Below are positions 1 through 64,000 of a stretch of 64,000 bases of DNA, piece after piece. Source of the DNA: Escherichia phage LHE287; the sequence record PP761450.1; one strand, written 5' to 3'. Below the pieces are notes generated by a model that had not been told where the DNA came from, did not search any database, and worked only from the letters and a program-made list of their open reading frames with translations. How positions within the stretch are numbered: the first letter of the stretch is position 1; each line of letters opens with the position of its first letter. A program made the translations under genes and the position numbers.

Positions 1-229
1 CAGAGCTATCAAAGTTGTGTCCAACCCGATCTTACAAGCCCGTATCCCGGTCTGGTTAAGACTTGTAAGTGGAAAGCCCTGGAAAAATAAACGCCTGTGG
101 CGAGGCTATGGTGCAAGCCAAAGACCCACAGAAGCGCATGCCGTGAGGCGCACAAACAGGCATGCATGAACTGATCATGCACAAACGGGATAAAGGGTTG
201 ACAGTCCTTGGTTGGCCACACAATAATTT

Positions 230-306
230 GGTCCTGTAGCTCAGTCGGTTAGAGCAGTGAACTCATAATTCATTGGTCATTGGTTCAAACCCAATCAGGA
301 TCACCA
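230..306 (+). tRNA. tRNA-Met (anticodon CAT; could be a lysidine-type Ile tRNA)
   Basis: Cloverleaf: acceptor GGTCCTG/CAGGATC, D-arm TAGCTCAGTCGGTTAGAGCA, anticodon stem-loop GTGAA-CTCATAA-TTCAT, T-arm ATTGG-TTCAAAC-CCAAT, 3' ACCA. Confidence 0.8.
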
Positions 307-560
307 TATTAAGGGGTGTGAAACATGACACTCTGACAAACACGGTAAGCGTTGCAGCCAGCTGTGTATAAAATGGGGATGACTCCACATCGGAAACGAT
401 GCCCCAACTTCCAGAAATGGTCAGGCGCAAAGCCTGTAAAGTTCCAGGAGATCGAACCAGAAGGCACTGGTCGCCAGTTAACCAATCGGCGCTGAGAAGC
501 GCGGGGAGTTGGGCTACGGCAGATCAAATGCTCAATCGGGTGTGAAGCCCGTCCAAATTC

Positions 561-644
561 GGGGGAGTACCAGAGTGGTCAAATGGGCCTGACTGTAAAT
601 CAGGTGTTTCGGCTTCGGTGGTTCGAATCCATCCTCCCCCACCA
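561..644 (+). tRNA. tRNA-Tyr (anticodon GTA), long variable arm
   Basis: Acceptor GGGGGAG/CTCCCCC, anticodon stem-loop CCTGA-CTGTAAA-TCAGG, long variable arm, T-loop GGTTCGAATCC, 3' ACCA. Confidence 0.8.
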
Positions 645-650
645 AATTAC

Positions 651-724
651 AGGAGCATAGCTAAGCGGTAAGGCAATGGGTTTGATCCCATGATCTCAGG
701 TTCGACTCCTGACGCGCTCTCCCA
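651..724 (+). tRNA. tRNA-like element, possibly a degenerate tRNA; anticodon unresolved
   Basis: Canonical T-arm TCAGG-TTCGACT-CCTGA and D-loop AGCGGTAA, but the acceptor stem pairs poorly and the anticodon hairpin ATGGG-TTTGAT-CCCAT has a 6-nt loop. Confidence 0.3.
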
Positions 725-780
725 TAGGGTAGTACCAGTGCAAGCGTGTAGTCTTTCAACCCATCCCATCGATGTGGTAT

Positions 781-809
781 AGCCGGATATCCTATCCGGC
801 TTTCTTTTT
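781..809 (+). terminator. rho-independent terminator after the tRNA cluster
   Basis: Perfect hairpin AGCCGGATA-TCC-TATCCGGCT followed by TTCTTTTT. Confidence 0.7.
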
Positions 810-933
810 ATCCCTGTCTTATTATCTTCTTATCGGCCCAAGCATGTCCTCCTTTATCATAGTTTGTTCAACGATACAAAGGGGGTTTAAAATTTAACCG
901 TTAACCCCCTGTCATAGATTTGAGGATACACCG

Positions 934-1590
934 ATGCGTAATGTTTCTATCTGGGAATTGAACGAAGTGATTTCCCGTGACACCCCTCCAATTGTCAGAC
1001 TCTTCCAATACAAGGGTGTCAAGCGCACTCTGAATGAGTTCCTGTCGCCTGTTTACGTCTACCGTGATGGCGGGTTCTTCCGCCGCGATAAAAACATCCC
1101 GAACCTTGGTATGACGTTTGATTTGAGTATCAAAGGCCAGGTTGTATTGATGGGTTATGGTAGCCTGGAACAATCTGAGAAAGGTCAGGGCGCTCCACTT
1201 ATGGTCTTCGGTTCTTTTGAACAAGCCGTGCACTGGCTGATCAGAAACGGATATGATTTCTATGGCGAAGAAAGCGCCAATTGGCGTCGTCGCAAGGTCA
1301 AGTCTGTTGATCTGGTGGATTTGAATCTGATGTACCAGGCCATGGCTCGCGAGTACGAAAAGAATCTCGTCAAGCCTGTCGCTCAGGAGAACAATGTTGT
1401 TAACACTACATCTGAGTCTTCTCATCATGACGTGAACATCGTTCCGGCCTGTGAAACGAAAGCGCCGACACCACCTACTCCTCCGGCCAGTCGTGTTCTG
1501 AATGATCAGGGCGCTCCGGTAAAACAAAAGGTCAAGAAGCCGACTTTCATGGAAAACATGATGAAGTTCCTTCGTCTGTTCAAGAAGTAA
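934..1590 (+). CDS. hypothetical protein (218 aa)
   Basis: ATG preceded by GAGGA RBS; no recognisable motif; lies 70 nt upstream of the PLP-enzyme gene. Confidence 0.55.
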   Translation: MRNVSIWELNEVISRDTPPIVRLFQYKGVKRTLNEFLSPVYVYRDGGFFRRDKNIPNLGMTFDLSIKGQVVLMGYGSLEQSEKGQGAPLMVFGSFEQAVHWLIRNGYDFYGEESANWRRRKVKSVDLVDLNLMYQAMAREYEKNLVKPVAQENNVVNTTSESSHHDVNIVPACETKAPTPPTPPASRVLNDQGAPVKQKVKKPTFMENMMKFLRLFKK

Positions 1591-1659
1591 TCCGAGATTC
1601 TCCTTTTCTATACTCCTGTAGATACACTATGATAAGCCAATGTCTACAGGAGAAATAGA

Positions 1660-2853
1660 ATGAACAAGACCATTTTCGATACCCTTTCCCTCGACCGCAA
1701 TCTGGTCCATTGGGAAGATTATCTCTACAAGCACACCCCGTGCGAACTTGTCGTCAACCCCGAAACCAATCAGCAGGTCTGGTTCAAGCGTGAAGATTAT
1801 TTTGCGCCGCTGTCCAATTATGCAAATGGACAGCAGGGCATCAACGGCAGCAAACTCCGCCAGGCCATCTGGTTGATGGTTGAGCACCTCAAGGCCGGAG
1901 GCTCCCCTGACATCATCCATGGTACTGTCGTTGGTAGTCCGCAGTCCCCTATGGCGACGGCAGTCTCTCGGCACTTCGGTGGCAAGACAACCACTGTACT
2001 CGGAGCGACCAAACCCACCACCTGTATGAACCATGAAATGGTGAAAATGAGCGCCTGGTTCGGTAGTGAGTTCAACTTCGTCGGCTCGGGTTACAACAGC
2101 ACCATCCAGCCGCGCTGTAAGAAGTTGATCGAACAACAGAATCCAAAGGCGTACTATCTGGAATATGGTATCACCCTCGACCATACAGCGCATTCTCCTG
2201 AGCGCATCGCTGGCTTCCATATGCTGGGTGGCGAGCAGGTTGCCAACATCCCAGACCATATCACCGACCTGATTATCCCAGCCGGATCGTGCAACTCTTG
2301 CACAAGCATCCTGACCGGGCTGGCAATGCATCCGAAGCCTAATCTGAAGCGTGTGTATCTGATTGGCATCGGTCCTAACCGCCTTGACTTTATCGAGAGC
2401 CGTCTGCGCATCATCGGCAAACATGCCAATCTGCCGCACATTGTCGACTTCACCCGTCGCTATCACGACAACCCAGACTATGTACACGGCAAGAAGGAGC
2501 TTCAGCATGCCTCTAAGAGCGTTTCGCTGGCTGGCCTCCTAAGTGGTATCAGGAAGAAGGAAGAGCCAGAGGTCGTGCTTCCTCGCTTTGAGGTACACCA
2601 TTGGGATCTTCACACCACTAATTGGGTTCGTTACAATGACCTGATGGAATATCAGTGGGGTGATATCGAATTGCATCCTCGCTATGAAGGCAAGGTCATG
2701 ACCTGGGTTCAGCAACACAAGCCCGAGTTGCTGAACGAGAACACTCTGTTCTGGATTGTGGGCAGCAAGCCGTACATTGAGCCAATGAAGACAGCATGCC
2801 CTGAGCTGGCTATCCCCGAAGCAGTACCTGTAAACGAATTCACCCCTTCCTGA
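1660..2853 (+). CDS. fold-type II PLP-dependent enzyme (ACC deaminase / D-cysteine desulfhydrase / Trp-synthase-beta superfamily)
   Basis: N-terminal motif FKREDYF...GINGSKLRQA resembles the KRED...GGNKxRKLE PLP-lysine region; later loop PAGSCNSCTS in the position of the phosphate-binding glycine loop; RBS AGGAGA. Confidence 0.55.
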   Translation: MNKTIFDTLSLDRNLVHWEDYLYKHTPCELVVNPETNQQVWFKREDYFAPLSNYANGQQGINGSKLRQAIWLMVEHLKAGGSPDIIHGTVVGSPQSPMATAVSRHFGGKTTTVLGATKPTTCMNHEMVKMSAWFGSEFNFVGSGYNSTIQPRCKKLIEQQNPKAYYLEYGITLDHTAHSPERIAGFHMLGGEQVANIPDHITDLIIPAGSCNSCTSILTGLAMHPKPNLKRVYLIGIGPNRLDFIESRLRIIGKHANLPHIVDFTRRYHDNPDYVHGKKELQHASKSVSLAGLLSGIRKKEEPEVVLPRFEVHHWDLHTTNWVRYNDLMEYQWGDIELHPRYEGKVMTWVQQHKPELLNENTLFWIVGSKPYIEPMKTACPELAIPEAVPVNEFTPS

Positions 2854-2988
2854 TCCCTCCTAAATACCCCATACAACCAGTGTGGGGTATCTATGAAACC
2901 TTCCTCCAATATTTCCTAGAGGCGTCCTGTACAAACCAGGCCTGGCACCTAAATACCCCCATATGGCTAACCCACTGAGGAACCCAAC

Positions 2989-3447
2989 ATGCCAACCTCC
3001 AAATTGTTTGAATCAGAATACACCAATGACATCCCTGTATGGACTGGTGTTCAAGACGGTATCACGATTGAGCTGTTTGATCGTGAAGAGACAGGCGCGG
3101 AAGAGATCTATGCAGGCGTTGAAGGCACTGATGTTGTCCGCGCCGCCGTAGCACTTGCTACCTTCCTGGAAGATGCACCGATTGATGGTGTGCCGTTCGA
3201 GGCGCACGTAGATCCCAAGGATCCGACCTCTATCATCATTACAGTGAATGGGGTGCCATACACTTCCTACAGTATCGAGACGGACGAAGAGGGCAGCGGA
3301 GCGCTGTATATTGCCACCGACCTGCAGCTGGAAGACGATGAGATGGATTATCTGATTCAGAACGGGGTGCTGCCACCGTTTACCGATGAAGAACTGGACA
3401 CGGAACTGGCTGCTGTCGGGGACGACGAAGACTTCTGGGAAGAATAA
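2989..3447 (+). CDS. highly acidic protein (152 aa), candidate DNA mimic
   Basis: Asp/Glu-rich throughout (EELDTELAAVGDDEDFWEE); RBS GAGGA; followed by a bidirectional terminator. Confidence 0.55.
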   Translation: MPTSKLFESEYTNDIPVWTGVQDGITIELFDREETGAEEIYAGVEGTDVVRAAVALATFLEDAPIDGVPFEAHVDPKDPTSIIITVNGVPYTSYSIETDEEGSGALYIATDLQLEDDEMDYLIQNGVLPPFTDEELDTELAAVGDDEDFWEE

Positions 3448-3448
3448 G

Positions 3449-3471
3449 AAAAGGGGCTTTAAGCCCCTTTC
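3449..3471. terminator. bidirectional terminator between convergent genes
   Basis: Palindrome AAAGGGGCTT-t-AAGCCCCTTT with A-run upstream and T-run downstream. Confidence 0.65.
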
Positions 3472-3472
3472 T

Positions 3473-4024
3473 TCATTTCACCTTGCGAGTTGGATATTGG
3501 TTAAAGAGTTTGCCCAGCTTAGACACGTTGATGATTGTCTGGGTCTTCCAGCGCTGGATCCCTTCCGGGGTAGTCACGGTCAGGATTGAATGCCCCCAAA
3601 TGTGGGAACCGTCCAGCACAGCCGCGCTGTGGCTACCAATCTTGTCTTCCAGTTTGCAAATGAAAGATTCATACTGATGGGCAGCGTTGCAACGGGCTTC
3701 CTTGATGAACAGACGCTGGCGCTCTGGATCAGACTTGACGATGTTAGGCGCACCCACTTGATAAGAGCGGTTCGGCGGGTTATTGTCGGCGGTCAGGCTC
3801 ATATACAAAGACTGCTTTGCCTTCATGCGATGGTAATCGTGGTGACCCATTCTGACGCCAACAGTGGATGGCCAAGGAGCGCACTTCTGAAGATCCCAGC
3901 CGTTGGCGGCTAGATCGTCCATCACGTTCTTGATGATTTTGTTCGCGTACTGCTCGGCAGCTTCTTCGGCCTGCGACAACAGAGGCTCAACAGCGATACG
4001 GACAGCAGTTTTTGGCATTGTCAT
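3473..4024 (-). CDS. hypothetical protein (183 aa)
   Basis: ATG with AAGGA RBS on the minus strand; no recognisable motif. Confidence 0.55.
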   Translation of the reverse strand: MTMPKTAVRIAVEPLLSQAEEAAEQYANKIIKNVMDDLAANGWDLQKCAPWPSTVGVRMGHHDYHRMKAKQSLYMSLTADNNPPNRSYQVGAPNIVKSDPERQRLFIKEARCNAAHQYESFICKLEDKIGSHSAAVLDGSHIWGHSILTVTTPEGIQRWKTQTIINVSKLGKLFNQYPTRKVK

Positions 4025-4047
4025 GATATAGTCCTTCAGTTCAAAGT

Positions 4048-4065
4048 AAGCCCCCTGAGGGGCTT
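4048..4065 (-). terminator. hairpin downstream of the minus-strand gene (terminator or RNA-stability element)
   Basis: AAGCCCC-CTGA-GGGGCTT stem-loop; only a weak T-run. Confidence 0.35.
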
Positions 4066-4072
4066 CAGTCGA

Positions 4073-4630
4073 TTAGAAGCGGGAATCCAGCCAGGCGTTC
4101 TTTTCGTTCTGCCACTCCCAAGCGGCCTGACCGCCAGCCATGATCACTTCCAGGGAAGGAGTATTGTCATCCTCGCCGCCGTGAAGGTCAGGGTCGAAGC
4201 CGTCGTCTTCAGGATCGTCTTCACATTCATTCTGATAAGCGGAATATTCGATGTAATGGGCTTCGGCTTCGCAATCCATGTCACCCAGAGCTTCCTCGAG
4301 GGACATTTTGCCTTCGGCAATCAGCTCGGCAGTCGCATCGTCCAGGCCTGCGTCTTTCGCTTCAACGAACAGTTCGTGACGTTTCTGGAAAAGGAAGAAG
4401 TTCATGGCTTCAATGCGTGAGTCGAAGTACTCTTTGCGGGGAATCATGATTTCACGACCATCGACTTTGCTTACCATCAGCAGGTGTGAACCGTATTCAA
4501 CCAGGTAGCGACCGCCTTTCACTGGGTTGGAACCGTCAATTGTACCCAGAGTGGTGATTGCGCGGCCTTCTTCAGTACCGTACATTACAGTTTTGCCAGA
4601 TTTGGATTGAGCGATAATTTCGATTGCCAT
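4073..4630 (-). CDS. hypothetical protein with acidic C-terminal tail (185 aa)
   Basis: ATG with GAAGGAAA RBS; C-terminal DDPEDDGFDPDLHGGEDD. Confidence 0.55.
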   Translation of the reverse strand: MAIEIIAQSKSGKTVMYGTEEGRAITTLGTIDGSNPVKGGRYLVEYGSHLLMVSKVDGREIMIPRKEYFDSRIEAMNFFLFQKRHELFVEAKDAGLDDATAELIAEGKMSLEEALGDMDCEAEAHYIEYSAYQNECEDDPEDDGFDPDLHGGEDDNTPSLEVIMAGGQAAWEWQNEKNAWLDSRF

Positions 4631-4675
4631 GATGTATTTCCTTCTCTTCAGATTGTTGTTCGTACTACAATTAGA

Positions 4676-4704
4676 AGTATACGCCAGTTATTGAAGAAGT
4701 AAAC
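4676..4704 (-). promoter_or_regulatory. T4-early-type sigma70 promoter (GTTTAC-17-TATACT) for the minus-strand gene 4073..4630
   Basis: Minus strand reads TTATTGAATAAA-GTTTAC-ttcttcaataactggcg-TATACT, followed by the RBS and ATG of the downstream gene. Confidence 0.45.
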
Positions 4705-4721
4705 TTTATTCAATAAATATT

Positions 4722-4934
4722 TTAATAAATTTTGAACTCTGCTCCCTTGTACGTTGCCGATCCTCGTTCTATGAGGCCGTCAGGGACAATTACCTTTGTC
4801 GGCCAACCACCATCTGGAGCCTTAACAGTCAGGCGCGTCTTGTGATCTCCCAGCTGTGTTTGTTCATAGATCCTTCCGCGTACTATCGTCGCCCCGCCCT
4901 GGGTGACGAGCAATCTCTTGTTTACCACATTCAT
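4722..4934 (-). CDS. small hypothetical protein (70 aa)
   Basis: ATG preceded by AGGGA RBS. Confidence 0.45.
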   Translation of the reverse strand: MNVVNKRLLVTQGGATIVRGRIYEQTQLGDHKTRLTVKAPDGGWPTKVIVPDGLIERGSATYKGAEFKIY

Positions 4935-4976
4935 TCCCTAAACACCAAAAGAAAGGGGAGTTTCCTCCCCTTGAAC

Positions 4977-5549
4977 TTATTTCTTCAGATCAGGCCACGC
5001 ACCAGAGGTCGCAGTAGACCCAGCTGGGGGAGCAGACTCAAGATCGGGAGAACCCGACTGAGTAACAACAGTGGGATCTTTCTGTACGACCCGAACCCCA
5101 AATTGCTTGAGAGCATCCATAGCTTGGGCTTTTCGCCTGTTGCTTTTGTAGTGGTTGTAGCCTTTGATACCGAATGATGCACTAATTGCTGTCAATAACG
5201 AATAGGTATACCATTCAGGTGCAGTATCTAGTGCCTGAAGGCCACCGATTACTGCTTTGATGAAATCCCCTTTATGATACTCACCAGGGAACAGAATCAG
5301 TTCCACAACCGGAGCAGTCATGACGAGGATGGCGGGTATGGCCAACACGATAGTCCAGAATTCGTCTTTCCAAGACCCGCCGACTTCGGTAATCTTAGAC
5401 AGCTCCCAATCTGAGGAGGACTTGATGGCCTCCAGCTTGACGTCGTGTTTGGCCTGTACAACTTCCCGCTTATATTGGATCAAATCAGTCCCGAGGTTCC
5501 AGAGTTGCTTGAGCACCCCTGGGATCATACCAACGAGGGGGATTGCCAT
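4977..5549 (-). CDS. membrane protein (about 190 aa)
   Basis: Track ORF begins at an alternative codon; internal ATG (MAIPLVGMIPG) has an AAGGAG RBS; hydrophobic N-terminus and a second hydrophobic segment. Confidence 0.5.
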   Translation of the reverse strand: MAIPLVGMIPGVLKQLWNLGTDLIQYKREVVQAKHDVKLEAIKSSSDWELSKITEVGGSWKDEFWTIVLAIPAILVMTAPVVELILFPGEYHKGDFIKAVIGGLQALDTAPEWYTYSLLTAISASFGIKGYNHYKSNRRKAQAMDALKQFGVRVVQKDPTVVTQSGSPDLESAPPAGSTATSGAWPDLKK

Positions 5550-5628
5550 AATAAACTCCTTGGTCAATGAATGGCTCTATGGTTAAATATGCCCACGTGC
5601 TAACGGCACGGATAACCTGGAGAATTAC

Positions 5629-8628
5629 ATGACCGTTTTCTATACGAACGTTGCCCGCAGGGGCAATGACCTGTTGATTCGAATTGCAGATGACATGGGT
5701 AATCGCCGTCTGTTGAAAAAGAAATTCGAACCCACTCTCTATTTACCCACGGCTGACTATTCAAATGTTGAAAAGGTCGGTCTTCTCAATGAACCCCTGG
5801 TAGCCAAGCAGTTCCCTTCCATGCGTGACGCTGACAACTATCTTGAAGAGTACAAGGAAGTCCAGGGTGCTTCCATTTACGGACAGACCGATTATGCATA
5901 CCAGTTCATCGCCCATAGCTTTCCTGGAAAGATTGAGCCGGATTACTCCAACATCCATATTGCTAACCTCGATATCGAAGTGTTCTCCGCCGGGTGGAAA
6001 GACGGAAAGATGACCAAAGGTCCATTCCCTCACCCAACCATTGAGCAGCAGACGTTCAAAGGGAATGAGGCGCGCATTCGCCGCTTCCATAAACAAGTGC
6101 TGGCTAACCATGAATTTGTCCGTGAGCACTTCCCTGGTTCTTTCATCAGCAACAACGTCACTGATCAGTTCCCTATCATTGATAGCAATGGCAAGATCAC
6201 CCAGGACATGAATGCGGCGTTCCCCATTACCCTGATCCAGCTTCAGGATATGGCGACCAATAAGTTCATGGTCTGGGGTATGCCCTGTGCCAAAGATCGT
6301 AACAAATTCGCATACGACACCGAAGACAAAGAGATCGGCGGCCTTGAGGTTGTTTATCAGGAGTTCACCACCGAACAAGATCTGCTGCGCTCGTTCCTAG
6401 ACTTCTGGTCACAGCGTCAGTTCGACGGCTGGACAGGCTGGAACATTGAGACGTTTGATAGCCCTTATCTTGTTGAGCGCATGAATCAGGTTCTGGGTGA
6501 AGCCGAAACATCGCGCCTCAGTCCTTGGGGTATCATTAAGAAGCGTATCATTCGCGATAAGAAGGGCGATATCACGACGTATCAGTTCGTGGGTTGCCCT
6601 ATGCTCGATTATATGCAGATCTACAAGAAACACACGTACACCACCCGTGAACGCTACTCTCTTGACTGGATTGCGTATTGTGAGCTGGGTGAGAAGAAGA
6701 TGGACTACAGTGAGAGCAAGTCGCTCTTTGATCTGTACTTCAACGACTACTGCAAACACACCCGATATGGTATCAAAGACGTTAAGCTGGTATGGCGACT
6801 TGAACAGAAGCTGCGCCTGCTCCAGCTGATGTTCGTCCTGGCCTACCGCACCAAGTCCAACTATGAAGACGGTCTGGGCACTGTGGCTCCGTGGCTGGCC
6901 ATGTGCTACTATCGCCTGTACGAGAAGGGGATAGTGCCTAAGATCCAGCGTGTATACGATGGTCCGACCGACTTTGAGGGCGCATACGTCATGGATGTGA
7001 CACCAGGAATCTACTTCTGGGTCTTCTCGGAAGATTTGAACTCCCTGTATCCTCACATCATACAGCAGTACAACCTCGGTCCAGAGACTATCGTTGGCGA
7101 CAAACACCAGCGCCGCGAGATTATTGAGGCTATGTGTGAAGAGCTGGCTGCTCAGATGAATAACATGGCAACGCCGATGCACAAACGTCGGTTGATGAAA
7201 GCCCTTCACGACAAGCTGTTGCGTGCGGTTGACGAACGCCTGCAGGTTGTTGATGAGTTGGTTGCCCTGGGTGAGTTCCACTTTGAAACCCTGCGCCGCT
7301 ACAACGTGTCGTTCACGCCGAACGTTCAATTCTTCAGCAACGAGAAGATGTCGTTCCTGTCTGAAATCATGCGTGGTATCTACAGCGACCGTAAAGTAGA
7401 GAAGGCCAAGGGTCTGAAGTATGAGCAGTGGGCTGGCTGGTGTAAAGAGATGTCGAAGGGCGACTTCCATCTTGAGTCTGCCATGAAGTCTCGCTACTAT
7501 GACCCAGAGTGGTATGAAGAGCACAAGAACATTGATCTTGATGCCCTGACCGAAGTGATGAAGAAGTGGGAAGACCTGGGCGTTGCTCAAGATACCCTAC
7601 AGCAAGGTCTGAAGATCTTGATGAACGCAGGTTATGGCGCTATCTCGAACGTCTGGTTCAAAGAGTACTTCAACCTCAACATTGCCGAAGCCATCACCAC
7701 ATCCGGTCAGCTGATCAACAAGTGGAACAAGCGTTACACTGATGACTATCTGAACAAGCTGTGTGGTACAACAGGCCAGGACTTCGTCATCGCAGGTGAT
7801 ACCGACTCCAACTACATCTGCATTGAGCGTCTTGTCAAGCAGTTGTGGCCTGATGTTACTGACCATCATGCTATGGTTGATAATATCGACCAATGGATCA
7901 AAGACAACTACCAGCCGAAGACCAATGAGTGGGCACAGCTTCTGTGTAACACCATGAACGGATTTGAACAGCGCATGGTATGGGAGCGTGAGGTCATTGC
8001 GTCAGCCGCTGTCTGGCGAGCCAAGAAGATGTATGCCATGGCCGTGTACGACAGTGAGGGTATCAAGTACGAGAAGCCGAAGATCAAGTTCAAAGGTCTG
8101 GAAGCCCGCAAGTCCACCACGCCGGAATGGTGTCGTGAGCGTCTTGTCAAGTGTTATGAGAAGATCCTACTCGGCACCGAAGAGGAAGTACAGGCGCTCA
8201 TCTCCCAGTACAAAGAGGAGTACATGAAACTCTCTGTAGACGATATCGCCAAGGCTTCCGGCGTGTCCGACATAGAGAAGTGTGTGGCTGCTGACGGATC
8301 GTTCATCTCTGGTGCTCATTTTGCTGCCAAGGCGTGTGTGGGCTACAACCGTCTGGTTGAGAAGAACGAAGATCTGGGTCTACCGATGATCGAGTCGGGT
8401 GATAAGGTACAGATGGTGTTGTTGAAGCCGGGCAACCCGTTTGGGCAGAACTACTTTGCATATCCTGAGTTCTTCCCCGAGGAGCTTGGTCTGGGCAAAT
8501 GGGTGGATTATCAGGCGGCCTTTGAGAAGTCCTTCATTGATCCGATTCAGTCTATCCTCGACGTGGTCGGCTGGTCACACAAGCGCCGTGTGAACCTTCT
8601 TGCCATGATGCAAAAGAAGAAAGGTTGA
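5629..8628 (+). CDS. 43: family B DNA polymerase (T4 gp43-like), 999 aa
   Basis: Exonuclease motif LDIEV, polymerase motif A DLNSLYP, motif C GDTDS; size and T4-like genomic context. Confidence 0.95.
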   Translation: MTVFYTNVARRGNDLLIRIADDMGNRRLLKKKFEPTLYLPTADYSNVEKVGLLNEPLVAKQFPSMRDADNYLEEYKEVQGASIYGQTDYAYQFIAHSFPGKIEPDYSNIHIANLDIEVFSAGWKDGKMTKGPFPHPTIEQQTFKGNEARIRRFHKQVLANHEFVREHFPGSFISNNVTDQFPIIDSNGKITQDMNAAFPITLIQLQDMATNKFMVWGMPCAKDRNKFAYDTEDKEIGGLEVVYQEFTTEQDLLRSFLDFWSQRQFDGWTGWNIETFDSPYLVERMNQVLGEAETSRLSPWGIIKKRIIRDKKGDITTYQFVGCPMLDYMQIYKKHTYTTRERYSLDWIAYCELGEKKMDYSESKSLFDLYFNDYCKHTRYGIKDVKLVWRLEQKLRLLQLMFVLAYRTKSNYEDGLGTVAPWLAMCYYRLYEKGIVPKIQRVYDGPTDFEGAYVMDVTPGIYFWVFSEDLNSLYPHIIQQYNLGPETIVGDKHQRREIIEAMCEELAAQMNNMATPMHKRRLMKALHDKLLRAVDERLQVVDELVALGEFHFETLRRYNVSFTPNVQFFSNEKMSFLSEIMRGIYSDRKVEKAKGLKYEQWAGWCKEMSKGDFHLESAMKSRYYDPEWYEEHKNIDLDALTEVMKKWEDLGVAQDTLQQGLKILMNAGYGAISNVWFKEYFNLNIAEAITTSGQLINKWNKRYTDDYLNKLCGTTGQDFVIAGDTDSNYICIERLVKQLWPDVTDHHAMVDNIDQWIKDNYQPKTNEWAQLLCNTMNGFEQRMVWEREVIASAAVWRAKKMYAMAVYDSEGIKYEKPKIKFKGLEARKSTTPEWCRERLVKCYEKILLGTEEEVQALISQYKEEYMKLSVDDIAKASGVSDIEKCVAADGSFISGAHFAAKACVGYNRLVEKNEDLGLPMIESGDKVQMVLLKPGNPFGQNYFAYPEFFPEELGLGKWVDYQAAFEKSFIDPIQSILDVVGWSHKRRVNLLAMMQKKKG

Positions 8629-8654
8629 TTCAATAAACCAAAGGGGGATATAAT
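8626..8654 (+). promoter_or_regulatory. sigma70-like promoter TTGATT-17-TATAAT with the -10 in a hairpin loop
   Basis: TTGATT overlaps the polymerase stop codon; 17-nt spacer; TATAAT forms the loop of hairpin GGGGGA-TATAAT-TCCCCC. Confidence 0.45.
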
Positions 8655-8690
8655 TCCCCCTGTTAACCCTTTGACAAACAGGTGATTGAA

Positions 8691-9032
8691 ATGAAACTCA
8701 ATAAGATTCTTCTGGTGTGTGCTCTGGCTTTCTCTACCACTGCGTGTTCCACCCTTCTGGACGTTGCTTCTACTGTAGACCTTGACGCGCCGACGTTCAC
8801 CAATGAGCAGGCCGTGTCCAAGATGGAAGACACCATCAAGGCGCATGCAGCACTGGACAACACTACCCCAGGTCCGCTCCAAACTGTCTGCAACTATGAC
8901 GATTCCATCCAGGAAGACGAAACTTACCACTGCATCACCTACGTGAAGCAGGCCTCCGTCGTTCTGTATGCAGATTGTACCGAAGAACAGTGTGTTGCTA
9001 CAGGCTACGATAAAGTTGAGGAAGACAAATGA
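8691..9032 (+). CDS. putative secreted protein or lipoprotein (113 aa)
   Basis: Signal-peptide-like N-terminus MKLNKILLVCALAFSTTAC with Cys after the hydrophobic core; internal ATG chosen for its AGGTGA RBS. Confidence 0.5.
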   Translation: MKLNKILLVCALAFSTTACSTLLDVASTVDLDAPTFTNEQAVSKMEDTIKAHAALDNTTPGPLQTVCNYDDSIQEDETYHCITYVKQASVVLYADCTEEQCVATGYDKVEEDK

Positions 9033-9805
9033 ACAACCTGGTTTGTATCTATGATATGAAATCAAAGGTCGGTGGCCTGTATCGCGTCCTCGTGGATGTT
9101 GACCTGACGTTGGTCGACAGCCTCTCCCCTTGGGTGCAGTGGTTTAACGAAGAGAATCTCAGCTTATCCAAGCATTATGACGGTCATGGACCAGCGCCGT
9201 TCCAGCCGATTACCAAAGAGTGTTATATGTCCCATGCTGGCGACCTGGCTATTCTGATGCGTGAACGTGCGCATCCGGCGTGGCTATACCATGAAGTCCA
9301 ATTGGGGATGCACAAACAACGTGTGCCAAGCGGTAACGATCCTATGGACTGGTGGCGTCGCCCTGACTTGTACGCCAAGATGAACCCACTTCCTGGCGCT
9401 TACGAGTTCCTGGTGAATCTGAAGAAGATTCTGCTCGAAGACTTTGACAATGTTGAATTCATCGCAGTGTCCAAGTGTGAGCCGGAACACGAGCGCAGCA
9501 AGCGCCAGTTTGTCTATGACAAGTTCCCTGGTATCTTCAACGGGTTTGTCAGCACCGACGAAAAGCATCTGCTGGCTGGCGATGTCCTGATTGATGACAA
9601 TCCGAAGTATGTCGAGCCATGCGGCCTGAACAACATCTTTGTCATCTTTGTTCCTCAGGGCAATTATGAAAAACTGGATCTTTCGAATTCGGAAGACATG
9701 CTTTATATTAAACCAGTAGAAGGCCAGAATCACTTCGACTTCCTGAACCGCAATATTGTCGAAGTGGTGAACCGCCTGATTAGTCATTATCAATACGTCC
9801 GATAG
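9029..9805 (+). CDS. HAD-superfamily phosphatase, candidate 5'(3')-deoxyribonucleotidase
   Basis: HAD motif I VDVDLTLVDS near the N-terminus and DD motif VLIDDNPKY; start overlaps the upstream stop. Confidence 0.45.
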   Translation: MNNLVCIYDMKSKVGGLYRVLVDVDLTLVDSLSPWVQWFNEENLSLSKHYDGHGPAPFQPITKECYMSHAGDLAILMRERAHPAWLYHEVQLGMHKQRVPSGNDPMDWWRRPDLYAKMNPLPGAYEFLVNLKKILLEDFDNVEFIAVSKCEPEHERSKRQFVYDKFPGIFNGFVSTDEKHLLAGDVLIDDNPKYVEPCGLNNIFVIFVPQGNYEKLDLSNSEDMLYIKPVEGQNHFDFLNRNIVEVVNRLISHYQYVR

Positions 9806-9814
9806 GAGGACATC

Positions 9815-10120
9815 GTGCAAGAACAATCCAAGTTCGGGGAAACCCCAGACAAGCATTCCGGTGATAGCGACATGGATGGTGTGATTATCTATGTGAACAA
9901 CTTCATTCGTCAGCAGGAGACTCCAACTCCTATCGGTGCAGCCAAGGCTCTTCATGATGTACTGGTGAAGATCGGCCAGCGCTCTGAAGCAGATGAAATC
10001 TTCTATAACTTCGACGACCAGTATAAAGTTAAGTTTGAAGAGAATGGCCACCCACAGGTTGCTGTGTTCTGGGCACCTTGGCTGGGCGGCGTGAGCTGGC
10101 GTATTGAGGATGCTGTGTAA
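9815..10120 (+). CDS. hypothetical protein (101 aa), GTG start
   Basis: GTG start with strong AGGAGGA RBS; stop overlaps the next start (TAATG). Confidence 0.5.
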   Translation: MQEQSKFGETPDKHSGDSDMDGVIIYVNNFIRQQETPTPIGAAKALHDVLVKIGQRSEADEIFYNFDDQYKVKFEENGHPQVAVFWAPWLGGVSWRIEDAV

Positions 10121-11037
10121 TGGCAAAAATTATCGTAGTGAAAGGAACCAGCGGTACGGGTAAGGGCACCCGTGTTGTCCAGTTCATCGAATGGCTGCGC
10201 ACTAAGCTGGAGCCTACCGAACTGACCTACACCGTTGGTGACAAGACTCGCCCGTTTGGCTTGAAGTTCGGAGAGCTGAAGTTAATCTTCGTTGGACAGT
10301 ACACCGTGTCTAACAAATCCGGCCTGGCTTCCTGGACTTCAATGGATGCAATCCATGCTGCTACAGGCTCAGGCGATATTGCTCGTGATCTAATCAAGTG
10401 CTGGTTGGTTCAGGGATACACTCTGGTGTGCGAGGGTGAACCCCTCATGCTGTCGGACAAATGGCGTCCTGAATGGATGTTCAAGAACTATCCGATTGAA
10501 TCATTGGCGCTGCTGTACTTTGCGTACCCCGACCGCTATCAGTACGATGCTCGTATCCGTGGTCGATCTGGTAAAGAAGCAGGGAACTCCGGCTGGTCGC
10601 GCAACGAATCTTACTACAAGGAGTTTGAGAAGTCGAAGGCCGAAATGCTGGCGCTGGGCTTCACTGTGGCTGTTGATGATTACAGCGGACAGGATATCCT
10701 GTATAAATCACCGGATGCCAACACCCAGGAGTTCACGACCAAACAGCAGTCCGAGTTGGCGGTACTACCGTTCGACGCCCCGCTGTGGGTTGTGGGTAAT
10801 GCGATTTGTCATCAGATACGCTCTGAACTGCGCGGTGTTGACATGCACACCAAAGACTTCTACGCCTACTGTGAAACCAATCCGATGACTCGTGAAATCG
10901 GCGGCCAGGATCCTTTGGCGCACAGAGTCCCTGAGAAGCCGCAGAAGGCATCCAAAACTAAAACCAAGGCGAGCGCCCAGCCAGAAGCAACGAAGGCAGC
11001 GTCGCGCTCTCTCCTTGACCTGATGAAGAAGGGGTGA
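10120..11037 (+). CDS. P-loop kinase, paralog of 51529..52188; candidate 5-hmdU DNA kinase
   Basis: Walker A GTSGTGKGT at the N-terminus, Walker-B-like LVCEGEP; shares motif order with the second P-loop protein; basic low-complexity C-terminus. Confidence 0.5.
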   Translation: MAKIIVVKGTSGTGKGTRVVQFIEWLRTKLEPTELTYTVGDKTRPFGLKFGELKLIFVGQYTVSNKSGLASWTSMDAIHAATGSGDIARDLIKCWLVQGYTLVCEGEPLMLSDKWRPEWMFKNYPIESLALLYFAYPDRYQYDARIRGRSGKEAGNSGWSRNESYYKEFEKSKAEMLALGFTVAVDDYSGQDILYKSPDANTQEFTTKQQSELAVLPFDAPLWVVGNAICHQIRSELRGVDMHTKDFYAYCETNPMTREIGGQDPLAHRVPEKPQKASKTKTKASAQPEATKAASRSLLDLMKKG

Positions 11038-11039
11038 TC

Positions 11040-11237
11040 ATGAAACGGTTGTCTAATTATCTGTTGTTCATTGGTCTGGTTATGGCAGCCGTTTCAATGT
11101 GTACTGCCCTAGCCTATCATTTCACCCCTCTGGACTTAACAACCTCAGAGAAGTTGAACGTGACTGTGATGTACTGTATTGGCGCGGTGATGTCTATCGG
11201 CGCTGCTGGTTACAAAATATTCAAGGAACCAAAATGA
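11040..11237 (+). CDS. small membrane protein (about 65 aa)
   Basis: Two hydrophobic segments; ATG with GGGGTGA RBS. Confidence 0.4.
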   Translation: MKRLSNYLLFIGLVMAAVSMCTALAYHFTPLDLTTSEKLNVTVMYCIGAVMSIGAAGYKIFKEPK

Positions 11238-11611
11238 AAATTCAAATTCCTCGCGATGCTGTGGCTGTTGCGATCGACTACACCGGAAACGCCAAGCACA
11301 TTACTGCCGTGCGCCTGATTCCTGAAAAGAACTGCGTCATCCCTCAGTTCCAACTGAATGCCAATCCGTCATCCAAAGACTTCGGCAAGTGGTTGCAGGC
11401 TGCTCCGTTCCGTACCCAGACGAACGCTCAGATGTTCATCTCGGGTAAGACTCACACTGCAGCCCGTCTGTGGTTCGTGACCGCTGACCGTCGCTTTGTC
11501 GATATGTGGGAACGTCCGATGGGGTTCGTGAAGCCGGAAGATATTCAGCTGGCTCCTGAGCCTGAAGCTGTGGCTCCTGAAGAGGAAGCGAAAGATGCAT
11601 CATTTATCTAA
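11234..11611 (+). CDS. hypothetical protein (125 aa)
   Basis: Start overlaps the upstream stop (ATGA); internal ATG of the track ORF 11099..11611. Confidence 0.45.
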   Translation: MKIQIPRDAVAVAIDYTGNAKHITAVRLIPEKNCVIPQFQLNANPSSKDFGKWLQAAPFRTQTNAQMFISGKTHTAARLWFVTADRRFVDMWERPMGFVKPEDIQLAPEPEAVAPEEEAKDASFI

Positions 11612-12830
11612 AATGCCGACGGGCTATACGCCTCCGGCTGAATGGAAGTACCCGATTGACCTGGCTGTTGATTATCGCAAGCCTGAGAATCGCATGTACC
11701 TGCTCAAGGCTTGGGTGGAGGCGCTGTCCTACACAGAAGAGCACAACCAGCAGATGCGTCTGATGGACTATGCGATCGAAGTCACTGAAGGCATCAGCCT
11801 CGAACAGAAAGTCGAGCGCAAGATCTGGATGGCATTCCTGTGGGGTTGTTGCTATAACGCCGTCGGGCCGTGGACGATCTACAGTGAGTTCCCTGTGCCA
11901 CCTCAGTCTAAGGAAGAGATGCAGCGCTTCTCTGATTGGTATAATCTGAACTTTGATCGCATGCGATTCGATACCGACTGTCGCTACCGCAAGTCCAAGA
12001 TGATTCCGTGTGTTCAGTCCTATATTGACTGGCTGGCTGGTCGTACTCAATATGACGCTTTCCGTGGGATGTTGGTGTGCATCGATAAGACAGAACAATT
12101 CACCCAGCTGTGGGACACGGCGATGTCCTGGAAATACTTCGGTCGCCTGAGCGCCTGGAACTTCCTAGAAGCCCTGAACATGGTCTTCGGGAACGAATAC
12201 ACCATTGACGTCCCTGGCTTCATGCTGCGTGATCGTGATGGAAGCGAGTCCAACCGTAATGGCGCGGCGTTCTTGTCCAACCGTGACGATTGGGTGACTA
12301 AACACGGGAAGAAAAAGATCAACGGTTGTCCTATCACGGATGAAGAGTGTGACATCCTTGAGGCCGACCTTGAGCAGGCGTTCCAGGATTGTGTGGCTGA
12401 GTTCGGGCACCTGACGTTCATCAACCGCCTGAACTTTGAAACCTCCGGCGCTTGTTGGCTGAAGAAATTCTTCCGACTGAAGAATACCCGTTACATCGGG
12501 TGGGACGCAGAGCGTACCTGGGATGAGATAGACTACATGGAACGCGTCTGGCCTGAATACTCCTGCGCAGCGCTCTGGGAAGCCCGTTCGCTCTGGCTGC
12601 CAGATACCCTGTTGTGCGAAAAGGCTCCTGCAGGGCACGTTCCAGGCGTCCAGAAGTGGAAGATGCCTGTATTCTTTGAGACTGGTGTTCCTCTGCATAT
12701 CTGGCACCTGCAAAAGGGTACGCGCTGGGAACCGTCCGAGGTGTGTACGAACCTGAAGATGCCTGTGCGTAAGGTTGAGGACAAGTCGAAGTCCAGCAGT
12801 GTCAACCTCATGGCACTCTTGAAACGCTGA
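11595..12830 (+). CDS. hypothetical protein (411 aa), Trp/Cys-rich; candidate DNA-modification enzyme
   Basis: ATG with GAGGAAG RBS; co-transcribed downstream of the P-loop kinase; no motif recognised by eye. Confidence 0.5.
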   Translation: MHHLSKMPTGYTPPAEWKYPIDLAVDYRKPENRMYLLKAWVEALSYTEEHNQQMRLMDYAIEVTEGISLEQKVERKIWMAFLWGCCYNAVGPWTIYSEFPVPPQSKEEMQRFSDWYNLNFDRMRFDTDCRYRKSKMIPCVQSYIDWLAGRTQYDAFRGMLVCIDKTEQFTQLWDTAMSWKYFGRLSAWNFLEALNMVFGNEYTIDVPGFMLRDRDGSESNRNGAAFLSNRDDWVTKHGKKKINGCPITDEECDILEADLEQAFQDCVAEFGHLTFINRLNFETSGACWLKKFFRLKNTRYIGWDAERTWDEIDYMERVWPEYSCAALWEARSLWLPDTLLCEKAPAGHVPGVQKWKMPVFFETGVPLHIWHLQKGTRWEPSEVCTNLKMPVRKVEDKSKSSSVNLMALLKR

Positions 12831-12863
12831 TATAAATATCCTCGCCTATAAAGCGAGGATATT
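12831..12863 (+). promoter_or_regulatory. T4-type late promoter TATAAATA overlapping an 11-bp hairpin that sequesters the downstream RBS
   Basis: TATAAATA at 12831-12838; perfect inverted repeat AATATCCTCGC-ctataaa-GCGAGGATATT; GAGGA RBS lies in the right arm; ATG at 12867. Confidence 0.5.
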
Positions 12864-12866
12864 ATC

Positions 12867-13034
12867 ATGTTACAAGATCTGCTGGTTTATGCGCTTCCTG
12901 GCGCGGTTGTCGGCTTCATCGCTGGTGCTCTGGTCTTCCGTAAACACGCGCAAGATGGTGAAGTGATTGTTCAGAAAGGCAAAGAGATTCTGGACCAGAT
13001 CGAAGCCAAACTGGAAGAGCTGAAGAAAAAGTAA
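12867..13034 (+). CDS. small single-pass membrane protein (55 aa), probably late-expressed
   Basis: MLQDLLVYALPGAVVGFIAGALVF hydrophobic helix then a charged coiled-coil-like tail; absent from the ORF track because shorter than 60 aa. Confidence 0.45.
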   Translation: MLQDLLVYALPGAVVGFIAGALVFRKHAQDGEVIVQKGKEILDQIEAKLEELKKK

Positions 13035-13057
13035 TCTGACTGGGTTGCTTCCTTCAA

Positions 13058-13099
13058 TAAAGGGGAATGGGTTATTATTAGCCCGTTCCCCTTTCTTTT
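13058..13099 (+). terminator. rho-independent terminator
   Basis: AAAGGGGAATGGG-ttattattag-CCCGTTCCCCTTT followed by CTTTTT. Confidence 0.6.
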
Positions 13100-13201
13100 T
13101 GCAAGAATATACATCATGGCAATGCAACGAATTGAAGATATGTCTCTACTCAACATGGAAGCGACTTTTAGCGCTTCCGTTATCGTCATGGGAGAATCCA
13201 A

Positions 13202-13420
13202 ATGATCAAGAATACCCGAACAATGAAGCGCGCAATCGCTCACTGTGTCCATTCAGTGGCAACTATTATGTTCCGCCACCACATCACATTTGATGAAGCA
13301 CTGGACCCACAGTACCATGAAGAGCGTTGGGATTTGTTGTTAAAGAACGGCGCCAATCCTGAGCATAAAGATCAACTCCTTGGGATGACCAAGGCGCAGC
13401 TCGTCGGTGAATCCAAATGA
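13202..13420 (+). CDS. hypothetical protein (72 aa)
   Basis: ATG with GGAGA RBS; stop overlaps the next start. Confidence 0.45.
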   Translation: MIKNTRTMKRAIAHCVHSVATIMFRHHITFDEALDPQYHEERWDLLLKNGANPEHKDQLLGMTKAQLVGESK

Positions 13421-14532
13421 TCTACCTCCTGTTTGGTGTGCCATTGGTACTGGCTATCCTGTTTGTGACCTACCATCGCAAGACCCATGAGCCGAAAGAG
13501 ACTCTGATAGCGACCGCGATTGTAGTGGTGCTATCCTGTCTGATTCAGGCGGGGACTTATGCTGCGTTCTCCCTTGGCAGTTCAGGGGATGTTGAGATCC
13601 TGAACGGGTACGTCACTGCAAAGGAGCGGAATAAGGTGAGCTGTGAGCATTCATATGAATGCAACTGCTACTACACCACATCGTGCTCCGGCTCCGGCAG
13701 CAGCAAGTCCTGTACCCGCACTCGCCATTGCAGTACATGTTATGAGCATTCATACGACATAGATTGGGATGTGCTGACAACCGTTGGCAACCTGACGATT
13801 GATCGTATTGATCGCCGTGGTCTTAGTCAGCCCCCGCGCTGGGCGCAGGTTCAGATCGGCGAACCCGCAGCCCGTGAGCATTCCTACATGAACTATGTGC
13901 TGGGTAACAAGGACTCTCTGTTCTCTCGTTCAGACCAGCAGTTTGCTGAGCGCTTCAAAGACAAGATTCCGAAGTATCCCGAAGTCTATGACTACTATCG
14001 TGTCACTCGTGTACTGAATGTGTCTGGTCTGGCGTTACCGACCACATACTGGAACGATTATCTGAACAATACTCTGAAAACATTAGGTGCTTCACGTCAG
14101 GTCAATATCGTCTGGGTTGTGACTTCCGGCCAGCCAGTTGAATACTTCCAGGGCTTGGTCTATGCTTGGGATGGTGGTAAAAAGAACGACGTTATCGTCG
14201 TGACCGACATCAGCAAAGATCTGAAGATCAACTGGGGTAAGAGCACTTCGTTCGCTGATGGTATGCATAACCGTGAACTCCATTCTCGTAATGGCATGGC
14301 TCTCACAGGTCACGACATGGGCGTCGGTGTCATGGCTGATGTTGTCGCTAACATCACCAAAGGCTACAACCGCGTTGAGATGAAGGAAATGGAGTACCTG
14401 AAGTGGCGGGAACTCAAGACCTGGGAAGTTGTGATTGTTGTTCTGCTAGGCTGTCTGCCGTTCACCGCAATTTTCATATTACAGCGAATGGAGTACAATG
14501 GTGGCCGTCGTCGTTATCCGTTTAATTTTTAA
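13417..14532 (+). CDS. Cys-rich membrane protein with N- and C-terminal TM helices (371 aa)
   Basis: N-terminal helix MIYLLFGVPLVLAILFV, repeated EHSY(E)C / C-x-C motifs, C-terminal helix VVIVVLLGCLPFTAIFIL; sits immediately upstream of the LemA-like gene. Confidence 0.5.
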   Translation: MIYLLFGVPLVLAILFVTYHRKTHEPKETLIATAIVVVLSCLIQAGTYAAFSLGSSGDVEILNGYVTAKERNKVSCEHSYECNCYYTTSCSGSGSSKSCTRTRHCSTCYEHSYDIDWDVLTTVGNLTIDRIDRRGLSQPPRWAQVQIGEPAAREHSYMNYVLGNKDSLFSRSDQQFAERFKDKIPKYPEVYDYYRVTRVLNVSGLALPTTYWNDYLNNTLKTLGASRQVNIVWVVTSGQPVEYFQGLVYAWDGGKKNDVIVVTDISKDLKINWGKSTSFADGMHNRELHSRNGMALTGHDMGVGVMADVVANITKGYNRVEMKEMEYLKWRELKTWEVVIVVLLGCLPFTAIFILQRMEYNGGRRRYPFNF

Positions 14533-14550
14533 TCAAAAGAGGAAGTAAGA

Positions 14551-15120
14551 ATGTCTCAATCTAAGGGTATCGCAACAGGTTGGATAGTTGGTTTGGCTTT
14601 GCTGGGTATAGTGATTCTCGGCATCAGTACAGTCATCAGCTACTTCAACGACTTCAACCGCACTGAGCAGCAGGTCAAGAAGTTCAACAAAGACTCCGAG
14701 AACTACCTGAGCAACTACACGCTCAAAGTTCAGGAGACGGCGCAGATTCCTGACATGTATAAAGACGGCCTGAAGGAAGTGATCAAAGGCACGTTCGAAG
14801 GGCGTTATGGCGCTGATGGTTCCAAGGCCGTCATGCAGTGGATCCAGGAGCAGAATATTCAGTTCGATTCCAGCCTGTACAAAGAGATCCAGGTGGTGAT
14901 CAGTTCTGGGCGTGATGAATTCCGCATCAGCCAGACCAAGAAGCTGGATATCTGCACAATATACGAAACCAAGCTGGCTCAGTTCCCTGGTTCGTTGATT
15001 GCTGGCATGTTCGGCTACCCGCGTATCGACCTTGACAAGACCTGCCAGGTGGTGAGCGATACCCGTACCCAGGCCGCGTTCGACGCTGGTATTCAGAAAC
15101 CGATTAACTTCAAAGGCTGA
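14551..15120 (+). CDS. LemA-family-like membrane protein (189 aa)
   Basis: N-terminal TM helix; C-terminal region RISQTKKLDICTIYETKLAQFPGSLIAGMFGY matches the LemA pattern R-I-x(n)-FP-x(4)-A-x(2)-FG-F/Y; AAGAGGAAG RBS. Confidence 0.45.
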   Translation: MSQSKGIATGWIVGLALLGIVILGISTVISYFNDFNRTEQQVKKFNKDSENYLSNYTLKVQETAQIPDMYKDGLKEVIKGTFEGRYGADGSKAVMQWIQEQNIQFDSSLYKEIQVVISSGRDEFRISQTKKLDICTIYETKLAQFPGSLIAGMFGYPRIDLDKTCQVVSDTRTQAAFDAGIQKPINFKG

Positions 15121-15124
15121 TGTC

Positions 15125-15538
15125 ATGAGCGTGAAACTCACTGAATCCCTGACACTGGACCAACAGCAGGCTCTGTTGGATGAAGTAGTGATCTCTGCTA
15201 TCAAGCAAGGGATTATCAAAGACGACTTGTTGATTGACCGCCCCGAGATGATCCATCATCTGGTGGTGTGCCTGGGTGAGGCCAGCAACCCTCGCAAGAA
15301 GATCGTGCTGTTTACTGATGGTGTGATCCTTCCGAGCGGGAAATGTGCGTTCTTGGATGTGGTTGAACATCCGAACACGAAAGGCAAAGAGGTCAAGACT
15401 TCTGTTCCGGTGACTCCATACACCGAGGGTGTTGACCAGCTGTCTTGGTTTGAGACAATCAACACCATTTATGTGATGACACCGGACGGTAAACCAGTTC
15501 GGGATCTACGAGGCGGCAAAGTAGAATCTGAAGACTAA
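15125..15538 (+). CDS. hypothetical protein (137 aa)
   Basis: ATG 5 nt after the upstream stop; no recognisable motif. Confidence 0.5.
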   Translation: MSVKLTESLTLDQQQALLDEVVISAIKQGIIKDDLLIDRPEMIHHLVVCLGEASNPRKKIVLFTDGVILPSGKCAFLDVVEHPNTKGKEVKTSVPVTPYTEGVDQLSWFETINTIYVMTPDGKPVRDLRGGKVESED

Positions 15539-15552
15539 TCGTTCTTCAATAA

Positions 15553-15586
15553 AAGGGGATAGGGTATTATTGCTCTATCCCTTTTT
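15553..15586 (+). terminator. rho-independent terminator
   Basis: GGGGATAGGG-tattattg-CTCTATCCC followed by TTTTT; preceded by a TTCAATAAA box. Confidence 0.6.
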
Positions 15587-15650
15587 CGTGGACAAGGAAC
15601 ATGACAGACAATCCAAGAAAGATGAAGAACAAACGCCGGAGCAAACGCTG

Positions 15651-16106
15651 ATGACTACCAAACCAACTTATGAAGAACTGGCGCAGACCGTTCTGACCTT
15701 TGACAGCACCCTGAAGAATCTTTACAAGGTGCTGGGAAATAACCCGACTTCAGAGTCAGGAGAAACAGTTAATCTTCTGTTACTGATGAACCCTCTGTGG
15801 GATATTGATGCCACTATTGCTGCCCTGAAAGATCCTGGGGCACAGGAGCCGGAGCCAACCCCTGTATCCACTGGGATTCAGAAATACCTGGAGAACTTTG
15901 ACGAGTACTCCTTCACCGATCTGCTCCTGCGTGATATGATCAACACAGAACGCCGTCGCCAGGGGAAGAACTGTCCTGTGGTCCAGTCTGATGAAGAAAT
16001 CGAGCAGAGTGTTCGAGAAGATTTGAACAGCACCTACTCGCCGATCGATCTGGCTGTAATGATTGTTCAGGCACTGTCCTATGCTGCCAAGGGGGAAACG
16101 AAATGA
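15651..16106 (+). CDS. hypothetical protein (about 151 aa)
   Basis: First in-frame ATG downstream of the terminator, with GGAG upstream; the track ORF starts at an alternative codon inside the terminator. Confidence 0.45.
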   Translation: MTTKPTYEELAQTVLTFDSTLKNLYKVLGNNPTSESGETVNLLLLMNPLWDIDATIAALKDPGAQEPEPTPVSTGIQKYLENFDEYSFTDLLLRDMINTERRRQGKNCPVVQSDEEIEQSVREDLNSTYSPIDLAVMIVQALSYAAKGETK

Positions 16107-16303
16107 AGAAATCATCTGCGGCTGTTGCTGCTATGCTAGCGCTGTCAGAAATGGAAATCGTCGCCGCGCATCGTGGTGATGATATGTGGGGGCGTCGTTA
16201 CACTCAGGGTGGCACACCCGGCGAACCGGGACATGGTCGTCCATCTGTAACCCGCAAGAAGAAGGCGAAGACTCATGGAAAGAACAAGCGCAAACGTAAG
16301 TGA
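16103..16303 (+). CDS. small basic protein (66 aa)
   Basis: C-terminal TRKKKAKTHGKNKRKRK; start overlaps the upstream stop (ATGA). Confidence 0.4.
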   Translation: MKKSSAAVAAMLALSEMEIVAAHRGDDMWGRRYTQGGTPGEPGHGRPSVTRKKKAKTHGKNKRKRK

Positions 16304-16444
16304 GGAGTGCCTGCAGAAAGATCCTTCAGGCACTCCAAAGTTGGCTAGACCATGGGTGATGTTTGATGACCGACGAGATAATCTTCCTTCGAGCAGAGGT
16401 CGCTCGATTAAGTAAAACCGAACCCAAAAAGTAGAGGATATGTT

Positions 16445-16795
16445 ATGAGTTCTATTGAACAGCTGATCACCCCACAGTATGTGTACTCCAACATTGTTGA
16501 GCACCTGCGCTCACAGTTGAACGTGGGAACCCTGAACAGCACTGACCTGAAAGATCTACAAATCGTTAAAGTCGAAGTGGCGGCCTTTGGTTCTCGTTAT
16601 CACTTCAATGTGGAATACACGCGTGAAGAGAAGCAGGAAAGCTCTATGTTGCTTCTTTCCCACCCACCGAAGATAGCACCGCCAAAGGTTGAGATGGTGA
16701 AACGCACCATCATCGGCTATCTGGAAGAGAAGTTGGAACCTGGTGCCCAGCGCCCAACATTCGACTTCCAGGCGCGATTTGCCACCGAAGATTGA
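16445..16795 (+). CDS. hypothetical protein (116 aa)
   Basis: ATG with GAGGA RBS; followed by a strong terminator. Confidence 0.5.
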   Translation: MSSIEQLITPQYVYSNIVEHLRSQLNVGTLNSTDLKDLQIVKVEVAAFGSRYHFNVEYTREEKQESSMLLLSHPPKIAPPKVEMVKRTIIGYLEEKLEPGAQRPTFDFQARFATED

Positions 16796-16802
16796 TCTGA
16801 AC

Positions 16803-16829
16803 AAAGCCCTCAGCCGAGGGCTTTTTCAA
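16803..16829 (+). terminator. rho-independent terminator
   Basis: AAAGCCCTC-agcc-GAGGGCTTT followed by TT. Confidence 0.7.
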
Positions 16830-16901
16830 TTGAAGACACCCACCGTATTATACCCACTCAACCAATATGTTCCCCTTTGACATTGATAGGATTTCTATAC
16901 T

Positions 16902-19658
16902 ATGAAAATGCGCAAGTCCGAGCACTTTATCCGCTCGTCGTCTTCCATTCAGGGGCAGGCGTTCAACGTGAAGATGAACGATAAGATGTTTGAGACTCTG
17001 TTCTCATCATTGTATCGTTACAAAGAGGCTGCAGCCCTGCGCGAAACCGTCTGTAACGCCATCGACTCCCATGGCATGCGTGATCGTATGCACCGTATGA
17101 TAGCATCCCACTACGCGCCTCTCACTCCGCCTCCTGCCCGCCATAGCAAATACCTTGCACCGAAGGGTAAGCAGGTTGTTGTGCATCTACCTGATGACTT
17201 TGAACCATGGCTGGAAATCCGTGATTACGGCATCGGTCTGCCACTCGAGAAGATCATTGGCGAGCCTATCCCAGCGCAGGAAGATGAGGTGCTGCTGGAA
17301 GGCAACATGGTGGTCAAGGAAGACGAGATCCCTGACTCAGCTGAGGTCATCGGCGTGCCTGCGTTCTATAATGGTGGTCTAGTGTTCCGTCGCGAGGATG
17401 GTGAAATCATTCGTACGCCTGGGTTGTATACCACTCTCTTCCACAGCACGAAGGAAGAAGATGATGATCAGATTGGGGCATTCGGTCTTGGCTCCAAATC
17501 ACCATTTGCGGTATCGGATTCGTTCACTGTGGAAAGCCGCATGGACGGTAAACTCCATCGCTTCCTGATGTACCTGAATGCCAAGCGCATCCCGACTGTT
17601 GATCTGATCACCAAAGATCTTGAAACCCGTGATCCTAAGCCGGAAGACACCGATGAGTTCAATGGCATGACGGTAAAGATCCCGGTGAAGAACGCTCGCT
17701 TCTCCGCATTCTCTGATGAACTGGTCCGTCTTGGTCGTGTTATGCGCCCTGAACAACGTCCAATTGTTGAGAACGCTTCATACCGCTTCAGCTGGGAAGA
17801 TATCAGTTATGATTTCAAGGTCAACAACACGTACATCCAGCCGAAAGGCCAGGGGAACACCCATTATGCTGTAATGGGTGGCGTGTCGTACCCGATTGAC
17901 CTGAATCAGCTCGACCCAGACACTTCCTCTATCATGAGTAAGTTCCCGTCGTCTTATACATTCTTTGAACTTGGCTCGCTGAACGTACCACCGTCGCGTG
18001 AAGACCTTTCATATGACGAATTCACGCGTGAGACGCTCTCTGAGGAGTTTAAGGGCACCGCCAATGCAATCTTGACAGAAAAGATGCGTGACCTGGAGCT
18101 GGCGTGTAAGCGCGGTCCTCTTGCCCTGTATATGGAGAAGGTAAAACTGAGTGAAATGTTCGGCAGTGGGTTCCGCAAGATGGTTGAAAAGGAATACCCG
18201 GCTGACAAGCGCTTCCACGATTCATATTACCGTTACCCGCTGCCTGTTGAGATTGATCGCGATTATGACCATACCGCGCCGTTCAATGAGCTGTCATCGC
18301 CGTTCTCTATGGAGATCTTCTATGACTGGGGTGAGTCCAGTAATTTGACCATTTCAGAAATCCAGAAGTGGATTGATCGCGGCCAGCATGTTACTGTGGT
18401 GATCGAAGATAGTGTTCGTGCTCGTAACCTGAAGATCAAGCAGCTGAAAGATACAGGGACGATAGTCATCGTGGCCAAGCCGAACACATCCTATGTCACC
18501 AAGCGCAACCAATCTAAGGACAACCCTGCGTTCAAGAATTCTCAGGCTCTCTATGATTTCTTTGAAACTTGGATTGGTAAAGAAGAAACGACGATTGATT
18601 ATCTGTGCTTCGCTGACAAGTTCGTCGATTGGCTGAGTGCGGTGTTGGAGCCTGCTGAAGTCAAGTTCATGAACGAACTGTCGTATGTCACGCCCCCGGT
18701 CACCAAAGACCCTGGCCTGTTTCCGTTCACGCGCAGCAACTTCGACATATACCAGTATGAAGAACTGACGGGCGACCAGATCTCAGATATCATCAACAAG
18801 GGCGAGCGCATCGTCTATATTGAGGTGTCTGGACATGCGTGTATCCATCAGGTGATGGACAGAACGTTGACGACTGCGGCGGCGCGGGGTATTCGTAAAT
18901 CTCTGTATGAGCACGCAGTCAGTGTCGACGATGAAGGCAAGCCAGTGTACATCAGCGATATGTTGAACGTTCACAACCGAATCTTCTTGGCTCGTCGTAA
19001 ATCCGTGCCAATGATGAAGAAGTTCCCAGAGGTCTTCATACCGATCGATGAAATCCTGAAGATCATGTTGGAAAACGTGAAGCCTATGATGGAGCGCGAT
19101 AGCGCCAGGCGCATACTGGAATCATACCGCCGCATGCGCCTTGGGGCGGATCGATTAAAATACGGGAGCCATCTGGTTCATCAGGCGTTTGGTGATGTTG
19201 AAGACGATCGTTATGGCAAATTGGTCAGCCGTTACAACAAGTTAATGAAAGTTGTGGACGATATCTTGGATGAGCAGACTGTACGTCATTACCAAAGCCT
19301 GGCGAAAGCCCCGGTTTCAATCAATGACAAGCGTCGATTTAGCCATTTCCAGGACACAATACATTCTCTTAACGTGAATTTGTACGCCAACGAGCGTGAC
19401 GAAAAGATCTTCCGTTCAGAACATCAGATGCTACAGATCTTTGAATGCGCTTCGGATGTGTTGCGGTTTCATGGATTTACACCGTTTGATATATCGAGGA
19501 CTCCGTCATTGAAAGCAAGGCGGGAAAACCGATTGACCATCGAGCGTCATCGTGTTGTCCGGTTCTTGAAAGAGAATTACAAACCGAGCGCCCTGAACCC
19601 GATTGAAAATTCTTCGGATTACTTGGAAGTTATTTCAAATTCCATTATCAGGGCATAA
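16902..19658 (+). CDS. rIIA: rIIA-like protein with GHKL-type ATPase domain (918 aa)
   Basis: GHKL N-box-like ETVCNAIDSH and G1-box-like IRDYGIGLP; size and position upstream of the topoisomerase genes as in T4; start codon choice uncertain. Confidence 0.45.
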   Translation: MKMRKSEHFIRSSSSIQGQAFNVKMNDKMFETLFSSLYRYKEAAALRETVCNAIDSHGMRDRMHRMIASHYAPLTPPPARHSKYLAPKGKQVVVHLPDDFEPWLEIRDYGIGLPLEKIIGEPIPAQEDEVLLEGNMVVKEDEIPDSAEVIGVPAFYNGGLVFRREDGEIIRTPGLYTTLFHSTKEEDDDQIGAFGLGSKSPFAVSDSFTVESRMDGKLHRFLMYLNAKRIPTVDLITKDLETRDPKPEDTDEFNGMTVKIPVKNARFSAFSDELVRLGRVMRPEQRPIVENASYRFSWEDISYDFKVNNTYIQPKGQGNTHYAVMGGVSYPIDLNQLDPDTSSIMSKFPSSYTFFELGSLNVPPSREDLSYDEFTRETLSEEFKGTANAILTEKMRDLELACKRGPLALYMEKVKLSEMFGSGFRKMVEKEYPADKRFHDSYYRYPLPVEIDRDYDHTAPFNELSSPFSMEIFYDWGESSNLTISEIQKWIDRGQHVTVVIEDSVRARNLKIKQLKDTGTIVIVAKPNTSYVTKRNQSKDNPAFKNSQALYDFFETWIGKEETTIDYLCFADKFVDWLSAVLEPAEVKFMNELSYVTPPVTKDPGLFPFTRSNFDIYQYEELTGDQISDIINKGERIVYIEVSGHACIHQVMDRTLTTAAARGIRKSLYEHAVSVDDEGKPVYISDMLNVHNRIFLARRKSVPMMKKFPEVFIPIDEILKIMLENVKPMMERDSARRILESYRRMRLGADRLKYGSHLVHQAFGDVEDDRYGKLVSRYNKLMKVVDDILDEQTVRHYQSLAKAPVSINDKRRFSHFQDTIHSLNVNLYANERDEKIFRSEHQMLQIFECASDVLRFHGFTPFDISRTPSLKARRENRLTIERHRVVRFLKENYKPSALNPIENSSDYLEVISNSIIRA

Positions 19659-19689
19659 TAGTCCTGTTAACCAACGTGGGAACTACAAG

Positions 19690-21255
19690 ATGAACAAGAT
19701 TGACGAAAAGATCCTGAAGTATTTGAAGGAAGGCAAAAGCCAGAGCGCAATTGCTACTCTGTTGGGCATACCCCGCTCGACTGTACAACGTGTTTCCGAC
19801 AAGGAAATCGGTGTTGACCCTACTTCACTGAAATCCCTGACAACAGATCAGATCGCCAATATCCAAAGGGATTCGGCGGCAGGTAATGTCAGCAATGCAT
19901 TCTTGGCCAAGGTGTACGGTGTGTCCGCCAAGACCATTGCTCGCGCTCTGTTGGTCCGCATTACCGAGGAGGAAAACAAGGTAACTGTGATCTCTCCTAT
20001 CAAGCCGGAAGAGCAGGAAGTGTTCGAGGTCCAACCGGGCGGCACGGCCAAAGACAAAGATGGCACAGAATGGTATGTTGGGGCATATCTGCCGAACCAC
20101 AACAAGTATCTGTGTCTCACTAACGACGGCAATTTCAAAGGGGCTTTCTTTGAAAAGTCTGAATTGACTCCTGTAGAAGGTGATAGTCGCGCTTTCGATG
20201 TTGAAGCTATCGGCGAGATGGCAGAAATTTCTGTGGCGCTGTCAGAAGGTGCGGACAAAGTTCCGAGCAACGTTGAAATCAGCGTTGTGGTTGACGGGGA
20301 AACCTATCCTATCCGTGGATCCTTGGATGCCCGTCGCCGTGTTGGTTACTTTGATGGCATCCTCGGTCGCACCCTGCGTCTGGCTCTGTCTTCTGTAGAA
20401 TTCACCGTCGCTGTCAAAGACGTTGAAGAAGTGGCTGATGATAAGAAGACCAAGCAGGACTTCGGCGCGAAAGACCTGGACGTGTTCCTGAACGAACACC
20501 AGATCCTGATTCTGCCTGACAGCGTTGTTATCGCGATTGACGGCAAGCCGGAAACGATCACCACTTCACACCCGGCCTATGACCGCATCGTACAGGCGAT
20601 CAAAGACAAAGACGTGAAGCTGGCATACTCGCTGATGCGCCCTCGTGAAGCCATCGCGAAGTACGCTGCTGGTCTGGTTGACATCACTGACAATCGCGTT
20701 CGTTGGTCCGGTCATGACATCACAGGCACATCCATCGCCAAGCGTGTACTGGCGCTGATGCTGAAGGGTGACTTCCACAACCTAGACCGCATGGCGAAGT
20801 TTATGGACAAAATGTTCCAGAACCCGTCGGCTTCTCTGGTTCAGTCTGGGCGCATCTATGAGTTCATGGCGTACTCTGACATCGAAATTGACGAAGATGG
20901 TGACATCATCCTCTACAAATCGGTGCGCGGCAACTACATGGACAAGCACAGCAACACGATCAGCAACGCCCCAGGCACTATCGTGCGGATGGCTCGCTCA
21001 TTCGTGAACGACAACAACTCTGACCTGTGTTCATACGGTTTGCACGTTTGTTCCCTGGCCTATCTGAAACAGTGCTTCGGTTCTGTTGGCCAGCGCGTTG
21101 TTCGCTGTAAGCTGAACCCGAAAGACATCGTGTCTATTACCAACGACTATGGATCCAGCAAGATCCGCTGCTGTGAATACCTGGTGTTGGATGACTACAC
21201 TGCTGAGTACAACCGCCAGCACAAGTCTATTGACGTGACAGGCCTGTACAAGTAA
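19690..21255 (+). CDS. rIIB: rIIB-like protein with N-terminal HTH motifs (521 aa)
   Basis: Immediately downstream of the rIIA-like gene; two HTH-like segments (SQSAIATLLGIPRSTVQRV and VSNAFLAKVYGVSAKTIARAL); assignment by synteny only. Confidence 0.3.
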   Translation: MNKIDEKILKYLKEGKSQSAIATLLGIPRSTVQRVSDKEIGVDPTSLKSLTTDQIANIQRDSAAGNVSNAFLAKVYGVSAKTIARALLVRITEEENKVTVISPIKPEEQEVFEVQPGGTAKDKDGTEWYVGAYLPNHNKYLCLTNDGNFKGAFFEKSELTPVEGDSRAFDVEAIGEMAEISVALSEGADKVPSNVEISVVVDGETYPIRGSLDARRRVGYFDGILGRTLRLALSSVEFTVAVKDVEEVADDKKTKQDFGAKDLDVFLNEHQILILPDSVVIAIDGKPETITTSHPAYDRIVQAIKDKDVKLAYSLMRPREAIAKYAAGLVDITDNRVRWSGHDITGTSIAKRVLALMLKGDFHNLDRMAKFMDKMFQNPSASLVQSGRIYEFMAYSDIEIDEDGDIILYKSVRGNYMDKHSNTISNAPGTIVRMARSFVNDNNSDLCSYGLHVCSLAYLKQCFGSVGQRVVRCKLNPKDIVSITNDYGSSKIRCCEYLVLDDYTAEYNRQHKSIDVTGLYK

Positions 21256-21272
21256 CCAAACCCCATCCACCA

Positions 21273-21292
21273 AGGAGGCTCCGGCCTCCTTT
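21273..21292 (+). terminator. terminator-like hairpin
   Basis: AGGAGGC-tccg-GCCTCCT followed by TT; same GGCTCCGGCC core as the hairpin at 23350. Confidence 0.45.
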
Positions 21293-21479
21293 CAGTTCGA
21301 AGGCGAGACCAGGGAATACTCCCACAAACAATTCCCTCCCCGTGAAGTTCATGACCAACAGTTCGTGAAATTGTTCTGTCGCTGTGGTGGTTGCGACTTC
21401 ACAGACGAAGGATATGCGATGCACGTATACTGCTGCAATTGCTGTGGTAAATACGTAACAGTCTATAGGAGAACCGAAC

Positions 21480-21905
21480 ATGGCGAAGAAACCTGAAGTC
21501 AAGAAAGTTGAAATTAAAACCGAAGCCCCAGTCGATGACATCCAGGCGAAGGAGGAAGGTGTGTTGCCTACCTACCTACAACGCGCCATCGATAACATCC
21601 CTCCAGGGGGAGACGGAGGCGTCGTCTACGCTGGCGGGTACGGTTGGGTGTGCGAATACCAAGACGGCACGAAGGAACTCCTCCAGGAGCTTCCAGGGCT
21701 GGCTGCGACCCTCAAGCGTTATGGTCGCGACAAGTTCGGCAAGCCGTTTGAAACCGGGGCTGTGATTGAAACCAACATCACAGTCGAGACTCTGAACCTG
21801 CTGGGTGAAGATGATCTCAAGTTGTTGGCTGCGCCGCTGGGTATCACAGAAGAAGATCGCATTCAGCTGATTGCGAAGCTGATCGAAAAATTGCAGATTA
21901 AATAA
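21480..21905 (+). CDS. hypothetical protein (141 aa)
   Basis: ATG with AGGAGA RBS. Confidence 0.5.
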   Translation: MAKKPEVKKVEIKTEAPVDDIQAKEEGVLPTYLQRAIDNIPPGGDGGVVYAGGYGWVCEYQDGTKELLQELPGLAATLKRYGRDKFGKPFETGAVIETNITVETLNLLGEDDLKLLAAPLGITEEDRIQLIAKLIEKLQIK

Positions 21906-21935
21906 GCCGGTGTACAACAGCTGAACTTATTCAAT

Positions 21936-22328
21936 ATGCCTATCGTTGACGAAAGCAACTTGATGGATTATGCACTGAGGCATTATATTGTAGATTCTGT
22001 CTCGTGGGATGAACTGCTGGTAGACATTCAGCGGATTTCGCTAATTAATCAATCATTGAAGAGATTTGTCCCTGGTAAGAGTCCTCGGTTGATTCTCAAT
22101 CAATTGATTACTGTCTTCAATACGTTCGAAACAGAGGCCGCTTGCCGTATGCTCGTTTTGAAGGTGGATAAGCCCCAGTTGCCACGCCTCAAGGCTGCTT
22201 TGTTGACATTAGGCGTATGGCGCGATGATTTATGTTCCGGTTCATACGAACCAGATAATGAGCTGATGATGGCTCTGAACAACGATTTGGATGAGTGGAG
22301 GAAACCATGCCAACGATCACTGTATTAG
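21936..22328 (+). CDS. hypothetical protein (130 aa)
   Basis: ATG-initiated ORF; no recognisable motif. Confidence 0.45.
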   Translation: MPIVDESNLMDYALRHYIVDSVSWDELLVDIQRISLINQSLKRFVPGKSPRLILNQLITVFNTFETEAACRMLVLKVDKPQLPRLKAALLTLGVWRDDLCSGSYEPDNELMMALNNDLDEWRKPCQRSLY

Positions 22329-23116
22329 TAGCACCGGAAGTTGTTCGCAACAAACCGGAAACTGAGCGTCTTCACACTGTAACAGGTACTGCTCGGGGTT
22401 GGGAAAAGACCAGTCTTAACCAAGACCCAGACGAGATCCTGACTGAGTGTAAAGGTCTGGATGCACTGCTGACCAAGAGCAATTTGCAGGCCGATGGCGT
22501 CACCAAAGTGGATCCAACCAAGCCCGTTGGCTTCCAGCTGTCTTATGAAATCCACGACCCAAGCGCTGTACTGACCACTGGCCTGACCATCACCCCTGAA
22601 ACTGCTAATGGTGAAGTCGGTCAGGTTGTTGAACTGAAGGCGGTCGTCGCTCCGGAGAACGCGACCTACCAGGGTGTCAACTGGTACTCTGGCGATCTGA
22701 CCAAAGCTGTGCACATCGGTGGTGGTAAATTCAAGCTGCTGGCGCCGGGTTCAGTGACTGTTTACGGTGTAACCATCGAAGGTGACCACACTGACTCTAC
22801 CGTCATCACAGTGGCTGGTGCTCTGTCTCTGTCTACCGATCTGGCTGCTTCTCAGGATGTAACAACAGGTGAATCCGCAACCTTCACCATCGCTGCTACA
22901 GGCGGCACTACCCCATACACACATACTTGGTACTTCTCTGATGTCCCTGGTGGTGAAGGTGAGGTGATCGATGCTGGCACTAACCCCACTGCTGCAACTG
23001 CGAGCCTGGTTATCACTACAGTTGCTGCCGAAAACGAGGGTGAGTACTGGTGTGTTGTTGAAGACGCTGACGGCCACTCTGTGACCTCTACTCGTTGCGA
23101 AATGGCTGCGGTCTAA
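22307..23116 (+). CDS. Ig-like-domain protein, possibly a Hoc-like capsid decoration protein or fibre component
   Basis: Bacterial Ig-like patterns (VTVYGVTIEGDHTDSTVITV; GEYWCVVEDADGHSVTS); internal ATG with GGAGGA RBS. Confidence 0.4.
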   Translation: MPTITVLVAPEVVRNKPETERLHTVTGTARGWEKTSLNQDPDEILTECKGLDALLTKSNLQADGVTKVDPTKPVGFQLSYEIHDPSAVLTTGLTITPETANGEVGQVVELKAVVAPENATYQGVNWYSGDLTKAVHIGGGKFKLLAPGSVTVYGVTIEGDHTDSTVITVAGALSLSTDLAASQDVTTGESATFTIAATGGTTPYTHTWYFSDVPGGEGEVIDAGTNPTAATASLVITTVAAENEGEYWCVVEDADGHSVTSTRCEMAAV

Positions 23117-23118
23117 TC

Positions 23119-23349
23119 ATGAAGGGCTTCCAGGACTTCCTTGAAGACTCGGCAGCCCCTGGAACCACGACCGCCGATGTGGGGAAACCCGAAGGCGGTA
23201 TGGTGAAAGAGCCTGTCAAGAAGCCCAAGGATCTTGAGGAAGAACAAGAGCAGACCTCCTTCCAAAAGATCTTTGGAAACATCTTCAAAGACCTCGACCT
23301 GAAGAATGCGCGAAAGTGGAACTTCAGGACAGGCAAATATGAAGACTAA
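23119..23349 (+). CDS. small charged protein (76 aa)
   Basis: First ATG of the track ORF 23095..23349; followed by a terminator. Confidence 0.4.
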   Translation: MKGFQDFLEDSAAPGTTTADVGKPEGGMVKEPVKKPKDLEEEQEQTSFQKIFGNIFKDLDLKNARKWNFRTGKYED

Positions 23350-23371
23350 AAGAGGCTCCGGCCTCTTTTTC
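23350..23371 (+). terminator. rho-independent terminator
   Basis: AGAGGC-tccg-GCCTCT followed by TTTTT. Confidence 0.7.
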
Positions 23372-23437
23372 ATTTCCAGCATTTGGTGTATAATGGAACC
23401 GTTCCCCATGAGCGGAACCTAACTGAGGATACACCAA

Positions 23438-23938
23438 ATGAAATCCATGGTCAAACGTAAAGTCGAAATCTCCCTGACTGCCCATATTGAAATGGTCCAA
23501 CAACTTATCCTGGATGCGTATGAAATCCAGAAAGATCGCCAATCGAGGGGAGGTGTGACGGACCCCACCTGTCCTGGAAACATACTGTACTATCGCATGC
23601 TGCGCCAGACTGGGCACACCGCCGCGCTGAAGAAGATTCTGTCCTATGATTTCCAGACAGAGAACAACCTCAACATCATGGGCGTCTTCCATAGCGTTAG
23701 TGAACGCGATTCTTTCTTCCGCTCCCGAGCAGGCGCGGATGTATCATTGCCCGATGTAGACAAGAAACAGCACACGACAACCATCTCCAATTACATGGGC
23801 ACGGGCATCGATAAAGCAAACATCATCGTGTTCTCTGATACGTTGCATGACCCCAAGCGCCTTGCATCTGCGCATGAAATGCTGCGGGAAGGTCGCAGCG
23901 CCCTCACTAATTTGACTTTAGTAGTGTTTCTGGGCTAG
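23438..23938 (+). CDS. hypothetical protein (166 aa)
   Basis: ATG with GAGGA RBS. Confidence 0.5.
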   Translation: MKSMVKRKVEISLTAHIEMVQQLILDAYEIQKDRQSRGGVTDPTCPGNILYYRMLRQTGHTAALKKILSYDFQTENNLNIMGVFHSVSERDSFFRSRAGADVSLPDVDKKQHTTTISNYMGTGIDKANIIVFSDTLHDPKRLASAHEMLREGRSALTNLTLVVFLG

Positions 23939-23987
23939 ATAGTTACAGGGGAGGAAACTCCCCTATTTCCCTAACAGGAGGTGCGCA

Positions 23988-24185
23988 ATGTACAAGTTCA
24001 GAATTAACAGAGAACGTAATTCGTTCAAATTCGGTGTAATCGCTGGGGTGTGTTTGTTCCTGGCGCTCGAAAGCGTTATCGGCCTGCTTACAACACCACA
24101 AATGCAGGTGACTCGTTACCTTCTTGCCATTATATTTTCTGTTGTCGGTTTACTCTGCTCCTATTTGGGGTGTGTGAAGAAATAA
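23988..24185 (+). CDS. small membrane protein (65 aa)
   Basis: Two hydrophobic segments; AGGAGG RBS. Confidence 0.45.
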   Translation: MYKFRINRERNSFKFGVIAGVCLFLALESVIGLLTTPQMQVTRYLLAIIFSVVGLLCSYLGCVKK

Positions 24186-24212
24186 ACTGGCTACACACAG
24201 CAATACTTTGAT

Positions 24213-24716
24213 TTGAGAAACTACATCATGATGCTGTTAATGAACGTTCCACAGAACAAGATGACCCCTGCAACAGAGGGTAAGAATCACTTCAACATCT
24301 ACAGCCGGAGCCAGACGGAACTCGGGCGCTTCCTCTCGCATTTTACCCATCATCCAATGACTACCCATGAACATGGTGTGTTTAACTCCATGGAGGGGTA
24401 CTGGTATTGGCTGAAGTATAGGGATGACAACCTGCGCCTGCTCGACGGTTATGAGGCCAAGCAATATGGACAGGGATTGGCGGCTTCTCGCGTCATTGTC
24501 CTGGACCCGTCTACCGAAGAATTCAAGCGCGATATCCTATTTGCAACTAGCATGAAACTCCAGACAATGCCTGAACGTCTGAAGATCAGATTGGCTTACA
24601 GTCGCCTACCCCTGATCCATGCATATGTTCAGAACGGGAAATACAGTTTTCAAAACTCTATGGACTATATCATTGCCCACATTAATCGTCTCCGCATACA
24701 AGGAACTTTGAAATGA
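24213..24716 (+). CDS. hypothetical protein (167 aa)
   Basis: ATG-initiated ORF; stop overlaps the next start. Confidence 0.45.
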   Translation: MRNYIMMLLMNVPQNKMTPATEGKNHFNIYSRSQTELGRFLSHFTHHPMTTHEHGVFNSMEGYWYWLKYRDDNLRLLDGYEAKQYGQGLAASRVIVLDPSTEEFKRDILFATSMKLQTMPERLKIRLAYSRLPLIHAYVQNGKYSFQNSMDYIIAHINRLRIQGTLK

Positions 24717-25294
24717 AATTTCTACACACTATCGTCGACACTTCTTATGACTGCACTGCTCATACCCCAGACCGTTCGCCTGTGTTTGTTCTGAACAAAC
24801 TAGGTGAAGAGATCTGTGAACTGTCTGATGTGTTTCATGGCATAGTATCTTCCGAGCCGTTGAATGGCGAAGTTGCTGATGTCATTATCTCTGCTATTGA
24901 CCTTCTGTACGTCATGGATTATGACGACGTCCAAATGCGCGGCTCTATGAACAAGGCCGAAATGATCGACTCTGTCATCAACCACATGGCGACAGTGAAC
25001 GATATTTCTTCTAATCTGTTGGAAGAAGACTGGTTCCGTCTGATTGATCGTGATCCTCAAAAGCATCTGAATCTTATCCATCATTATCATGGCCGGATTA
25101 TCCGATTGTGCAACCAGCCTTATCGCAGTCAAGACAGATTGGATCAACTCGTCAATGACCTAATCAAGCATGTTGCGCGCATGGGGTGTGGGGAAGGGGC
25201 GATCCGTGGATCCTCTTTGATGGCCACTCGCATTAAAGTGGAGCACGCTATTGAACACAAGGTTGAAAAGTGGCGTAGCAAATTTGGTCTATAA
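24713..25294 (+). CDS. MazG-like nucleoside triphosphate pyrophosphohydrolase (193 aa)
   Basis: MazG-type pattern LNKLGEEICELSD...EVADVIISAIDLLYV (EExxE...E..D). Confidence 0.4.
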   Translation: MKFLHTIVDTSYDCTAHTPDRSPVFVLNKLGEEICELSDVFHGIVSSEPLNGEVADVIISAIDLLYVMDYDDVQMRGSMNKAEMIDSVINHMATVNDISSNLLEEDWFRLIDRDPQKHLNLIHHYHGRIIRLCNQPYRSQDRLDQLVNDLIKHVARMGCGEGAIRGSSLMATRIKVEHAIEHKVEKWRSKFGL

Positions 25295-25343
25295 GCCAAT
25301 CCCATACATAATCTTGTGTGTTTACCATTGACGGGATAGGCCG

Positions 25344-27254
25344 ATGTCCAACAAAATTGATATTGAACGCAAGTACAAGAAGCTCACTCACGTTGAGCAT
25401 ATCCTACTCCGCCCAGAGCGTCATCTGGGTAGTATTCGTTCGTCTGTGGGGACGGTGTGGGTGTATGACCCAACTAAGGACAAAGTCATCTTCCGTGACA
25501 ACTTTGAGTACTCCCCCGCGCTGATCAAACAGTTTGATGAAATCATCACCAACTGTGTTGACCACAGCAAGACCCCTGAGGGCAAATCCCTGACGGAAAT
25601 CACCGTCACAGTTTCCCCGATGAACGGTCAAATCATCGTTGCTGACAACGGGGGTATCCCTGTGGTCAAGCATGGCGTCACCAACGAGTGGCTTCCTGAA
25701 ATGTTGTTCGGCTCTCTATATGCGGGATCGAACTTCAACGACGAAGACGAAGAGTACAACAACCAGAAGTCCGGTGGTCAGAATGGCGAAGGGGCGTCCC
25801 TCGTCAACGTGTTCTCCAAATGGTTCCGCGTCACGACTAATGACGGCAAGAAGTCTTATACTCAGACGTTTGAAGACAACATGAGCAAGAAATCTAACCC
25901 AGTCATCAGCAACGTGAACAGTCCTGGCACATCCATCGCCTGGATCCCTGACTATGCTCGTCTGGGCGTCAAAGGACTTGACCAGAACAACCTGCTGATG
26001 ATCTATCGCCGCGCGTTTGAAGTGGCTGCGTGTAACCCGCGCCTGAAGATTGTTCTCAACGGGAAGCAAATCCGGATTGACCGCTTTGGCCACTTCGTTG
26101 ATTACTTCCATGCTGGCTCGGCTGTTGACGAAACCGGGGATTGGTCTGTTGCTGTAGCCCCTTCATCCGGTACGTTCATGCACGCATCATACGTGAACTC
26201 TATTGCCACCCACATCGGTGGTCCTCACGTTGATTATGTTGCTGACCAGATCGTGGCAGCGATTCGTCCCCAGCTGGTGAAGAAGTTCAAGACCGAACTG
26301 AAGCCAGCAATGATCAAGAACCACATGTCCTTGTTCATCGCCGCCGACATCAACAACCCGCGCTTTGACAGCCAGACCAAGGAGCGCATGACCACTCCTG
26401 TCAGCCAGTTCGGTACGTCGTACAAGCCCAGTGATAAACTGATCCGCAAGGCGCTTGAGTTCGTTACGGCTGGTCTGAGCAAAGAACTGGCTTCCCTGCG
26501 CAATGAGCAGGACGATGCTGAGTTTGAAAAGGCCAAGAAGGACATCAGCAAGCGGGATTATCGTGAGATTGAGAAGTATTACCCGGCGACCGCCCGTGGT
26601 GACCGCAGCGGATGCTCCCTGTTGCTGACAGAGGGTGATAGTGCCTCCAATCCTATCCTGAACGCCCGCGACACCAAGAAGATCGGGTTGTTCCCGCTTC
26701 GTGGTAAGTTCATCAACTGCCTGAACGCCCCGCGCTCAAAGGTGATGAACAATGAAGAGTTCAAGAACCTGTGTACGATCCACGGCGGCGCAGTGCCAGG
26801 CCAGCCCCTTGATATCACCCGTTACCCACAGACTGTTGTGGCTACCGATGCGGACGATGACGGCATCCACATCCGTGGGTTGTTGATCACCCTGTATTGC
26901 ACCTACTGGCCGGAGTACGTCCGTCAGGGCAGGTTGAAGCTCCTGCGCACCCCTTACATGCGTGTGTGGTGTGGTAAGGTGATGCATGAGTTCATGAACA
27001 ACGCAGAGTATGAGGAGTTCCTGAAGACGCCTGATGCCAAGAAGATTACGAAGAAGAAATATCTGAAAGGTCTGGGTGGTAACAGCACTGAAGACTTCAA
27101 ACGTATTCTAAACAACCTGGATGCGTATACTACGACGGTCACGCTGGACGATGGCTATCAACAGTCACTGAAGAATGGCTTCGGTGATGAGGCCGCCGAT
27201 TACCGCAAAACCTGGTTTAGCGATGTTTGTCTATTTGAGACTGAGGATGAATAA
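25344..27254 (+). CDS. 39: DNA topoisomerase II large subunit (T4 gp39/gp60-like fused ATPase), 636 aa
   Basis: GyrB-type motifs EHILLRP and ADNGGIP; TOPRIM-like region; immediately followed by the gp52-like subunit. Confidence 0.85.
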   Translation: MSNKIDIERKYKKLTHVEHILLRPERHLGSIRSSVGTVWVYDPTKDKVIFRDNFEYSPALIKQFDEIITNCVDHSKTPEGKSLTEITVTVSPMNGQIIVADNGGIPVVKHGVTNEWLPEMLFGSLYAGSNFNDEDEEYNNQKSGGQNGEGASLVNVFSKWFRVTTNDGKKSYTQTFEDNMSKKSNPVISNVNSPGTSIAWIPDYARLGVKGLDQNNLLMIYRRAFEVAACNPRLKIVLNGKQIRIDRFGHFVDYFHAGSAVDETGDWSVAVAPSSGTFMHASYVNSIATHIGGPHVDYVADQIVAAIRPQLVKKFKTELKPAMIKNHMSLFIAADINNPRFDSQTKERMTTPVSQFGTSYKPSDKLIRKALEFVTAGLSKELASLRNEQDDAEFEKAKKDISKRDYREIEKYYPATARGDRSGCSLLLTEGDSASNPILNARDTKKIGLFPLRGKFINCLNAPRSKVMNNEEFKNLCTIHGGAVPGQPLDITRYPQTVVATDADDDGIHIRGLLITLYCTYWPEYVRQGRLKLLRTPYMRVWCGKVMHEFMNNAEYEEFLKTPDAKKITKKKYLKGLGGNSTEDFKRILNNLDAYTTTVTLDDGYQQSLKNGFGDEAADYRKTWFSDVCLFETEDE

Positions 27255-27255
27255 G

Positions 27256-28587
27256 ATGGTTGCTAAGAGTATTACTGTAACGGACTTTGTCAACACTGAC
27301 CATAAGCAGTTTTCTGTGGTCAACAGCATCCGTCAAATCCCTCAGCTGATTGACAGCCTCAAGCCAAGCCAGCGCAAGATCCTCTTTGCTGCTCTTGAGT
27401 ACAACAAGGAGGAGATCGTTGACCGCCTTGGTATGTTCGCCGCCGCTCGCACCAACTACAAGTCTGGTGGGGAGAACATGAGCGGCACTATCGTGAACAT
27501 GGCTCAGGGGTTCCCAGGCACGAATAATATCCCGTACTTTGACCGCGATGGCCAGTTTGGTTCTATCATGGGGCGTGATGCTTCATCTGCCCGATACATA
27601 TCCGTCGCTGTATCTGACGTTATCCGCAAGATCTTCCGCAAGGAGGATGAGGGTATCTTGGAATACAACTACCTTGGTGAAGAAAGGCTGGAGCCGAAGT
27701 TCTTTCTGCCCATCCTGCCCATGTTCCTGGTGAATGGAATCAATGGTATCGGCACCGGATATTCCACCGACACCCCGTGTCATTGCGTTAAGTCCGTGCT
27801 CAGTGCCCTGAGAGCGCTTCTCCGTGGCGAAGACCCGAAAGACTTAAAACCGTACTGGAACGGCTTCAAAGGAGAGACAGGCTATACTGAGGAAGGAAGA
27901 GCATACAGTCGCGGCATCTTCCGTCGCGTCAATGCCACCACCCTGCATATCACCGAAGTCCCAGTGGGCTGGTTTGCCAAAACCTATGAGACCAAGGTGT
28001 TGCTGCCTCTGTACAAGGCAGGTATCCTCACCGAGTACGCCAACGACACGACCGAAGATGGCTGGGATATCACGGTTGTGTTTAAGCGCGGCGAACTCTC
28101 TAAGCTGAGTGACGAGCAGGTTGAGCAGATGTTCAAGCTGTATTCAGCCACCAAGCCTGTTTGGACGGCATGGGATGAAGACGGTGTTATTCATCGTTAT
28201 TCTGGTTGGCGGGATATGTTGCTGCCGTTCTTCAATTATCGCCTGTCACGGTACGAAGACCGTCGCCAGTATCTGTTGAAGGACATGGCAGACAGGATCC
28301 GCAAGCTGGGTGACCGGGCGGTGTTCATTGAATGGGCGACGCGTGTTGATCTCCGCCAAAAGATTGACGTGCTGAAGTCTCTGTTCATGCAGGACTACCC
28401 GGACTTTGGTGGTGATCTTGACGAGTTGTTCAAGATGCCTCTGTCGTCTATTACTCTGGACGCCCGTGAGCGCCTACTGAAGCAGATTGAGAACCTTGAA
28501 GCACAGCACAAGGAATTAAGTAAGAAAGAGGACATCGATCTTTACACTGAAGACCTTGATGACCTTGAAAAGGCTCTTGGTCTTTAA
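27256..28587 (+). CDS. 52: DNA topoisomerase II medium subunit (T4 gp52-like, GyrA-like)
   Basis: LKPSQRKILFAAL motif; ATG 1 nt after the upstream stop with GAGGA RBS (the track ORF starts upstream, in overlap). Confidence 0.8.
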   Translation: MVAKSITVTDFVNTDHKQFSVVNSIRQIPQLIDSLKPSQRKILFAALEYNKEEIVDRLGMFAAARTNYKSGGENMSGTIVNMAQGFPGTNNIPYFDRDGQFGSIMGRDASSARYISVAVSDVIRKIFRKEDEGILEYNYLGEERLEPKFFLPILPMFLVNGINGIGTGYSTDTPCHCVKSVLSALRALLRGEDPKDLKPYWNGFKGETGYTEEGRAYSRGIFRRVNATTLHITEVPVGWFAKTYETKVLLPLYKAGILTEYANDTTEDGWDITVVFKRGELSKLSDEQVEQMFKLYSATKPVWTAWDEDGVIHRYSGWRDMLLPFFNYRLSRYEDRRQYLLKDMADRIRKLGDRAVFIEWATRVDLRQKIDVLKSLFMQDYPDFGGDLDELFKMPLSSITLDARERLLKQIENLEAQHKELSKKEDIDLYTEDLDDLEKALGL

Positions 28588-28626
28588 CATAGGAGGGTTC
28601 GCCCTCCTCACCTGGAGGGTTGTGCT

Positions 28627-28914
28627 ATGTTCTATCTCCGTTCTGCAGCACCTATAGTATTCATCATTATCCTATTTGATTTCCTGGTTCCTCGCTTTAT
28701 CAAAGAGGAGGTAGCGTTTGGCCTCTATAGTGAGACGGAAGACCCAGAGGTCGATGAATATTATCCAATGTGCGCCCTGAAAGATATCGAGGAAGGGGAA
28801 GATGTTGCAATGGTAGGCACTATGCGTTCTTTCAACCTGTTCGGGATTGCACTCTTTCCGAAACTGGTTGGTGAACTGCGCCCCTACGTTCCTGAAGCCA
28901 CTGTAGATGGTTGA
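28627..28914 (+). CDS. hypothetical protein (95 aa)
   Basis: ATG with GGAGGG RBS. Confidence 0.45.
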   Translation: MFYLRSAAPIVFIIILFDFLVPRFIKEEVAFGLYSETEDPEVDEYYPMCALKDIEEGEDVAMVGTMRSFNLFGIALFPKLVGELRPYVPEATVDG

Positions 28915-28949
28915 TCATAACATAGCTTCTGAGCCCTAAACTTCTGTCT

Positions 28950-29227
28950 ATGGATGATTCCTTGTATTTTCATTGTCCTGGGTGTGATATACTTCACCCA
29001 TATCGCATTAAGGGCGAAACCCAAGGTCCGATGTGGTCGTGGAACAACAATGTTATTGAGCCTACGTTCACACCGAGCCTGCTGGTGAATGTATCTGATC
29101 CAGCATCATTTGCCATCTGTTCCTGACCGACGGCAAAATACAATTCCTCGGCGACTGTTTCCATGATCTGAAGAACCAGACAGTGGATATGGTCGACATC
29201 TCTGAACCTGAAATTTGGATTGAATAG
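28950..29227 (+). pseudogene. split ORF: two short ORFs in frames 0 and -1 that together encode a Cys/His-rich protein of about 92 aa
   Basis: ORF A 28950..29126 (MDDSLYFHCPGCDILHPY...DPASFAICS*) and overlapping ORF B ending about 29227 (...CHLFLTDGKIQFLGDCFHDLKNQ...EIWIE*), which has no start codon of its own. Confidence 0.3.
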
Positions 29228-29230
29228 ATT

Positions 29231-29641
29231 ATGAAATTACTGGGATATTTTCGTGAACTCCCAACGGGAACTGAAGGCAAGTTGTTCTCACAGGTGAAGG
29301 GGGATGACATCGGTGATACGATGATTCCATTGTACACTCGTGAACTTCCTGTCGAAGGTGCCTGGGAGCGCCGTGTGGTCGCTGCCGCCAACAAATATGG
29401 TGATGTGATCGTCGTTGCCGACCGTCACCACAGCCGATTCATGAACAGCCAGCTCAAGATCCTGAAAGAAGCAGGCGTCATTAAATCCACCCATACCCGC
29501 GAACAGGGATTCATCGACAACCAGGGCAACTTCCTCACTCGTGAAGAGGCGTGCATCGTAGCCCGTGAAGCTGGACAGATCAATCAGGTGCGCCTGAAGA
29601 CAACCCCTTTCCGCGAACTCTTTTCCGAAGACCTCTATTGA
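29231..29641 (+). CDS. hypothetical protein (136 aa)
   Basis: ATG-initiated ORF. Confidence 0.5.
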   Translation: MKLLGYFRELPTGTEGKLFSQVKGDDIGDTMIPLYTRELPVEGAWERRVVAAANKYGDVIVVADRHHSRFMNSQLKILKEAGVIKSTHTREQGFIDNQGNFLTREEACIVAREAGQINQVRLKTTPFRELFSEDLY

Positions 29642-29691
29642 AGAAAAAGGCGGTATTATTACCGCCTCGACCTCTTGTTTGGTAACATCAA

Positions 29692-29934
29692 ATGAGCCCA
29701 GAATTTGAAAACCTGTTCGAGCGTTGCTTCGAACCAGGTTCTGTGTCCGGTTACATGGACCGCCTTTGCACTGCCATTGTAATACGCCTTGCTGCCAAGG
29801 GTATCGTTGTCAACACCATTATCAACAATGGGAACAATTTTATCATGCAGATGACTGATTATCACCACCGCACAGGCATCATCCAGGTGTCATGTGTTGA
29901 CAACAGCATTATTGAATGGAGACAGTACGCATGA
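29692..29934 (+). CDS. hypothetical protein (80 aa)
   Basis: ATG-initiated ORF; stop overlaps the macro-domain gene start. Confidence 0.4.
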   Translation: MSPEFENLFERCFEPGSVSGYMDRLCTAIVIRLAAKGIVVNTIINNGNNFIMQMTDYHHRTGIIQVSCVDNSIIEWRQYA

Positions 29935-30530
29935 CCACATATGTAATCAACGGTGGCGATTTACTGAAAGCCGCCTGTAGCTTCAATCTGATCGACATCT
30001 TTGCCCACGGTGCCAACTGTTGGTCTACCATGGGCGCGGGCATTGCTCTGCACATCGGTAACAACTTCCCAGCCCTGCGTGAAGTCGATGCGAACGACCC
30101 TCGTGGTCCAGAGCAACGCCTGGGTGGTATGTCCTATGCATTTGACCACAGCAAGGGCGTTTGGGGCGCGAACCTCTACACTCAGTTCTATCCAGGTCCG
30201 AACGCTCGCATGCCGTCTGTCATCAGTTCTGTTCAGATGTTATTCGAGCAGGTTCACGAAATTGTGGAAGCAACTAAAGACGAAACTGTCTATGTCGGCC
30301 TGCCTGCTATCGGCTGTGGTATTGGTGGTCTGAACCTCTACAGTGTAGTGCGTCATATCAATCGAATCTCTGAAAGCGTGTATGAAGAGACCCGCCGTCG
30401 TGTCGTCCCAGTCTTCTATATCAGGGAAGGAGACGGATTCGATGATGATCTGATGGAACTTTCTCATCTGGACACAGAAGGTATCATGATTGTCGAAGAT
30501 GAGCAAGAAATCATCGACGAGGAGGCGTAA
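29931..30530 (+). CDS. macro-domain protein (ADP-ribose binding / hydrolase family)
   Basis: IFAHGANCWSTMGAGIALHIG resembles the macro NAAN...GGGV.GAI motif; later VYVGLPAIGCGIGGL; start moved to the internal ATG with GGAGA RBS. Confidence 0.55.
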   Translation: MTTYVINGGDLLKAACSFNLIDIFAHGANCWSTMGAGIALHIGNNFPALREVDANDPRGPEQRLGGMSYAFDHSKGVWGANLYTQFYPGPNARMPSVISSVQMLFEQVHEIVEATKDETVYVGLPAIGCGIGGLNLYSVVRHINRISESVYEETRRRVVPVFYIREGDGFDDDLMELSHLDTEGIMIVEDEQEIIDEEA

Positions 30531-31163
30531 ATGTACAAGTCTAATTTCCTTGCAGTTGCCGACAGCGAAACCCTGGGTCGCTGGGATGATGCAGTCATGT
30601 TGTCCTGGGCGCACACCATCGCCGACCTGACCAAGCGTTATACTCTTCAGCAGCTGGTTGAGGAGCGCACGACGTTCATTAAGCTGAATGTCAAAGAGCA
30701 GCTCGAACTTGGTCGCGTGAAGGACCAGGGGACGGTAGAATGGTGGCTGGGCACGGGCAAGCGCAACCCGTGTGATGCGGCTCGCGCCGTCAGTCTGTAC
30801 CCGACTGAGCAGGACATCTCTATCTTCCAGCTGGCCGATGAAATCCGCAAGGGTTGTCATCGTCTTGGGGTAGACCCGCGCTCGGTTGACTGGTGTGATC
30901 GCAACCTGTTTGATCTGCGCAAGGCTCAGCACATCATTGAGGTGACATGTAAGCAGGACTCCAACGAGCCATGGGACTACCACCACACCTTCGACATCGT
31001 GAGCTGGCTGAAGGGTGTTGGGCAACAGGATCGCTACGCTGGCATCAAGGCGTGGGAACTGGAAGGTATGGTCTATCACGACCCTCGTTATGACGCTGCG
31101 CTTGACTGGCTGCGTATTCAGAAGACCATGGAAGATCTGATGGGTCTGGAGGTTGTGGGATGA
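30531..31163 (+). CDS. DEDD-family 3'-5' exonuclease (DnaQ-like; T4 DexA-like)
   Basis: Exo I motif FLAVADSETLG (D-x-E); later YHHTFDIVSW and YHDPRYDA resemble Exo II / Exo III. Confidence 0.45.
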   Translation: MYKSNFLAVADSETLGRWDDAVMLSWAHTIADLTKRYTLQQLVEERTTFIKLNVKEQLELGRVKDQGTVEWWLGTGKRNPCDAARAVSLYPTEQDISIFQLADEIRKGCHRLGVDPRSVDWCDRNLFDLRKAQHIIEVTCKQDSNEPWDYHHTFDIVSWLKGVGQQDRYAGIKAWELEGMVYHDPRYDAALDWLRIQKTMEDLMGLEVVG

Positions 31164-31462
31164 TTGTATTCACTGTCATCGGTGTGATCGTAACAGCTGG
31201 GGTGTTCACAGCCATATTGGGCTACCTGTACTTCATGTTCCTTCATCCGTTATTTCAGGCGTTCAGTCTCACGAATTGGTACTTGGCCTGCCTAAAGGCC
31301 GACGGCGGCGTGAACATGGCCTCTCTTCCTTACTGGCGGCTGGTAGCGCATTACTACTCGGTCGGTGGCTGGCCTGGGGAAAGGACATGGAACTCTATCG
31401 GTGAGTGGTATGGAATAGGTCGATGGCGTATATTCCCTGATGAAGATGATCAAGCCCCGTGA
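31160..31462 (+). CDS. membrane protein (100 aa)
   Basis: N-terminal TM helix MIVFTVIGVIVTAGVFTAILGYLYF. Confidence 0.45.
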   Translation: MIVFTVIGVIVTAGVFTAILGYLYFMFLHPLFQAFSLTNWYLACLKADGGVNMASLPYWRLVAHYYSVGGWPGERTWNSIGEWYGIGRWRIFPDEDDQAP

Positions 31463-31473
31463 GGGGCTTTTCT
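31452..31473 (+). terminator. rho-independent terminator
   Basis: AAGCCCC-gtga-GGGGCTT followed by TTC. Confidence 0.65.
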
Positions 31474-31526
31474 ATATCTGGGATAGAGTATCATTGGTTC
31501 ACCAACGAATCCTCGTGAGAGGTGAT

Positions 31527-31868
31527 ATGAAACGTTCGGTTGTTGTAAATGACATCACGAGATTGATAAACCTTGTCAAAGATGTGTTTCCACAACAGGT
31601 GGATGTCGAGTACGTGGGGAAGAACGGGAAGTGTTACCAGGTTGCTCTACTTCTGAAGCACGTGTATCCCCAAGCAGAGATCCATTACAGTCAGACCGAA
31701 GGTCATGTGTATACTCTGATTGATGGGCATTACTACGACATCGACGGCATCCACTTCAGTGTCCCACCGGACACGTGTTTGCTCGAACACAACAGAGGTC
31801 ACAAACCACATCGCTGGCATAAAGGGTTTGTGAACGTACCGATTTTAGAATGGTTGAGGAGACCATAA
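31527..31868 (+). CDS. hypothetical protein (about 113 aa)
   Basis: Internal ATG (MKRSVVVND) with GAGAGGTGA RBS, downstream of the terminator. Confidence 0.45.
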
Positions 31869-32422
31869 TGGCAGGAATTGTAAAGTATCTGGGCGACACC
31901 CACCTCGGACACAAGAAGGTCTTCAAGCCCCGTGGGTTCGATACCCAAGAGGCGCATGATGCTGCAGTCATCGACAGTATCTTTCAGGGGCTGAAGTCCC
32001 GAGACGTCCTTGAACTTGCAGGCGACATATGCTTCATCGGGGCTGAGGGGTTCATTCGCCTGATGCGCGAGGGTGCCAAGCGGAATATTGATGAGTTCAA
32101 GCGCCGCCCGGTTCCCGATGACTGGCGACCGAACTTTATCATCAGGGTGGCGCAAGGCAACCATGACAGCTTCAAGATGTTGATGAAGCTGTATCAAGAG
32201 GGATGGATTAGCTCCTTTGGTGCGATGTATGAGCGTGATACTCCGGTTGGTCGTGTGCTGACCACTCACGTTCCTTATCAATTAGACCGCTGGGCGTATA
32301 ATATCCATGGTCATCTTCACGAAAATATTCGCGAAGAGCGCGAATACCTGAACTGTAGTTGGGAACAGTTCAAGCGCCCTGTAACCCTGTCTGAGTTGTT
32401 ATACACCAATCTGGGGATTTGA
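31868..32422 (+). CDS. calcineurin-like metallophosphoesterase
   Basis: Motifs GDTHLG, GNHD and GHLH in canonical order; GAGGAG RBS. Confidence 0.6.
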
Positions 32423-32425
32423 AAT

Positions 32426-32743
32426 ATGAAAATTTATTTTCCTGGCCAAAAAGTGCCTTCTGAAGTGCAGAAGGTCACAATCACAGGCTACCGGAAAGGG
32501 GATCCATATCTGCGCTTCTCCTCTCCATGTATCGTGAAGCAAACTAAAACGGGTTATTATATCAGGCCGATTGTGTTGATGGGCTGTGTAATGACATTCA
32601 GAGCTTCCTGTGAACACGTTCTTATACAAGGAAGTCCGAACATCGAAGGTGGAGAAACCCACATGAACTGCAAGCCGATTATCCCGACATGGTTGATTAT
32701 TGGTGTGCTTTCCGTTTTGGCTCTGAAAGGAGTATTGTCATGA
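32426..32743 (+). CDS. hypothetical protein (105 aa)
   Basis: ATG-initiated ORF. Confidence 0.45.
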   Translation: MKIYFPGQKVPSEVQKVTITGYRKGDPYLRFSSPCIVKQTKTGYYIRPIVLMGCVMTFRASCEHVLIQGSPNIEGGETHMNCKPIIPTWLIIGVLSVLALKGVLS

Positions 32744-33078
32744 AAAAGCCGCGTATTACAGGACACCAACTCTTGGTTCTCTACGGGATGGAGAACTTTG
32801 AGAAAGGTCATTGCCGTTATGGTGAATGGTACTTGCATCCCAAATCCTGGACCAATGACAAGGGCAACACCGTCTGGACGTTCCAGGTATGCCCGAACAC
32901 TGGTGGTTTCACCTCCGTCAAAGGTGACCCATGGGACACCCGCACTGGGGCTTCCCTGTTGTCCAAAGGGTTGATCGAACCAGCTGGCTCAATGGTTCAT
33001 GACGGTTCTTACGTGAACTGGCCGAACACTGAGGTGACGTTCTATCGCCTGACCGAACTCGGTAAATCTTATCTCTGA
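32740..33078 (+). CDS. hypothetical protein (112 aa)
   Basis: Internal ATG (MKKPRITGHQ) overlapping the upstream stop. Confidence 0.45.
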   Translation: MKKPRITGHQLLVLYGMENFEKGHCRYGEWYLHPKSWTNDKGNTVWTFQVCPNTGGFTSVKGDPWDTRTGASLLSKGLIEPAGSMVHDGSYVNWPNTEVTFYRLTELGKSYL

Positions 33079-33133
33079 ATAAAGATTCAGCGGTTATTGA
33101 AGAAGGGGGAGTATATACTTCCCTTCGTTTATT
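33075..33133 (+). terminator. tandem hairpins (terminator region)
   Basis: CTGAAT-aaag-ATTCAG, then GAAGGGGGAGTA-tata-TACTTCCCTTC followed by GTTTATT. Confidence 0.5.
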
Positions 33134-33147
33134 AAGAGGAACCGGAA

Positions 33148-33462
33148 ATGACCCCATTAAAAGAAATGTATGAGCGTCTGGCTGAACTACAGGCGAAGGA
33201 AAAGCGCTTCTCAGAAGAAGAGACAGAGCTGTCCGAGCTGAACACTTTGATCGCCACTCGTGAGAAGTACCTGCAGCGCTACATTAATCACCCGCCGCGC
33301 ATGGTAGACCGCGTCAGCACTATCATGGACCTGGATGAAGTTACTCCTGGCAAAGAAATCATTGTCAGGGAAGTCCACCAGATGGTCGCCATGGGTCAGA
33401 TCTTTGGTCGTGCAGACCAAGACGACATGATCTTCCTCCTTGAAAAGAAACTGGTGATGTGA
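33148..33462 (+). CDS. hypothetical protein (104 aa), coiled-coil-like
   Basis: ATG with GAGGAA RBS. Confidence 0.45.
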   Translation: MTPLKEMYERLAELQAKEKRFSEEETELSELNTLIATREKYLQRYINHPPRMVDRVSTIMDLDEVTPGKEIIVREVHQMVAMGQIFGRADQDDMIFLLEKKLVM

Positions 33463-33968
33463 TGGCTATCAAACCCCGTATGTTATTTGCGCATATGCGC
33501 TCGGCTCATGCATACGCTCTGTCCAGCTATGCCCAGCGCCTGAAGGTTGGCTGTGTTATCGTTGACCCGCGTGTTGACCAACCCCTGTCTATCGGTTGGA
33601 ACGGGACTGCTCCTGGCGCTCCTAATGTCTGTGAGAAGGAAGTAGACGGTCAACTGGTATCGGTGGGTGTTATCCACGCCGAGGAGAATGCTCTGAGCAA
33701 ACTCCCCCAGCACACTGAAGACTGTTGTGGTCTGGTGATGTTTGTCACTCATAGTCCATGCCCAGAGTGCACCCGTCGTATTATCGACAGTGGCAAGATC
33801 GCTAAAGTGTTCTACGACCGACCATATCGTATCATAGACGGCATTATTGAAATGCTGGATGCTGGGATTGAAGTATATCGCATGGTCGATCAGATTGTTG
33901 TAGTCCAGCATTCTGTGAAGAACGGCGAACTGGTATCCACCCCTGTTTTAGTGAACCCTGACAAATAA
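33459..33968 (+). CDS. cd: dCMP deaminase (cytidine/deoxycytidylate deaminase family)
   Basis: Zinc-binding motifs HAEENAL and HSPCPEC. Confidence 0.8.
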   Translation: MMAIKPRMLFAHMRSAHAYALSSYAQRLKVGCVIVDPRVDQPLSIGWNGTAPGAPNVCEKEVDGQLVSVGVIHAEENALSKLPQHTEDCCGLVMFVTHSPCPECTRRIIDSGKIAKVFYDRPYRIIDGIIEMLDAGIEVYRMVDQIVVVQHSVKNGELVSTPVLVNPDK

Positions 33969-33977
33969 GGAATTATC

Positions 33978-34385
33978 ATGCGTTATGTAGATCGTATGCT
34001 CGGCAAAGACGAGCACGTTATTGCCTTCACCCGCCCGACTTGGTGGAGCGGTTTTTGGATTTACGTTCTGGTTATTTTAACGTTTATCCCAACATTTGGA
34101 TTCAGCTTGTTATTTCTGATACCAACAATTTTAAATGTATTGACAACTGAATTCGCTGTGACTAACAAGCGCGTCATCGTCAAACGTGGTTTCATCCGTC
34201 GTGATGCTGATGAGTTGCGCATTGGTAAGGTGGAGACAGTGAAGGTTGATCAGTCCATCACAGGCCGCATCTTGGGCTTCTCAACAATCAGCGTGATCGG
34301 TACGGGCGGCACCCACCTGCTGGCCAAGGGTTGTGCTGGTGGTAATGCGTTCCGCCAGAAGATCTACGATCACCTAGAAGACTGA
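33978..34385 (+). CDS. membrane protein with bacterial PH-like (YdbT-type) domain
   Basis: Two N-terminal TM helices followed by TNKRVIVKRGFIRRDADE. Confidence 0.4.
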   Translation: MRYVDRMLGKDEHVIAFTRPTWWSGFWIYVLVILTFIPTFGFSLLFLIPTILNVLTTEFAVTNKRVIVKRGFIRRDADELRIGKVETVKVDQSITGRILGFSTISVIGTGGTHLLAKGCAGGNAFRQKIYDHLED

Positions 34386-34387
34386 TC

Positions 34388-34600
34388 ATGATCATTTCAG
34401 GTTACACCATCGATCTTTATTGTGAATGCTCAGATTGCAAGGCATGCAGTTGGGCTTGGGAAGAGCATCACCCCAAGTGCGGGTTCAAACAATACACTGG
34501 TGAGACTTGGGGTGAGTGTGTCAAACAGGCGCGAGTAGACGGCTGGCAAATCGGGCGCGACAGGCATACCTGCTACGCCCCTGGCCACAAAAGAAGTTAA
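34388..34600 (+). CDS. small Cys/His-rich protein (70 aa)
   Basis: CECSDCKACSW...HPKC...HTCYAPGH. Confidence 0.4.
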   Translation: MIISGYTIDLYCECSDCKACSWAWEEHHPKCGFKQYTGETWGECVKQARVDGWQIGRDRHTCYAPGHKRS

Positions 34601-35211
34601 GGTAATAGAAGTCCATCATCCCGCTCCGTTGGGGCGGGTTTAATCTCCTTCCGCATCTGTTCCTTCAGCACCCTGACACGCTCAGCATGTCGGCGATCTT
34701 GCATCTCCATATCCCGTTTCTTTTTCGACTTCAGCTCAAACTGTTTACGAACATCCGGATCTTCACCTGGAACAAGATGCTCTTCGGTCCAGATAATGAA
34801 CTTCCAGTTCTTCTTGGCACACAGTTCGCGGGTGGCCTCCCACTTGGCAGAGTTGACCAACCAGGTTCGCATCGCATTGTTGAATGTCGACTCCTTCATG
34901 TTCGGAGTCTTCTTCGGCTGCTTGATCTGGTCTTTGGGCTTGATCTCAATGAGGGTGACCTGTAGTTCCTCTTGCCCTTCACGGCGCGTCCAGACCTTGA
35001 GGTCCATGAAGTAACGATGGGTGCGCCCGTCGACTGGGGAAATGTAAGGGATTACGGTCTCCTCACTAGACCACTTCACTATCGCGGAGTTCATATCACA
35101 GAACTTGAAAGCCACCAACTCCAGCGAAGAGCGGAAGATGATGTTATTCACATTCCCCTGATACTTCTTGGGATTAACTGGGGTGTACTTCCCCTGAAGA
35201 TAGTTGCTCAT
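34597..35211 (-). CDS. hypothetical protein, possible PD-(D/E)xK-type nuclease; lone minus-strand gene in a plus-strand block
   Basis: Candidate D...E-x-K arrangement (FMDLKV ... TLIEIKPK); Lys/Arg-rich C-terminus; function not secure. Confidence 0.3.
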   Translation of the reverse strand: MSNYLQGKYTPVNPKKYQGNVNNIIFRSSLELVAFKFCDMNSAIVKWSSEETVIPYISPVDGRTHRYFMDLKVWTRREGQEELQVTLIEIKPKDQIKQPKKTPNMKESTFNNAMRTWLVNSAKWEATRELCAKKNWKFIIWTEEHLVPGEDPDVRKQFELKSKKKRDMEMQDRRHAERVRVLKEQMRKEIKPAPTERDDGLLLP

Positions 35212-35261
35212 AATCTAGTCCTAAATAGCCATAACACTCTATCTATTTAAGGGCTGAGACC

Positions 35262-36230
35262 ATGGCCGACTTCAAGAAGACAATCGATAAGATCAAGGTT
35301 CTGAACACGAAGGGATTGTCCCAGGCTCAGAAGCAATTGTCTTATCCCCTGGACGTCACTGGGGGTAAGACCTTGGGACACTATGTCCTATTCAACATCA
35401 ACCGTATCTCCGGTTCATCTTATGGCAACACGGCTACTCAGACTATCGAGAACCCAATACAGAACCCTCTGGGGAATACTCCTGTGGTCTATGGGTCCAA
35501 GTCTGGTTCCATCACCAAATATGCATGGGCGCGCCACGTTCGTTCAAACGAGTCTATCGTACTTTGTATGCCCGAGTCCATTACAACCAACTATGGTGTT
35601 GGCTGGAACGGTAGCGAGCTGGGGTTGGCTGGTATGGGGGCACAGTTCCTTTCCCGCGCCGCCCAAGACATGACTCAGTTTAAACTGGGTGATGCGCTCA
35701 ACGTCGGGAAGGAGATGGGGCGATTCGCTGCCACCAAGGCTATCCAATCTGCGTCGGAGGCTATTCCATTCCTGCCGAGCATTAACGCCCATGACACCCT
35801 TGAGTTGTTCACAGGCACCATGACCAACCCATATGTGGAGATGATCTTCCAGGGTGTTCGCAACCGTGAGATTCCATTTACATTCAAATTCACGCCGCGA
35901 TCTCAGAAGGAAGCCAAGATGGTCCGTGAGATCATCCGCATGTTCAAGATGCACATGTACCCAGAGTACAAGTACAACAAGAATTCCAGCGCGTTTTACT
36001 TGCATCCTTCAACATTCGACATTACGTTCATGGTCAATGGGGAGCGTAACCAGTGGCTGCACCGCATCTCCACTTGTGTGCTTTCCAACATGTTCGTCAA
36101 CGAGACGCCGGACAGTTCATATGCGGTTCACAAAGATGATGGTATCGTGTCCACGCAGGTTGACATGACCTTCATCGAACTGGAGCCTCTGCATAAAGGG
36201 CGCTTTGAAACCGAAGGCGATAGCTTCTAA
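35262..36230 (+). CDS. putative baseplate or tail structural protein (322 aa)
   Basis: Begins a block of large ORFs divergent from the preceding gene; assignment by context only. Confidence 0.3.
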   Translation: MADFKKTIDKIKVLNTKGLSQAQKQLSYPLDVTGGKTLGHYVLFNINRISGSSYGNTATQTIENPIQNPLGNTPVVYGSKSGSITKYAWARHVRSNESIVLCMPESITTNYGVGWNGSELGLAGMGAQFLSRAAQDMTQFKLGDALNVGKEMGRFAATKAIQSASEAIPFLPSINAHDTLELFTGTMTNPYVEMIFQGVRNREIPFTFKFTPRSQKEAKMVREIIRMFKMHMYPEYKYNKNSSAFYLHPSTFDITFMVNGERNQWLHRISTCVLSNMFVNETPDSSYAVHKDDGIVSTQVDMTFIELEPLHKGRFETEGDSF

Positions 36231-36241
36231 GAGAGGATGCC

Positions 36242-36796
36242 ATGAAATATTTTGAGAAGTTTCCACTTGTTTGGCATCAATTGCAAGATGTCCAAGAGAA
36301 TGATCAGGTGCTGTTACAGAATTTAACGCGCCGGGTGATGATCTTACAGAAAATTAAGGACATCGAAGGGCTTCTCCTGCCGTATACGATCCAAGATGGG
36401 GAAACCCCAAGGTCTTTCGCAGAACGCGTTTACGGATCCTTCGAGTTGTTTTGGATACCTTGTCTGATAAACGGCATCATGGACATCAATAAGGACTGGC
36501 CGAAACCGGAACGCCGTATTGTTGAAGAACTGACTGCAGATTACGGCATCGATGGTATGTGGGATACAGCCTATTATGTCGACCAGTTCAACAATGTGAC
36601 CGACGCCCGTGCTATCAAATTTGCATATAACCTAGACCTGGATGAACCGTCCATAATTGCTAACTATGGTCTGACGGCAGTTTCATATCATGATGATGCA
36701 ATCAGTAAGAATGAAGCCAAACGGAACATCCAAGTACTCGACCCAGATTATGTGTCTTCGTTTGTCAATCAGCTGGAGCAGGAGTTGGCGAAATGA
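36242..36796 (+). CDS. hypothetical protein, probable structural (184 aa)
   Basis: ATG with GAGAGGATG context; stop overlaps the next start. Confidence 0.35.
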   Translation: MKYFEKFPLVWHQLQDVQENDQVLLQNLTRRVMILQKIKDIEGLLLPYTIQDGETPRSFAERVYGSFELFWIPCLINGIMDINKDWPKPERRIVEELTADYGIDGMWDTAYYVDQFNNVTDARAIKFAYNLDLDEPSIIANYGLTAVSYHDDAISKNEAKRNIQVLDPDYVSSFVNQLEQELAK

Positions 36797-38181
36797 TCGA
36801 AAACAGAGAGACCCAAGACGGTATTGTAACACCGTCAACAACATTTGACCTGAAGTATATGGCGATACTCCCTCATACACCCCAGGGTGGATCACCAACG
36901 CCATATGACCTGACGGCGTTGTTTGAGGAGTTCAATGTCTTCCAGGATCTGGGTCTTGAAGGGAAGTCATCTCCATCACTTACAGCCAATGTCTTGATAA
37001 AAGAGGGGTGGGACATTCTTGACACAATGCCTATCTTGGGTGGCGAAGAAGTTGTGGTGTCATTCAAGAGTCCGGCGGCCTCGGAATACACCACTCTCTC
37101 CCTGCGCGTAGCGCGTGTTGGGCGCGTAGCTGATGAGTCCAACAGCTCGTCCAAGAAAGCATTCTGGTTGCACATGGTGACCACCGATGCCTATAAGGAC
37201 AGCATGATCCGATGCTCCCTCGGTCTTGACGGTTCGTATTCTGACATGGCGAAGACAATCTTCAATCAGCTGGAGTCGCGCACCAAGTTCGAAGACATCG
37301 ACCCGTCATATGGAATTCAAGAGCGGTTCGCCACCCCTCTCTGGCCTGTGCTGCGATCTATTGATTATATGGCGAGCCGTTCTTATGACGAATTGTTCAT
37401 GCCATTCGTGTTCTATGAAGACTTCAATGGCTATCACTTCAAGAGCCTGACGACGTTGTTCAACCAGGGCAGCCAGTCATTGACAGCAGAAGAGAAGCAG
37501 GAACTAGCTCAGCAGAACAAGTTGTTCCGTGATCCTCAGGACGCGCCGCTCATGCAGGATAACAACTTCAACTCTGAGCGCTTTATGCGCACGATCATCA
37601 AGGCAGAGAAGAAGCTGGCGCGTGACCAGTTCATGGCAAACTACCGCGATGTCCTGGCGGTGAACGAGCGCGTCTACGACTTTGAGACCAAGACAGTCAC
37701 CCCAACACAGCGCATCTATACTGAGTGGTTTGCAGAGACGGCTCACCTTGATCCGTTCCCGATGTTCTCAGATGAATTCAATCGTCAGAACGTCCGTTAC
37801 ATTGAAGCCCAGCCGGATGGAGCGGAGCAGATTGATTATGCTCGTCGTGTTATCAACTTCAGTCTTGCCAGCACTGTGATGCGCGTGTTGCTCGTTGGTG
37901 ATAACCGCCTGAACGTCGGTCAGGTGTTCTACGTCGAAGACCAGTCCAACCGTCCTAAGAAGAACGAAAACTTGGCAGAGTTAAGTAAGCTATCGACAGG
38001 CCACTATATCGTGACCAAAGTGCGTCACAAGATTTCCCGCCTGACCAAAGATTATCAGTGCATCGCTGAGATTGCCAAGGACAGTTTGCTGGAGCAGGTG
38101 CTTCCACCTCAGACCAATCAGACAACTGCTTCCACCACTACTCCTCAGGCGATTGAGAAAGGCCAAGCACAGAAGGTTTAA
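36793..38181 (+). CDS. putative baseplate or tail structural protein (462 aa)
   Basis: Large ORF co-transcribed with the tape-measure-like gene; no motif recognised. Confidence 0.35.
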   Translation: MIENRETQDGIVTPSTTFDLKYMAILPHTPQGGSPTPYDLTALFEEFNVFQDLGLEGKSSPSLTANVLIKEGWDILDTMPILGGEEVVVSFKSPAASEYTTLSLRVARVGRVADESNSSSKKAFWLHMVTTDAYKDSMIRCSLGLDGSYSDMAKTIFNQLESRTKFEDIDPSYGIQERFATPLWPVLRSIDYMASRSYDELFMPFVFYEDFNGYHFKSLTTLFNQGSQSLTAEEKQELAQQNKLFRDPQDAPLMQDNNFNSERFMRTIIKAEKKLARDQFMANYRDVLAVNERVYDFETKTVTPTQRIYTEWFAETAHLDPFPMFSDEFNRQNVRYIEAQPDGAEQIDYARRVINFSLASTVMRVLLVGDNRLNVGQVFYVEDQSNRPKKNENLAELSKLSTGHYIVTKVRHKISRLTKDYQCIAEIAKDSLLEQVLPPQTNQTTASTTTPQAIEKGQAQKV

Positions 38182-38192
38182 CGAGGTGACCC

Positions 38193-40139
38193 ATGGCACA
38201 GGAAGCAACGAACAATGATGTTGTCAAAGTTCTAGACAAGATCAAGGCGGAGATGATGCAGCGCAAACAACTCCGCGCTCAGAATGAAACCAACAAACAG
38301 CTTGACCGGATGAACAAGAATCTGGCCAAGCTGGAATCTGCCACCAAACAGGGCACCAAGGCCGAGTCCAAGCCATTTGAAATCCGTATCCCGACAGTCA
38401 ATGAGATCGTCATGGGATTCGCTCGCATGTCTCCGATCTTCACCCGCGACTTCAGCGTATGGATGAAGGATACTGTCGATGTGGGTAACGAAGGCAATCG
38501 GGAACTGGAGAATATCGCAGGCAAGATTGACCGCCTCGGTGAGATCACCCGCATGCCAACAGATGACACGTCCCTAGAGTATCTTAACCTGATCTCAGAC
38601 CAGCTGAAGTCTGCCAATGATGACACCCTCAAGCGCATGGACGAGCAGAGTGTGTCTCTGGTCCGCGTGGGATCATTCTTGAACATGATCGACGGAGTGA
38701 TGATCGAGGTTCGTGACGATGTTGCTGAACTGAAAAAGAACTCCGATGCCACCCTTACTCGCTTGTCTAGCATTGAAAACAAGATTGGGCGCACGGGCGG
38801 TCATATCGTTGGAGTGCTGACACGCATCTTTGATGAAGACCAGAAGTGGCGTGAGAAGGACGAGATGCGCCGTGGGGAAACCGACAAAGAAACGGGTGGT
38901 CATCCTCAGGCGGGTTCTGTTATACCCAAAGACGATGACCAGAAAGACGATTCCTCCGGTATCGGGGCTGCTGTGGCGGCCATGCTTGGCCTGAATGCAC
39001 TGAAGGGCTTCTTGCTCAAGCCGTTCAAGATCATCGGTGGTGTTGTCGGGACTTTCCTCGGCATGTTCTCCAAGCTGGGAGAAGGTATCACCAAACTTCT
39101 GGGTCCATTTGGGAAGGTGTTCAAGTTCCTGAAAGTCGGCCCACTGGCTCTCCTGTCTATGATCTGGGACTTCGGTAAAGGCTTCATTGATGCGAAGGAG
39201 ATCCTGGGTAAAGGTGCTGTCACGATAGTTGACCGAGTACGGGCGGGGATATCAGAACTGGTTGGTGGATTTGGTGATCTATTTGACTGGGTGTCCAAGA
39301 TCTTTGGCTTTGATACCGAGGCGGGTGAAACCCTGCGCAAATACACCCTCATGATCACTGAGGCTCCCGCTCGTTGGCTGAATGGTATTATCGACTGGAT
39401 TAGCAACGACTTGTTTGCAGGGATCGGGAGAGACACGTCTCTTACGGATATCCCTGGCAAGTTAGCAGACAACCTACAGTCCGAGTTGATAAAGCTGGTA
39501 GACTGGATCACAGGGGGTATCAGTAGTGTGATCGACGAGGGCATGGGTGTGGCCAACAAGGTCATTGACGAAATCAAGAAGGGATTTGCCGAAAATGTGA
39601 AGAAACCTTTCTTCAACATGCTGAACACAATCACCAATGCGATGTTCGATATCGTTGACAAGTTCGTCAGCATCATCCCTGACGCTCTGGGTGGACAGGC
39701 TGCGAAGCAGAAGATGGATGAGGCTCGCCAGTCTATGCTGATTGACACTGATGAGAATCCGTCTCCTAATGTGACAGAGACCCAGCAGCCACAGACGCCA
39801 GCACAACCGAACATCGATCCACAAACGCTGACTCCAATACCTTCTGGTGCGTCTTCGGATGACAAGAATATGACTAATGACCGCACCTCTCAGCTGAAAG
39901 CTGCGTATGGTTCTATCGGGGGTGGTACTCTGGGTGGGGCCATGCCATCACAAGGGAGGGCGCTGTCTAATATTGAGCAAGTACAAGGCGGCTATTCACC
40001 GCCTCCGGCCAGCGTCGTGATGCCAGTACAGCAGAATGTGGATGCTTCTAAGAGGATCAACACGACCAATAACTTCAACAGCTCATATCTTGAGCCTGAG
40101 AACAAAACAGATAATTCCCGCATCCTGTGGGAATGGTAA
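38193..40139 (+). CDS. tail tape-measure-like protein (648 aa)
   Basis: N-terminal coiled coil; central Gly-rich hydrophobic stretch GIGAAVAAMLGLNALKGFLLKPFKIIGGVVGTFLGMF; GAGGTGA RBS. Confidence 0.35.
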   Translation: MAQEATNNDVVKVLDKIKAEMMQRKQLRAQNETNKQLDRMNKNLAKLESATKQGTKAESKPFEIRIPTVNEIVMGFARMSPIFTRDFSVWMKDTVDVGNEGNRELENIAGKIDRLGEITRMPTDDTSLEYLNLISDQLKSANDDTLKRMDEQSVSLVRVGSFLNMIDGVMIEVRDDVAELKKNSDATLTRLSSIENKIGRTGGHIVGVLTRIFDEDQKWREKDEMRRGETDKETGGHPQAGSVIPKDDDQKDDSSGIGAAVAAMLGLNALKGFLLKPFKIIGGVVGTFLGMFSKLGEGITKLLGPFGKVFKFLKVGPLALLSMIWDFGKGFIDAKEILGKGAVTIVDRVRAGISELVGGFGDLFDWVSKIFGFDTEAGETLRKYTLMITEAPARWLNGIIDWISNDLFAGIGRDTSLTDIPGKLADNLQSELIKLVDWITGGISSVIDEGMGVANKVIDEIKKGFAENVKKPFFNMLNTITNAMFDIVDKFVSIIPDALGGQAAKQKMDEARQSMLIDTDENPSPNVTETQQPQTPAQPNIDPQTLTPIPSGASSDDKNMTNDRTSQLKAAYGSIGGGTLGGAMPSQGRALSNIEQVQGGYSPPPASVVMPVQQNVDASKRINTTNNFNSSYLEPENKTDNSRILWEW

Positions 40140-40799
40140 TCAGACTCCGTGAGCTTGTATTAGCTCACGGAGTCTCTGTTTTGAATATGTGGTATCCTCA
40201 TCCGGAACCACAGCATTCGTCTTCCTGAGCAAGAACGCCTCTGAGTTCCAGTAGATGTCATCACGCAGAATCGTATCGTATAGATGAATGAAACCAACGA
40301 TCTTGTTCAGACCGACAAGGAACCAAATCGGGAACTTCTTGATGATGATGTCTGTCAGCAACGGTGGATGTCCTGTACCCGTCCCCTTGATGTACTCAAT
40401 GAAGGTGCAGTTGCGCTCCCTTATGGCAGGGATCATCTCCCGCTCGAACTCCTCAAGGAAGTTATATGTGAAGTTCTCGTACAGCTTACGGTATTCATCA
40501 TAATTGGCCTGAGCCTGGCGTGTAAGCAATGTCGTCACCCAGGTCTTGGGTGATTTGATGAAGTTGGCAATGATGTAGTTCTCTACCACTTCACCCTGTG
40601 ATGACTCGAACCGACGGGCAAGGCGAGCAAACTGTTTGCACACGGCCTCCTTCGCCAAGAACGTCTCGAACTTGTAATTCATCGGCCCATACAAGCTGTA
40701 ATCGAAGTCCTTAGTGGTGAAGTGCAGCTTGATCGCCATGAAGACACAGTAAACGTTGAACGCCCGCTCGAACTCCATCTTCTGCCACTCTGTTAGCAT
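40140..40799 (-). CDS. helicase-loader-like protein (T4 gp59-like)
   Basis: 219 aa against 217 aa for T4 gp59; recalled pattern similarity (Y-x-x-F-MAIK-x-H...KDFDY); GAGGA RBS; not verified by alignment. Confidence 0.35.
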   Translation of the reverse strand: MLTEWQKMEFERAFNVYCVFMAIKLHFTTKDFDYSLYGPMNYKFETFLAKEAVCKQFARLARRFESSQGEVVENYIIANFIKSPKTWVTTLLTRQAQANYDEYRKLYENFTYNFLEEFEREMIPAIRERNCTFIEYIKGTGTGHPPLLTDIIIKKFPIWFLVGLNKIVGFIHLYDTILRDDIYWNSEAFLLRKTNAVVPDEDTTYSKQRLRELIQAHGV

Positions 40800-41047
40800 T
40801 TGCGTTCCTCTTCTTTAATAAACTGCAATAACTCTTCCATCAGCCCTTTCTTCTTGATGAACTGTAACACCAGGATGAAGCGACGGAAGGAGCGGGGGAC
40901 AACACGATAACCCTTCGCCCAGTAGTTCACAACATTAGAACAATCCAATAAACGAGCCAGCCCAGATTGTGACACCCCGAGGCTCAGCAGAACCTTGTAC
41001 ATGTACTTCTTGTCATTTACCGGAAGCTCTTTCATTCTTAAACTCAT
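40793..41047 (-). CDS. XRE-family helix-turn-helix regulator (84 aa)
   Basis: HTH signature LSLGVSQSGLARLLDCSNVVNYWAKG. Confidence 0.5.
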   Translation of the reverse strand: MSLRMKELPVNDKKYMYKVLLSLGVSQSGLARLLDCSNVVNYWAKGYRVVPRSFRRFILVLQFIKKKGLMEELLQFIKEEERKC

Positions 41048-41270
41048 GATACTTGTCCGCTAATGTCTTGTAATATTTGTTAGGATTATACTCCTGTTTG
41101 GAATAGTGAAGAGTAAGGGAAGCACTCAGACCTAGGATAATCACGACAACGAGCGCCTTGTGGTTATTGATCTCGGGAATAGCTATCCACACCAGCAACA
41201 ACACAAGCGAGCTGATAATCAAGGACAGTAAGAACGTTAATGCAATCACCAATGCGAATAGCTCGTCCAT
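41013..41270 (-). CDS. small membrane protein (85 aa)
   Basis: Long hydrophobic N-terminal region; overlaps the start of the HTH gene by about 35 nt. Confidence 0.35.
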   Translation of the reverse strand: MDELFALVIALTFLLSLIISSLVLLLVWIAIPEINNHKALVVVIILGLSASLTLHYSKQEYNPNKYYKTLADKYHEFKNERASGK

Positions 41271-41274
41271 CAGA

Positions 41275-41496
41275 TCACACCTCTTTGTGATTCTTCATCT
41301 TGCGGACAGTGCCCACAAACCCAAGATCCTTCCCGCAATGGGTGCAGATAGCATGGCAAGCATGGTTCTCACGATAGGTGCTGTGTTTGCAGCGCCATTG
41401 CTTGAACGCCGAACGGGCAACTGGGATCAAGGCGATCAAGAAGACGATGCCGGATATCTGAAGTTCAACCAAGAACTTCGCCCACCAGAAACTCAT
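41275..41496 (-). CDS. small membrane protein with C-terminal Cys/His cluster
   Basis: Internal start chosen to avoid overlap with the ligase gene; TM helix FLVELQISGIVFLIALIPV and motif HACHAICTHCGKD. Confidence 0.3.
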   Translation of the reverse strand: MSFWWAKFLVELQISGIVFLIALIPVARSAFKQWRCKHSTYRENHACHAICTHCGKDLGFVGTVRKMKNHKEV

Positions 41497-41500
41497 ATAC

Positions 41501-42931
41501 TCACCCATTACCCTTCTCCAACAGGAATGTGATGTTTTCGATGTACGCTTTCTGTATCGCATAGACTTCATCCAGTGTGTTGGCCACTTTCTTGTCAATG
41601 CGGACTTCTACAAGGCGAGGTAGGAACAAAGACTTCATCGCATCATCGGTCTTATCCTGTACGCCATTGGAGAGCACTGCGGCGATCTTGCCAATGTAGT
41701 CGCCCTGGTTCTCCCACATATGGCGTCTCAGCTCATCTGAGATCCCTGATACGCCAACAACAAGCAGGCTGTCGGAAGTTTTACAAATCAGTGAGCCAAA
41801 AGTCTTGGCGTGTTTGCCTTTCTTGTCGGCCTCGTTGAATCCCACGATTTCAAGGTCACACTCAACCTCCATCTTCAGCTTCAGACCTTCAGAAGAAGTA
41901 CCATCTTCCCAAGGCATGTCGGCGGCCTTACATATCGTGCCTTCTTCTTTGCGAGCCAGCGCGTCTTTGAAGTGGTCGACGGCTTCGGCAAATGAGTGAA
42001 CAACGCGGGTTTCTTGAACCTGAACCAGACCGTCGTCTTCATCAAACAGTTGCTGGATGATATCGAAGCGGCGCTCATACGGGGTGTCCACGCGCTGGGC
42101 GTTGAACCAGTTGTCGTACGGGATAACATCCCACACCCGGTAGATTACCCGATAACGATCTTCCAGGGGTTCTCCTGTCTGAATCACGCTGTTGAGTTTA
42201 CCGTTACCGACAGCACGAGGCAGGATGGTATTCGACTTGAGGTCAACAACGAGAAGTTCACCATGGAACACACTCTCACCAATCCCCGCATCGTAGATCA
42301 GGTCTTTGAACACCAGTGAAAGGTTATCAACCGAACCACCTGCGATAAGGGAACCGGAGCGAGAGCGAATCTCAGGTTCTTTATTGTACCGACATATGAT
42401 GTTGGCGAACATACCGTCTGACTTCAGCTGGCTGTAGACGCCGCGCTTGAAGTCCATCTTCTTCAGCAGGTCAATCGTCATGTTGTCATAACGATGATAT
42501 GGAAGGATGTTGATCAGGCGTCCAGTGCCTCCGGCGGCGTTGAATGCAGCGTTGATACCCTTCTCTGCGATACCCGCCTTGATATCACGGTCTAGGATCA
42601 TCTGAATGAGTTCGTGGTATTGGGGATCCATCTTCAGGGCGACAGAGGCCAACAGGGCATCAGCCTTTTGGCCACCGACAAGGCGCTGCGCCATCTGGTC
42701 GAGGACGTCATAGACTTCGCTGATGTCATCAGTCTTCTCACGGACGAGCATGCGAGGGTACGCGCTGAGCTTCAACTCAGTCCGATAGAACGACGTCATT
42801 GGGTCATAGACATATTGCAGGAAGTCTGCCAAGTCTGGGTTATTCTTGAATGCTTCGGTCAGCACAGCTTTCTTCGCATTGCTGCCTTTGGTTTCGCGAA
42901 GTCGGTGGACTGTTTCAAGGATAGGGATCAT
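41501..42931 (-). CDS. 30: ATP-dependent DNA ligase (T4 gp30-like), 476 aa
   Basis: Adenylation motif SQLKSDGMF (KxDG); size matches T4 ligase; GGAGA RBS. Confidence 0.85.
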   Translation of the reverse strand: MIPILETVHRLRETKGSNAKKAVLTEAFKNNPDLADFLQYVYDPMTSFYRTELKLSAYPRMLVREKTDDISEVYDVLDQMAQRLVGGQKADALLASVALKMDPQYHELIQMILDRDIKAGIAEKGINAAFNAAGGTGRLINILPYHRYDNMTIDLLKKMDFKRGVYSQLKSDGMFANIICRYNKEPEIRSRSGSLIAGGSVDNLSLVFKDLIYDAGIGESVFHGELLVVDLKSNTILPRAVGNGKLNSVIQTGEPLEDRYRVIYRVWDVIPYDNWFNAQRVDTPYERRFDIIQQLFDEDDGLVQVQETRVVHSFAEAVDHFKDALARKEEGTICKAADMPWEDGTSSEGLKLKMEVECDLEIVGFNEADKKGKHAKTFGSLICKTSDSLLVVGVSGISDELRRHMWENQGDYIGKIAAVLSNGVQDKTDDAMKSLFLPRLVEVRIDKKVANTLDEVYAIQKAYIENITFLLEKGNG

Positions 42932-43044
42932 GTGGTGTCTCCAGGGTTATATGTGCTGCTATTATAACCCTGGGGACTTCAATAGATTATTGGCGGGTGT
43001 GAGATTTTGCCTGACCGATAATGAGGTCAGTGTGTAGTCCTCAG

Positions 43045-43386
43045 TTATTTCTTCGGAGGTTCAATTGAGGTGAAAGAATCCTTCCAACTCTTGAATTTTT
43101 CAACCAGAGCTTCTTTACCCAGCTCGTCATTTGACACGCTGTGAATATAGGCGAATGCTCCATAGCCGGATCCTGGCATAGCCTTGCAGATGCGCAGACT
43201 GACCAAAGAATCTCCTACGGAAACAAGATAGTGGTCACGACGATTGTTCAGGGCATAATGGTTGTCGTGAAACTTGTCAACAATAACACAGTTCTGAGGT
43301 TCGACGTCAATCGGTAGCCCGTTGGCTTCGGATCCGCCGCGCCCAAGCACGCAGCCTGGGAATAATGTTTCTACGAGTGTAGTCAT
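43045..43386 (-). CDS. hypothetical protein (113 aa)
   Basis: ATG-initiated ORF. Confidence 0.45.
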   Translation of the reverse strand: MTTLVETLFPGCVLGRGGSEANGLPIDVEPQNCVIVDKFHDNHYALNNRRDHYLVSVGDSLVSLRICKAMPGSGYGAFAYIHSVSNDELGKEALVEKFKSWKDSFTSIEPPKK

Positions 43387-43640
43387 AGTCTGTTCCTTCT
43401 GTAAGTTCCCATGTATTATATGGGTGAATAGTTTATTGAATTATTTGTTATGAAACCCAGAGCCTTGCGGACTTCTTCACGATTTTTAATTTCGGTCTGA
43501 GCCTCTGTGCGATTAATCTAGCGCTTGTGATGTCGGGAGAGGGCTTTGTAAACAAGCCTTGGCGTCAATGGCATCGATTAGACAACGGATCTCAGCGCAT
43601 CAGAGGCTTGCCCAACAGCCAGTTGAAATACTTGCGCATG

Positions 43641-43853
43641 TCACTTCCTCATCAGTGAGAGTAGGTTGACCGTAGCCGGACGCGCATCAGGGGCGTAGAA
43701 GACGTCCTGAGAGTGCCTCTTACAGCACGGGCAATCCTTCGTGGCGATTACACAGGGAGCCTTGTCCACGGCAAATCCAGCGGCTTCGGCTTCCTTCACA
43801 GTGGTGAATGGCATGTAGGCACTTGTACCCTGCCCTCCGCATGAACATTCCAT
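43641..43853 (-). CDS. small Cys-rich protein (about 70 aa)
   Basis: ECSCGG ... KDCPCCKRH; ATG start one codon inside the track start. Confidence 0.4.
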   Translation of the reverse strand: MECSCGGQGTSAYMPFTTVKEAEAAGFAVDKAPCVIATKDCPCCKRHSQDVFYAPDARPATVNLLSLMRK

Positions 43854-43969
43854 CAACGTTTCCTCTTAAAGGGGATGACCAGGGCTATGATGAGAAGCAT
43901 AGCTGTAATCATCCCACATGCTATCAGACCAAAGGCGAACGACTTCAGAACAAACTCAATCAAATTCAT
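43853..43969 (-). CDS. small hydrophobic peptide (38 aa), not in the ORF track
   Basis: MNLIEFVLKSFAFGLIACGMITAMLLIIALVIPFKRKR; GAGGAAATT RBS; ATGA and TGATG overlaps with both neighbours. Confidence 0.3.
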   Translation of the reverse strand: MNLIEFVLKSFAFGLIACGMITAMLLIIALVIPFKRKR

Positions 43970-45192
43970 AATTTCCTCAATTTGGCTCTAGTGACCTGAG
44001 TTTGTTTAACGCCGTTGTACTCAGTCAGTTCTTTGACACGACCACGGATGATCATATCGCCCTGCAAGAACTCTGTATCCATATAAGAGGTCTTCCAGGT
44101 AATTGTATTGCCTTCTGCTGTTTTGAAAGTAAACAGGTAACTATCACCATATTCATTGGAGAAGAGAAAGGTGCGCTTGTCGAACCTGACTTGCACTTCC
44201 AGCATTTCACCGACTTCACCCACCCATTTGTTCTCCGCCTTGCGGTCAGTACGAGGACGATGGATGTAATCGTAATACTTCTTGGCACCCCAGCGGACTG
44301 TGTTGTTATCCTTGATGAGGTGATAGCCGGGTTCACACATGCGTTTCAGGCGGACATTGAACTCATTGGATTCGGACAGCGCACTGATGAAGAGCTTCAT
44401 ATGGTACATTTCCGACTCGGCATCTTCACGGTATTCGTGTGCCTTGTTTACGAAATACTCTTCATCGGAACCTGCTTTTGGTTTCTGGTGAGACCGGACA
44501 TAGCCCAGTACTTTGTCAAACAGTTCAGACTTGATATCCACGCCTGCCAGCAACACTTGGAAGCATGCGCGCAGGTAACTGTGGGTGTCGGTGAAGCGCT
44601 CATTTTGGACGCGATATATACCCTCTGGGTCGTCCTCGTCTGGCATGAAGAACTCTTGGATTTCCAGATAGTAAGACATAATCGCGTCAAGGGACTTCTG
44701 ATGAGGCACATAATGATGCATACAGGTGCTACCAATCAGCATCTGGGTATGCGTTTCCTCATTTTCAATCACATACGTGTTCTTGCGACGGATGGCTAGA
44801 TTGCAATGCTGACACCAAGAGACGTTCTCTGTCTCGAAGCGACGGATGAAGTCAGGATTGATGTTGTCGGACAGGCGGTTAAGAATAACCTTTGGATATT
44901 CGTGATTGAACTGACCGATGATCTTCCAGCCACCATAAGAGATGGGGCGGTCAATGCCTTCGCCTTCGAGAGTAACAGGTTTCCACCAGTGAGTAAGGAT
45001 CTCACCAGTGAAGTCGCGGGTGTGGGTTTTGAAGGGTTCACCATAAGTCACGGTCGGAAACGGAACACCCAACCTTTCGGCAGTGCGCTCGAGCTTCTTC
45101 AGTCGCTCAACTACCAACCCTTCATTGTCGATCGGAATATTGAATGTTTTGACGTTCATTTCCAGCCTCATGATGTAGTTGTAACTCTTCAA
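43966..45192 (-). CDS. hypothetical protein (408 aa), possibly primase-related
   Basis: Lies where T4 places the primase gene after the helicase; has a Cys/His cluster (WCQHCN...STCMHH) but no clear TOPRIM motif. Confidence 0.3.
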   Translation of the reverse strand: MKSYNYIMRLEMNVKTFNIPIDNEGLVVERLKKLERTAERLGVPFPTVTYGEPFKTHTRDFTGEILTHWWKPVTLEGEGIDRPISYGGWKIIGQFNHEYPKVILNRLSDNINPDFIRRFETENVSWCQHCNLAIRRKNTYVIENEETHTQMLIGSTCMHHYVPHQKSLDAIMSYYLEIQEFFMPDEDDPEGIYRVQNERFTDTHSYLRACFQVLLAGVDIKSELFDKVLGYVRSHQKPKAGSDEEYFVNKAHEYREDAESEMYHMKLFISALSESNEFNVRLKRMCEPGYHLIKDNNTVRWGAKKYYDYIHRPRTDRKAENKWVGEVGEMLEVQVRFDKRTFLFSNEYGDSYLFTFKTAEGNTITWKTSYMDTEFLQGDMIIRGRVKELTEYNGVKQTQVTRAKLRKL

Positions 45193-45245
45193 TACAGATT
45201 AAATATTAGGCGATTATTTCTTGAAAGTAAAGTTATTGAAGTAAA

Positions 45246-45268
45246 AAGCCCAGTACTTGACTGGGCTT
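45246..45268 (-). terminator. rho-independent terminator for minus-strand transcripts
   Basis: AAGCCCAGT-acttg-ACTGGGCTT with a T-run on the minus strand. Confidence 0.6.
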
Positions 45269-45285
45269 CTTGGTGTTCGATTGAC

Positions 45286-45600
45286 TTATTCGCCACTGAC
45301 ATTCGGATCTCGATCGGGCTTGGCGTTCGGGAATAGAGACTCGTATAAGTCTTGATATTTCTCGCTCGTTTCGATCGTCTTATGGTAAGTTCCATTGGCG
45401 CGGTCGGATACAACCTTGCGCAAGTCGCTGGCCTTGATACCCGTGTCTTTCGCCAGCTCGGCCAGAGTCTCAGTGATGAAAGTCTGTTCCGACTTGATGC
45501 GGACCTGGGCAGCACGACAGTTTTCAATTGCACCTATCAGCTTGCGACGGGATTCAGGATCAGATGGTAGTACATAAAAGCCGATTTGTTCTACAGACAT
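45286..45600 (-). CDS. hypothetical protein (104 aa)
   Basis: ATG-initiated ORF. Confidence 0.45.
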   Translation of the reverse strand: MSVEQIGFYVLPSDPESRRKLIGAIENCRAAQVRIKSEQTFITETLAELAKDTGIKASDLRKVVSDRANGTYHKTIETSEKYQDLYESLFPNAKPDRDPNVSGE

Positions 45601-45615
45601 TTGGTGTTCCTCTTG

Positions 45616-45951
45616 TTAAGATCTCATGCCTTGTGGGATCAGATTAGTCCCGCAACGGCGTAAAAAGAAGTTTACGATTGAGTGATACTGGAACTTCGGG
45701 ATGATCTCTACACCATCTTCCGTCGTATACCATTCCACTGTGTTGGTGCGCACTGGAAGGGGAAATGACGGCAGATCCAGCTGTACGAGTTCACCCTCTT
45801 GGCATATCATACCAATTCCATATTCCTCCCAGATTTTACGATTGTTGAAGAACTCCAGAGTCTGCTCCGGACTCAGCTCAATCGCTTGTTTGGTGTGGCA
45901 CACCTGTTTGGCGGCCTGCACCAGGCCAGCCATAAAATCATTGTGTGACAT
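45616..45951 (-). CDS. hypothetical protein (111 aa)
   Basis: ATG with CAGGAG RBS; a TTCAATAAA box and TATAAT hexamer lie upstream on the minus strand. Confidence 0.45.
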   Translation of the reverse strand: MSHNDFMAGLVQAAKQVCHTKQAIELSPEQTLEFFNNRKIWEEYGIGMICQEGELVQLDLPSFPLPVRTNTVEWYTTEDGVEIIPKFQYHSIVNFFLRRCGTNLIPQGMRS

Positions 45952-46015
45952 GATGTGCTCCTGGTTTACATTCAGATCATAGAATTATACCCTATGACCC
46001 GCTTTATTGAATTGC

Positions 46016-47440
46016 CTAGAATTTCCAATTATTGACTGTTTGGGCTTTCTGCTCATCGCTGGCAGTAGCCCCGGACTTGTTGAGGTCATGTTTGATGTGT
46101 ACGTTTTCGACATATTTGGCCTCAGCCTCGGTCAGGTCCTTCTTAACTTCATTCCAGTCCAGGTCAAACAGGATCTGTTTGTCTTGGTCCATACCAAACA
46201 GGAATGATTTCAGCTTCTGCTTGTTGGCATAACGGTTCTTGAGTATTGAGGCTCGGGCTTTCTTGACCGCCGCCAGTTCGTCAGGAGCATAGAATGCCAT
46301 GATGAAGTCGGCCACCTTCGGAATACCGATAGCATCTGCCAAATCACTGATTCCACCATCAGTGCTATTCTGATTCTCACGATTGAACTGCATACCAGTC
46401 CATACAGGGACATCAAACTCAAATCCCAGCGCACGAAACTCACGAGCCACAGACGTGTAATAGACGTTCGTGTTCTGCATCAGGTGGGCAGGCAGGCGCG
46501 AGGAAGCAGCTTCGCCAAGATAGTCAATAACGATAACATCAGGAGCACGACCAGTTGCCTGGATGTACTCAAGGATATCGCGGCGGAATAAACCTGTGTG
46601 TCCAGTACCAGAAGGATATTCCTTGATGACGATATCACCCTTGGGCGCACCATCTTGGCGACTGCGGAGCTTCTCTATCGTTGCAATATACTCGTGCCTT
46701 GTGAGTTTCTCTAAAGACTCAAAGTCGCGTCGCATGATACGGGCATCAAGACGGTGTCGCCAGACGTTCTCAGCCACTTCAAGGGTGAAGACAAAGACGT
46801 TCAGCCCCTGCTCAGAGTACCCTGCGGTCAGGTCAATCAGCGTTGTGGTCTTACCTGCGTTGATCGCACCTGTTACGATGTTCAGTGTCTTCTTACCAAC
46901 GCCACCACGTGTCGCCTTATTGAAGATCTCAACTGCGAACGGGATCTTGGCCTCGTTGGAGTTCATGTGGTCATACTGCTCTGCCGCCATCTCCCAATAG
47001 ATGTGACCGAGGTATGAATCAAACCGGATCGCCAGGGCTTCCTGCAACATGGTCGGGATGTTGTTCATCTCGTCCTTGCGCTTCTCGTCACCGTAGATGT
47101 TAACGGCGGTCTTGATTGCGTTGTGTACGGCCTTTTGCCGCGCCCAAGCCTCGGTTTCCTTCGCCAGCCACTCTTCATTGAAGGTGTTGTCGTTGATGTT
47201 CTCCAGGGCAGATACCGCCTGGTCAAACACATATTCGTTCAGCTTTGTCCGTTCAAGAATTATAGATAGTGCTTCGACAGACGGGCGGGCATTGTACTCT
47301 GAGGTATAACTGTCAATCAGACCAAAGATGACCTTTTCGCCTTCGTTGTCAAAATAATCGGCTTTCAGGTACGGCAGGATCTTTCTTTGGTAATCTTCAT
47401 TGTAAATCAACTGTGAAAGCACGACAGATTCGAGTAACAT
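46016..47440 (-). CDS. 41: replicative DNA helicase (DnaB-like; T4 gp41-like), 474 aa
   Basis: Walker A GAINAGKTTTL; 474 aa against 475 aa for T4 gp41; uvsX-40-41 synteny. Confidence 0.85.
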   Translation of the reverse strand: MLLESVVLSQLIYNEDYQRKILPYLKADYFDNEGEKVIFGLIDSYTSEYNARPSVEALSIILERTKLNEYVFDQAVSALENINDNTFNEEWLAKETEAWARQKAVHNAIKTAVNIYGDEKRKDEMNNIPTMLQEALAIRFDSYLGHIYWEMAAEQYDHMNSNEAKIPFAVEIFNKATRGGVGKKTLNIVTGAINAGKTTTLIDLTAGYSEQGLNVFVFTLEVAENVWRHRLDARIMRRDFESLEKLTRHEYIATIEKLRSRQDGAPKGDIVIKEYPSGTGHTGLFRRDILEYIQATGRAPDVIVIDYLGEAASSRLPAHLMQNTNVYYTSVAREFRALGFEFDVPVWTGMQFNRENQNSTDGGISDLADAIGIPKVADFIMAFYAPDELAAVKKARASILKNRYANKQKLKSFLFGMDQDKQILFDLDWNEVKKDLTEAEAKYVENVHIKHDLNKSGATASDEQKAQTVNNWKF

Positions 47441-47446
47441 TGGCCA

Positions 47447-47776
47447 CTACCCCACCAAAAATTTATTATATTCCTGAGCATTACGCTGCATGAGGTCTAC
47501 AAGGATATCCCCTGACACCTCAGTGAACAAGTCATTTTCTTTCAAATTCACAAACATCAGACGCAATGGTTTCTTCAATATATCAGTCACGAAAGACAGG
47601 CGGGGTTCGCCGTCCACTTCGTTGATGGCCACCTTGCCGAACCGGAATTGAACACCACGGAATTTGCCAGAAGTGATCTTGATGATCGCCAGCTGATCAG
47701 CACCAGGGTCGATGATTGTGTAGTTATTGGGGGAGTCTCCTCCCCCTCCACTGTTATTCGCTTGTGTTAATAACAT
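47447..47776 (-). CDS. hypothetical protein, in the position of T4 gene 40
   Basis: Short ORF between the uvsX and helicase genes; start uncertain (the track ORF overlaps uvsX by 74 nt). Confidence 0.3.
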   Translation of the reverse strand: MLLTQANNSGGGGDSPNNYTIIDPGADQLAIIKITSGKFRGVQFRFGKVAINEVDGEPRLSFVTDILKKPLRLMFVNLKENDLFTEVSGDILVDLMQRNAQEYNKFLVG

Positions 47777-48839
47777 GGTCCATTTGCTCCAGCATGTTAG
47801 CAGGCATAACAGTACCGTTAGAAACACCGAACATTTTCTTCACGTCATCGGCGAAGTTGACATTCTCCAGCAGCGGATACCAGAAATCATCATCCATCTG
47901 ACGCTTCTGATATTTCTTTTCCTTCTCAGGATCGAAACCACCCTTGGCTGTACGCACATACCAACCGGAAGACGGCATATCAACATAACCCAGAGCACGA
48001 GCGATCTCAAGCAGGCCGCTCCAGCGATCAATACCACCGTTGTACAGTACCGTCACAGGGAGCTTGGCTTTCTCTTTGACATGGCGACCTTTCATGATGC
48101 TTATGTTGAAGTTCCAACCCAGCAGATCTTTGTCTTCCTTCACCTGAGAACGGGTGATAAACCAGATCAAGTTGGATGATAAGAAGCCCTGCTTGCCGCC
48201 TTTGATGTTGGGCTCGGCATACTGGTTGCCGATCTCATCGTAATAGGAGTTGATCCAAACACACACGAGATTTTTGCTGTTGATTTCGGGAGTCATGACA
48301 CGCCAGAAGCTGTTAAGGGCACGGGCGCGGGTCATGTCTTGAGTGTCGTTCCCTTTGATCGCATCTTCAACTTCCTTGGTGGAGGGAAGTTGGCTGATAG
48401 AGTCGATGAAGATTATAACATGGTCGCCTTTCTTGACTTCCTGTAGGATCTGCAGCAAGCGGATCTTGGTCTGTTCAACGTTGTCGATCGGTACGTACAG
48501 GACGCGGTCCATGTCAATGCCCATAGAGGTCCAGTAATCGGCGTTGGCACCCTTTTCTGAGTCCGCAAAGACGCAGATAGCATCAGGGAACTTGTCCATG
48601 TACGCCTTGACGTCTACCAGACCGAACATCGTTTTGAAGGTACGGGAATCACCCACCATCATCTTGATACCGGAGATCAGACCGCCGTCAATACGCCCAG
48701 ACCATGCGATATCGATCAGGGGAATACCAGTAGAACAGATGATAGACGGTTCCAGAGCGTCGGATTTGGACAGCACTGAAGCCTGGTCATCGTGTTTCTT
48801 AGCAACCTTCAGCATGCGGTCCATTAATGAACTGGCCAT
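47754..48839 (-). CDS. uvsX: UvsX recombinase (RecA-like)
   Basis: RecA-type N-terminal ICSTGIPLID region, core ATPase; position upstream of the helicase as in T4. Confidence 0.75.
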   Translation of the reverse strand: MASSLMDRMLKVAKKHDDQASVLSKSDALEPSIICSTGIPLIDIAWSGRIDGGLISGIKMMVGDSRTFKTMFGLVDVKAYMDKFPDAICVFADSEKGANADYWTSMGIDMDRVLYVPIDNVEQTKIRLLQILQEVKKGDHVIIFIDSISQLPSTKEVEDAIKGNDTQDMTRARALNSFWRVMTPEINSKNLVCVWINSYYDEIGNQYAEPNIKGGKQGFLSSNLIWFITRSQVKEDKDLLGWNFNISIMKGRHVKEKAKLPVTVLYNGGIDRWSGLLEIARALGYVDMPSSGWYVRTAKGGFDPEKEKKYQKRQMDDDFWYPLLENVNFADDVKKMFGVSNGTVMPANMLEQMDHVINTSE

Positions 48840-49366
48840 TTCACTTCCTCTTTATTGTTGATCGTCGTTAATAATTCTACACCCATAACCTTCTGGGACA
48901 AAATGTTAACCGCCTCTTGGATGCTCTTCAGGGACATTGTCTCAACAAGTGACGATGCGTCATTATGCCGGTCGGTTAGGTACATATTGCGCAGATTGTT
49001 GTAGTTCGTGCGGTTGATGCACGCAGTGTTCAGTGCTATATTCAGGATATACATCATCTGTTCAATGGTTACATCCTTTGGCATAGCGTGGATGTAATAG
49101 ATCGAGCCTTCAAAATAGACGTCTACCAGTTCATCTGGTATCTTGATGCCACCACCGGCATACTCTTCGATCATCCTGAACAGAGACTCTGGTTGCTCGC
49201 TGGCGATCTTATGCGTAACAGTCGCCGAAAGACCGTCGCCCGGTTTAACAGGCCTGGTGTATTCGGTAAAGAATACATTATGACCGCCGCCGATGATGTG
49301 CTCGGCGAAATTAGCGGATGCGTTCGCCGCGTTGTCTGCATGATATGAAACGACGACTGTAAACAT
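48824..49366 (-). CDS. hypothetical protein (180 aa)
   Basis: Translationally coupled within the nucleotide-metabolism operon; no motif recognised. Confidence 0.45.
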   Translation of the reverse strand: MFTVVVSYHADNAANASANFAEHIIGGGHNVFFTEYTRPVKPGDGLSATVTHKIASEQPESLFRMIEEYAGGGIKIPDELVDVYFEGSIYYIHAMPKDVTIEQMMYILNIALNTACINRTNYNNLRNMYLTDRHNDASSLVETMSLKSIQEAVNILSQKVMGVELLTTINNKEEVKWPVH

Positions 49367-49920
49367 TAGAACTCCAGGGTCAGAGGGGTTTCTGCGGACT
49401 TATCGTAACCCGCACCGCCAGCAGCACGCAGACGGTTGCGATCGTTCTTGCGTTTGTGTGCCAGTATGTAAGTCTCAATGTCGATCTCCATATAAGAACA
49501 CGCAGACGACAGGAAGAACATGAGAGTCTCAACGCAAGGATCGTTCATGAATTGCCCAAGGCGGTACGTAACATTGCGATGCCCTACAACACCCAAAGCA
49601 GATGGGGTGAATTCGCGATTACTAAGGACTTCAAATTCTTCTTCGATCTCACCTTTGGTGCGGTCCACAAGGATGAAGCACAACATGAAGTGTACCACGT
49701 CTACCAGTTCATAAACTGCGTTCGTATGGTCAAACCCGATGTCGTTGCCATAGACCTTCCAGTCACGGGTGGTTTCATCAAGGAACTCTGCCCACTCACG
49801 ATAGATAGAGTTGATGACTGCGTTCTGACTCCATACATTCTTCCACTCTTCCCCAAAGTAGGCCACGTTAGTGGCCTTTTGGAGTTCGAGCAGGCTTTTG
49901 ATATGCCCTGCTGTGATCAT
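49366..49920 (-). CDS. all-alpha NTP pyrophosphohydrolase (MazG / dimeric dUTPase-like; T4 gp56-like dNTPase)
   Basis: Acidic helix pattern NAVYELVDVVHFML ... EIEEEFE; placed between the dNMP kinase and recombination genes. Confidence 0.4.
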   Translation of the reverse strand: MITAGHIKSLLELQKATNVAYFGEEWKNVWSQNAVINSIYREWAEFLDETTRDWKVYGNDIGFDHTNAVYELVDVVHFMLCFILVDRTKGEIEEEFEVLSNREFTPSALGVVGHRNVTYRLGQFMNDPCVETLMFFLSSACSYMEIDIETYILAHKRKNDRNRLRAAGGAGYDKSAETPLTLEF

Positions 49921-50486
49921 TTACGTTCTCCGTAGAATTTAACGAACGGTGCCCAACCATCAAATGGATTGAGGAATTCGTAGTCCACTTTCATTTGGTC
50001 AATGAAAGCCTCTATATCGTCCTCTATGATACCAGCACGGTCGGCCTTTGAAATACGGGTGATAGGACATTTCGTACTCAGCGCCCATTCATATTCCTGA
50101 GGGGTACGCAGATCGCTCACGATATAATGGACGTGGGGGTTCTGCTCTACCAGAGGAAGCTGGAAGCGCTTGAAGAATGCCAGGAACAGATCGGGTTGTA
50201 CGTAACGCAAGCCCGTATCGCTGCCTAGATGAAGCCAGATCTGCCGTGGAGTTAAGCCCTTGGGGTTATCAGGGTGCACGTAAGGAACGTCCTTCACGGC
50301 ATCCTCTACCTCCGCTGGCAGCCATGGATAGATGTAGTTGGCCACACGGCGCAGTTCATCTGAGAACGAAAGGCGCTGGATGTCCATATCACCCTGTAGT
50401 TGGTGATAGCTGATGAGGGACTCCAAACAGAAGTCCTTACCGGAGCGCTTGCGCCCCGTAAAGAATTCAAGATTTGGATACATCAT
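49917..50486 (-). CDS. 1: deoxynucleoside monophosphate kinase (T4 gene 1-like)
   Basis: P-loop GRKRSGKD matches the T4 dNMP kinase GxKRSGKD signature; overlaps ThyA-like gene by ATGA. Confidence 0.65.
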   Translation of the reverse strand: MMYPNLEFFTGRKRSGKDFCLESLISYHQLQGDMDIQRLSFSDELRRVANYIYPWLPAEVEDAVKDVPYVHPDNPKGLTPRQIWLHLGSDTGLRYVQPDLFLAFFKRFQLPLVEQNPHVHYIVSDLRTPQEYEWALSTKCPITRISKADRAGIIEDDIEAFIDQMKVDYEFLNPFDGWAPFVKFYGERK

Positions 50487-51529
50487 ACTACACCTTCCAG
50501 GAACTTAGGATCAATGATCTTGCGGTCAACCGGGGAATGGGTGAGCGCGATGTTCAAGCCATGATCCTGAATCAGGTCCAGGTTAATGAGCTTTTCGTTC
50601 AGTTTGCAGTGCAGACAGTACGCCATCTGTACAATCAGGCCACGATCAGCATCATATTCCTTCAGGTGGGCGACCACAGTTTCCCACGGGCTGCCGATAT
50701 CACAGTGATGAAGCACACCAGTGAACAGATTGCGGATATGGTTCTGGTTGGTCACGTTCGTGAAGTGAATCATGGAGTTGATGAACCCAGCTTCTACTTT
50801 GGTGTCCTTCGTGATCTTGCCAAGCTGCTTCTGGCTGACTTCATTGTTGTAGTAATGAAGATTGTTAGAGAATAGCTTGTACTGACCGACATCAACATCT
50901 AACACCTGAGCAATCACTTCCTGAAGAATAGAGAACTCAATGAAGTTGATTGAACTCATCCCCCACAGAACATCCTGTGAGCGGTTGATGACCGTCAGGT
51001 TCAGACGACCTTCAACGATGGAGAACAACAGAGCCAGATTACACACCATGTCCTTGGTCTTCGCTTCGCCGCTCTCGCTGAACTTCGCCAGACCAGCATC
51101 CGAATCTAGAGCCGGGTCATAGATGGTGAGGTACGCCTGGCGAGTGTTTGGGTTCTTGCGCAGGCGGTTGATAACGCTATCCAGCTGGCCATGGGCGTAC
51201 AGACGCGGACCATAAGCAGCTCGCCATGTTACCCCATCATCCGAAAAGTTAGCAGCGCGAGGCAATACGCGTGACAGGAACTTTATGTCGTTGCGACCTG
51301 ACAACACCCAGAAGGTCTCGCCGATGGCAGCGATAGCCGATGAGTTGCGACCTTCAACGGAGAGCCAGCGGTCACGGATGTCGGCGACGGTTATGGTCAC
51401 GCCATCAAGGAAGCGGGTGCTATCAGTATTGATTTCAGCATTACCAGGATCAGATTCGATCCCGAATTCACGGATAGCCAAGACAGCCTGCTTCAGCATG
51501 TCATTGTTGTTAATTGCTTTGATTTCCAT
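50483..51529 (-). CDS. thymidylate-synthase-family enzyme; candidate dUMP hydroxymethylase
   Basis: ThyA-fold motifs RQAYLTIYDP, Cys in KDMVCNLALLF, and NRSQDVLWGMSSINFIEFSIL (RSxD ... NI/F region; Asn suggests a dUMP substrate); the hydroxymethylase role is inferred from context. Confidence 0.6.
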   Translation of the reverse strand: MEIKAINNNDMLKQAVLAIREFGIESDPGNAEINTDSTRFLDGVTITVADIRDRWLSVEGRNSSAIAAIGETFWVLSGRNDIKFLSRVLPRAANFSDDGVTWRAAYGPRLYAHGQLDSVINRLRKNPNTRQAYLTIYDPALDSDAGLAKFSESGEAKTKDMVCNLALLFSIVEGRLNLTVINRSQDVLWGMSSINFIEFSILQEVIAQVLDVDVGQYKLFSNNLHYYNNEVSQKQLGKITKDTKVEAGFINSMIHFTNVTNQNHIRNLFTGVLHHCDIGSPWETVVAHLKEYDADRGLIVQMAYCLHCKLNEKLINLDLIQDHGLNIALTHSPVDRKIIDPKFLEGVV

Positions 51530-52188
51530 CAGATACTCCCAAAATCACGACAGAGGAATGCCATCACAGCCTGGTCTACTGTTAGGCCGTGAGACTTCAT
51601 CATACCCGCAGCCACCGTAGGGAACAAGTCTTTATGTCGTTGACGATGGTCATGAACTCTCTCCCACTTCTCGACCACCAGACTTTCATTGAAGTCCACA
51701 CCACCGTTACGTGATTTAACGCGGGAGATACACGTTTCAAGGGGAGTGTCCATAAAGAGCACAACCAATTCACGTGGTGGGCGTGTCAGGCGGGGGATCC
51801 AAGAACTCAATAATGTGGATGGAATGATACCTTCGAAAATCACATCATATTTCAAGTATTCTGGTTGGTCAGCAATAGACAACGCGAACAACATCTGCTC
51901 AGTGTCCTTCAGGGAATCAACCCCCTTGGACTTCGACTTGTCATATTTACCGATACAGACCACGTTGAACGAAGGACAGACAGTCAGCATGACCTTGCCG
52001 TTATGGGTCACGACATACGCCTGAGGATCCCTCTCCGCCAGCTGAGACGGCACAGTGGATTTACCGCTACCATTGGAGCCTTTGACGTAGTAGATTTGCC
52101 CTCGTGCTGGGTAGATCCCCTTTACGACGGGTGGTTTAAAGAATGTGTGGACGGGGCGCTTCATCAGCCCCTTCAGGGAGTAGGACAT
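51529..52188 (-). CDS. P-loop kinase, paralog of 10120..11037
   Basis: Walker A GSNGSGKST, Walker-B-like DVIFEGIIP; same motif order as the other P-loop kinase; first gene of the coupled operon. Confidence 0.5.
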   Translation of the reverse strand: MSYSLKGLMKRPVHTFFKPPVVKGIYPARGQIYYVKGSNGSGKSTVPSQLAERDPQAYVVTHNGKVMLTVCPSFNVVCIGKYDKSKSKGVDSLKDTEQMLFALSIADQPEYLKYDVIFEGIIPSTLLSSWIPRLTRPPRELVVLFMDTPLETCISRVKSRNGGVDFNESLVVEKWERVHDHRQRHKDLFPTVAAGMMKSHGLTVDQAVMAFLCRDFGSI

Positions 52189-52263
52189 AAACTGCTCCGA
52201 TAAACAAAAGGAGCTGCTATTATAGCAGCCCCTTCATCTTTTGAACAGTTTCTGAACTTAAAT

Positions 52264-53100
52264 TTACACAGCTTTCGCTTCAGCCAGAGCCTGTGGAAGC
52301 CATTCATTGATCGCCTTAACCAGAGACTCAGCATCAGACTCTTTGATCTTCTGACGTTTGGTGAAGGACTTGCCGTTCACGTACAGGCTGAAGCCCCAGC
52401 CACCGGAAACGATAGGCGCAACGTCGACATACGTATTGGTGCGGGCGTGAAGGTTTTCAGGGTTAGCCAGTTCGGTGACCGGGAACTGGAACCAACGCAT
52501 GTCTGGGTTCACGTAGCTCAGGAACACGCCGGGAACAACACCAGCTTCAATCGCCGCCAAGACCGGACCGTGATCAGAAGCGCGAGCCAAGTCAACCATT
52601 TCCTCACGTTTGGTGTGACGGCGTTTACGCTCTACCAGCGCCGCCTGCGGAGTCAGGGTCTTACCCTTCGATGCTTCTTTCAACATAGAAGACGCCAAGG
52701 AACCGATTTTCGCGTCGGACGGCTGATTACCTTCTTCCAGCGCCGCGTTGACTGCATCTTCAACCGCGTCTACCGGGGCGTCGGACACTGGGGCTTCACA
52801 TGCATCGGCAGAGATCGGTGCTTCAGCATCAATGGTTTCAGCGACTTTCAGGGATACTTCAGCTTGGGCTTGCTCTTGGGCTTGCGCCAGAGCCTGCTGA
52901 GTTTCTTCCTTCTCTTCGGCGCTCAGACCTTCAATCAGTTCGAAGCCGTTGGCAGCCTGAAGAACACCTTCAACCATACGGCGCAGGGTAACGTTTCCGA
53001 TGATCAGACCTGCTTCTTTGATTTCAGCCTGGATAGCCGCAACGTCTTTGCCTTCAATTTCAATTTTGGTTCCAGAATCCACATGAAGAATATATGACAT
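52264..53100 (-). CDS. hypothetical protein with acidic low-complexity centre (278 aa)
   Basis: ATG-initiated ORF; central Ala/Glu/Gln-rich region. Confidence 0.45.
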   Translation of the reverse strand: MSYILHVDSGTKIEIEGKDVAAIQAEIKEAGLIIGNVTLRRMVEGVLQAANGFELIEGLSAEEKEETQQALAQAQEQAQAEVSLKVAETIDAEAPISADACEAPVSDAPVDAVEDAVNAALEEGNQPSDAKIGSLASSMLKEASKGKTLTPQAALVERKRRHTKREEMVDLARASDHGPVLAAIEAGVVPGVFLSYVNPDMRWFQFPVTELANPENLHARTNTYVDVAPIVSGGWGFSLYVNGKSFTKRQKIKESDAESLVKAINEWLPQALAEAKAV

Positions 53101-53170
53101 AATAAAAACCCTTTCGTTATTAAGACCGTATCCGCGGCATATTGTTGTTCTGACTGTGTAGTGAGAACAT

Positions 53171-53198
53171 AATATACTGCATTTTCATAGATGTAAAC
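53171..53198 (-). promoter_or_regulatory. T4-early-type promoter GTTTAC-16-TATATT
   Basis: Minus strand reads TTCAATAAAAAGTA-GTTTAC-atctatgaaaatgcag-TATATT upstream of gene 52264..53100. Confidence 0.4.
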
Positions 53199-53289
53199 TA
53201 CTTTTTATTGAAAAGAAAGTTAACACCTAAGTGTTATAAGGTGCGCGACCAAGCGGAGCGCGAACTTGCGTGAATATTAACTTTCTACG

Positions 53290-53571
53290 TCAATATAGAA
53301 AAACCATTTCCGGCGGCCAACAATTTGTTAGCTCGACTTTTGCGAACCGTGGTTGGCAGTACGCATCAACCGACTCATCAAACAGACAGTGTTCTACATT
53401 TGCAATCATCAGATCATCATCCACAACTTCAACAGAATGGACAATGATCTTGTGGTCATACGTCAGGCAACCGTCTAAATGCATGTTGTCGGCGCGGAGG
53501 TGTTGCATGATGAAATACTCTATGATCGACTCAAGGACAGTCGTCAGCTTCAGATAACGTTTCATACACAC
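53290..53571 (-). CDS. hypothetical protein (93 aa)
   Basis: ATG-initiated ORF. Confidence 0.4.
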   Translation of the reverse strand: MCMKRYLKLTTVLESIIEYFIMQHLRADNMHLDGCLTYDHKIIVHSVEVVDDDLMIANVEHCLFDESVDAYCQPRFAKVELTNCWPPEMVFLY

Positions 53572-53585
53572 CTCTCACAGTGGAG

Positions 53586-54335
53586 TTATTTGGACAAGTA
53601 GAAGTTTGGAACTTCAGGGAAATACTCTGGTGGATATTCCCCTAGAACATCCTGTTTCACCTTCCCTTCGATATCTTCGCGGATACGACGAATCACGTCT
53701 TCCTGTTGTTCTGCTGCCATCACTTCTTCCATGGCTGAGTACAAGTTTTCTAGAATGACACCTACGTAGTTGTGGATGGCACGACAGGAGTTCTGATCAT
53801 ACTCCATATCCGGATGAATCGCCAGGTCGACCTGATCACGCCCTACCAGCAGATGTCCGGACACCAGATTTATCGGGTATTTGAATACTTCACTAGATTT
53901 GACAGCAACTCCGTCGGCTTGCTTCAGCAGAAATTCGGTTTCAGAGAAGCGTTCAAGCAGTTCCGATGGGAATACCATATCGAGATTCTGACGCTTGCGA
54001 CCAAAGAAGTATAGACAATGCGCCAGTTTCAGGCATGCATCGGTGGCCATCTTCATGTGTGCTTTAGCGTGTTCATAACCAGCGATCACATCACGGACAT
54101 AATCGTACAGGTCGGAATGACCAAAACGGATGTCCTCTTCGAAGCGGATTGCTGTTTCACTGTCCGGTTTCACACCCAGAACATCGAAAATATTTTGTTC
54201 ACGAACGGATCTGCCGTTTCGATCGAAACCCAAAACACAACCGACTTCGAATCCACTCTTTTCAAAATTTGGGAGTTTCATATCAAGGCGAGCTGGGGTA
54301 AACTCTAACCCGAACATACGATAAATTTGTGACAT
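53586..54335 (-). CDS. hypothetical protein (249 aa)
   Basis: ATG-initiated ORF. Confidence 0.5.
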   Translation of the reverse strand: MSQIYRMFGLEFTPARLDMKLPNFEKSGFEVGCVLGFDRNGRSVREQNIFDVLGVKPDSETAIRFEEDIRFGHSDLYDYVRDVIAGYEHAKAHMKMATDACLKLAHCLYFFGRKRQNLDMVFPSELLERFSETEFLLKQADGVAVKSSEVFKYPINLVSGHLLVGRDQVDLAIHPDMEYDQNSCRAIHNYVGVILENLYSAMEEVMAAEQQEDVIRRIREDIEGKVKQDVLGEYPPEYFPEVPNFYLSK

Positions 54336-54397
54336 GTTATAGCCTCATCATTTAGGATTACCTGTTTACGAATTATCCCTCGGAACGGGTTATAGAA

Positions 54398-55102
54398 CTA
54401 TTTCTTCTTATGCATACGACGTGCATCTTTCCACACAGACATCTGGCTCTGTTTCTGGAAGCGGGCAGTGCGCATGAAGAGAACGATCTCCCAGTACTGT
54501 GGCTCAATCTCGTAAAGCTGTGAACGGAACTGATCGGCGCGGTACAGCTTCACACAGTGATTGTACAGCGGATGGTTGGCGAAGCGCTTCAGGGCTTCCC
54601 AGGTGAGCTTCAGACGCGTCTTTGAGCGGTATGCCCGTTCGTTACGCAACTTGATCAGATCCTCAAACACCAACAGCCTGAGCTTCGGTGGCAGGTAGTG
54701 CATGTTGAGTCCCCAGAGGTATGTCACACCCTTCTCTCCAAAGGTGATACCATCACCCTTGACAAAGTTGAAGAAGAACACCAGAGGGTACATATCCCAG
54801 TAGGGTAGTTCATTCTTCGTCAGAGCATCATATTTGAAATAGAACATACGCCCGACTATATACCGCACACCTTGTACCGGACGTTTGTGATCAGCAAACG
54901 CCTGTTTCATATGGTTGGGACTCAGGTTGGCGTCCTTAGACACACGCTCCATGAACCACACATGCGAACGGCGGATGTTACGCTTCGCCTCTGGACCGAA
55001 GTGTTGACGGTACTTGCGGATGTAACGCTTGACCAGCTCGGGGGCGTCCATCTCGGCCGGAAACAGCAACGGATCTTCTTCGCCAGCTGCATTCTTTGCC
55101 AT
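54398..55102 (-). CDS. hypothetical protein (234 aa)
   Basis: ATG-initiated ORF; basic termini. Confidence 0.5.
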   Translation of the reverse strand: MAKNAAGEEDPLLFPAEMDAPELVKRYIRKYRQHFGPEAKRNIRRSHVWFMERVSKDANLSPNHMKQAFADHKRPVQGVRYIVGRMFYFKYDALTKNELPYWDMYPLVFFFNFVKGDGITFGEKGVTYLWGLNMHYLPPKLRLLVFEDLIKLRNERAYRSKTRLKLTWEALKRFANHPLYNHCVKLYRADQFRSQLYEIEPQYWEIVLFMRTARFQKQSQMSVWKDARRMHKKK

Positions 55103-55123
55103 TTGTCAACTCCTATAAATAAT

Positions 55124-55131
55124 AACAGTTA
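55124..55131 (+). promoter_or_regulatory. T4-type late promoter TATAAATA
   Basis: Exact TATAAATA about 25 nt upstream of the GTG start of 55156..56100, in a divergent intergenic region. Confidence 0.5.
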
Positions 55132-55155
55132 TTTTATTTAAGTGGAGTCCTCACC

Positions 55156-56100
55156 GTGGAAGACTATCGCAATTTTATCACACAGATATTACAGCGGGGC
55201 TTGTCGCGCAAGAACCGCTTCAGAGTGACCATCCCTCTACCACCAGGGATCTTTGACTCCAACGCCACTCTGGCTAATGACGGAAAGGCGTACAGAACCA
55301 ATTCATCTTTTGGTGACTTGTTTAAGCAGTCAGCCCGTATTGTAAACGCTTTCTTTGGAGGGACAAACCAGACGTCCCGTTCCCTTCAGATGATGTGTAT
55401 GGTTGCCTCATTGCCAGGGGTTGGTATTGACACCACTCCAATGACAAACAACGGTAATCACATCAAGATGCCGAACAACAAGTCCAACGTCGACCTCGAC
55501 TTGTCATTCTTATTAGCCAATGACTATTATGAGAAGTCTGTGATGGACAAGTGGAAGAGTCTGATCTTTGATCCACACACCACCAAAATGGGATATTACG
55601 AAGACTTCGTGACTGACATATGCATTGAACAGCTTGACACCGAAGATCAAGTGGTCCATCGCGTCTACATCGTCGAGGCTCACCCAATAAATTTCAGTTC
55701 TATTGAGCTGGATAAAGGCGCCACAGACCAGTTCAACCAGTACAACATTTCTTTCTCTTACAACAAAGTGCTTTCGGAGACAGAATATGAAACACGCAGC
55801 CTTTCCAGCGATTTTCTTCCTCTCGGCATTGCTGACGCTCTTACCAGTGGTGACTGGGAAACTGCGGCCTCAAAAGCTGGACAGCTTTATCGCAAGGTGA
55901 AAGAAGGGAACTTCACAGGAGAGGCTCTCCTGGCTTACAAACAGCTTGACCAACTTGTAAACAACCTGGCTGGGATAAGCATACAGGACTTCGAGCGCAT
56001 CTCGGTAGGTATCTCTCGTGACATCATGGGTAACGATAACCTGACGGCGGCGGAGAAGACAAGCCTGTTGGGAATATTGCAAGACGTGATGGGAAAATAA
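55156..56100 (+). CDS. hypothetical late protein, probable virion or morphogenesis component (314 aa)
   Basis: GTG start with GGAG RBS downstream of the late promoter. Confidence 0.45.
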   Translation: MEDYRNFITQILQRGLSRKNRFRVTIPLPPGIFDSNATLANDGKAYRTNSSFGDLFKQSARIVNAFFGGTNQTSRSLQMMCMVASLPGVGIDTTPMTNNGNHIKMPNNKSNVDLDLSFLLANDYYEKSVMDKWKSLIFDPHTTKMGYYEDFVTDICIEQLDTEDQVVHRVYIVEAHPINFSSIELDKGATDQFNQYNISFSYNKVLSETEYETRSLSSDFLPLGIADALTSGDWETAASKAGQLYRKVKEGNFTGEALLAYKQLDQLVNNLAGISIQDFERISVGISRDIMGNDNLTAAEKTSLLGILQDVMGK

Positions 56101-56126
56101 AAAGCCATCCGAAGATGGCTTGTTGA

Positions 56127-57149
56127 TCAGTTAGACTTGAGATACTGCTCGAATTCGTCAATGGAAGCCGTGTTTCTGGCATTCGGTTGAGTCTGAGTCT
56201 GAGTCTGAGTCTGCGACGGCGCGGCCTGTTGCTGTTTCAGGCTGTCTTGAGCAGTTGGCTGATGTGTAGTCTGGGTGCTAGGAGCATGAGCCATCGTGGC
56301 TGCACCACCTTCAACCAGAGGCTGGTCATCAGGGATTGCCAGAACTTTGCGCAGGCGCTTTTCCAGGGAGTCGTAGTCTTTGAAGTTGGCCGGATTGAAG
56401 AATTCAAACAGGCTGTGCTCGCGAGACCAGACGTCTTCCATATACGCTTCGTCATCACTCAGCGGGGCAGGGTTCTCCCACACCACCTTACTGAAGTTTG
56501 CCACCAGACCTTCCCAGTTCCCAAACTTCTTCTGCTCGCCAAAGAGCTTCAGGTTCAGGTTGGCACCTTCCCACAGATCGAACGGATCGAATTTAGGGTC
56601 GGTTGGGAACTTAGGATTCTGCGCCTGATCCAGGATTTTCTTGATGGCGTTACCAAATTCCAGCAGGAAGACCTTGCCGTTGTTTTCCGGTACGTTGACA
56701 TCTTTGATCACCAGAATGTTAGCGTAGTATTTGGTGTCGGGTAGACGTTTCTTCAGGATGTCCTTCAGCTTTTCGTCGTTCGTTTCTTTCTGCTGCGCCC
56801 ACAGCGGACGGTCATGGTCGCGCACCGGATCGTCGTTACCGAACGTCTGAGGTGAGTTCTCAATGTACCATCCACCAGGTCCCTGGAACTGATGTTTCAT
56901 GATCATGGCACAAGGGGTGAGGATCTGATCTTTATCGATCGTCCCTTCTTCCTGTGCCTTGAGGTCTACCAGCGGGACTGGCAGGAAGCGGATGATGTTC
57001 TCGGAGATACCATCTTTATTCCAAGTCCATTTCCAGATGCGAGGATCCTTCTGGAAACCGGACTTCTGGCCTTGCTGTGCAAGACGCGCCTGCATAGCTT
57101 CAGTTTGCTGGCCACGGGACGCTTTCAGACGATCGAATAAATTACCCAT
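56127..57149 (-). CDS. 32: single-stranded DNA-binding protein (T4 gp32-like)
   Basis: gp32-like segments IIRFLPVP and GGWYIENS; contains a (TQ)n C-terminal repeat. Confidence 0.7.
   Translation of the reverse strand: MGNLFDRLKASRGQQTEAMQARLAQQGQKSGFQKDPRIWKWTWNKDGISENIIRFLPVPLVDLKAQEEGTIDKDQILTPCAMIMKHQFQGPGGWYIENSPQTFGNDDPVRDHDRPLWAQQKETNDEKLKDILKKRLPDTKYYANILVIKDVNVPENNGKVFLLEFGNAIKKILDQAQNPKFPTDPKFDPFDLWEGANLNLKLFGEQKKFGNWEGLVANFSKVVWENPAPLSDDEAYMEDVWSREHSLFEFFNPANFKDYDSLEKRLRKVLAIPDDQPLVEGGAATMAHAPSTQTTHQPTAQDSLKQQQAAPSQTQTQTQTQPNARNTASIDEFEQYLKSN
56190..56213. repeat. tandem hexanucleotide repeat (GAGTCT)x4 within the gp32-like gene
   Basis: Four direct copies of GAGTCT, encoding QTQTQTQT on the minus strand. 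Confidence 0.8.
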
Positions 57150-57248
57150 TTCTTAATTTCCTCTGTTTCCGCCCCTCAGGGCTATTCTGTTACATGTATT
57201 TTCAGTTTTCTACAAAGCGGGGTAATTATACCCCGATCTTACATTGAA

Positions 57249-57488
57249 TTAACCTTTAAGCACTTGATTTGCTGGGTCAATTTCAATAATGTCGAACACG
57301 TCCGAAAACGTCTTCTTGCCTTCGTCGTGCGTGTGATACTCAACGACATATGAGCGACCATCAGGGGTAACGTAACGAATACGATCCGTCTGGTCGGCAT
57401 GCTCGTTCAGGCTACCCACACGCCAGCGCATAGAGCCAGGAAGGAACTCGGAGGCTTTCATTGCGCTGTAAATTGATTCTTTACTCAT
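57249..57488 (-). CDS. hypothetical protein (79 aa)
   Basis: ATG-initiated ORF. Confidence 0.45.
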   Translation of the reverse strand: MSKESIYSAMKASEFLPGSMRWRVGSLNEHADQTDRIRYVTPDGRSYVVEYHTHDEGKKTFSDVFDIIEIDPANQVLKG

Positions 57489-57495
57489 AATAGAC

Positions 57496-57741
57496 CTACA
57501 CTAATTTCTTGGACTTTAGCGCGTCTTTGATCAGGCGCGCATCGGAGCACTCAGCTGTCAGTCGTGACAACAATGGTGCTGTAATCATCTTTTTGACTTT
57601 GGTCTCGTCTATGTCGTTCTCTTCACAGACAGCTGCCAGAGTCTCAAGGATACTATCCTTGGTTTGGGCGGCGCGTAGTAGGACGATTTCAGAAAATAAT
57701 TCTGGTGTCATCACAAGCGCTGGCTGTTTTTCGTCAGACAT
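57496..57741 (-). CDS. hypothetical protein (81 aa)
   Basis: ATG-initiated ORF. Confidence 0.45.
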   Translation of the reverse strand: MSDEKQPALVMTPELFSEIVLLRAAQTKDSILETLAAVCEENDIDETKVKKMITAPLLSRLTAECSDARLIKDALKSKKLV

Positions 57742-57979
57742 CGATTGTGTTCCCCTTACCCGAACCCTTTTTTATCGTACGCAAGACGTCCTTGAAGCCG
57801 TCTGGAGCTGATTGTGGTCCCTTCACCCCAGAGACAATCTTGGGAGCACCCACGATCATTTTAATCTCCCCTCCGCACTCAGTGCAGGGGTTGGATTCAG
57901 GCTCATGGCGATCTGCAATAGATTTACGCAGTGTCATCGCGTTACCACAGCCCTTGCATTGATAATCATACAGCGGCAT
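57734..57979 (-). CDS. zinc-ribbon protein (FmdB-like CxxC...CxxC)
   Basis: YDYQCKGCG ... NPCTECGG. Confidence 0.5.
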   Translation of the reverse strand: MPLYDYQCKGCGNAMTLRKSIADRHEPESNPCTECGGEIKMIVGAPKIVSGVKGPQSAPDGFKDVLRTIKKGSGKGNTIDV

Positions 57980-58280
57980 GGAACACCCCCACAGTTGTCA
58001 GTACGAAACGTACCATAATGATAACCAGCAACATCACTGTAGAAAACACTACACGCTTGATCATTTTATCGCGCATGTGGATGAACTGATATGAGAGGAT
58101 AGCCTCGGCCTGTTGATCGGCACGAACGTTCGTGTCACGATGTGGGGACAGTGTGTAGAAGTTGATCTGGTACACATACGCATGAACCAGAGTGAAGAAC
58201 GACTTCACCCAGACCAAGACAACCACTAACAACAAAGCGAACGTCAGGAAGTTCGCCAACAACCAATAATCGACCATCAT
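57966..58280 (-). CDS. membrane protein (104 aa)
   Basis: Three hydrophobic segments. Confidence 0.45.
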   Translation of the reverse strand: MMVDYWLLANFLTFALLLVVVLVWVKSFFTLVHAYVYQINFYTLSPHRDTNVRADQQAEAILSYQFIHMRDKMIKRVVFSTVMLLVIIMVRFVLTTVGVFHAAV

Positions 58281-58867
58281 ATACCTCTGTTGAAGTCTGG
58301 ATTATTCTCAATGAAGTAAGAGCCACAAGCCATTATCGCAAACGAATCCACGAGGTCATCGATTGGCTTGGGATCCTTAACTTCCAACATATCCATTATA
58401 CCGCGCATGCTAACATTGAACAGCGACTCGAAGTGAGCGATCATGGCGTGTTTATCCGCGTTGCCCTTGTCGGTGAACATCTTCTTCACATGGGATGGCG
58501 TCACGATCTGGAAGTCGAAATTGTTACGGCGCAGGGCTTGCTTCAACAGTGAGGTATTCTCTGCGGTCTGGCATATGTTGTTGGAGTTCTTAGAGTTGCC
58601 CATAGCATACCCTTCAAGAGTGATCGCATCCGGCTTCTCAGTCAACAGGACAGCCTCAGCCCATTTACAGATGTTATAGAAGCGTTCTTCTGGGGTCTCC
58701 CACTTCGGTTGCTTCATGATAAGGATGTTCTGACGAATCTGAGTGCAGTACTTCTCCACAGTATAATATGCGTAGAAGCGCAGATGATCAAAATCAAGAG
58801 GGTCTTTATCATCCCAGAAGCACAGGGATGGACAGCCATAGGAGTAGTCGATTCCGCAATATTTCAT
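58277..58867 (-). CDS. RuvC-like Holliday junction resolvase (putative)
   Basis: N-terminal YCGIDYSYG, ITLEGYAMG, and C-terminal DDLVDSFAIMACG resemble the RuvC catalytic motifs. Confidence 0.4.
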   Translation of the reverse strand: MKYCGIDYSYGCPSLCFWDDKDPLDFDHLRFYAYYTVEKYCTQIRQNILIMKQPKWETPEERFYNICKWAEAVLLTEKPDAITLEGYAMGNSKNSNNICQTAENTSLLKQALRRNNFDFQIVTPSHVKKMFTDKGNADKHAMIAHFESLFNVSMRGIMDMLEVKDPKPIDDLVDSFAIMACGSYFIENNPDFNRGI

Positions 58868-58918
58868 GTAAATAGCCCATAACGAAGTTTCATTGGTGTA
58901 TGGGCTATTTACGCCGGG

Positions 58919-59413
58919 TTAACGGGTGATGATTTTGCTATCAGGCAGGATCAGACCAGGGTGGTCCAGGTTCTTCTGCATCTGTTGGATACTCTGCAGG
59001 ATCACGGTAGTGTCGATGTGGCGTTTCACTTTGCGCGCTTCATCACCGTAGGAGATCTGCCCCTGAGGATCGATGTAGTGGGCTGTCACAACCTGCAGAT
59101 CATAACCGCACTTGATCAGGTACTTAGCAATGTTGCTAACTTCGAGAGACAGGGACTCACCGTCCACACCAATGTTGGCTGAGTAGACGATTACGCCATT
59201 TTCTACTGCTTTTGGTTCAAACAAAACCATACCAGCGATCGTCTGGATCAAAGGAACTCCCTCGGTATCGAAAGCCACCTGATCGAACGCACCGATGAAC
59301 TCATCCGGCACTTTACCTTCGGCATCAGAAACTGTGTGTTTCATAAGGTCCAGGACGTGTTGTTGTACTTCCTCAATCGGAGCACGTTCAACGGGTTTTT
59401 CGTTTTGCATTAC
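58919..59413 (-). CDS. hypothetical protein (about 165 aa)
   Basis: Internal ATG with GGAGA RBS chosen (the track ORF extends further into the upstream gene). Confidence 0.4.
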   Translation of the reverse strand, partial: VMQNEKPVERAPIEEVQQHVLDLMKHTVSDAEGKVPDEFIGAFDQVAFDTEGVPLIQTIAGMVLFEPKAVENGVIVYSANIGVDGESLSLEVSNIAKYLIKCGYDLQVVTAHYIDPQGQISYGDEARKVKRHIDTTVILQSIQQMQKNLDHPGLILPDSKIITR

Positions 59414-59918
59414 TTTTCTCCAGTTCATAATCGCGCTCCACAACGTATTGGTAGACACGCATCTTAATATAGTCAGCACTGCCTGCTGAAGACAGCACCA
59501 TCCATCCACTACTAAGGGCATTCATCTTATATTGACCAACACCCTCTTGAAAATAACTTTTAATCTGTTCCAGCTTTCGCCCACGATGATAATACGAGAT
59601 GAGTTCGCCGATGACAATACAATCTGGATAATGCTTTTCCAATGTATTGATGTTGCGGTGAACATATACGGGTAGAACTTCTTCATCGTCGATAGGGCTG
59701 TAGTATGGGTCTACGATGACCACTTGTAGACCATAACGCAGCAGGTCTTTGACACCCAGCCGACAGAACTTATAATCTTCGTGTTTCATTGCCACATGGA
59801 GGATATTCTCTTTCTTGGCATAATCGGTCAGGAAGATAAAGAAGTCTGTGTTGGGATCGGGATATTGTATAGACAGTTCTTTGCCTATTTCACTAAAACA
59901 AAATCCGCGCATTTTCAT
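59388..59918 (-). CDS. hypothetical protein (176 aa)
   Basis: ATG-initiated ORF. Confidence 0.45.
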   Translation of the reverse strand: MKMRGFCFSEIGKELSIQYPDPNTDFFIFLTDYAKKENILHVAMKHEDYKFCRLGVKDLLRYGLQVVIVDPYYSPIDDEEVLPVYVHRNINTLEKHYPDCIVIGELISYYHRGRKLEQIKSYFQEGVGQYKMNALSSGWMVLSSAGSADYIKMRVYQYVVERDYELEKSNAKRKTR

Positions 59919-59961
59919 TCCTCGTTATAATTACTCTTACAATATACCGTGGAGATACATT

Positions 59962-60768
59962 ATGAATTTACCATCATTGCCCAGAACAGAAAAGACATAT
60001 AAAAGCGACTTTTGGCCTACTGTGATCAAATATCGCGCCTTTACTGCGGGGCAACAAACTTTATTACTTCAGGTGTCAGATCCGCAAACGCCGATTGAAG
60101 AACGAGCGGCCATGATGGAGAGTCTCTTTAGCGAGTGTGTAAATGCAGGCGCACCTTTCAGTAAACTGCCAATCGGCGTTGTTGAGGAAGTGTTCATCCG
60201 CATGCGCATGATCTCCATCGGTGAATTGATGAAGATTCGTTATAAGTGTAATAATCAGATTGAAGAAACGATCGATCTGGGAGATGGTCAAGAAAAGCAC
60301 CAGATGGTTCCCTGTGAGCAGGAACTGACTCTACCTATCCCGTTGAACAACGTCAAATGCATTGCTCAGGACGGCTTCCGGGAGACGTTTGACCTGCCAG
60401 GTGGATATCACCTCAAGATGCGCCAACCTTCCTTCTCGGACGCTACGGCACTGTCTGATGCTGCAAGCGTTGAGATGATGCTGACCACCTTTATCGACTG
60501 TCTGTACGATGATGACGGTCAGGTGTGGAAGGTTGAGAATCCTGAAGAAATCGGAATCACTCCGGAAGAGGCTACTGAGCGCCGCCGTGTGAAAGAAGCG
60601 TTTGTTGAGTGGGTGAAGGATAACATCGAATCAGATGTTATTGACAGCATTACGAAGAACTTCTTCCACAAAATACCGCGCATCCACTACAAGAGTTCGA
60701 TCAAGTGTCCGAAATGTGGTAAGGAGCACAAAATCGAATTCAATAGTATTAATGAAATTTTCATTTAA
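59962..60768 (+). CDS. hypothetical protein with C-terminal zinc ribbon, possibly a baseplate assembly protein
   Basis: Internal ATG with GGAGA RBS; C-terminal SSIKCPKCGKEH; followed by a strong terminator. Confidence 0.4.
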   Translation: MNLPSLPRTEKTYKSDFWPTVIKYRAFTAGQQTLLLQVSDPQTPIEERAAMMESLFSECVNAGAPFSKLPIGVVEEVFIRMRMISIGELMKIRYKCNNQIEETIDLGDGQEKHQMVPCEQELTLPIPLNNVKCIAQDGFRETFDLPGGYHLKMRQPSFSDATALSDAASVEMMLTTFIDCLYDDDGQVWKVENPEEIGITPEEATERRRVKEAFVEWVKDNIESDVIDSITKNFFHKIPRIHYKSSIKCPKCGKEHKIEFNSINEIFI

Positions 60769-60915
60769 TGTTTGAAACTGATTTATTATCCTACTTCGTG
60801 ATGTGTGATGAATTGAAGTTACACGGCTATAGCATATTTGAAATCAACGAGTCGATGCCATGGCATCTTGACTTGTTAACCGAAGCCCTCAAGGTCAGGT
60901 TGTCTAAGAAACAGT

Positions 60916-60942
60916 AATCCCGCTTCGGCGGGATTTTTATTG
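60916..60942 (+). terminator. rho-independent terminator
   Basis: AATCCCGC-ttcg-GCGGGATT followed by TTTTATT. Confidence 0.75.
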
Positions 60943-61280
60943 GCTTAACTGTAAAATCGGTTAACACGAACTTTCTTTACCTGAAATTGCTATAATGGGC
61001 TTGTTCCCGAGTTATTTGTTGGTGTTTGTCTGTTTTGAATCAGATTGTCAGTAAAATACCATTTTTCAAGGAGTGTTCTGGGGTGTACAGTTATTGCCTC
61101 GCCCTTATGCCTCCATGGCATTGGAATGGTGCTGCCCGCATAGGGCGGTTTGATGAGCGAAGCGAATAGGATCGAATAAAACAAATAAAATGAACGGAAG
61201 CAGAGCTTCCTATAGTATATAAGGCAAAATCAGCTGCGCATAAATACCTTCAAATCCTTGTTTGACAACCGGAATTCAAT

Positions 61281-62891
61281 ATGTTAGACAATATGAGATG
61301 GTTTTACGGCACCGTTGAAGATGTCAACGATCCAGACCAAAATGGGCGAGTTGCTGTTCGCATATATGGCGTACACACCGACGATCCCGTCCTCCTGCCT
61401 ACGGACAAACTCCCATGGGCGAAGGTACTGATGCCTGCTTCTAACGCCTCCTCTGCTGGTTTAGGTTGGTCTCCAACGGGCATCATTCCTGGTACTGAGG
61501 TTATGGGGTTCGCCCTTGACGAAGCATACCAGAATTTACGCATCACCTGGACTTGGACTGGTTCAAGTCCTACTGATGGTGCCGACACAAACCCACTGGC
61601 TCTCGGGCAGGTCGTTCAATCTGTAGAACGTCAGGCGTACAACGCCGTCACTGACGTTCCTGTGAAACAAGAAGACGAACCACAACCAGATCCACAACCA
61701 CCTGTTGGTGGGTATGATCCAGAGAAGTGGATGACAATCGCTCGTGGCGAATTAGGTATCAAGGAGTATGCCGGAAAGTTCAACAACAACCCGCGCATTA
61801 TAGAATATCACAAGACAACCTCCCTTGGTGCTTCTGAAGATGAAGTGTCGTGGTGTGCGGCGTTCGTGGGTTGGGTTATGATACAGGCTGGATACACGTC
61901 TACACGCTCCGCTCTTGCCCGATCTTACCTTACATGGGGCACTCCACTGTCAGCACCACAATATGGCGCTATCGTAGTCTTCCGGCGTGGTAACAACCCT
62001 ACATTTGGACACGTAGCGTTTGTGCAGAAGTTCGATGCAAACTATGTCTGGTGTATTGGTGGCAACCAATCCGATTCAGTGAAGGTCAGTCGTTTCAGAC
62101 GTTCTTCGGTCTTGGGATATCGTTGGCCTGGTCCTGCTAACACAGCCACAGCCGCGCCTGCGCAGCAGAATGGTAAATGGTCAGAACCTATCCCAGATCG
62201 TACTCCAAAGGAACAACCGACTCCGGCTCCTACTGGGCGAGTACAGGATATTGACAACACTGGAGAAACCATGGTTCCGGCTGCGGGTGGCTCCAAATAC
62301 CCGTACAATAACGTCATGGTGTCCCGAGCTGGGCATATTATGGAAGTGGATGACACCCCTGGTGGTGAACGTCTTCACTGGATGCATAAGTCTGGGTCTT
62401 ACAAGCAAATGTTGCCGGATGGTGATGTGGTCAACAAGTCCGTCAAAGACCACTATGACCTGACGATGTTCAACAAGCGTTATTATGTCGGCGGGGACCA
62501 CAACCTGACGGTCAAAGGAACTGAAGTTCAGCGCAAGACAGGTGAGGTCTATCATTTGCATTCCAACAACTACTCAAATGTGGTTGCGGGCACAGCGCTG
62601 ATGAAATTCAGTGACCTAGCGGAAATGCAAGCGCAGAATATTCTGCGCATTATCTGCGAGACTCTGGAGGTCGGCGGGACATTGAAGGTTCCTAAGATTC
62701 TAACGACTGAGATCATCGCTGACAAACTGACTGTCGCTCAGACGATCAATGGTAACATCATATATGCCGAAGGTGCTGGTCGCGCTTCTTCTCTGTCAGG
62801 TGCAACCCCTGCATCCCCTACGGGTCCGGGTGAGATTGACATCAAGGCAGAATTAAAAGACAATGGTGGTAATTTCGGCACCAAAGAGTAA
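61281..62891 (+). CDS. baseplate central spike (gpV-like N-domain) fused to a CHAP/NlpC-P60-type peptidoglycan hydrolase
   Basis: gpV-like N-terminus WFYGTVEDVNDPDQNGRVAVRIYGVHTDD; hydrolase region with Cys in EVSWCAAFVGWVM and His in NPTFGHVAFV. Confidence 0.55.
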   Translation: MLDNMRWFYGTVEDVNDPDQNGRVAVRIYGVHTDDPVLLPTDKLPWAKVLMPASNASSAGLGWSPTGIIPGTEVMGFALDEAYQNLRITWTWTGSSPTDGADTNPLALGQVVQSVERQAYNAVTDVPVKQEDEPQPDPQPPVGGYDPEKWMTIARGELGIKEYAGKFNNNPRIIEYHKTTSLGASEDEVSWCAAFVGWVMIQAGYTSTRSALARSYLTWGTPLSAPQYGAIVVFRRGNNPTFGHVAFVQKFDANYVWCIGGNQSDSVKVSRFRRSSVLGYRWPGPANTATAAPAQQNGKWSEPIPDRTPKEQPTPAPTGRVQDIDNTGETMVPAAGGSKYPYNNVMVSRAGHIMEVDDTPGGERLHWMHKSGSYKQMLPDGDVVNKSVKDHYDLTMFNKRYYVGGDHNLTVKGTEVQRKTGEVYHLHSNNYSNVVAGTALMKFSDLAEMQAQNILRIICETLEVGGTLKVPKILTTEIIADKLTVAQTINGNIIYAEGAGRASSLSGATPASPTGPGEIDIKAELKDNGGNFGTKE

Positions 62892-62964
62892 GTTGGTATA
62901 AGTTTAGTGGCAGAGGGACAGCACGTCTCTCTGCTCCTTATAGGCATCCTGAGAGGATCGCGAA

Positions 62965-63345
62965 ATGAAAGAGTATAAAGATGTCGATCTGAAGTTCGGC
63001 ATGCATCCAGTGACCAAAGATGTCACCATGAAATCAGGTGTGTATGCTGTCTTACAATCCGTGCGGAATATCGTCATGTCTTCAGTCGGGGACTGGCCCA
63101 CTTATCCTGGGATCGGCGCGGGGCTTTATGGGCTGCTGGGTGAAAACACGACACCGACTATCCAGGTAGATGTGAAGAACAAAGTAGAGGACGCCATCGC
63201 CCTGTATGAACCCAGAGCAGAGGTAGAAGGAGTCACGGTGAGTCTGTCAGAGGATTACCATTCTCTGGGTGTGACCATCACATTCTATGTGGTCAACAAT
63301 CCAGATCCAATAACAGACACCGTGTGGTTGAAAAGGACGAATTAG
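62965..63345 (+). CDS. 25: gp25-like baseplate wedge protein (GPW/gp25 family)
   Basis: 126 aa; N-terminal LKFGMHPVTKD...VLQSVRNIVMS pattern typical of the family; directly downstream of the spike gene. Confidence 0.5.
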   Translation: MKEYKDVDLKFGMHPVTKDVTMKSGVYAVLQSVRNIVMSSVGDWPTYPGIGAGLYGLLGENTTPTIQVDVKNKVEDAIALYEPRAEVEGVTVSLSEDYHSLGVTITFYVVNNPDPITDTVWLKRTN

Positions 63346-63432
63346 AGTTTCGTCCTGAATGCCGGAGCCACGACTAACATGAAGTGGGGACTACCAGCTG
63401 CATTCTCAACTCTTTGTAATCTTGCATGAGGA

Positions 63433-63894
63433 CTACTCCGCCAGGGTGATCACAACCATATTTAAGACTGTGTCGATAGCTCGGCCTGTTTCCTCTTCAT
63501 GGAGGGTTTCGGCGCGGAGGTGCACGTCGGTGATGAAGTTGTCAATATGCATCGAAGTCAGGTACGGGCGGTGCTGGGATAATGGACGGTTGGTCATCAC
63601 ATAATTGCGCAGTGTGTTGAAGTCCTTCTGAGAGCACTCTGTGGTATCGATACGGAGGAAGCGTTCGTTGTGTCTTGTCTTCAACTCAGTTGCTTTCCCG
63701 AGGTAGACCAGAGGTCCATTGCGACCGATACGGAACATGACATCAACAACAGACTTGAAGATTTCGCGTTCAATCAGTGCGGTGGGTGACCAGCAGATCT
63801 CTTCTTTGTCGTCGGCGTACAGGGTGTCGATCACCAGAGGAAGCTGAATGTAACCGAAGTTGTGCAGTGGGTTGGTAAGTACCTTGTTTGTCAT
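63433..63894 (-). CDS. hypothetical protein (153 aa)
   Basis: ATG-initiated ORF convergent with the gp25-like gene. Confidence 0.45.
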   Translation of the reverse strand: MTNKVLTNPLHNFGYIQLPLVIDTLYADDKEEICWSPTALIEREIFKSVVDVMFRIGRNGPLVYLGKATELKTRHNERFLRIDTTECSQKDFNTLRNYVMTNRPLSQHRPYLTSMHIDNFITDVHLRAETLHEEETGRAIDTVLNMVVITLAE

Positions 63895-64000
63895 GATATA
63901 GTTCCTGCTTTCAATTTGTGGCGAATGCCAATGAATTACTGGGAAGTATAAGCGCAGGGATTATAGAAGTAAAGCCCCTCAATGAGGGGCTTTGGCTTGT

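Follow-up and report, generated by a model that had tools for sequence, protein, structure and literature searches.

Why should a small gene at the end of a predicted operon carry a late-promoter-like box in the very DNA that encodes a hairpin over its ribosome binding site (RBS)? The question is raised by a locus of Escherichia phage LHE287 (PP761450.1), of which a stretch of 64,000 nucleotides, called the window here, was analysed. The window belongs to an Agtrevirus-like phage of the Ackermannviridae, with 98% identity to Escherichia phage YX22, and AG3 is a 92%-identical phage. A sequence-only reading had described an exact TATAAATA overlapping the left arm of a perfect 11-bp hairpin, whose right arm holds the GAGGA Shine-Dalgarno (SD) sequence of a 55-aa ORF with its ATG at 12867. 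We find every one of these elements base for base at the positions in Table 1; from 5' to 3' the order is ADDT stop codon, TATAAATA, 11-bp stem with the SD, 55-aa ORF and terminator.

The best-supported answer, and in our view probably the right one, is a switch in the timing of translation, as found in T4 genes e, soc and 49. We prefer it because the design recurs, the predicted accessibility of the RBS shifts between transcript forms and Miltonvirus phages retain the design. Under such a switch the small ORF would be the final gene of an operon running from the predicted promoter at 8625-8654 to the terminator at 13056-13104, with transcription probably in the early or middle phase. On the read-through mRNA the 11-bp stem and its extension, about 24 bp in all, would bury GAGGA and the AUG, and we propose that 30S subunits therefore cannot bind. 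Late in infection, polymerase with a phage gp55-type sigma factor, gp33 and the sliding clamp would recognise TATAAATA and start at about G12844, within the left arm. The short late transcript, with 9 of the 11 left-arm bases gone, would form no hairpin and would be translated.

Anatomy and predicted folding of the locus

The upstream gene matches Pfam PF18724 (E=7.3e-60) and phrog_3271, and its counterpart in phage RPN242 is annotated as aGPT-Pplase clade 2. The putative early promoter corresponds to 'Porf237', which is listed as an early promoter for AG3 (PMC3121705 suppl. S2). Before the terminator at 13059 there are just two weak terminator-like stems, both in + strand ORFs (9679 and 10237). 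Read-through from this promoter to the small ORF is predicted from consensus matches, with no strong terminator between. The terminator that closes the unit is the AG3 'Torf248' (-22.9 kcal/mol; PMC3121705 suppl. S2), and the same terminator is annotated in LIMEstone1 and Matapan. The gp33-like protein encoded in the window is part of the machinery that would be expected to read TAAATA promoters; homologues of gp55 and gp45 are annotated in AG3 and are located beyond the window.

Table 1. Features of the locus and related sites, in window positions.
Feature	Position	Strand	Remarks
Second instance of the design, CCTAAATA	2858-2896	+	left arm in box, right arm GGGGTAT; the ORF after it has only 8 codons
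sigma-70-like promoter TTGATT-18-TATAAT	8625-8654	+	10/12 consensus matches; predicted early promoter of the operon ending with the small ORF
Upstream ADDT / aGPT-Pplase clade 2 gene	11595-12830	+	411-aa ORF; thymidine hypermodification, amino acid:DNA transferase
Extended irregular helix	12817-12877	+	12817-12832 pairs with 12863-12877
ADDT stop TGA	12828-12830	+	read from sequence
TATAAATA box	12831-12838	+	exact; family core TAAATA at 12833-12838
Left (5') stem arm AATATCCTCGC	12835-12845	+	shares 4 nt with box
Putative late start, most likely G12844	12843-12846	+	suggested by T4 spacing and composition of 27 family sites
Loop CTATAAA	12846-12852	+	7 nt
Right (3') stem arm GCGAGGATATT	12853-12863	+	includes GAGGA SD
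SD GAGGA	12855-12859	+	7 nt 5' of ATG 12867
55-aa membrane-protein ORF	12867-13034	+	single-pass; phrog_3879
Strong intrinsic terminator, closes unit	13056-13104	+	terminator scan; AG3 Torf248
gp33-like late-transcription co-activator gene	57496-57741	-	phrog_254 'late promoter transcriptional regulator', E=2.8e-20
RuvC-like Holliday-junction resolvase gene	58277-58867	-	start adjoins the hairpin at 58868-58912
Third instance, palindromic TAAATA hairpin	58868-58912	-	14-bp perfect arms; abuts resolvase ATG

The 47-nt hairpin is far beyond chance. With its perfect 11-bp stem it has a folding energy of -17.6 kcal/mol (z -5.3; shuffle mean -5.9), and none of 200 shuffles equals it. In a larger context of 121 nt the energy is -43.0 kcal/mol (z -5.5) and the stem grows into an irregular helix of about 24 bp, in which the 3' end of ADDT with its stop codon is paired with the start of the small ORF, namely its AUG and first codons. 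An RNA beginning at 12844 folds at -7.9 kcal/mol (z +0.75), not better than its shuffles, and so the comparison of both transcript forms that the sequence-only reading had named as a check comes out in its favour. Such a start, 6 nt past the box, keeps 2 of the 11 left-arm bases and removes 9, and the late-RNA fold comes to -1.7 kcal/mol. The mean unpaired probability of positions -13 to +3 rises from 0.01 in the read-through RNA to 0.61 in the late RNA, which is the largest accessibility change of the 27 TAAATA sites. Control initiation regions (n=97) gain 0.07 on average, with a gain above 0.4 in just 2%. The antisense and sense folds are equally stable (-17.2 and -15.9 kcal/mol), the stem being without a G-U pair in the window.

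The TAAATA core and the recurring hairpin

The box was called a T4 late-promoter element in the sequence-only reading. What stands of this is the match to a late-promoter-like core of the family, in a -10-type box without a -35 element; as a consensus for the family, (C)TAAATA takes the place of the T4 octamer. We derived the core independently, from the upstream regions of structural genes, and found TAAATA, commonly CTAAATA. In AG3, 24 of the 41 TAAATA copies lie 15-50 nt 5' of a gene start, compared with 2-36% for 14 permuted hexamers, and half of the copies in the window (9 of 18) precede gene starts. TAAATA is found 23-43 nt 5' of gp22, gp18, gp14, gp6, tailspike genes and others, and within the window also 5' of gp4, gp48, gp2, gp54 and gp5. 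It acts as a genuine positional signal. We infer from sequence that this signal is a late promoter; it is also found before some genes for which late expression would be unexpected, for example the DNA polymerase at 5584. The exact octamer is not significantly enriched (2 copies in the window against 0.63 expected, with at least 2 in 14 of 100 shuffles), and therefore the hexamer was used for these analyses. The second TATAAATA of the window, at 55114, is the AG3 'Porf072', which Table S2 of that phage lists among the predicted promoters (PMC3121705 suppl. S2).

The base preceding TAAATA is most commonly C (14 of the 27 family sites); at the locus of the 55-aa ORF it is A. Counted from the start of TAAATA, nucleotides 8-10 are pyrimidines (19-21 of 27) and nucleotide 12 is a purine (20 of 27), with the pyrimidine-to-purine switch falling at nucleotides 11-13. 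In T4, about one helical turn separates the late box from the start downstream of it (PMC2988020). This spacing and the composition of the family sites point to G12844 as the most likely late start.

The promoter at the small-ORF locus is not new. The GenBank record of LIMEstone1 labels the homologous TAAATA before ORF191 as 'putative late promoter' and also shows a terminator after ORF191. The 2011 CBA120 paper states that the late promoter sequence of the family was not identified. Our literature search found no 5'-end or time-course transcription data for any Ackermannviridae phage and no published map of their transcription programme, and a search for CTAAATA matched only primer sequences. 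The LIMEstone1 record, AG3 Table S2 and the family papers covered here make no mention of a hairpin or of RBS masking.

The hairpin-in-promoter design is shared by 9 of the 27 TAAATA sites, where the left arm begins inside TAAATA and the SD is in the right arm. These include the endolysin, RuvC-like resolvase, gp6, gp14 and tailspike genes. Pairing of the promoter-proximal segment is far stronger with the initiation region of the same site (mean -8.7 kcal/mol) than with those of other sites (-5.1), and no value as low was found in 20,000 permutations. At 9 of the 27 sites the own region ranks first, all at -12.4 kcal/mol or lower. In all, 7 of the 27 sites, including endolysin, resolvase and 55-aa peptide, reach -15 kcal/mol or lower, compared with 4% of controls even when these are allowed generous offsets. 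By predicted folding, the locus of the 55-aa ORF is the strongest switch among the sites. Of 11 hairpins, 9 have a left arm that runs from nucleotides 0-5 of the box to nucleotides 12-17, and therefore a transcript initiated from the box cannot hold the full hairpin. For the endolysin gene the same design is found in 16 loci from four genera. One rule that we considered and rejected is that hairpins mark sites preceded by an earlier gene read in the same direction; it fits only in part, as gp6 and gp14 have divergent upstream regions and yet bear hairpins.

Conservation and alternative explanations

The TATAAATA box is invariant in all 20 orthologous loci inspected, and the nucleotide sequence of the small ORF diverges by 8-15% among orthologues. 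Across eight distinct orthologues, 98.7% of the cells in the 11-bp stem and 92.9% of those in the extended helix are paired. The sole changes in the stem are from G-C to G-U, a kind of change that preserves pairing in the sense-strand RNA, unlike in DNA or in antisense RNA. Among the orthologues the stem has no double compensatory changes, and two pairs show G-C/G-U; conservation at this locus may be owed to the box, the SD and the coding ends on either side. The orthologous region is too conserved for covariation, and we therefore relied on covariation across paralogous sites and on the Miltonvirus homologues. In these the small ORF is found at a different genome position, with a terminator and a CTAAATA or CTAAGTA box 28 nt 5' of the ATG. 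Their hairpin has an unrelated stem sequence containing AGGAG, and the A-to-G change in the box is paired with a U-to-C change in the right arm. Relatives without the small ORF are also without the hairpin, and in them the ADDT gene leads straight to the terminator. Because both are missing together, we conclude that the hairpin moves with the small ORF and not with ADDT.

These observations bear on how else the locus might be explained. We give practically no weight to a chance meeting of an AT-rich spacer with TATAAATA and an unrelated palindrome. The octamer by itself is indeed not enriched in the window, but the z-score of the fold, the recurrence at 9 of 27 sites and the Miltonvirus homologues effectively refute chance, and the box is fully conserved in some 20 orthologues despite the divergence of the ORF. 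It is also highly improbable that the hairpin serves the ADDT message, as a 3'-end stabiliser, processing site or weak terminator or insulator, with the RBS overlap as a by-product of compaction. The AG3 authors called sister hairpins rho-independent terminators, for example Torf098, which is the endolysin hairpin followed by TATTTTCTTAT (PMC3121705 suppl. S2), and at AG3 60850 and 66273 TAAATA boxes lie within the loops of genuine terminators. At the small ORF, however, the sequence after the stem is ATCATGTTAC, with no U-tract, and the scan for terminators did not pick the stem up; for these reasons we rejected an intrinsic terminator here. A strong terminator follows just about 200 nt downstream, past the small ORF, and the joint absence of small ORF and hairpin from relatives argues in the same direction. 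In Rfam no family matches the hairpin, and sub-threshold matches fall only on the downstream terminator.

Coupling to the upstream gene is an unlikely but still live alternative. Here the hairpin would tie translation of the small ORF to ribosomes finishing ADDT, which at the stop codon (12828-12830) would unwind the extended helix together with much of the left arm and briefly free the SD, and the box would be incidental or secondary. The ADDT stop codon is found within the extended helix, 5 nt 5' of the 11-bp stem, and ribosomes that terminate there could melt the hairpin on early mRNA, so that some of the product would be made early. In Miltonvirus the box itself opens with the upstream stop codon, TAA, which abuts the left arm. 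Seen with the Agtrevirus-like arrangement, the adjacency of stop and hairpin is therefore conserved in two lineages, and the upstream stop at orf174 also lies about 5 nt before its box. Coupling requires no promoter box, yet TAAATA or TAAGTA is found 28 nt from the ATG in both lineages. It also leaves unexplained that the left arm always starts inside the box, and the design is found without a nearby stop at the endolysin gene (about 20 nt), at orf210 TSP (200-nt gap) and at the divergent gp14 and gp6. The earlier claim of a masked read-through RNA and an open late RNA therefore keeps its core, with 1% unpaired changing to 61%, the recurrence at 9 of 27 sites and the Miltonvirus homologues on its side, and has to be qualified where the ADDT stop in the helix permits coupling.

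The temporal switch that we favour has well-described precedents. In T4 gene e, long early transcripts bury the SD and AUG in a helix, a TATAAATA late promoter is located in the DNA of the 5' strand, and the late transcripts are translated (PMC3014915); the appeal to e and soc in the sequence-only reading was sound. Genes e, soc, 49 and I-TevI are the four RBS-sequestered genes listed for T4 (PMC3014915), among about 50 late promoters (PMC2988020), and phage Aeh1 mobE also has an RBS-sequestering hairpin (Gibb and Edgell, cited in PMC3014915). As with soc, 49, I-TevI and mobE, a late or tightly controlled gene in an early unit would be silenced on read-through, the small ORF being the last in a predicted early operon. 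The endolysin gene of the Ackermannviridae is laid out like gene e, and the hairpin of the RuvC-like resolvase (58868-58912) is a functional parallel to T4 gene 49. Unlike gene e, the gene under predicted control in the window encodes a 55-aa membrane peptide and no lysozyme, the (C)TAAATA box is followed by a pyrimidine-rich stretch whereas that of T4 is AT-rich, and the helix includes the upstream stop, with a possible coupling component. A further difference from T4 is that about one third of the AG3 TAAATA sites, including those of structural genes, have the design.

The membrane peptide and the wider meaning of the design

The sequence-only reading took the 55-aa product to be a single-pass membrane protein, and the hydropathy check agrees: the best 19-aa window covers residues 5-23 with a mean Kyte-Doolittle value of 2.23. 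The N-terminal transmembrane (TM) helix contains a GxxxGxxxG motif and is followed by a charged amphipathic helix; the family signature is GFxAGALVFR, and the annotation of relatives gives a single TM domain and a coiled coil. The protein matches phrog_3879 (E=9.5e-32), a family without assigned function, and is under purifying selection, with 10-17 synonymous against 2-6 non-synonymous codon differences. We found 153 relatives in viral contigs. Many environmental phages carry homologues of the peptide beside holin-like and lipoprotein genes. The N-terminal flank MLQD has a net charge of -1 and RKH follows the TM helix, which predicts an N-out/C-in topology, and just 31 residues are located C-terminal to the helix. 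The product is a conserved, predicted N-out/C-in bitopic peptide, the production of which appears to be held back until late.

A lysis role for this peptide, proposed earlier as holin, antiholin or spanin, is unsupported. We see no support for a holin or antiholin, as no recognised family and no linkage to the endolysin was found. Pfam gave no holin match for the protein, only weak glycine-zipper matches, and a PDB search returned nothing meaningful. In AG3 the endolysin is located at 56.4 kb, the spanin at 77 kb and the homologue of the small ORF at 153 kb, and no recognised holin was found among the AG3 genes beside endolysin and spanin, which speaks neither for nor against the peptide as the missing holin. 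Distant relatives show only a loose linkage: either a holin-like gene lies downstream, at about 1 kb, or an endolysin and Rz lie upstream, at 0.5-1 kb. An Rz-like i-spanin, which has an N-in/C-out type II topology, a long periplasmic coiled coil and a lipoprotein o-spanin encoded beside or inside its gene, is likewise unsupported, given the opposite predicted topology and the short C-terminal part. No lipoprotein gene adjoins the ORF in the window, and an Rz-like spanin is encoded at another genome position. In NCBIfam, 9 of 21 family members weakly match the N-terminal part of ZapG, about its first 50 residues (E ~0.01-0.03). Both proteins begin with a TM helix rich in glycine and continue with a charged helix, as in the ZapG/YhcB anchor, but the match scores 14 against a curated cut-off of 150 bits and the phage protein has 43-55 aa, so that we describe a resemblance in architecture and do not claim homology.

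A bolder and quite unlikely reading is that the Ackermannviridae may use promoter-embedded hairpins as genome-wide insulation. The DNA of the -10 box would then also encode the silencing 5' arm at about a third of late promoters, maybe terminating transcription at some, and the peptide could be a product that is harmful early, such as a holin, a factor in lysis timing or an effector acting on the envelope or on division. The 55-aa peptide is in the strongest-scoring set together with endolysin and resolvase, and therefore it could be harmful if made early. Insulation of this kind, if true, could be the reason that late genes can lie interspersed with early ones.

Phages of the Ackermannviridae such as ViI, CBA120, AG3 and LIMEstone are widely used candidates for biocontrol and therapy. 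For this family our analysis gives a testable definition of the late promoter, with (C)TAAATA, a pyrimidine stretch and a purine start. Several hairpins annotated as terminators would be re-interpreted, and a small and very widespread phage membrane peptide, with the signature GFxAGALVFR, is flagged as a product predicted to be tightly restricted to late expression. We predict that the logic of T4 gene e may be far broader in the Ackermannviridae than in T4 itself, and would include endolysin and structural genes.

The small-ORF locus and its product

Escherichia phage YX22 shares 98% identity with the region, for which 271 matching Ackermannviridae records were found in Agtrevirus, Limestonevirus, Kuttervirus and further genera. 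The box, the 11-bp hairpin, the GAGGA and the 55-aa ORF described by the sequence-only reading are all in place (see the table). The upstream gene encodes an amino acid:DNA transferase (ADDT; aGPT-Pplase clade 2, Pfam ADDT, E=7.3e-60) of the thymidine-hypermodification pathway. Since no strong terminator-like site was found on the + strand between the sigma-70-like promoter and 13059, the small ORF would be the final cistron of an operon of DNA-modification genes that is predicted to be early or middle.

Features of the small-ORF locus and of related hairpin sites (window coordinates unless AG3, a related Ackermannviridae phage, is named)
Feature	Coordinates	Strand	Source or remark
Sigma-70-like promoter, AG3 'early' Porf237	8625-8654	+	predicted
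Stop TGA of 411-aa ORF (ADDT)	12828-12830	+	window sequence
TATAAATA box	12831-12838	+	window sequence
Left arm AATATCCTCGC of perfect 11-bp inverted repeat	12835-12845	+	window sequence
7-nt loop CTATAAA between the arms		+	window sequence
Right arm GCGAGGATATT of perfect 11-bp inverted repeat	12853-12863	+	window sequence
GAGGA (Shine-Dalgarno)	12855-12859	+	window sequence
Small ORF, 55 codons	ATG 12867, end 13034	+	ORF listing
Strong intrinsic terminator 3' of small ORF	13056-13104	+	
RuvC-like Holliday-junction resolvase gene	58277-58867	-	
Perfect 14-bp palindromic hairpin, TAAATA on both strands	58868-58912		minus-strand copy abuts resolvase ATG
Endolysin TAAATA hairpin TAAATAccttcgcattcattgcggaggtattttcttATG	AG3 57237-57280 (locus L030 7237-7280)	-	

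Folded as RNA, the 47-nt hairpin core reaches -17.6 kcal/mol (z -5.3; 0 of 200 shuffles equal it). The stem stacks on added pairs between 12817-12832 and 12863-12877, which bury the AUG and the ADDT stop codon (121 nt: -43.0 kcal/mol, z -5.5). An RNA starting at 12844, 6 nt past the box, has a fold no more stable than those of shuffles (z +0.75), in line with the contrast between transcript forms proposed earlier. For positions -13 to +3, the predicted unpaired fraction rises from 1% in read-through RNA to 61% when the RNA begins at 12844. This is the largest accessibility change among 27 TAAATA sites, and the locus is the strongest case among them. No Rfam family covers the hairpin. A sub-threshold match to the Pseudomonas sRNA P31 at 13013-13100 (30 bits; gathering score 40), over the ORF end and the terminator, is almost certainly mere terminator-like structure.

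The small ORF belongs to phrog_3879 and is clearly coding, with 10-17 synonymous-only versus 2-6 non-synonymous codon differences from seven orthologues. In relatives it carries the annotation of a hypothetical membrane protein that has a coiled coil and a single TM domain. The single-pass architecture was recovered on checking: one TM helix spans residues 5-23 (motif G12xxxG16xxxG20), and the acidic N-flank MLQD together with the RKH after the helix, followed by a K/E-rich amphipathic helix, predicts an N-out/C-in topology. The peptide family is large (153 viral contigs), has the invariant signature GFxAGALVFR and includes many 43-aa versions in high-GC environmental phages. In the environmental contigs L049-L112 these are membrane peptides of 42-49 aa (ORF ~1501-1632, e.g. 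MITHLLALLVGFVAGALVFRKHAAKASELEAKGKSILDALKGK), a very widespread family. The high-GC phages keep the gene order tail fibre, chaperone-like, peptide, 245-aa lipoprotein, metallopeptidase-like (a small HExxH protein) and holin-like, the last with weak matches only (PHROG E=2.6e-6; Pfam below threshold), and one other contig has the peptide gene 0.5-1 kb downstream of genes for an endolysin and an Rz spanin. The Ackermannviridae gene is far from endolysin and spanins, the protein matches none of the holin families, and an i-spanin would need a topology other than the predicted one. For these reasons the suggested holin, antiholin or spanin-like function was not upheld, and a lysis role is speculative. 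Weak sub-threshold matches of the family to the ZapG/YhcB N-terminus reflect at most a common anchor-plus-helix architecture.

TAAATA as a putative late promoter

The exact octamer TATAAATA occurs only twice in the 64 kb and is not enriched, the CBA120 paper reports the late promoter of this phage family as unidentified, and the AG3 paper gives three guesses. We therefore derived the family signal afresh. The motif (a)CTAAATA recurs 23-43 nt 5' of the ATG of AG3 structural genes, among them gp22, gp18, gp14, gp6, orf206, orf174 and three tail-spike cluster genes (orf207, orf210, orf213), with the variants CTAATTA (portal, gp19) and CTAAGTA (gp23). In the window, TTAAATA, CTAAATA, TATAAATA or CATAAATA lies upstream of gp4, gp48, gp2, gp54 and gp5. 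TAAATA stands 15-50 nt 5' of a Shine-Dalgarno and start codon in 24 of 41 copies in AG3 and 9 of 18 in the window, against 2-36% for 14 permuted hexamers. Counted from the start of TAAATA, pyrimidines at nt 8-10 (19-21 of 27 sites) and a purine at nt 12 (20/27) fit a putative start about 6 nt past it, which is the T4 geometry (PMC2988020). A gp33-like co-activator gene is present in the window, and homologues of gp55 and gp45 are encoded by AG3. For LIMEstone1, 33 late promoters were predicted by its authors, and in the GenBank record of that phage the homologous TAAATA before the small-ORF homologue is labelled 'putative late promoter', so this annotation already exists and is not new. Taken together, the positional, motif, machinery and LIMEstone1 evidence makes the TAAATA at the small ORF a putative late promoter that is well supported by sequence. 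Of the element named in the original claim, it is the core TAAATA that is tied to gene starts; the exact T4 octamer is not enriched. A literature search found no experimental verification of the predicted promoter.

Several other copies deserve mention. One lies 39 nt 5' of the DNA polymerase ATG (5584-5631). Late expression would not be expected of this gene, so that the copy is either fortuitous or a sign that the box also serves genes of other phases. The short divergent intergenic regions 35212-35261 (gp4/gp48) and 55103-55155 (gp2/gp54) each hold hairpin-free TAAATA boxes on the two strands, 32-34 nt from either start; the 'Porf072' box of the AG3 paper belongs to the gp54 strand and not to that of gp2. 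TAAATA is also found in the loop of genuine U-tailed terminators, e.g. TCCCCCTAAATACAGGGGGATTTCTTTTT (AG3 60850 and 66273 on the minus strand; L085 ~1425-1470), a promoter/terminator overlap different from the left-arm design. There are two tandem CCTAAATACCCC boxes in the window. The first (2858-2896) is inside a 17-nt-arm hairpin followed only by the 8-codon ORF MKPSSNIS, and may serve as an insulator or a decoy, or the site may specify a leader peptide; the second (2950-2991) precedes a 152-aa acidic protein, phrog_3852.

The proposed switch, possible coupling and the distribution of the cassette

On long early transcripts, the Shine-Dalgarno and AUG of the small ORF would be sequestered in the helix. 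Late transcription would start from the box, inside the left arm, so that the late RNA would lack the full hairpin and its initiation region would be freed for translation. We regard such a T4-type regulatory switch as the best-supported explanation for the locus, and a reasonably probable one. Translational coupling is the strongest competing explanation: ribosomes terminating at the ADDT stop should open the hairpin, which would allow some early coupled expression. The stop codon indeed lies within the extended helix, 5 nt ahead of the main stem, and in Miltonvirus the upstream stop forms part of the box itself. However, coupling as the sole function is at odds with a box held at a fixed 28 nt from the ATG and with the same design where no stop codon is near. 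Both can coexist. The predicted accessibility change and the recurrence of the design favour the proposed timing switch, and coupling may contribute. A terminator, processing or stability element for the upstream message is unlikely, since no U-tract follows the stem and the hairpin is lost along with the small ORF. Chance co-occurrence of box and palindrome was excluded.

Across 20 orthologous loci there is no change in the box, and the stem is maintained, with 98.7% of cells paired. Stem changes are only C-to-U, turning G-C into G-U in either arm, with a broken A-U pair in one lineage and no double compensatory changes; they are compatible with, and not proof of, sense-strand RNA pairing. 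Stronger evidence comes from absence and from Miltonvirus. In Taipeivirus-like and some Serratia phages, small ORF and hairpin are missing together and the ADDT stop runs directly into the terminator; as ADDT stays, the hairpin belongs to the small gene. The box-hairpin-ORF cassette is missing as a clean indel that joins the ADDT stop to the conserved terminator (L017-L020, L025 ~3715-3800; Taipeivirus-like phages and Serratia IME250). The Miltonvirus homologue (64% identity) follows another gene, ~2.5 kb from this position, and still has CCTAAATA or CCTAAGTA 28 nt 5' of the ATG, a terminator, and a hairpin that is unrelated in sequence and has AGGAG in the right arm; between the two Miltonvirus sequences compared, A-to-G in the box goes with U-to-C in the right arm. 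This cassette is near rIIA (L027 1812-2004, L047, L048). The cassette behaves like a mobile promoter-gene-terminator module.

Recurrence of the design and the comparison with T4

Many TAAATA sites directly precede a hairpin with its left arm starting inside the box and the Shine-Dalgarno in its right arm (all sites listed), for instance at AG3 orf174, gp14, orf210, orf213 and gp6, at the RuvC-like resolvase gene and at the window site 2858-2896. At the endolysin gene, TAAATA is fused to a 13-bp hairpin with GGAGG, followed by TATTTTCTTATG, in all sampled Ackermannviridae genera; the hairpin is kept in 16 loci of four genera (L113-L128, 340-403). In the AG3 annotation it is terminator Torf098, and some sister hairpins are terminator-like in appearance. 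Any G-rich Shine-Dalgarno might pair with a C-rich promoter flank, an objection that was met by a permutation test. For the promoter-proximal 16 nt, pairing averages -8.7 kcal/mol with the initiation region of the same site and -5.1 with those of other sites (0 of 20,000 permutations as low), and 9/27 sites rank first of 27 for their own region, at <= -12.4 kcal/mol. Pairing of <= -15 kcal/mol is seen at 7/27 sites versus 4% of 97 control initiation regions, which were given the best of six offsets. The unpaired fraction of the initiation region is 0.36 at TAAATA sites and 0.50 in controls (Mann-Whitney p=1.2e-5). The geometry is constant: for 9 of the 11 hairpins listed, the left arm begins at nt 0-5 of the box and stops at nt 12-17. 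Read-through forms of the listed hairpins reach -10 to -21 kcal/mol, RNAs starting 6 nt past the box only -1 to -6. A transcript started from the box cannot include the complete hairpin, and this speaks most strongly for a switch over a 5' stabiliser.

In T4, genes e, soc, 49 and I-TevI have their Shine-Dalgarno/AUG sequestered on long early transcripts and carry late promoters within the DNA that specifies the 5' strand, with translation of gene e differing ~100-fold (PMC3014915); the precedent invoked for e and soc is described there with the same logic. The small-ORF locus has the sequence-level features of this switch and is best filed as a further instance of a known T4 mechanism in a different phage family. 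Gene e is mirrored by the endolysin, whose hairpin looks like its counterpart by analogy, and gene 49 has a functional parallel in the RuvC-like resolvase, although the fold differs from that of T4 endonuclease VII. The Ackermannviridae box consensus also differs, and the segment after the box is pyrimidine-rich, whereas it is AT-rich in T4. We found no description of the broader hairpin pattern in the accessible Ackermannviridae papers and records. The promoter-embedded hairpin at the small ORF is part of this broader Ackermannviridae pattern, and the share of putative late promoters with the design is much higher in this family than that of late promoters in T4.

Follow-up and report, generated by a model that had tools for sequence, protein, structure and literature searches.

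Two adjacent plus-strand genes of Escherichia phage LHE287 (sequence record PP761450.1), located within the 64,000-nucleotide stretch analyzed here (the window), raise the question of what kind of membrane-protein pair they encode and what it does in the infected cell. The earlier note took them for a LemA-like protein paired with a Cys-rich two-helix membrane protein, and considered superinfection exclusion or host membrane manipulation as possible roles. The answer proposed here, namely that the pair constitutes a LemA-TPM-type module that is anchored in the membrane and would maintain the envelope, is tentative as a whole and stands at slightly less than an even chance. Its components regarding identity, topology, and module organization, taken together, are very probably correct.

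Both reading frames were confirmed exactly (13417-14532, 371 aa; 14551-15120, 189 aa; + strand); they are separated by a gap of 18 nt, and a Shine-Dalgarno sequence precedes the LemA-like ORF at 14551. Compared with LIMEstone1, the region is 89% identical at the DNA level, while the two proteins reach 96.0% and 96.3%; as protein identity exceeds DNA identity and both genes are conserved in about 490-500 phage records, conservation marks them as genuine genes under purifying selection. An antisense ORF (14533-15219, 228 aa) was dismissed as spurious because the plus-strand frame is strongly conserved at the protein level. Far from being absent in related genomes, a possibility raised by the earlier note, the pair is found in about 490 phage records out of 50,697 (486 vs 501 for the two genes, with matching host breakdowns), and all carrier genomes among those listed are at least 100 kb in size. 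The carriers comprise Ackermannviridae, Aeromonas T4-like phages, T5-like vibriophages, ICP1, and jumbo phages, which infect Alpha-, Beta-, and Gammaproteobacteria. The two genes are adjacent at all 14 curated loci; at further loci, they lie on one strand and no more than 3 kb apart in 103 of 107 cases, and are directly adjacent, with the partner preceding the LemA-like gene, in 99 of 107. Pairwise distances of the two proteins correlate (r = 0.92), and a co-transcribed, co-inherited two-gene module is strongly supported.

The source genome is that of an Agtrevirus-like (ViI-like) member of Ackermannviridae, with Escherichia phage YX22 (98%) and AV101 (97%) as the best matches, and not that of T4 itself, the frame in which it had been read before. 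The earlier description of the pair as an accessory module outside the T4 core agrees with its conservation as such across phages. An intrinsic terminator with a 16-bp stem and a T-run (13059..13094, + strand; AATAAAGGGGAATGGG...CCCCTTTCTTTTT) ends the upstream unit and marks the place where the transcription unit of the pair begins; the LIMEstone1 annotation has a terminator at the matching place. The unit opens with a 72-aa ORF (13202..13420, + strand; PHROG 16350, no function given), the stop codon of which overlaps the start of the partner gene (ATGA), and its last gene is a 137-aa ORF (15125..15538, + strand; PHROG 4236, no function given). The latter was considered as a third member of the module and rejected: its 267 records found by tblastn are essentially all from Ackermannviridae, and this restriction places it outside the mobile pair. 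A stem-loop read from the sequence (GGGATAG / CTATCCC followed by T5; 15556..15586, + strand) closes the unit; the terminator scan missed it because of its 12-nt loop, but it resembles the terminator at 13059..13094 in sequence, and LIMEstone1 has an annotated terminator at the homologous place. The unit is flanked by DNA-modification/replication genes and rIIA/rIIB, and the position of the pair among early/middle genes is at most a hint at the timing of its expression. The neighborhood differs elsewhere: in ICP1, phi 3, phiAS5, ΦW-14, and Saclayvirus, it is unlike that of Ackermannviridae and lacks the proximity to rII.

The downstream gene (14551..15120, + strand; PHROG 1383) encodes a type II membrane protein of 189 aa, in which the only TM helix is N-terminal (residues 4-35) and precedes a helical domain predicted to be periplasmic; bona fide LemA proteins have a similar length (186-195 aa). 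The segment F-P-G-S-L-I-A-G-M-F-G-Y (residues 145-156; 14983..15018, + strand) aligns with the LemA consensus RFPTVIxAxMFGF. Against the Pfam LemA family (PF04011), the protein missed the gathering threshold (13.7 bits vs 26.2, E 0.055) and matched in the C-terminal motif region only, while weak matches were obtained for eight of 39 relatives (best E 0.0016). Since the direct Pfam scan remained below the threshold, the LemA assignment is based on profile-profile evidence: in hhalign, the phage family profile aligns with the profile of bona fide LemA proteins (97.2%, E 3.9e-11, 156 columns), starting in the TM helix and extending to the FP…A..FG[FY] motif. Moreover, the family profile retrieves 2ETD as the top match in PDB (E 3.2e-4), and HMM matches are reciprocal, with the phage HMM finding the LemA proteins of Thermotoga and Neobacillus at 41-42 bits. 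The LemA architecture claimed earlier is therefore upheld by the TM helix, the motif, and the profile-profile alignment, though not by the Pfam scan; profile searches devoid of LemA, which had been named as evidence to the contrary, were not obtained. The AlphaFold2 (AF2) model is all-helical (pLDDT 84); as Foldseek gave no significant match with it, fold evidence was not used for the assignment. The segment EGRYGADGSKAVMQWIQEQN is phage-specific and highly conserved. Cys135 and Cys165 are both present in 23 sequences, both absent in 16, and never found singly. The homologue from Vibrio phage phi 3 carries a lipobox.

The upstream gene (13417..14532, + strand; PHROG 2087) encodes a 371-aa inner-membrane protein in which TM1 and TM2 precede a Cys/His-rich β-domain and then a TPM-fold domain, and TM3 leads into a short basic tail. 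Hydropathy places the N-terminal helices, the least conserved part of the protein, at residues 1-21 and 27-54 (13417..13578, + strand; helices 2-20 and 26-54 in the model), and the short loop between them is basic (HRKTHEPKE). With the C-terminal TM helix (residues 333-358; 14413..14490, + strand), which is followed by the basic tail NGGRRRYPFNF, the protein has three hydrophobic segments and not the two helices reported previously. The β-domain (residues 55-165; 13579..13911, + strand; model β-strands within residues 57-158) is predicted to be periplasmic, and conservation within the pair peaks here, with 30 of 107 columns at least 90% conserved. No known family or solved structure could be matched to it. 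It contains the motifs C76-x-H-S-Y-x-C82-x-C84 and C105-x-x-C108-Y-E-H111-S-Y-D, with seven cysteines within residues 76-108. EHSY occurs three times (residues 77, 110, and 154), but the repeated EHSY-C-x-C motif that had been described fits the first copy only: the second reads C-S-T-C-Y-EHSY and the third has no cysteine. C76, C82, C108, H78, and H111 are near invariant, whereas C84/C105 and C90/C99 disappear pairwise.

What had been described as a Cys-rich two-helix protein carries a TPM-fold α/β domain in its C-terminal ectodomain (residues ~199-330; 14011..14406, + strand), which includes the conserved motif W-x-G-G-K-K-N-D-V. The protein itself missed the Pfam gathering score for TPM (PF04536), with no match at E ≤ 1; weak matches were obtained for seven of 40 relatives (best E 1.8e-4). 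The hhalign match with a single bacterial TPM sequence is weak (25%, E 7.5e-4), with the expected motif aligned. Searched against 1.84 billion proteins, the family profile is confined to a discrete family of 2,123 clusters, and against PDB it retrieved LolA only (E 1.4). Pfam, NCBIfam, and PADLOC scans of both proteins gave nothing above threshold. The weak matches Spore_III_AF, DUF948, LeoBC, and PRK06030 were judged to be effects of TM-plus-helix composition, and single-sequence matches in PDB (ATP synthase subunit k and an NK-cell lectin receptor) to be due to chance only.

It is a strongly supported prediction that both proteins are anchored to the cytoplasmic membrane of the host and extend their folded domains into the periplasm. 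The periplasmic placement follows from the covarying cysteines and the charge bias: the Cys pairs covarying in the partner ectodomain point to an oxidizing compartment, and most LemA sequences show a positive-inside bias (phage, 90%; bacterial, 96%). The lipobox of the phi 3 homologue and the signal peptides of bacterial TPM partners point the same way. Together with the TM segments, these features agree with the earlier view of both as envelope proteins. The β-domain of the partner is probably stabilized by disulfides, predicted as C84-C105 and C90-C99, and possibly by metal, for which C76, C82, C108, and H78/H111 would be a candidate Cys3His-type site; in the LemA-like protein, a C135-C165 disulfide is predicted.

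There is strong support for regarding the phage pair as a divergent lineage of the bacterial LemA-TPM pair with an inverted gene order. Bacterial LemA (e.g., T. maritima TM0961, PDB ID: 2ETD) and TPM genes are likewise same-strand neighbors of the same two kinds, and in Thermotoga and Neobacillus, the PF04536 gene comes directly after the LemA gene. As bacterial LemA genes directly precede the TPM gene, the phage pair, in which the TPM-like gene comes first, is a variant of that module. Bacterial LemA proteins have a similar length, one N-terminal TM helix, and the FP…A..FG[FY] motif; in the bacterial TPM protein, as in the partner, a TM helix and a tail come after the TPM domain; and an extracytoplasmic location is predicted for both ectodomains in bacteria and phages alike. 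The bacterial TPM partners of LemA carry signal peptides, in place of which the phage protein has two added N-terminal TM helices; it also contains the extra Cys/His β-domain of ~110 aa, and its tail is short and basic, whereas that of the bacterial protein is long and Gly-rich. The phage LemA-like protein is distinguished by the conserved segment and the covarying Cys pair, none of 24 bacterial LemA proteins having a cysteine in the domain. A comparable setting exists in the B. subtilis pspA-ydjGHI operons, which likewise combine a TPM protein (YdjH) with a Cys-rich module and other membrane proteins, in a setting of envelope stress (PMC11237479). The phage unit, however, contains neither the PspA nor the band-7 genes present there, and its Cys-rich part is fused to TPM and predicted to be periplasmic, while the Cys-rich zinc-ribbon protein of these operons is separate.

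As the bacterial LemA-TPM module has no assigned function, the functional analogy draws on distant TPM relatives. Psb32, TLP18.3, and LMTP1 of photosystem II and AscF of the mycobacterial CIII-CIV supercomplex are extrinsic subunits that sit on the outer side of membrane complexes and have accessory or assembly roles. They are 8-17% identical to the phage partner, which differs from them in having the β-domain and a LemA-like companion. TPM has been proposed to be a chaperone-like assembly factor, and its genes show genomic linkage to envelope-stress systems of the PspA and band-7 kinds, while the phosphatase, nucleotidase, or metal-binding activity of some members is disputed (PMC11237479, PMC12419801). 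Under membrane stress, an sppA mutant of F. columnare induces lemA together with a TPM gene (PMC13236525). No functional work on a LemA or TPM protein from a phage turned up in a literature search, in which most matches to 'LemA' were names of authors or concerned Pseudomonas GacS, which is unrelated.

By analogy with these relatives, a role in envelope maintenance or as a chaperone of membrane complexes appears to be the most likely one, although we hold it as a possibility somewhat short of probable; we infer host membrane manipulation, one of the two options of the earlier note, to be the favored reading. On the topology given above, a single N-terminal helix anchors the LemA-like protein, and three helices, two of them N-terminal and the third C-terminal, anchor the partner and bracket its β-domain and TPM-fold domain. 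The two would most likely form a periplasm-facing complex on a deeply conserved complex of the host inner membrane or another envelope component, and the bound host complex would be stabilized or re-tuned, so that the membrane stays intact and energized through the long infection cycle of large lytic phages. Binding would probably involve two phage-specific, highly conserved surfaces, one on the β-domain of the partner and the other formed by residues 64-105 of the LemA-like protein.

The other option of the earlier note, superinfection exclusion, assumes that the periplasmic domains stop the genome entry or the cell-wall enzymes of the tails of later phages, in the manner of T4 Imm and Sp. 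The T4 proteins Imm and Sp (superinfection exclusion) and RI/RIII (lysis inhibition), considered as functional analogies, are likewise phage accessory proteins of the inner membrane or periplasm that are produced in the infected cell, and exclusion would suit an accessory pair of inner-membrane proteins with predicted periplasmic domains that is encoded in a non-structural, likely early/middle region and has spread horizontally among unrelated lytic phages. However, family, PHROG, defence, and structure searches revealed no sequence or fold relationship between the pair and these T4 proteins, which are much smaller and lineage-restricted, whereas the pair is widely conserved and of cellular ancestry, derived from a housekeeping-type bacterial module. 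Defence models gave no match apart from the weak LeoBC. Known exclusion proteins are also small, lineage-specific, and fast-evolving, in contrast to the conserved columns of the β-domain; that this domain is conserved in phages infecting Alpha-, Beta-, and Gammaproteobacteria suggests a host target that is itself conserved, and not the variable apparatus of a rival phage. Because the ectodomains are so deeply conserved across phages of distant hosts, exclusion is the less likely role, and we consider it unlikely.

A part in the evasion of host suicide systems, in which the pair would aid rIIA/rIIB and sense or buffer membrane damage so that membrane-acting abortive infection or defence effectors stay silent or fail to collapse the membrane, is distinctly improbable. 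The location of rIIA/rIIB ~1.8 kb downstream of the pair in Ackermannviridae and of a TelA homologue two genes from it in GAP32 is in line with such a part, as are the connection of TPM to PspA and band-7 systems (PMC11237479) and the nature of the carriers, which are large virulent phages with many counter-defence genes. Yet the proximity to rII is limited to Ackermannviridae, and the proposal overlaps with envelope maintenance to an extent that makes the two hard to tell apart.

Regulation of lysis timing, with the periplasmic domains acting on holin, endolysin, or spanin as an antiholin, T4 RI, or a spanin-like element, deserves little more than passing credence. The LemA-like protein does resemble an i-spanin or antiholin in shape (N-terminal TM helix, helical periplasmic domain, predicted disulfide), and in ΦW-14, an endolysin gene is located ~1 kb upstream of the pair; nevertheless, most lineages have no lysis genes beside it, PHROGs places neither protein among lysis families, and the homology is to a bacterial, non-phage module. 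The spanin version was rejected because an outer-membrane lipoprotein partner is absent, the actual partner being a three-TM TPM protein and not a small lipoprotein.

A virion component, perhaps a membrane-inserting protein ejected with DNA, is highly improbable: the name 'virion structural protein', borne by PHROG 1383 and many RefSeq records, was traced to a RefSeq-only renaming (in all paired records, the label is confined to the RefSeq copy, the submitter's GenBank entry reading 'hypothetical protein'), the LemA-like gene lies outside structural clusters and its product is homologous to a cellular membrane protein, and this product is absent from both the virion mass-spectrometry Table 2 of LIMEstone1 (where ORFs are listed up to 174, the gene being ORF195) and the proteome of CsCl-purified Sajous1 virions (Table 6; genes gp96 and gp97). 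Such annotation errors are spreading: the LemA-like protein appears as a 'virion structural protein' or even 'major capsid protein', and the TPM-like partner as 'hypothetical'.

To our knowledge, few bacterial membrane-protein families that lack a functional assignment are as widespread as LemA and TPM, the genes of which nearly always occur side by side. The phages considered here keep a compact, conserved version of this module: it is present in hundreds of large lytic phages of major pathogens, including Salmonella, E. coli O157, Klebsiella, Vibrio cholerae (ICP1), Acinetobacter, and Dickeya, and conservation on this scale implies that it is useful within a single infection cycle. In ICP1 and Ackermannviridae, the module is open to simple phage genetics, with phenotypes readable in minutes. 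Beyond the envelope-maintenance reading, a rather bold guess would be that the phage-specific β-domain with its near-invariant Cys/His residues represents a new periplasmic ligand- or metal-binding domain, carried on a TPM/LemA scaffold, that grips one universally conserved machine of the diderm envelope, for which respiratory, Sec/YidC, Tol-Pal, or lipid II-handling complexes are candidates. If true, large lytic phages would possess in this pair a general device for 'envelope take-over', and it would provide the first experimental handle on the bacterial LemA-TPM module.

The megablast matches of 12800-15600, namely Escherichia phage YX22 (98% identity), AV101 (97%), and Dickeya phage LIMEstone1 (89%), show that the window comes from an Agtrevirus-like member of the Ackermannviridae (a ViI-like phage), T4-related in layout, yet not T4. 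The neighbors of the pair include 5-hmdU DNA kinase 2 (10120-11037; Pfam HMUD2, 527 bits), amino-acid:DNA transferase (11595-12830; ADDT, 203 bits), RIIA (16902-19658), and a DUF7181 protein, while family B DNA polymerase, RIIB, a Hoc-like Ig protein, and topoisomerase II are encoded farther away. The kinase and the transferase constitute a thymidine hypermodification set, typical of ViI-like phages, just upstream of the pair (10120-12830, also 1660-2853 and 9029-9805); a PLP-dependent enzyme and an NT5C-like nucleotidase are encoded close by. Between the ADDT gene and a strong terminator stands a single gene (12867-13034; PHROG 3879, weak Pfam matches) for a 55-aa protein that has one TM helix and a motif resembling a glycine zipper; a late promoter is annotated for its LIMEstone1 homolog. 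The mechanical call of the DUF7181 ORF (15570-16106) begins at a TTG overlapping the terminator; translation probably begins at the 15651 ATG instead, since the Pfam match runs from residue 28 onward and AV101 annotates a 151-aa product.

Both genes of the pair lie on the plus strand exactly where the earlier note had placed them (partner, 13417-14532; LemA-like gene, 14551-15120), with 18 nt and a ribosome-binding site between them. They are preceded by a gene for 72 aa (13202-13420, plus strand), whose stop overlaps the partner start, and followed by one for 137 aa (15125-15538, plus strand). This four-gene unit is flanked by two similar stem-loop terminators (13059-13094 and 15556-15586), and LIMEstone1 has annotated terminators at matching places. 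The two hairpins share a near-identical frame, AATAAA(A)GGGGA…TATTATT…CCCTTT(C)TTTTT, and look like a reused terminator cassette around small transcription units. With its 12-nt loop, the second escaped the consensus scan. Compared with 3317-3751 of locus L003 and 2690-3105 of locus L015, the window lacks two extra small ORFs at 13095-13201; AV101 and CBA120 carry them after the terminator and ahead of the 72-aa gene, and the megablast match to these phages splits in two here. Both genes of the pair are under purifying selection, because their identity with LIMEstone1 is 89% for DNA and 96% for protein. An antisense ORF spanning the entire LemA-like gene (14533-15219, minus strand, 228 aa) is most likely spurious, as the plus-strand frame is the one conserved at the protein level.

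Sequence-profile comparisons identify the 189-aa protein as a divergent LemA homolog. The best PDB match of its 39-sequence family profile is the LemA structure from T. maritima (2ETD; E 3.2e-4, residues 32-160 to 10-155), its alignment with a profile built from 24 bona fide PF04011 proteins covers 156 columns from the TM helix through the FP…A..FG[FY] motif (hhalign, 97.2% probability, E 3.9e-11), and HMM searches give reciprocal matches between the family and LemA. The LemA assignment made in the earlier note is therefore upheld by the profile-profile and 2ETD matches, whereas the direct Pfam LemA match falls short (13.7 vs 26.2 bits). A search of 5.8 billion proteins gives 97 relatives, all of ~180-200 aa, from Ackermannviridae, T5-like phages, and uncultivated phages, none of which has a precomputed Pfam domain. 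The protein represents a separate subfamily overlooked at current Pfam thresholds; the name LemA is already given to the small protein in a few records (RPN242, Turkey5, and one UniRef entry).

An alignment of 40 sequences gave a confident AlphaFold model of the partner (pLDDT 88, pTM 0.76), which contains, from N- to C-terminus, two helices, a β-rich domain (57-158), an α/β domain (~199-330), and a final helix. Instead of the two membrane helices first proposed, three hydrophobic helices are present (1-21, 27-54, and 333-358), and the supposed EHSY-C-x-C repeat holds for the first EHSY copy, not for the other two. PF04536 is the commonest weak Pfam match among the relatives (7/40), and a conserved W-x-G-G-K-K-N-D-V motif aligns with its counterpart in the Thermotoga TPM protein; the partner is identified as a TPM-domain membrane protein carrying an extra domain. 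The β-domain, which falls in no assigned family or fold, is its most conserved part (30 of 107 columns are ≥90% conserved). The family is discrete: HMMER, run in full on 1.84 billion representatives, finds 2,123 clusters of uniform length; among the records seen it is annotated as 'hypothetical' or 'membrane protein' throughout, and PHROG 2087 carries no function.

Directly 3' of the Thermotoga LemA gene (encoding the 2ETD protein) and of one Neobacillus LemA gene lies a PF04536 gene, with overlapping stop and start, which encodes a signal peptide, a TPM domain, a TM helix, and a Gly-rich tail. The same two kinds of protein make up the phage pair, which is the bacterial LemA-TPM operon in phage form. 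It differs in gene order, with the TPM-type partner first and the LemA-like gene second, and in the added Cys/His domain of the partner.

A tblastn search of 50,697 phage records gives 486 with the partner and 501 with the LemA-like protein, with almost identical host breakdowns (Salmonella 168/166, Escherichia 62/62, Klebsiella 55/54, Erwinia 29/29, Aeromonas 26/25, Acinetobacter 23/23, Serratia 22/22, Vibrio 22/22, and Dickeya 19/19 for partner/LemA-like protein). The carriers include Ackermannviridae, Aeromonas T4-likes (phiAS5), T5-like vibriophages (phi 3, KIT04), ICP1, Rak2/GAP32-type and Erwinia jumbo phages, Delftia ΦW-14, Acinetobacter Saclayvirus, and Sinorhizobium ΦM12; all carrier genomes among the matches listed are ≥100 kb. 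In each of the 14 curated phage loci, HMM scans find both genes on one strand, the partner ahead of the LemA-like gene. From 110 further loci (80 from IMG/VR, 30 from GTDB genomes), three end just past the partner gene; the other 107 comprise 99 with the genes directly adjacent in this order, three with this order and a gap of 348-1289 nt, one with reversed order, and four with the partner but no LemA-like gene. Pairwise identities of the two proteins are correlated (r = 0.92 over 105 non-identical loci, 0.67 among distant pairs; 0/500 permutations as high), and their mean divergences over these 105 loci are nearly equal (39% and 37%). The mobile unit is the two-gene pair, since the 137-aa gene is limited to Ackermannviridae.

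Few bacterial genomes have the phage-type partner: it occurs in 30 of ~185,000 species representatives, almost all of them MAG contigs, plus two isolates. In one isolate, Achromobacter anxifer LMG 26857 (487-kb contig; 1290-4639 of locus L021), the pair follows a full-length RecA gene (PF00154, 472 bits) at a distance of ~500 nt and lies among family-less ORFs, on what may be a large prophage, a phage-plasmid, or chromosomal DNA. Partner relatives also occur on GTDB MAG contigs (L026-L036, L040-L044) from bins of Saccharibacteria, Paceibacterota, Kaiserbacteria, Sungbacteria, and Vampirovibrionales; either phage contigs were caught in the binning, or phages of these lineages carry the pair. 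Weak partial matches to the LemA-like protein in megaphages of Bacteroidota (Prevotella Lak megaphages and an uncultured 595-kb phage; H147-H149), and to the C-terminal half of the partner in the Gram-positive jumbo phage Bacillus phage G (H90), suggest that the module has further phage lineages at even greater distance.

Cys135 and Cys165 of the LemA-like family are both present in 23 sequences and both absent in 16, never single, and the partner loses C84/C105 and C90/C99 pairwise. The Vibrio phage phi 3 homolog has a lipobox in place of the TM anchor, and, judged by charge bias, the N-terminus is inside for 90% of the phage LemA sequences and 96% of the bacterial ones. Together, these sequence features indicate that the folded domains of both proteins are periplasmic. 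Partner residues C76, C82, C108, H78, and H111 are nearly invariant; the odd cysteine count and two invariant histidines suggest a metal site besides disulfides.

No functional study of a phage LemA/TPM member was found in the literature searched. Psb32, TLP18.3, and LMTP1 are TPM proteins acting at the lumenal face of photosystem II, and AscF is a TPM-domain subunit of the mycobacterial CIII-CIV supercomplex. Comparative genomics ties TPM to PspA and band-7 systems, the proposed role being chaperone-like, in assembly of membrane complexes, and not that of a phosphatase (PMC11237479, PMC12419801). In F. columnare without signal-peptide peptidase, lemA and a TPM gene are co-induced (PMC13236525). 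Sajous1 gp200, an SPFH/band-7 lipoprotein of Kuttervirus phages, has a low count in the virion preparation (PMC10892097, Table 6); because band-7 proteins are genomic partners of TPM/PspA in bacteria, the phage may carry several envelope-homeostasis-type proteins.

The favored, still tentative, reading is that the pair would form a periplasm-facing complex that, in the infected cell, acts on a conserved component of the host envelope, stabilizing it or re-tuning it. Besides the periplasmic placement, it draws on the occurrence of the pair only in large lytic phages, the strong conservation of its ectodomains across phages of distant hosts, and its position among early/middle genes adjoining rIIA/rIIB. 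It also draws on the Cronobacter jumbo phage GAP32, where a TelA homolog (toxic anion resistance, PF05816, 164 bits; 717-1865 of locus L005), another membrane-stress-type protein, lies two genes upstream of the pair. Superinfection exclusion is a less probable role, followed by the rather doubtful protection from membrane-acting defense effectors and, slightly below it, control of lysis timing. A virion role is highly improbable: PHROG 1383 and many RefSeq records name the LemA-like protein 'virion structural protein', but the submitter entry of every paired record reads 'hypothetical protein', the label occurring in the RefSeq copy only, and the protein is absent from the LIMEstone1 virion mass-spectrometry table (its gene is ORF195) and from the CsCl-purified Sajous1 virion proteome (pair genes gp96 and gp97), which leaves the label unsupported. 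The name 'major capsid protein' given to the LemA-like protein in Pectobacterium phage DU_PP_V (P0032) and Shigella phage Gloob (H244), present in UniRef too, is clearly a mis-annotation.

No earlier source was found to describe the partner as a TPM protein, to recognize the pair as a LemA-TPM lineage of phages with an added Cys/His domain and inverted gene order, or to report how tightly the two genes are linked in about 1% of sequenced phages. The pair is solid as an observation and moderately surprising, being of a known but functionally unsolved kind; its main use is as a tractable route to LemA-TPM function.

Follow-up and report, generated by a model that had tools for sequence, protein, structure and literature searches.

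Results

Gene 24713..25294 and its phage relatives

The window, the whole stretch of 64,000 nucleotides that was analysed, carries at 24713..25294 an open reading frame for which the first-pass annotation had proposed a MazG-type pyrophosphohydrolase. The reading frame itself is borne out by its exact coordinates, a Shine-Dalgarno sequence, the start codon and wide conservation. Matches to the encoded protein were found by tblastn in 278 phage records, with 276 at full length and identities of 51-99%. All of these phages are of the Ackermannviridae type, Vi01 among them, and conservation on this scale excludes a chance reading frame. The proteins form 50 clusters of 190-208 aa. Judged by this distribution, the gene is a conserved core gene of the enterobacterial-type Ackermannviridae. 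Its assignment to a MazG-like family is already part of public phage annotation, and the gene is fairly ordinary: the orthologue in phage ViI, Vi01_011, bears the RefSeq label "MazG-like pyrophosphatase", and the window protein matches PHROG 1247 ('MazG-like pyrophosphatase') at E=1.6e-35. Across the records, the labels are "MazG-like pyrophosphatase" (RefSeq and pharokka-type), "hypothetical" and "viral tegument-like protein". Literature searches returned no functional study of MazG in Ackermannviridae or Kuttervirus, no published enzyme assay for the family, and nothing on the 'tegument-like protein' label in phages.

The 2-kb stretch around the gene shares 99.3% identity with Escherichia phage YX22, Enterobacter phage fGh-Ecl02 and Escherichia phage AV101, and 81-94% with many other Ackermannviridae. 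By these nucleotide identities, the window comes from an Ackermannviridae phage that shares 99% identity with Escherichia phage YX22. Thymidine-hypermodification genes characteristic of ViI-type phages are present, all of them on the minus strand (Table 1). In ViI-type phages, DNA is first built with 5-hydroxymethyl-dU (hmU) replacing T, which makes removal of dTTP a requirement (PMC8989533).

Table 1. Coordinates of the genes, predicted protein modules and junction discussed in the text
Feature	Position	Strand	Details
NADAR-fold protein gene	24228..24716	+	162 aa from ATG 24228; ORF opens at TTG 24213; PHROG 652 'unknown function'
Putative translational-coupling junction	24700..24716	+	Shine-Dalgarno AAGGAA 24700..24705; ATGA overlap 24713..24716
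Predicted tandem MazG-like pyrophosphohydrolase gene	24713..25294	+	193 aa; ATG start; stop codon 25292..25294
N-module, MazG-like, predicted catalytic	24713..24997	+	aa 1-95; EExxE (E32 E33 E36) and ExxD (E53 D56)
C-module, degenerate MazG-like (predicted)	25013..25291	+	aa 101-193
dCMP deaminase	33459..33968		
Phage ACT-like protein	48824..49366	-	Thymidine-hypermodification genes
Dimeric-dUTPase-family enzyme (dUTPase_2)	49366..49920	-	Pfam PF08761, 36.8 bits against a cut-off of 22.9
dNMP kinase	49917..50486	-	hmU cluster
Thymidylate-synthase homologue	50483..51529	-	hmU cluster
5-hmdU DNA kinase	51529..52188	-	hmU cluster; PF18748

Coupling to a NADAR-fold gene

The gene that immediately precedes 24713..25294 encodes a NADAR-fold protein, and its TGA stop codon overlaps the ATG of the MazG-like gene within the sequence ATGA. 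The same overlapping arrangement is found in Vi01. By its layout, the MazG-like gene is translationally coupled to the NADAR-fold gene, a coupling that had been missed in the first-pass annotation. A scan for promoters and terminators around the gene gave counts no higher than those in shuffled sequence. On its other side, the gene lies just upstream of the topoisomerase II genes, and this order extends to metagenomic relatives at 26-27% identity, in which rIIA, rIIB and further genes are followed by a homologue of 24228..24716, the overlapping tandem gene and topoisomerase II. In T4-like phages, small relatives with an extra N-terminal domain are encoded between cef and the gene for the large subunit of topoisomerase; no hmU-pathway gene was found in the 16.6 kb of this cef-topoisomerase locus.

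Membership of the MazG superfamily

Three alignments were used in the comparisons: A1, of the 24713 family; A2, of the family of the window's other all-alpha NTPase, encoded at 49366..49920; and A4, of 15 small MazG-like proteins. Curated models gave no match to the 24713 protein, neither a Pfam family at E up to 1 nor an NCBIfam family, with PF03819 and PF01503 both unmatched. PDB sequence searches with the single sequence and with the A1 profile reached only E=0.1-0.3 (MazZ), and a farnesyltransferase match in that same range was dismissed as chance. Among 1.8 billion representative proteins, a profile search yielded only 34 relatives at E <=1e-3. A few of these span the full length; the majority have about 100-118 aa and match profile positions 5-95.

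These small proteins provide the bridge to the superfamily. The common pattern of A4 is S..P.R / KL.EE.GE / N.P.(K/R) / EPL.GE.AD.II..DL / K..KW, and A4 matches solved MazG-like proteins, among them YpjD (2gta, E=5e-4) and 5ie9, with weaker matches (E=0.016-0.025) to SSO3215 (1vmg), 2q73 and MazZ (7ody). P0065, a longer relative found in T4-like phages, attains the gathering score of the Pfam MazG model PF03819 (22.3 bits against 22). In hhalign comparisons, A1 matches A4 with a probability of 99.4% (E=5.7e-21), and the N-terminal half of the protein does so with a probability of up to 99.7% (E=2.5e-25).

The superfamily motif consists of EExxE and, after 12-28 residues, ExxD, on two consecutive helices. 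It is present in the N-module, where E32, E33 and E36 together with E53 and D56 do not vary among 25 aligned homologues at 49-98% identity; R21, K29, E48 and D63 are also invariant. E33, E36, E53 and D56 are kept in relatives at 23-39% identity, and R21, K29, E48, D63, K183, K186 and W187 are likewise kept down to 23% identity. The spacing of E33/E36/E53/D56 is 3/17/3, as compared to 3/16/3 in M. tuberculosis MazG, in which E119/E122/E138/D141 are the Mg ligands. The catalytic acidic residues of MazG, whose absence would have counted against the first-pass assignment of 24713..25294, are thus present and invariant. The protein also has the all-alpha helical-bundle fold shared by MazG, HisE and dimeric dUTPase. 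The nearest solved folds are dimeric dUTPases, although the Foldseek matches to the PDB are marginal (E=0.27, TM 0.44-0.51).

Together, the transitive sequence evidence and the motif support placing the 24713 protein in the MazG / all-alpha NTP pyrophosphohydrolase superfamily. The description of the protein as MazG-type therefore holds for the superfamily and for the intact metal-binding motif; it does not extend to a direct Pfam match, and the homology is remote. The protein is quite likely to be an active NTP-PPase.

Two modules with complementary motifs

In hmmsearch, the A4 profile hits the window protein at two places, aa 5-88 and, more weakly, aa 113-191. Two A4 domains in the same register were found in five family members, including the Vi01 and vB_CECAV_050 orthologues and the distant L002 and L003. 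When aligned with A4 by hhalign, the C-terminal half (aa 101-193) matched over almost the whole of the small protein with a probability of 98.3% (E=2e-14), and the same half without its last helix matched with a probability of 95.7% (E=9e-9). Controls gave E=0.08-0.9 for 30 column shuffles, 0.27 for reversed A4, and 0.08-0.37 for two unrelated alignments. A direct comparison of the N-terminal and C-terminal halves was not significant (E=0.16), and a search of the PDB with the C-half profile found no MazG structure; its matches to designed helical-repeat structures were discarded as spurious sums of low-scoring repeats. Since the halves do not match directly and the C-terminal half finds no MazG structure in the PDB, the case for a duplication runs only through A4.

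The two modules have lost different parts of the A4 pattern. In the C-module, the acidic ligands are replaced, with H124 Y125. G127 R128 standing in place of EE.GE, and the E..D pair has become L146..D149, which is not conserved. The module keeps the NQPxR loop (N134 Q135 P136. R138), D141 and the C-terminal helix K183..K186 W187. Constraint on this module shows in G127, N134, Q135, R138, K183, K186 and W187, which vary little or not at all; R128 is not conserved among the most distant relatives. The N-module shows the reverse, in that its acidic residues are present and both the N.P.(K/R) loop and K..KW are absent. The 24713 protein is thus very probably a tandem of two MazG-like modules of which one is degenerate. 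This half-degenerate tandem architecture is new relative to existing annotation and had been overlooked in the first pass. The presence of an intact N-module beside a degenerate C-module suggests that a single chain forms a pseudo-dimer and has one composite active site.

The all-alpha NTPases encoded at 49366..49920 and elsewhere

The 24713 gene had been described as lying outside the main nucleotide operon, and this is the case; the operon contains a different all-alpha NTPase, encoded at 49366..49920. That gene lies about 24 kb from the 24713 gene, on the opposite strand and inside the hmU cluster. Its family profile matches the C. jejuni dUTPase 1w2y at E=1.8e-6. The invariant residues of A2 are Q14, N18, E42, E45, E71, D74, H77 and F78, and among these Q14, N18 and H77 F78 align with motifs of the C. 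jejuni dUTPase that contain base-binding residues.

The 49366 protein is homologous to the C-terminal domain of gp18 from Acinetobacter phage SH-Ab 15599 (HMM E=4.9e-13; BLASTP E=4e-10), and the Q and N of the QxxxN motif are aligned between the two. The N-terminal domain of gp18 matches the window dNMP kinase (E=9e-19), and gp18 lies between the dUMP hydroxymethylase and UvsX, the place occupied by the two separate genes in the window. SH-Ab 15599 gp18 hydrolyses dTTP and dUTP, and does not hydrolyse 5hmdUTP (PMC13458397). On the basis of homology, synteny and the aligned Q and N, 49366..49920 probably encodes the dTTPase/dUTPase of the hmU pathway. The first-pass annotation had suggested that one of the two enzymes removes dTTP/dUTP; because the operon enzyme is both homologous and syntenic to a demonstrated dTTPase/dUTPase, that role falls most plausibly to it.

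A paralogous relationship between the 24713 and 49366 proteins was considered and rejected, as BLASTP detected no similarity between them and hhalign of A1 against A2 gave a probability of 0.7%. The 24713 protein gave no match to PF08761. At the positions where dUTPases have QxxxN and HF, a correspondence drawn by helix order and not by superposition, the 24713 family has invariant T10/S11 and I59/S60. The dissimilarity of the two proteins and the confinement of the uracil-binding motifs to the 49366 enzyme support different specificities, and the earlier proposal of separate specificities is accordingly plausible.

Both SH-Ab 15599 and Vibrio phage 1.255.O have the hmU cluster and an A2 homologue. 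HMM scans with A1 and A4 detected neither the tandem gene nor a small MazG-like one in the whole SH-Ab 15599 genome, and gave no match in the first 150 of 160 kb of the Vibrio phage genome. Since these two Ackermannviridae with an hmU cluster show no tandem gene, that gene is not an obligatory part of the hmU pathway. Consistently, none of the five SH-Ab 15599 genes that were co-expressed in E. coli for the dapT pathway encodes a MazG-like enzyme (PMC13458397). The absence of the gene from two lineages is compatible with its acting in the control of nucleotide pools where it is present.

A third all-alpha NTPase occurs in Ackermannviridae. This protein of about 180 aa is PRA-PH-like, its gene adjoins the translational repressor gene regA (as at 83155..83697 in LIMEstone1), and it is present in 347 phage records. 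A copy inside the window was sought and rejected, as tblastn gave nothing below E=8 and no other EExxE..ExxD candidate turned up. The earlier count of two such enzymes is thus one for the window and not for the genome, in that related genomes have a third.

Discussion

A proposed single-chain pseudo-dimer with a probable role outside the hmU pathway

The reading that we favour, with moderate confidence in it as a whole, is that the 24713 protein is a metal-dependent nucleotide pyrophosphohydrolase of the MazG superfamily that works as a single-chain pseudo-dimer and has a role outside the hmU pathway. A small ancestral module of the MazG-like kind, about 100 aa long and represented by stand-alone genes in T4-like phages, would have been duplicated in tandem. 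The N-module would have retained the four or five acidic metal ligands (E32/E33/E36 and E53/D56) and dropped the NxPx(K/R) loop and the K..KW helix, whereas the C-module would have dropped the acidic ligands and retained exactly that loop and that helix (N134 Q135 P136 R138; K183 K186 W187). In the MazG/HisE fold, the pocket lies at the dimer interface and the metal ligands come from a single chain (PMC8342488). The complementary decay of the two modules thus points to one composite active site per chain, and we infer both this single site and the set of residues that face it. Metals bound by the N-module would activate water for cleavage of the alpha-beta phosphoanhydride bond, yielding NMP and PPi, with the phosphates held by basic residues of the C-module. 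The enzyme probably removes another nucleotide that is harmful to infection; candidates are non-canonical (d)NTPs and nucleotides of the stress or immune response, (p)ppGpp for instance. Independence of this role from the hmU pathway is, in our estimation, rather likely, while for any one named substrate we consider the chances to be low.

Other roles for the protein

The hmU context of the window raises the idea that the 24713 protein is a second enzyme of thymidine replacement, in which one NTPase would clear dUTP and its partner dTTP (or the corresponding diphosphates), leaving 5-hmdUTP alone for the phage polymerase. Phages that replace T with 5-hmdU must clear dTTP, and both dTTPase and dUTPase activities are part of the pathway (PMC8989533, PMC13458397); in addition, the closest solved folds are those of dimeric dUTPases and the gene is universal in ViI-type phages making 5-NeOmdU. 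However, homology, synteny and the aligned Q and N already tie the operon enzyme to a bifunctional dTTPase/dUTPase, and the 24713 protein lacks both the QxxxN and HF motifs and any profile similarity to dUTPase_2. The same pathway also runs in SH-Ab 15599 and the Vibrio phage, for which the scans found no gene of the 24713 type, and the closest small relatives belong to T4-like phages, in which the locus examined contains no hmU-pathway gene. A second thymidine-replacement enzyme is therefore quite improbable. A protein that is not an enzyme at all, having a structural or regulatory function built on a MazG-like fold or a signalling function like that of the dimeric Duts of staphylococcal phages, is hinted at by the 'viral tegument-like protein' label in some GenBank records and by the name 'virion structural protein' given in some records to the neighbouring NADAR-like gene. 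Dimeric dUTPases of staphylococcal phages (5myd, second among the fold matches) have reportedly been studied for a role in pathogenicity-island mobilisation. Yet the metal-binding acidic residues and the basic residues of phosphate-binding type are invariant over deep divergence, which is hard to explain without catalysis, and a literature search on the phage 'tegument-like' label came back empty. We consider a non-enzymatic role highly improbable.

The overlap with the NADAR-fold gene brings a different kind of function into view, in which the two proteins serve counter-defence and the MazG-like enzyme destroys an immune or stress nucleotide, (p)ppGpp or one derived from ADP-ribose, in place of tuning dNTPs. 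The NADAR enzyme would strip ADP-ribose off phage DNA and the MazG-like pseudo-dimer would destroy an alarmone or immune signal. The ATGA overlap and the persistence of the pair in relatives at 26-27% identity are in keeping with such a partnership. Phage NADARs (AdfN) counteract DarTG1 by taking ADP-ribose off DNA, the phage MazG-like protein Atd1 hydrolyses ppGpp and protects against TIR effectors, and rV5-like phages repeatedly have MazG-superfamily pyrophosphatases in gene neighbourhoods linked to NAD or ADP-ribose. The sole link between the two proteins, however, is the adjacency of their genes. We know of no all-alpha NTP-PPase that cleaves ADP-ribose. The Vibrio phage has a NADAR-like gene, but no MazG-like gene was found in the 150 of 160 kb scanned, and tblastn with the window protein reached no Pectobacterium phage, the group of the Atd1 carrier, at E <=1e-3. 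Moreover, cyanophage MazG reportedly cannot hydrolyse magic-spot nucleotides (PMC6850273). A counter-defence function is thus unlikely, and a two-gene counter-defence cassette conserved across Ackermannviridae is a tentative proposal that we hold to be similarly doubtful. If it were true, 24713..25294 would encode an anti-immunity enzyme rather than a DNA-precursor enzyme.

Implications

To the existing annotation, this analysis adds the half-degenerate tandem architecture and the coupling to the NADAR-fold gene, and it assigns the dTTPase/dUTPase role most plausibly to the 49366 gene. ViI-type phages of Salmonella, E. coli, Klebsiella and Dickeya are in wide use and much studied, and their DNA hypermodification is an active research topic. 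Knowing which all-alpha NTPase is the dTTPase/dUTPase would tell efforts at pathway reconstitution which gene to use, and Vi01_011-type proteins are marked as candidates for a separate function, one that may be related to host defence. The half-degenerate tandem would be a tidy example of the passage from a homodimeric enzyme to a single-chain pseudo-dimer, and it predicts which residues would be informative to mutate. Nothing here overturns current understanding.

Comparison with known systems

The favoured pseudo-dimer can be set beside several known groups. With the small single-module MazG-like proteins (YpjD 2gta, 5ie9, SSO3215 1vmg, 2q73, S-2L MazZ 7ody and those of T4-like phages), the 24713 protein shares the motif set in the same order and the same four acidic metal ligands. 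Those proteins, however, consist of one module of about 100-120 aa, whereas the 24713 chain has two modules with complementary motif loss; of the single-module proteins, MazZ works as a homo-oligomer. E. coli MazG (3cra) likewise has two MazG-like modules per polypeptide, and the expected chemistry, NTP to NMP and PPi, is the same. The difference is that acidic motifs are expected in both modules of a two-domain MazG, while those of the 24713 C-module are lost.

The dimeric dUTPases and dCTPases (1w2y, 5myd, the 49366..49920 enzyme and gp18) stand further off, since the 24713 protein has neither sequence or profile similarity to them nor their uracil-recognition residues, and the phyletic distribution of its family differs from that of the dUTPase_2 enzymes. 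Atd1, the (p)ppGpp hydrolase of Pectobacterium phage PcCB7V, is also MazG-like and is also encoded by a lytic enterobacterial phage, and may serve as a model for a function outside DNA precursor metabolism. It is set apart from the 24713 protein by its description as a single MazG catalytic domain and by the different phage group to which its carrier belongs.

Surroundings of the tandem MazG-like gene

The 193-residue tandem MazG-like protein of LHE287 is encoded 49 nt upstream of the gene for the topoisomerase II large subunit. At this junction, an HNH homing endonuclease gene of approximately 830 nt is inserted in many relatives, including vB_CECAV_050, LIMEstone1 (F-LimI) and RPN242. The HNH gene is a mobile element that displays presence/absence polymorphism at this site.

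Vibrio phage 1.255.O (MG592621), also of the Ackermannviridae, possesses the cluster for 5-hydroxymethyl-dU (hmU) together with a PLP enzyme and a NADAR-like gene. The tandem MazG-like gene was not found in the 150 kb examined of this phage, and no topoisomerase II genes are annotated in it.

A further all-alpha NTP pyrophosphohydrolase, the third in these phages, lies outside the window, beside the translational repressor gene regA in Ackermannviridae genomes. This PRA-PH-like protein of about 166-185 residues, which scores 21.6 bits where the cut-off is 21.3, occurs in 347 phage records and has no sequence kinship to either of the all-alpha NTPases in the window.

Coordinates of the features compared
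Feature	Source	Position	Strand	Match
MazG-like/topoisomerase II gap	LHE287 window	25295..25343
Phage ACT-like domain protein	LHE287 window	48824..49366	-	PF24021, E=1e-78
dNMP kinase and dUTPase_2 genes	LHE287 window	49366..50486	-
HNH homing endonuclease gene	L001 (relative)	7285..8115
NADAR-like gene	Vibrio phage 1.255.O	44294..44842
Third NTPase	Dickeya phage LIMEstone1, NC_019925	83155..83697
Third NTPase	L008 (Vibrio phage 1.255.O)	21449..21949
Small MazG-like gene	L005/L006 (T4-like contigs, 167 kb)	8001..8621
gp18	L009 (SH-Ab 15599)	11151..12326

The ACT-like protein of the hmU operon

Within the hmU operon, the gene for an ACT-like protein is flanked by uvsX and the gene for dUTPase_2, and the ends of the genes overlap. 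Since small molecules are the usual ligands of ACT domains, this protein may regulate the hmU pathway.

Comparison with other phages

A small MazG-like module is present in 297 records of T4-like phages, whose hosts include Klebsiella, Aeromonas and Enterobacter. In L005/L006, where the protein bears an additional N-terminal domain of ~100 residues, the gene is bordered by cef on one side and the topoisomerase large-subunit gene on the other, roughly the same genomic place as that of the Ackermannviridae tandem gene. In the hmU pathway, the two halves of gp18 from Acinetobacter phage SH-Ab 15599 match the window dNMP kinase and dUTPase_2 (BLASTP E=9e-19 and 4e-10, respectively). The two parts are joined in one fused protein in SH-Ab 15599, whereas the window encodes their counterparts as separate genes, a difference that represents fusion or fission of genes within the pathway.
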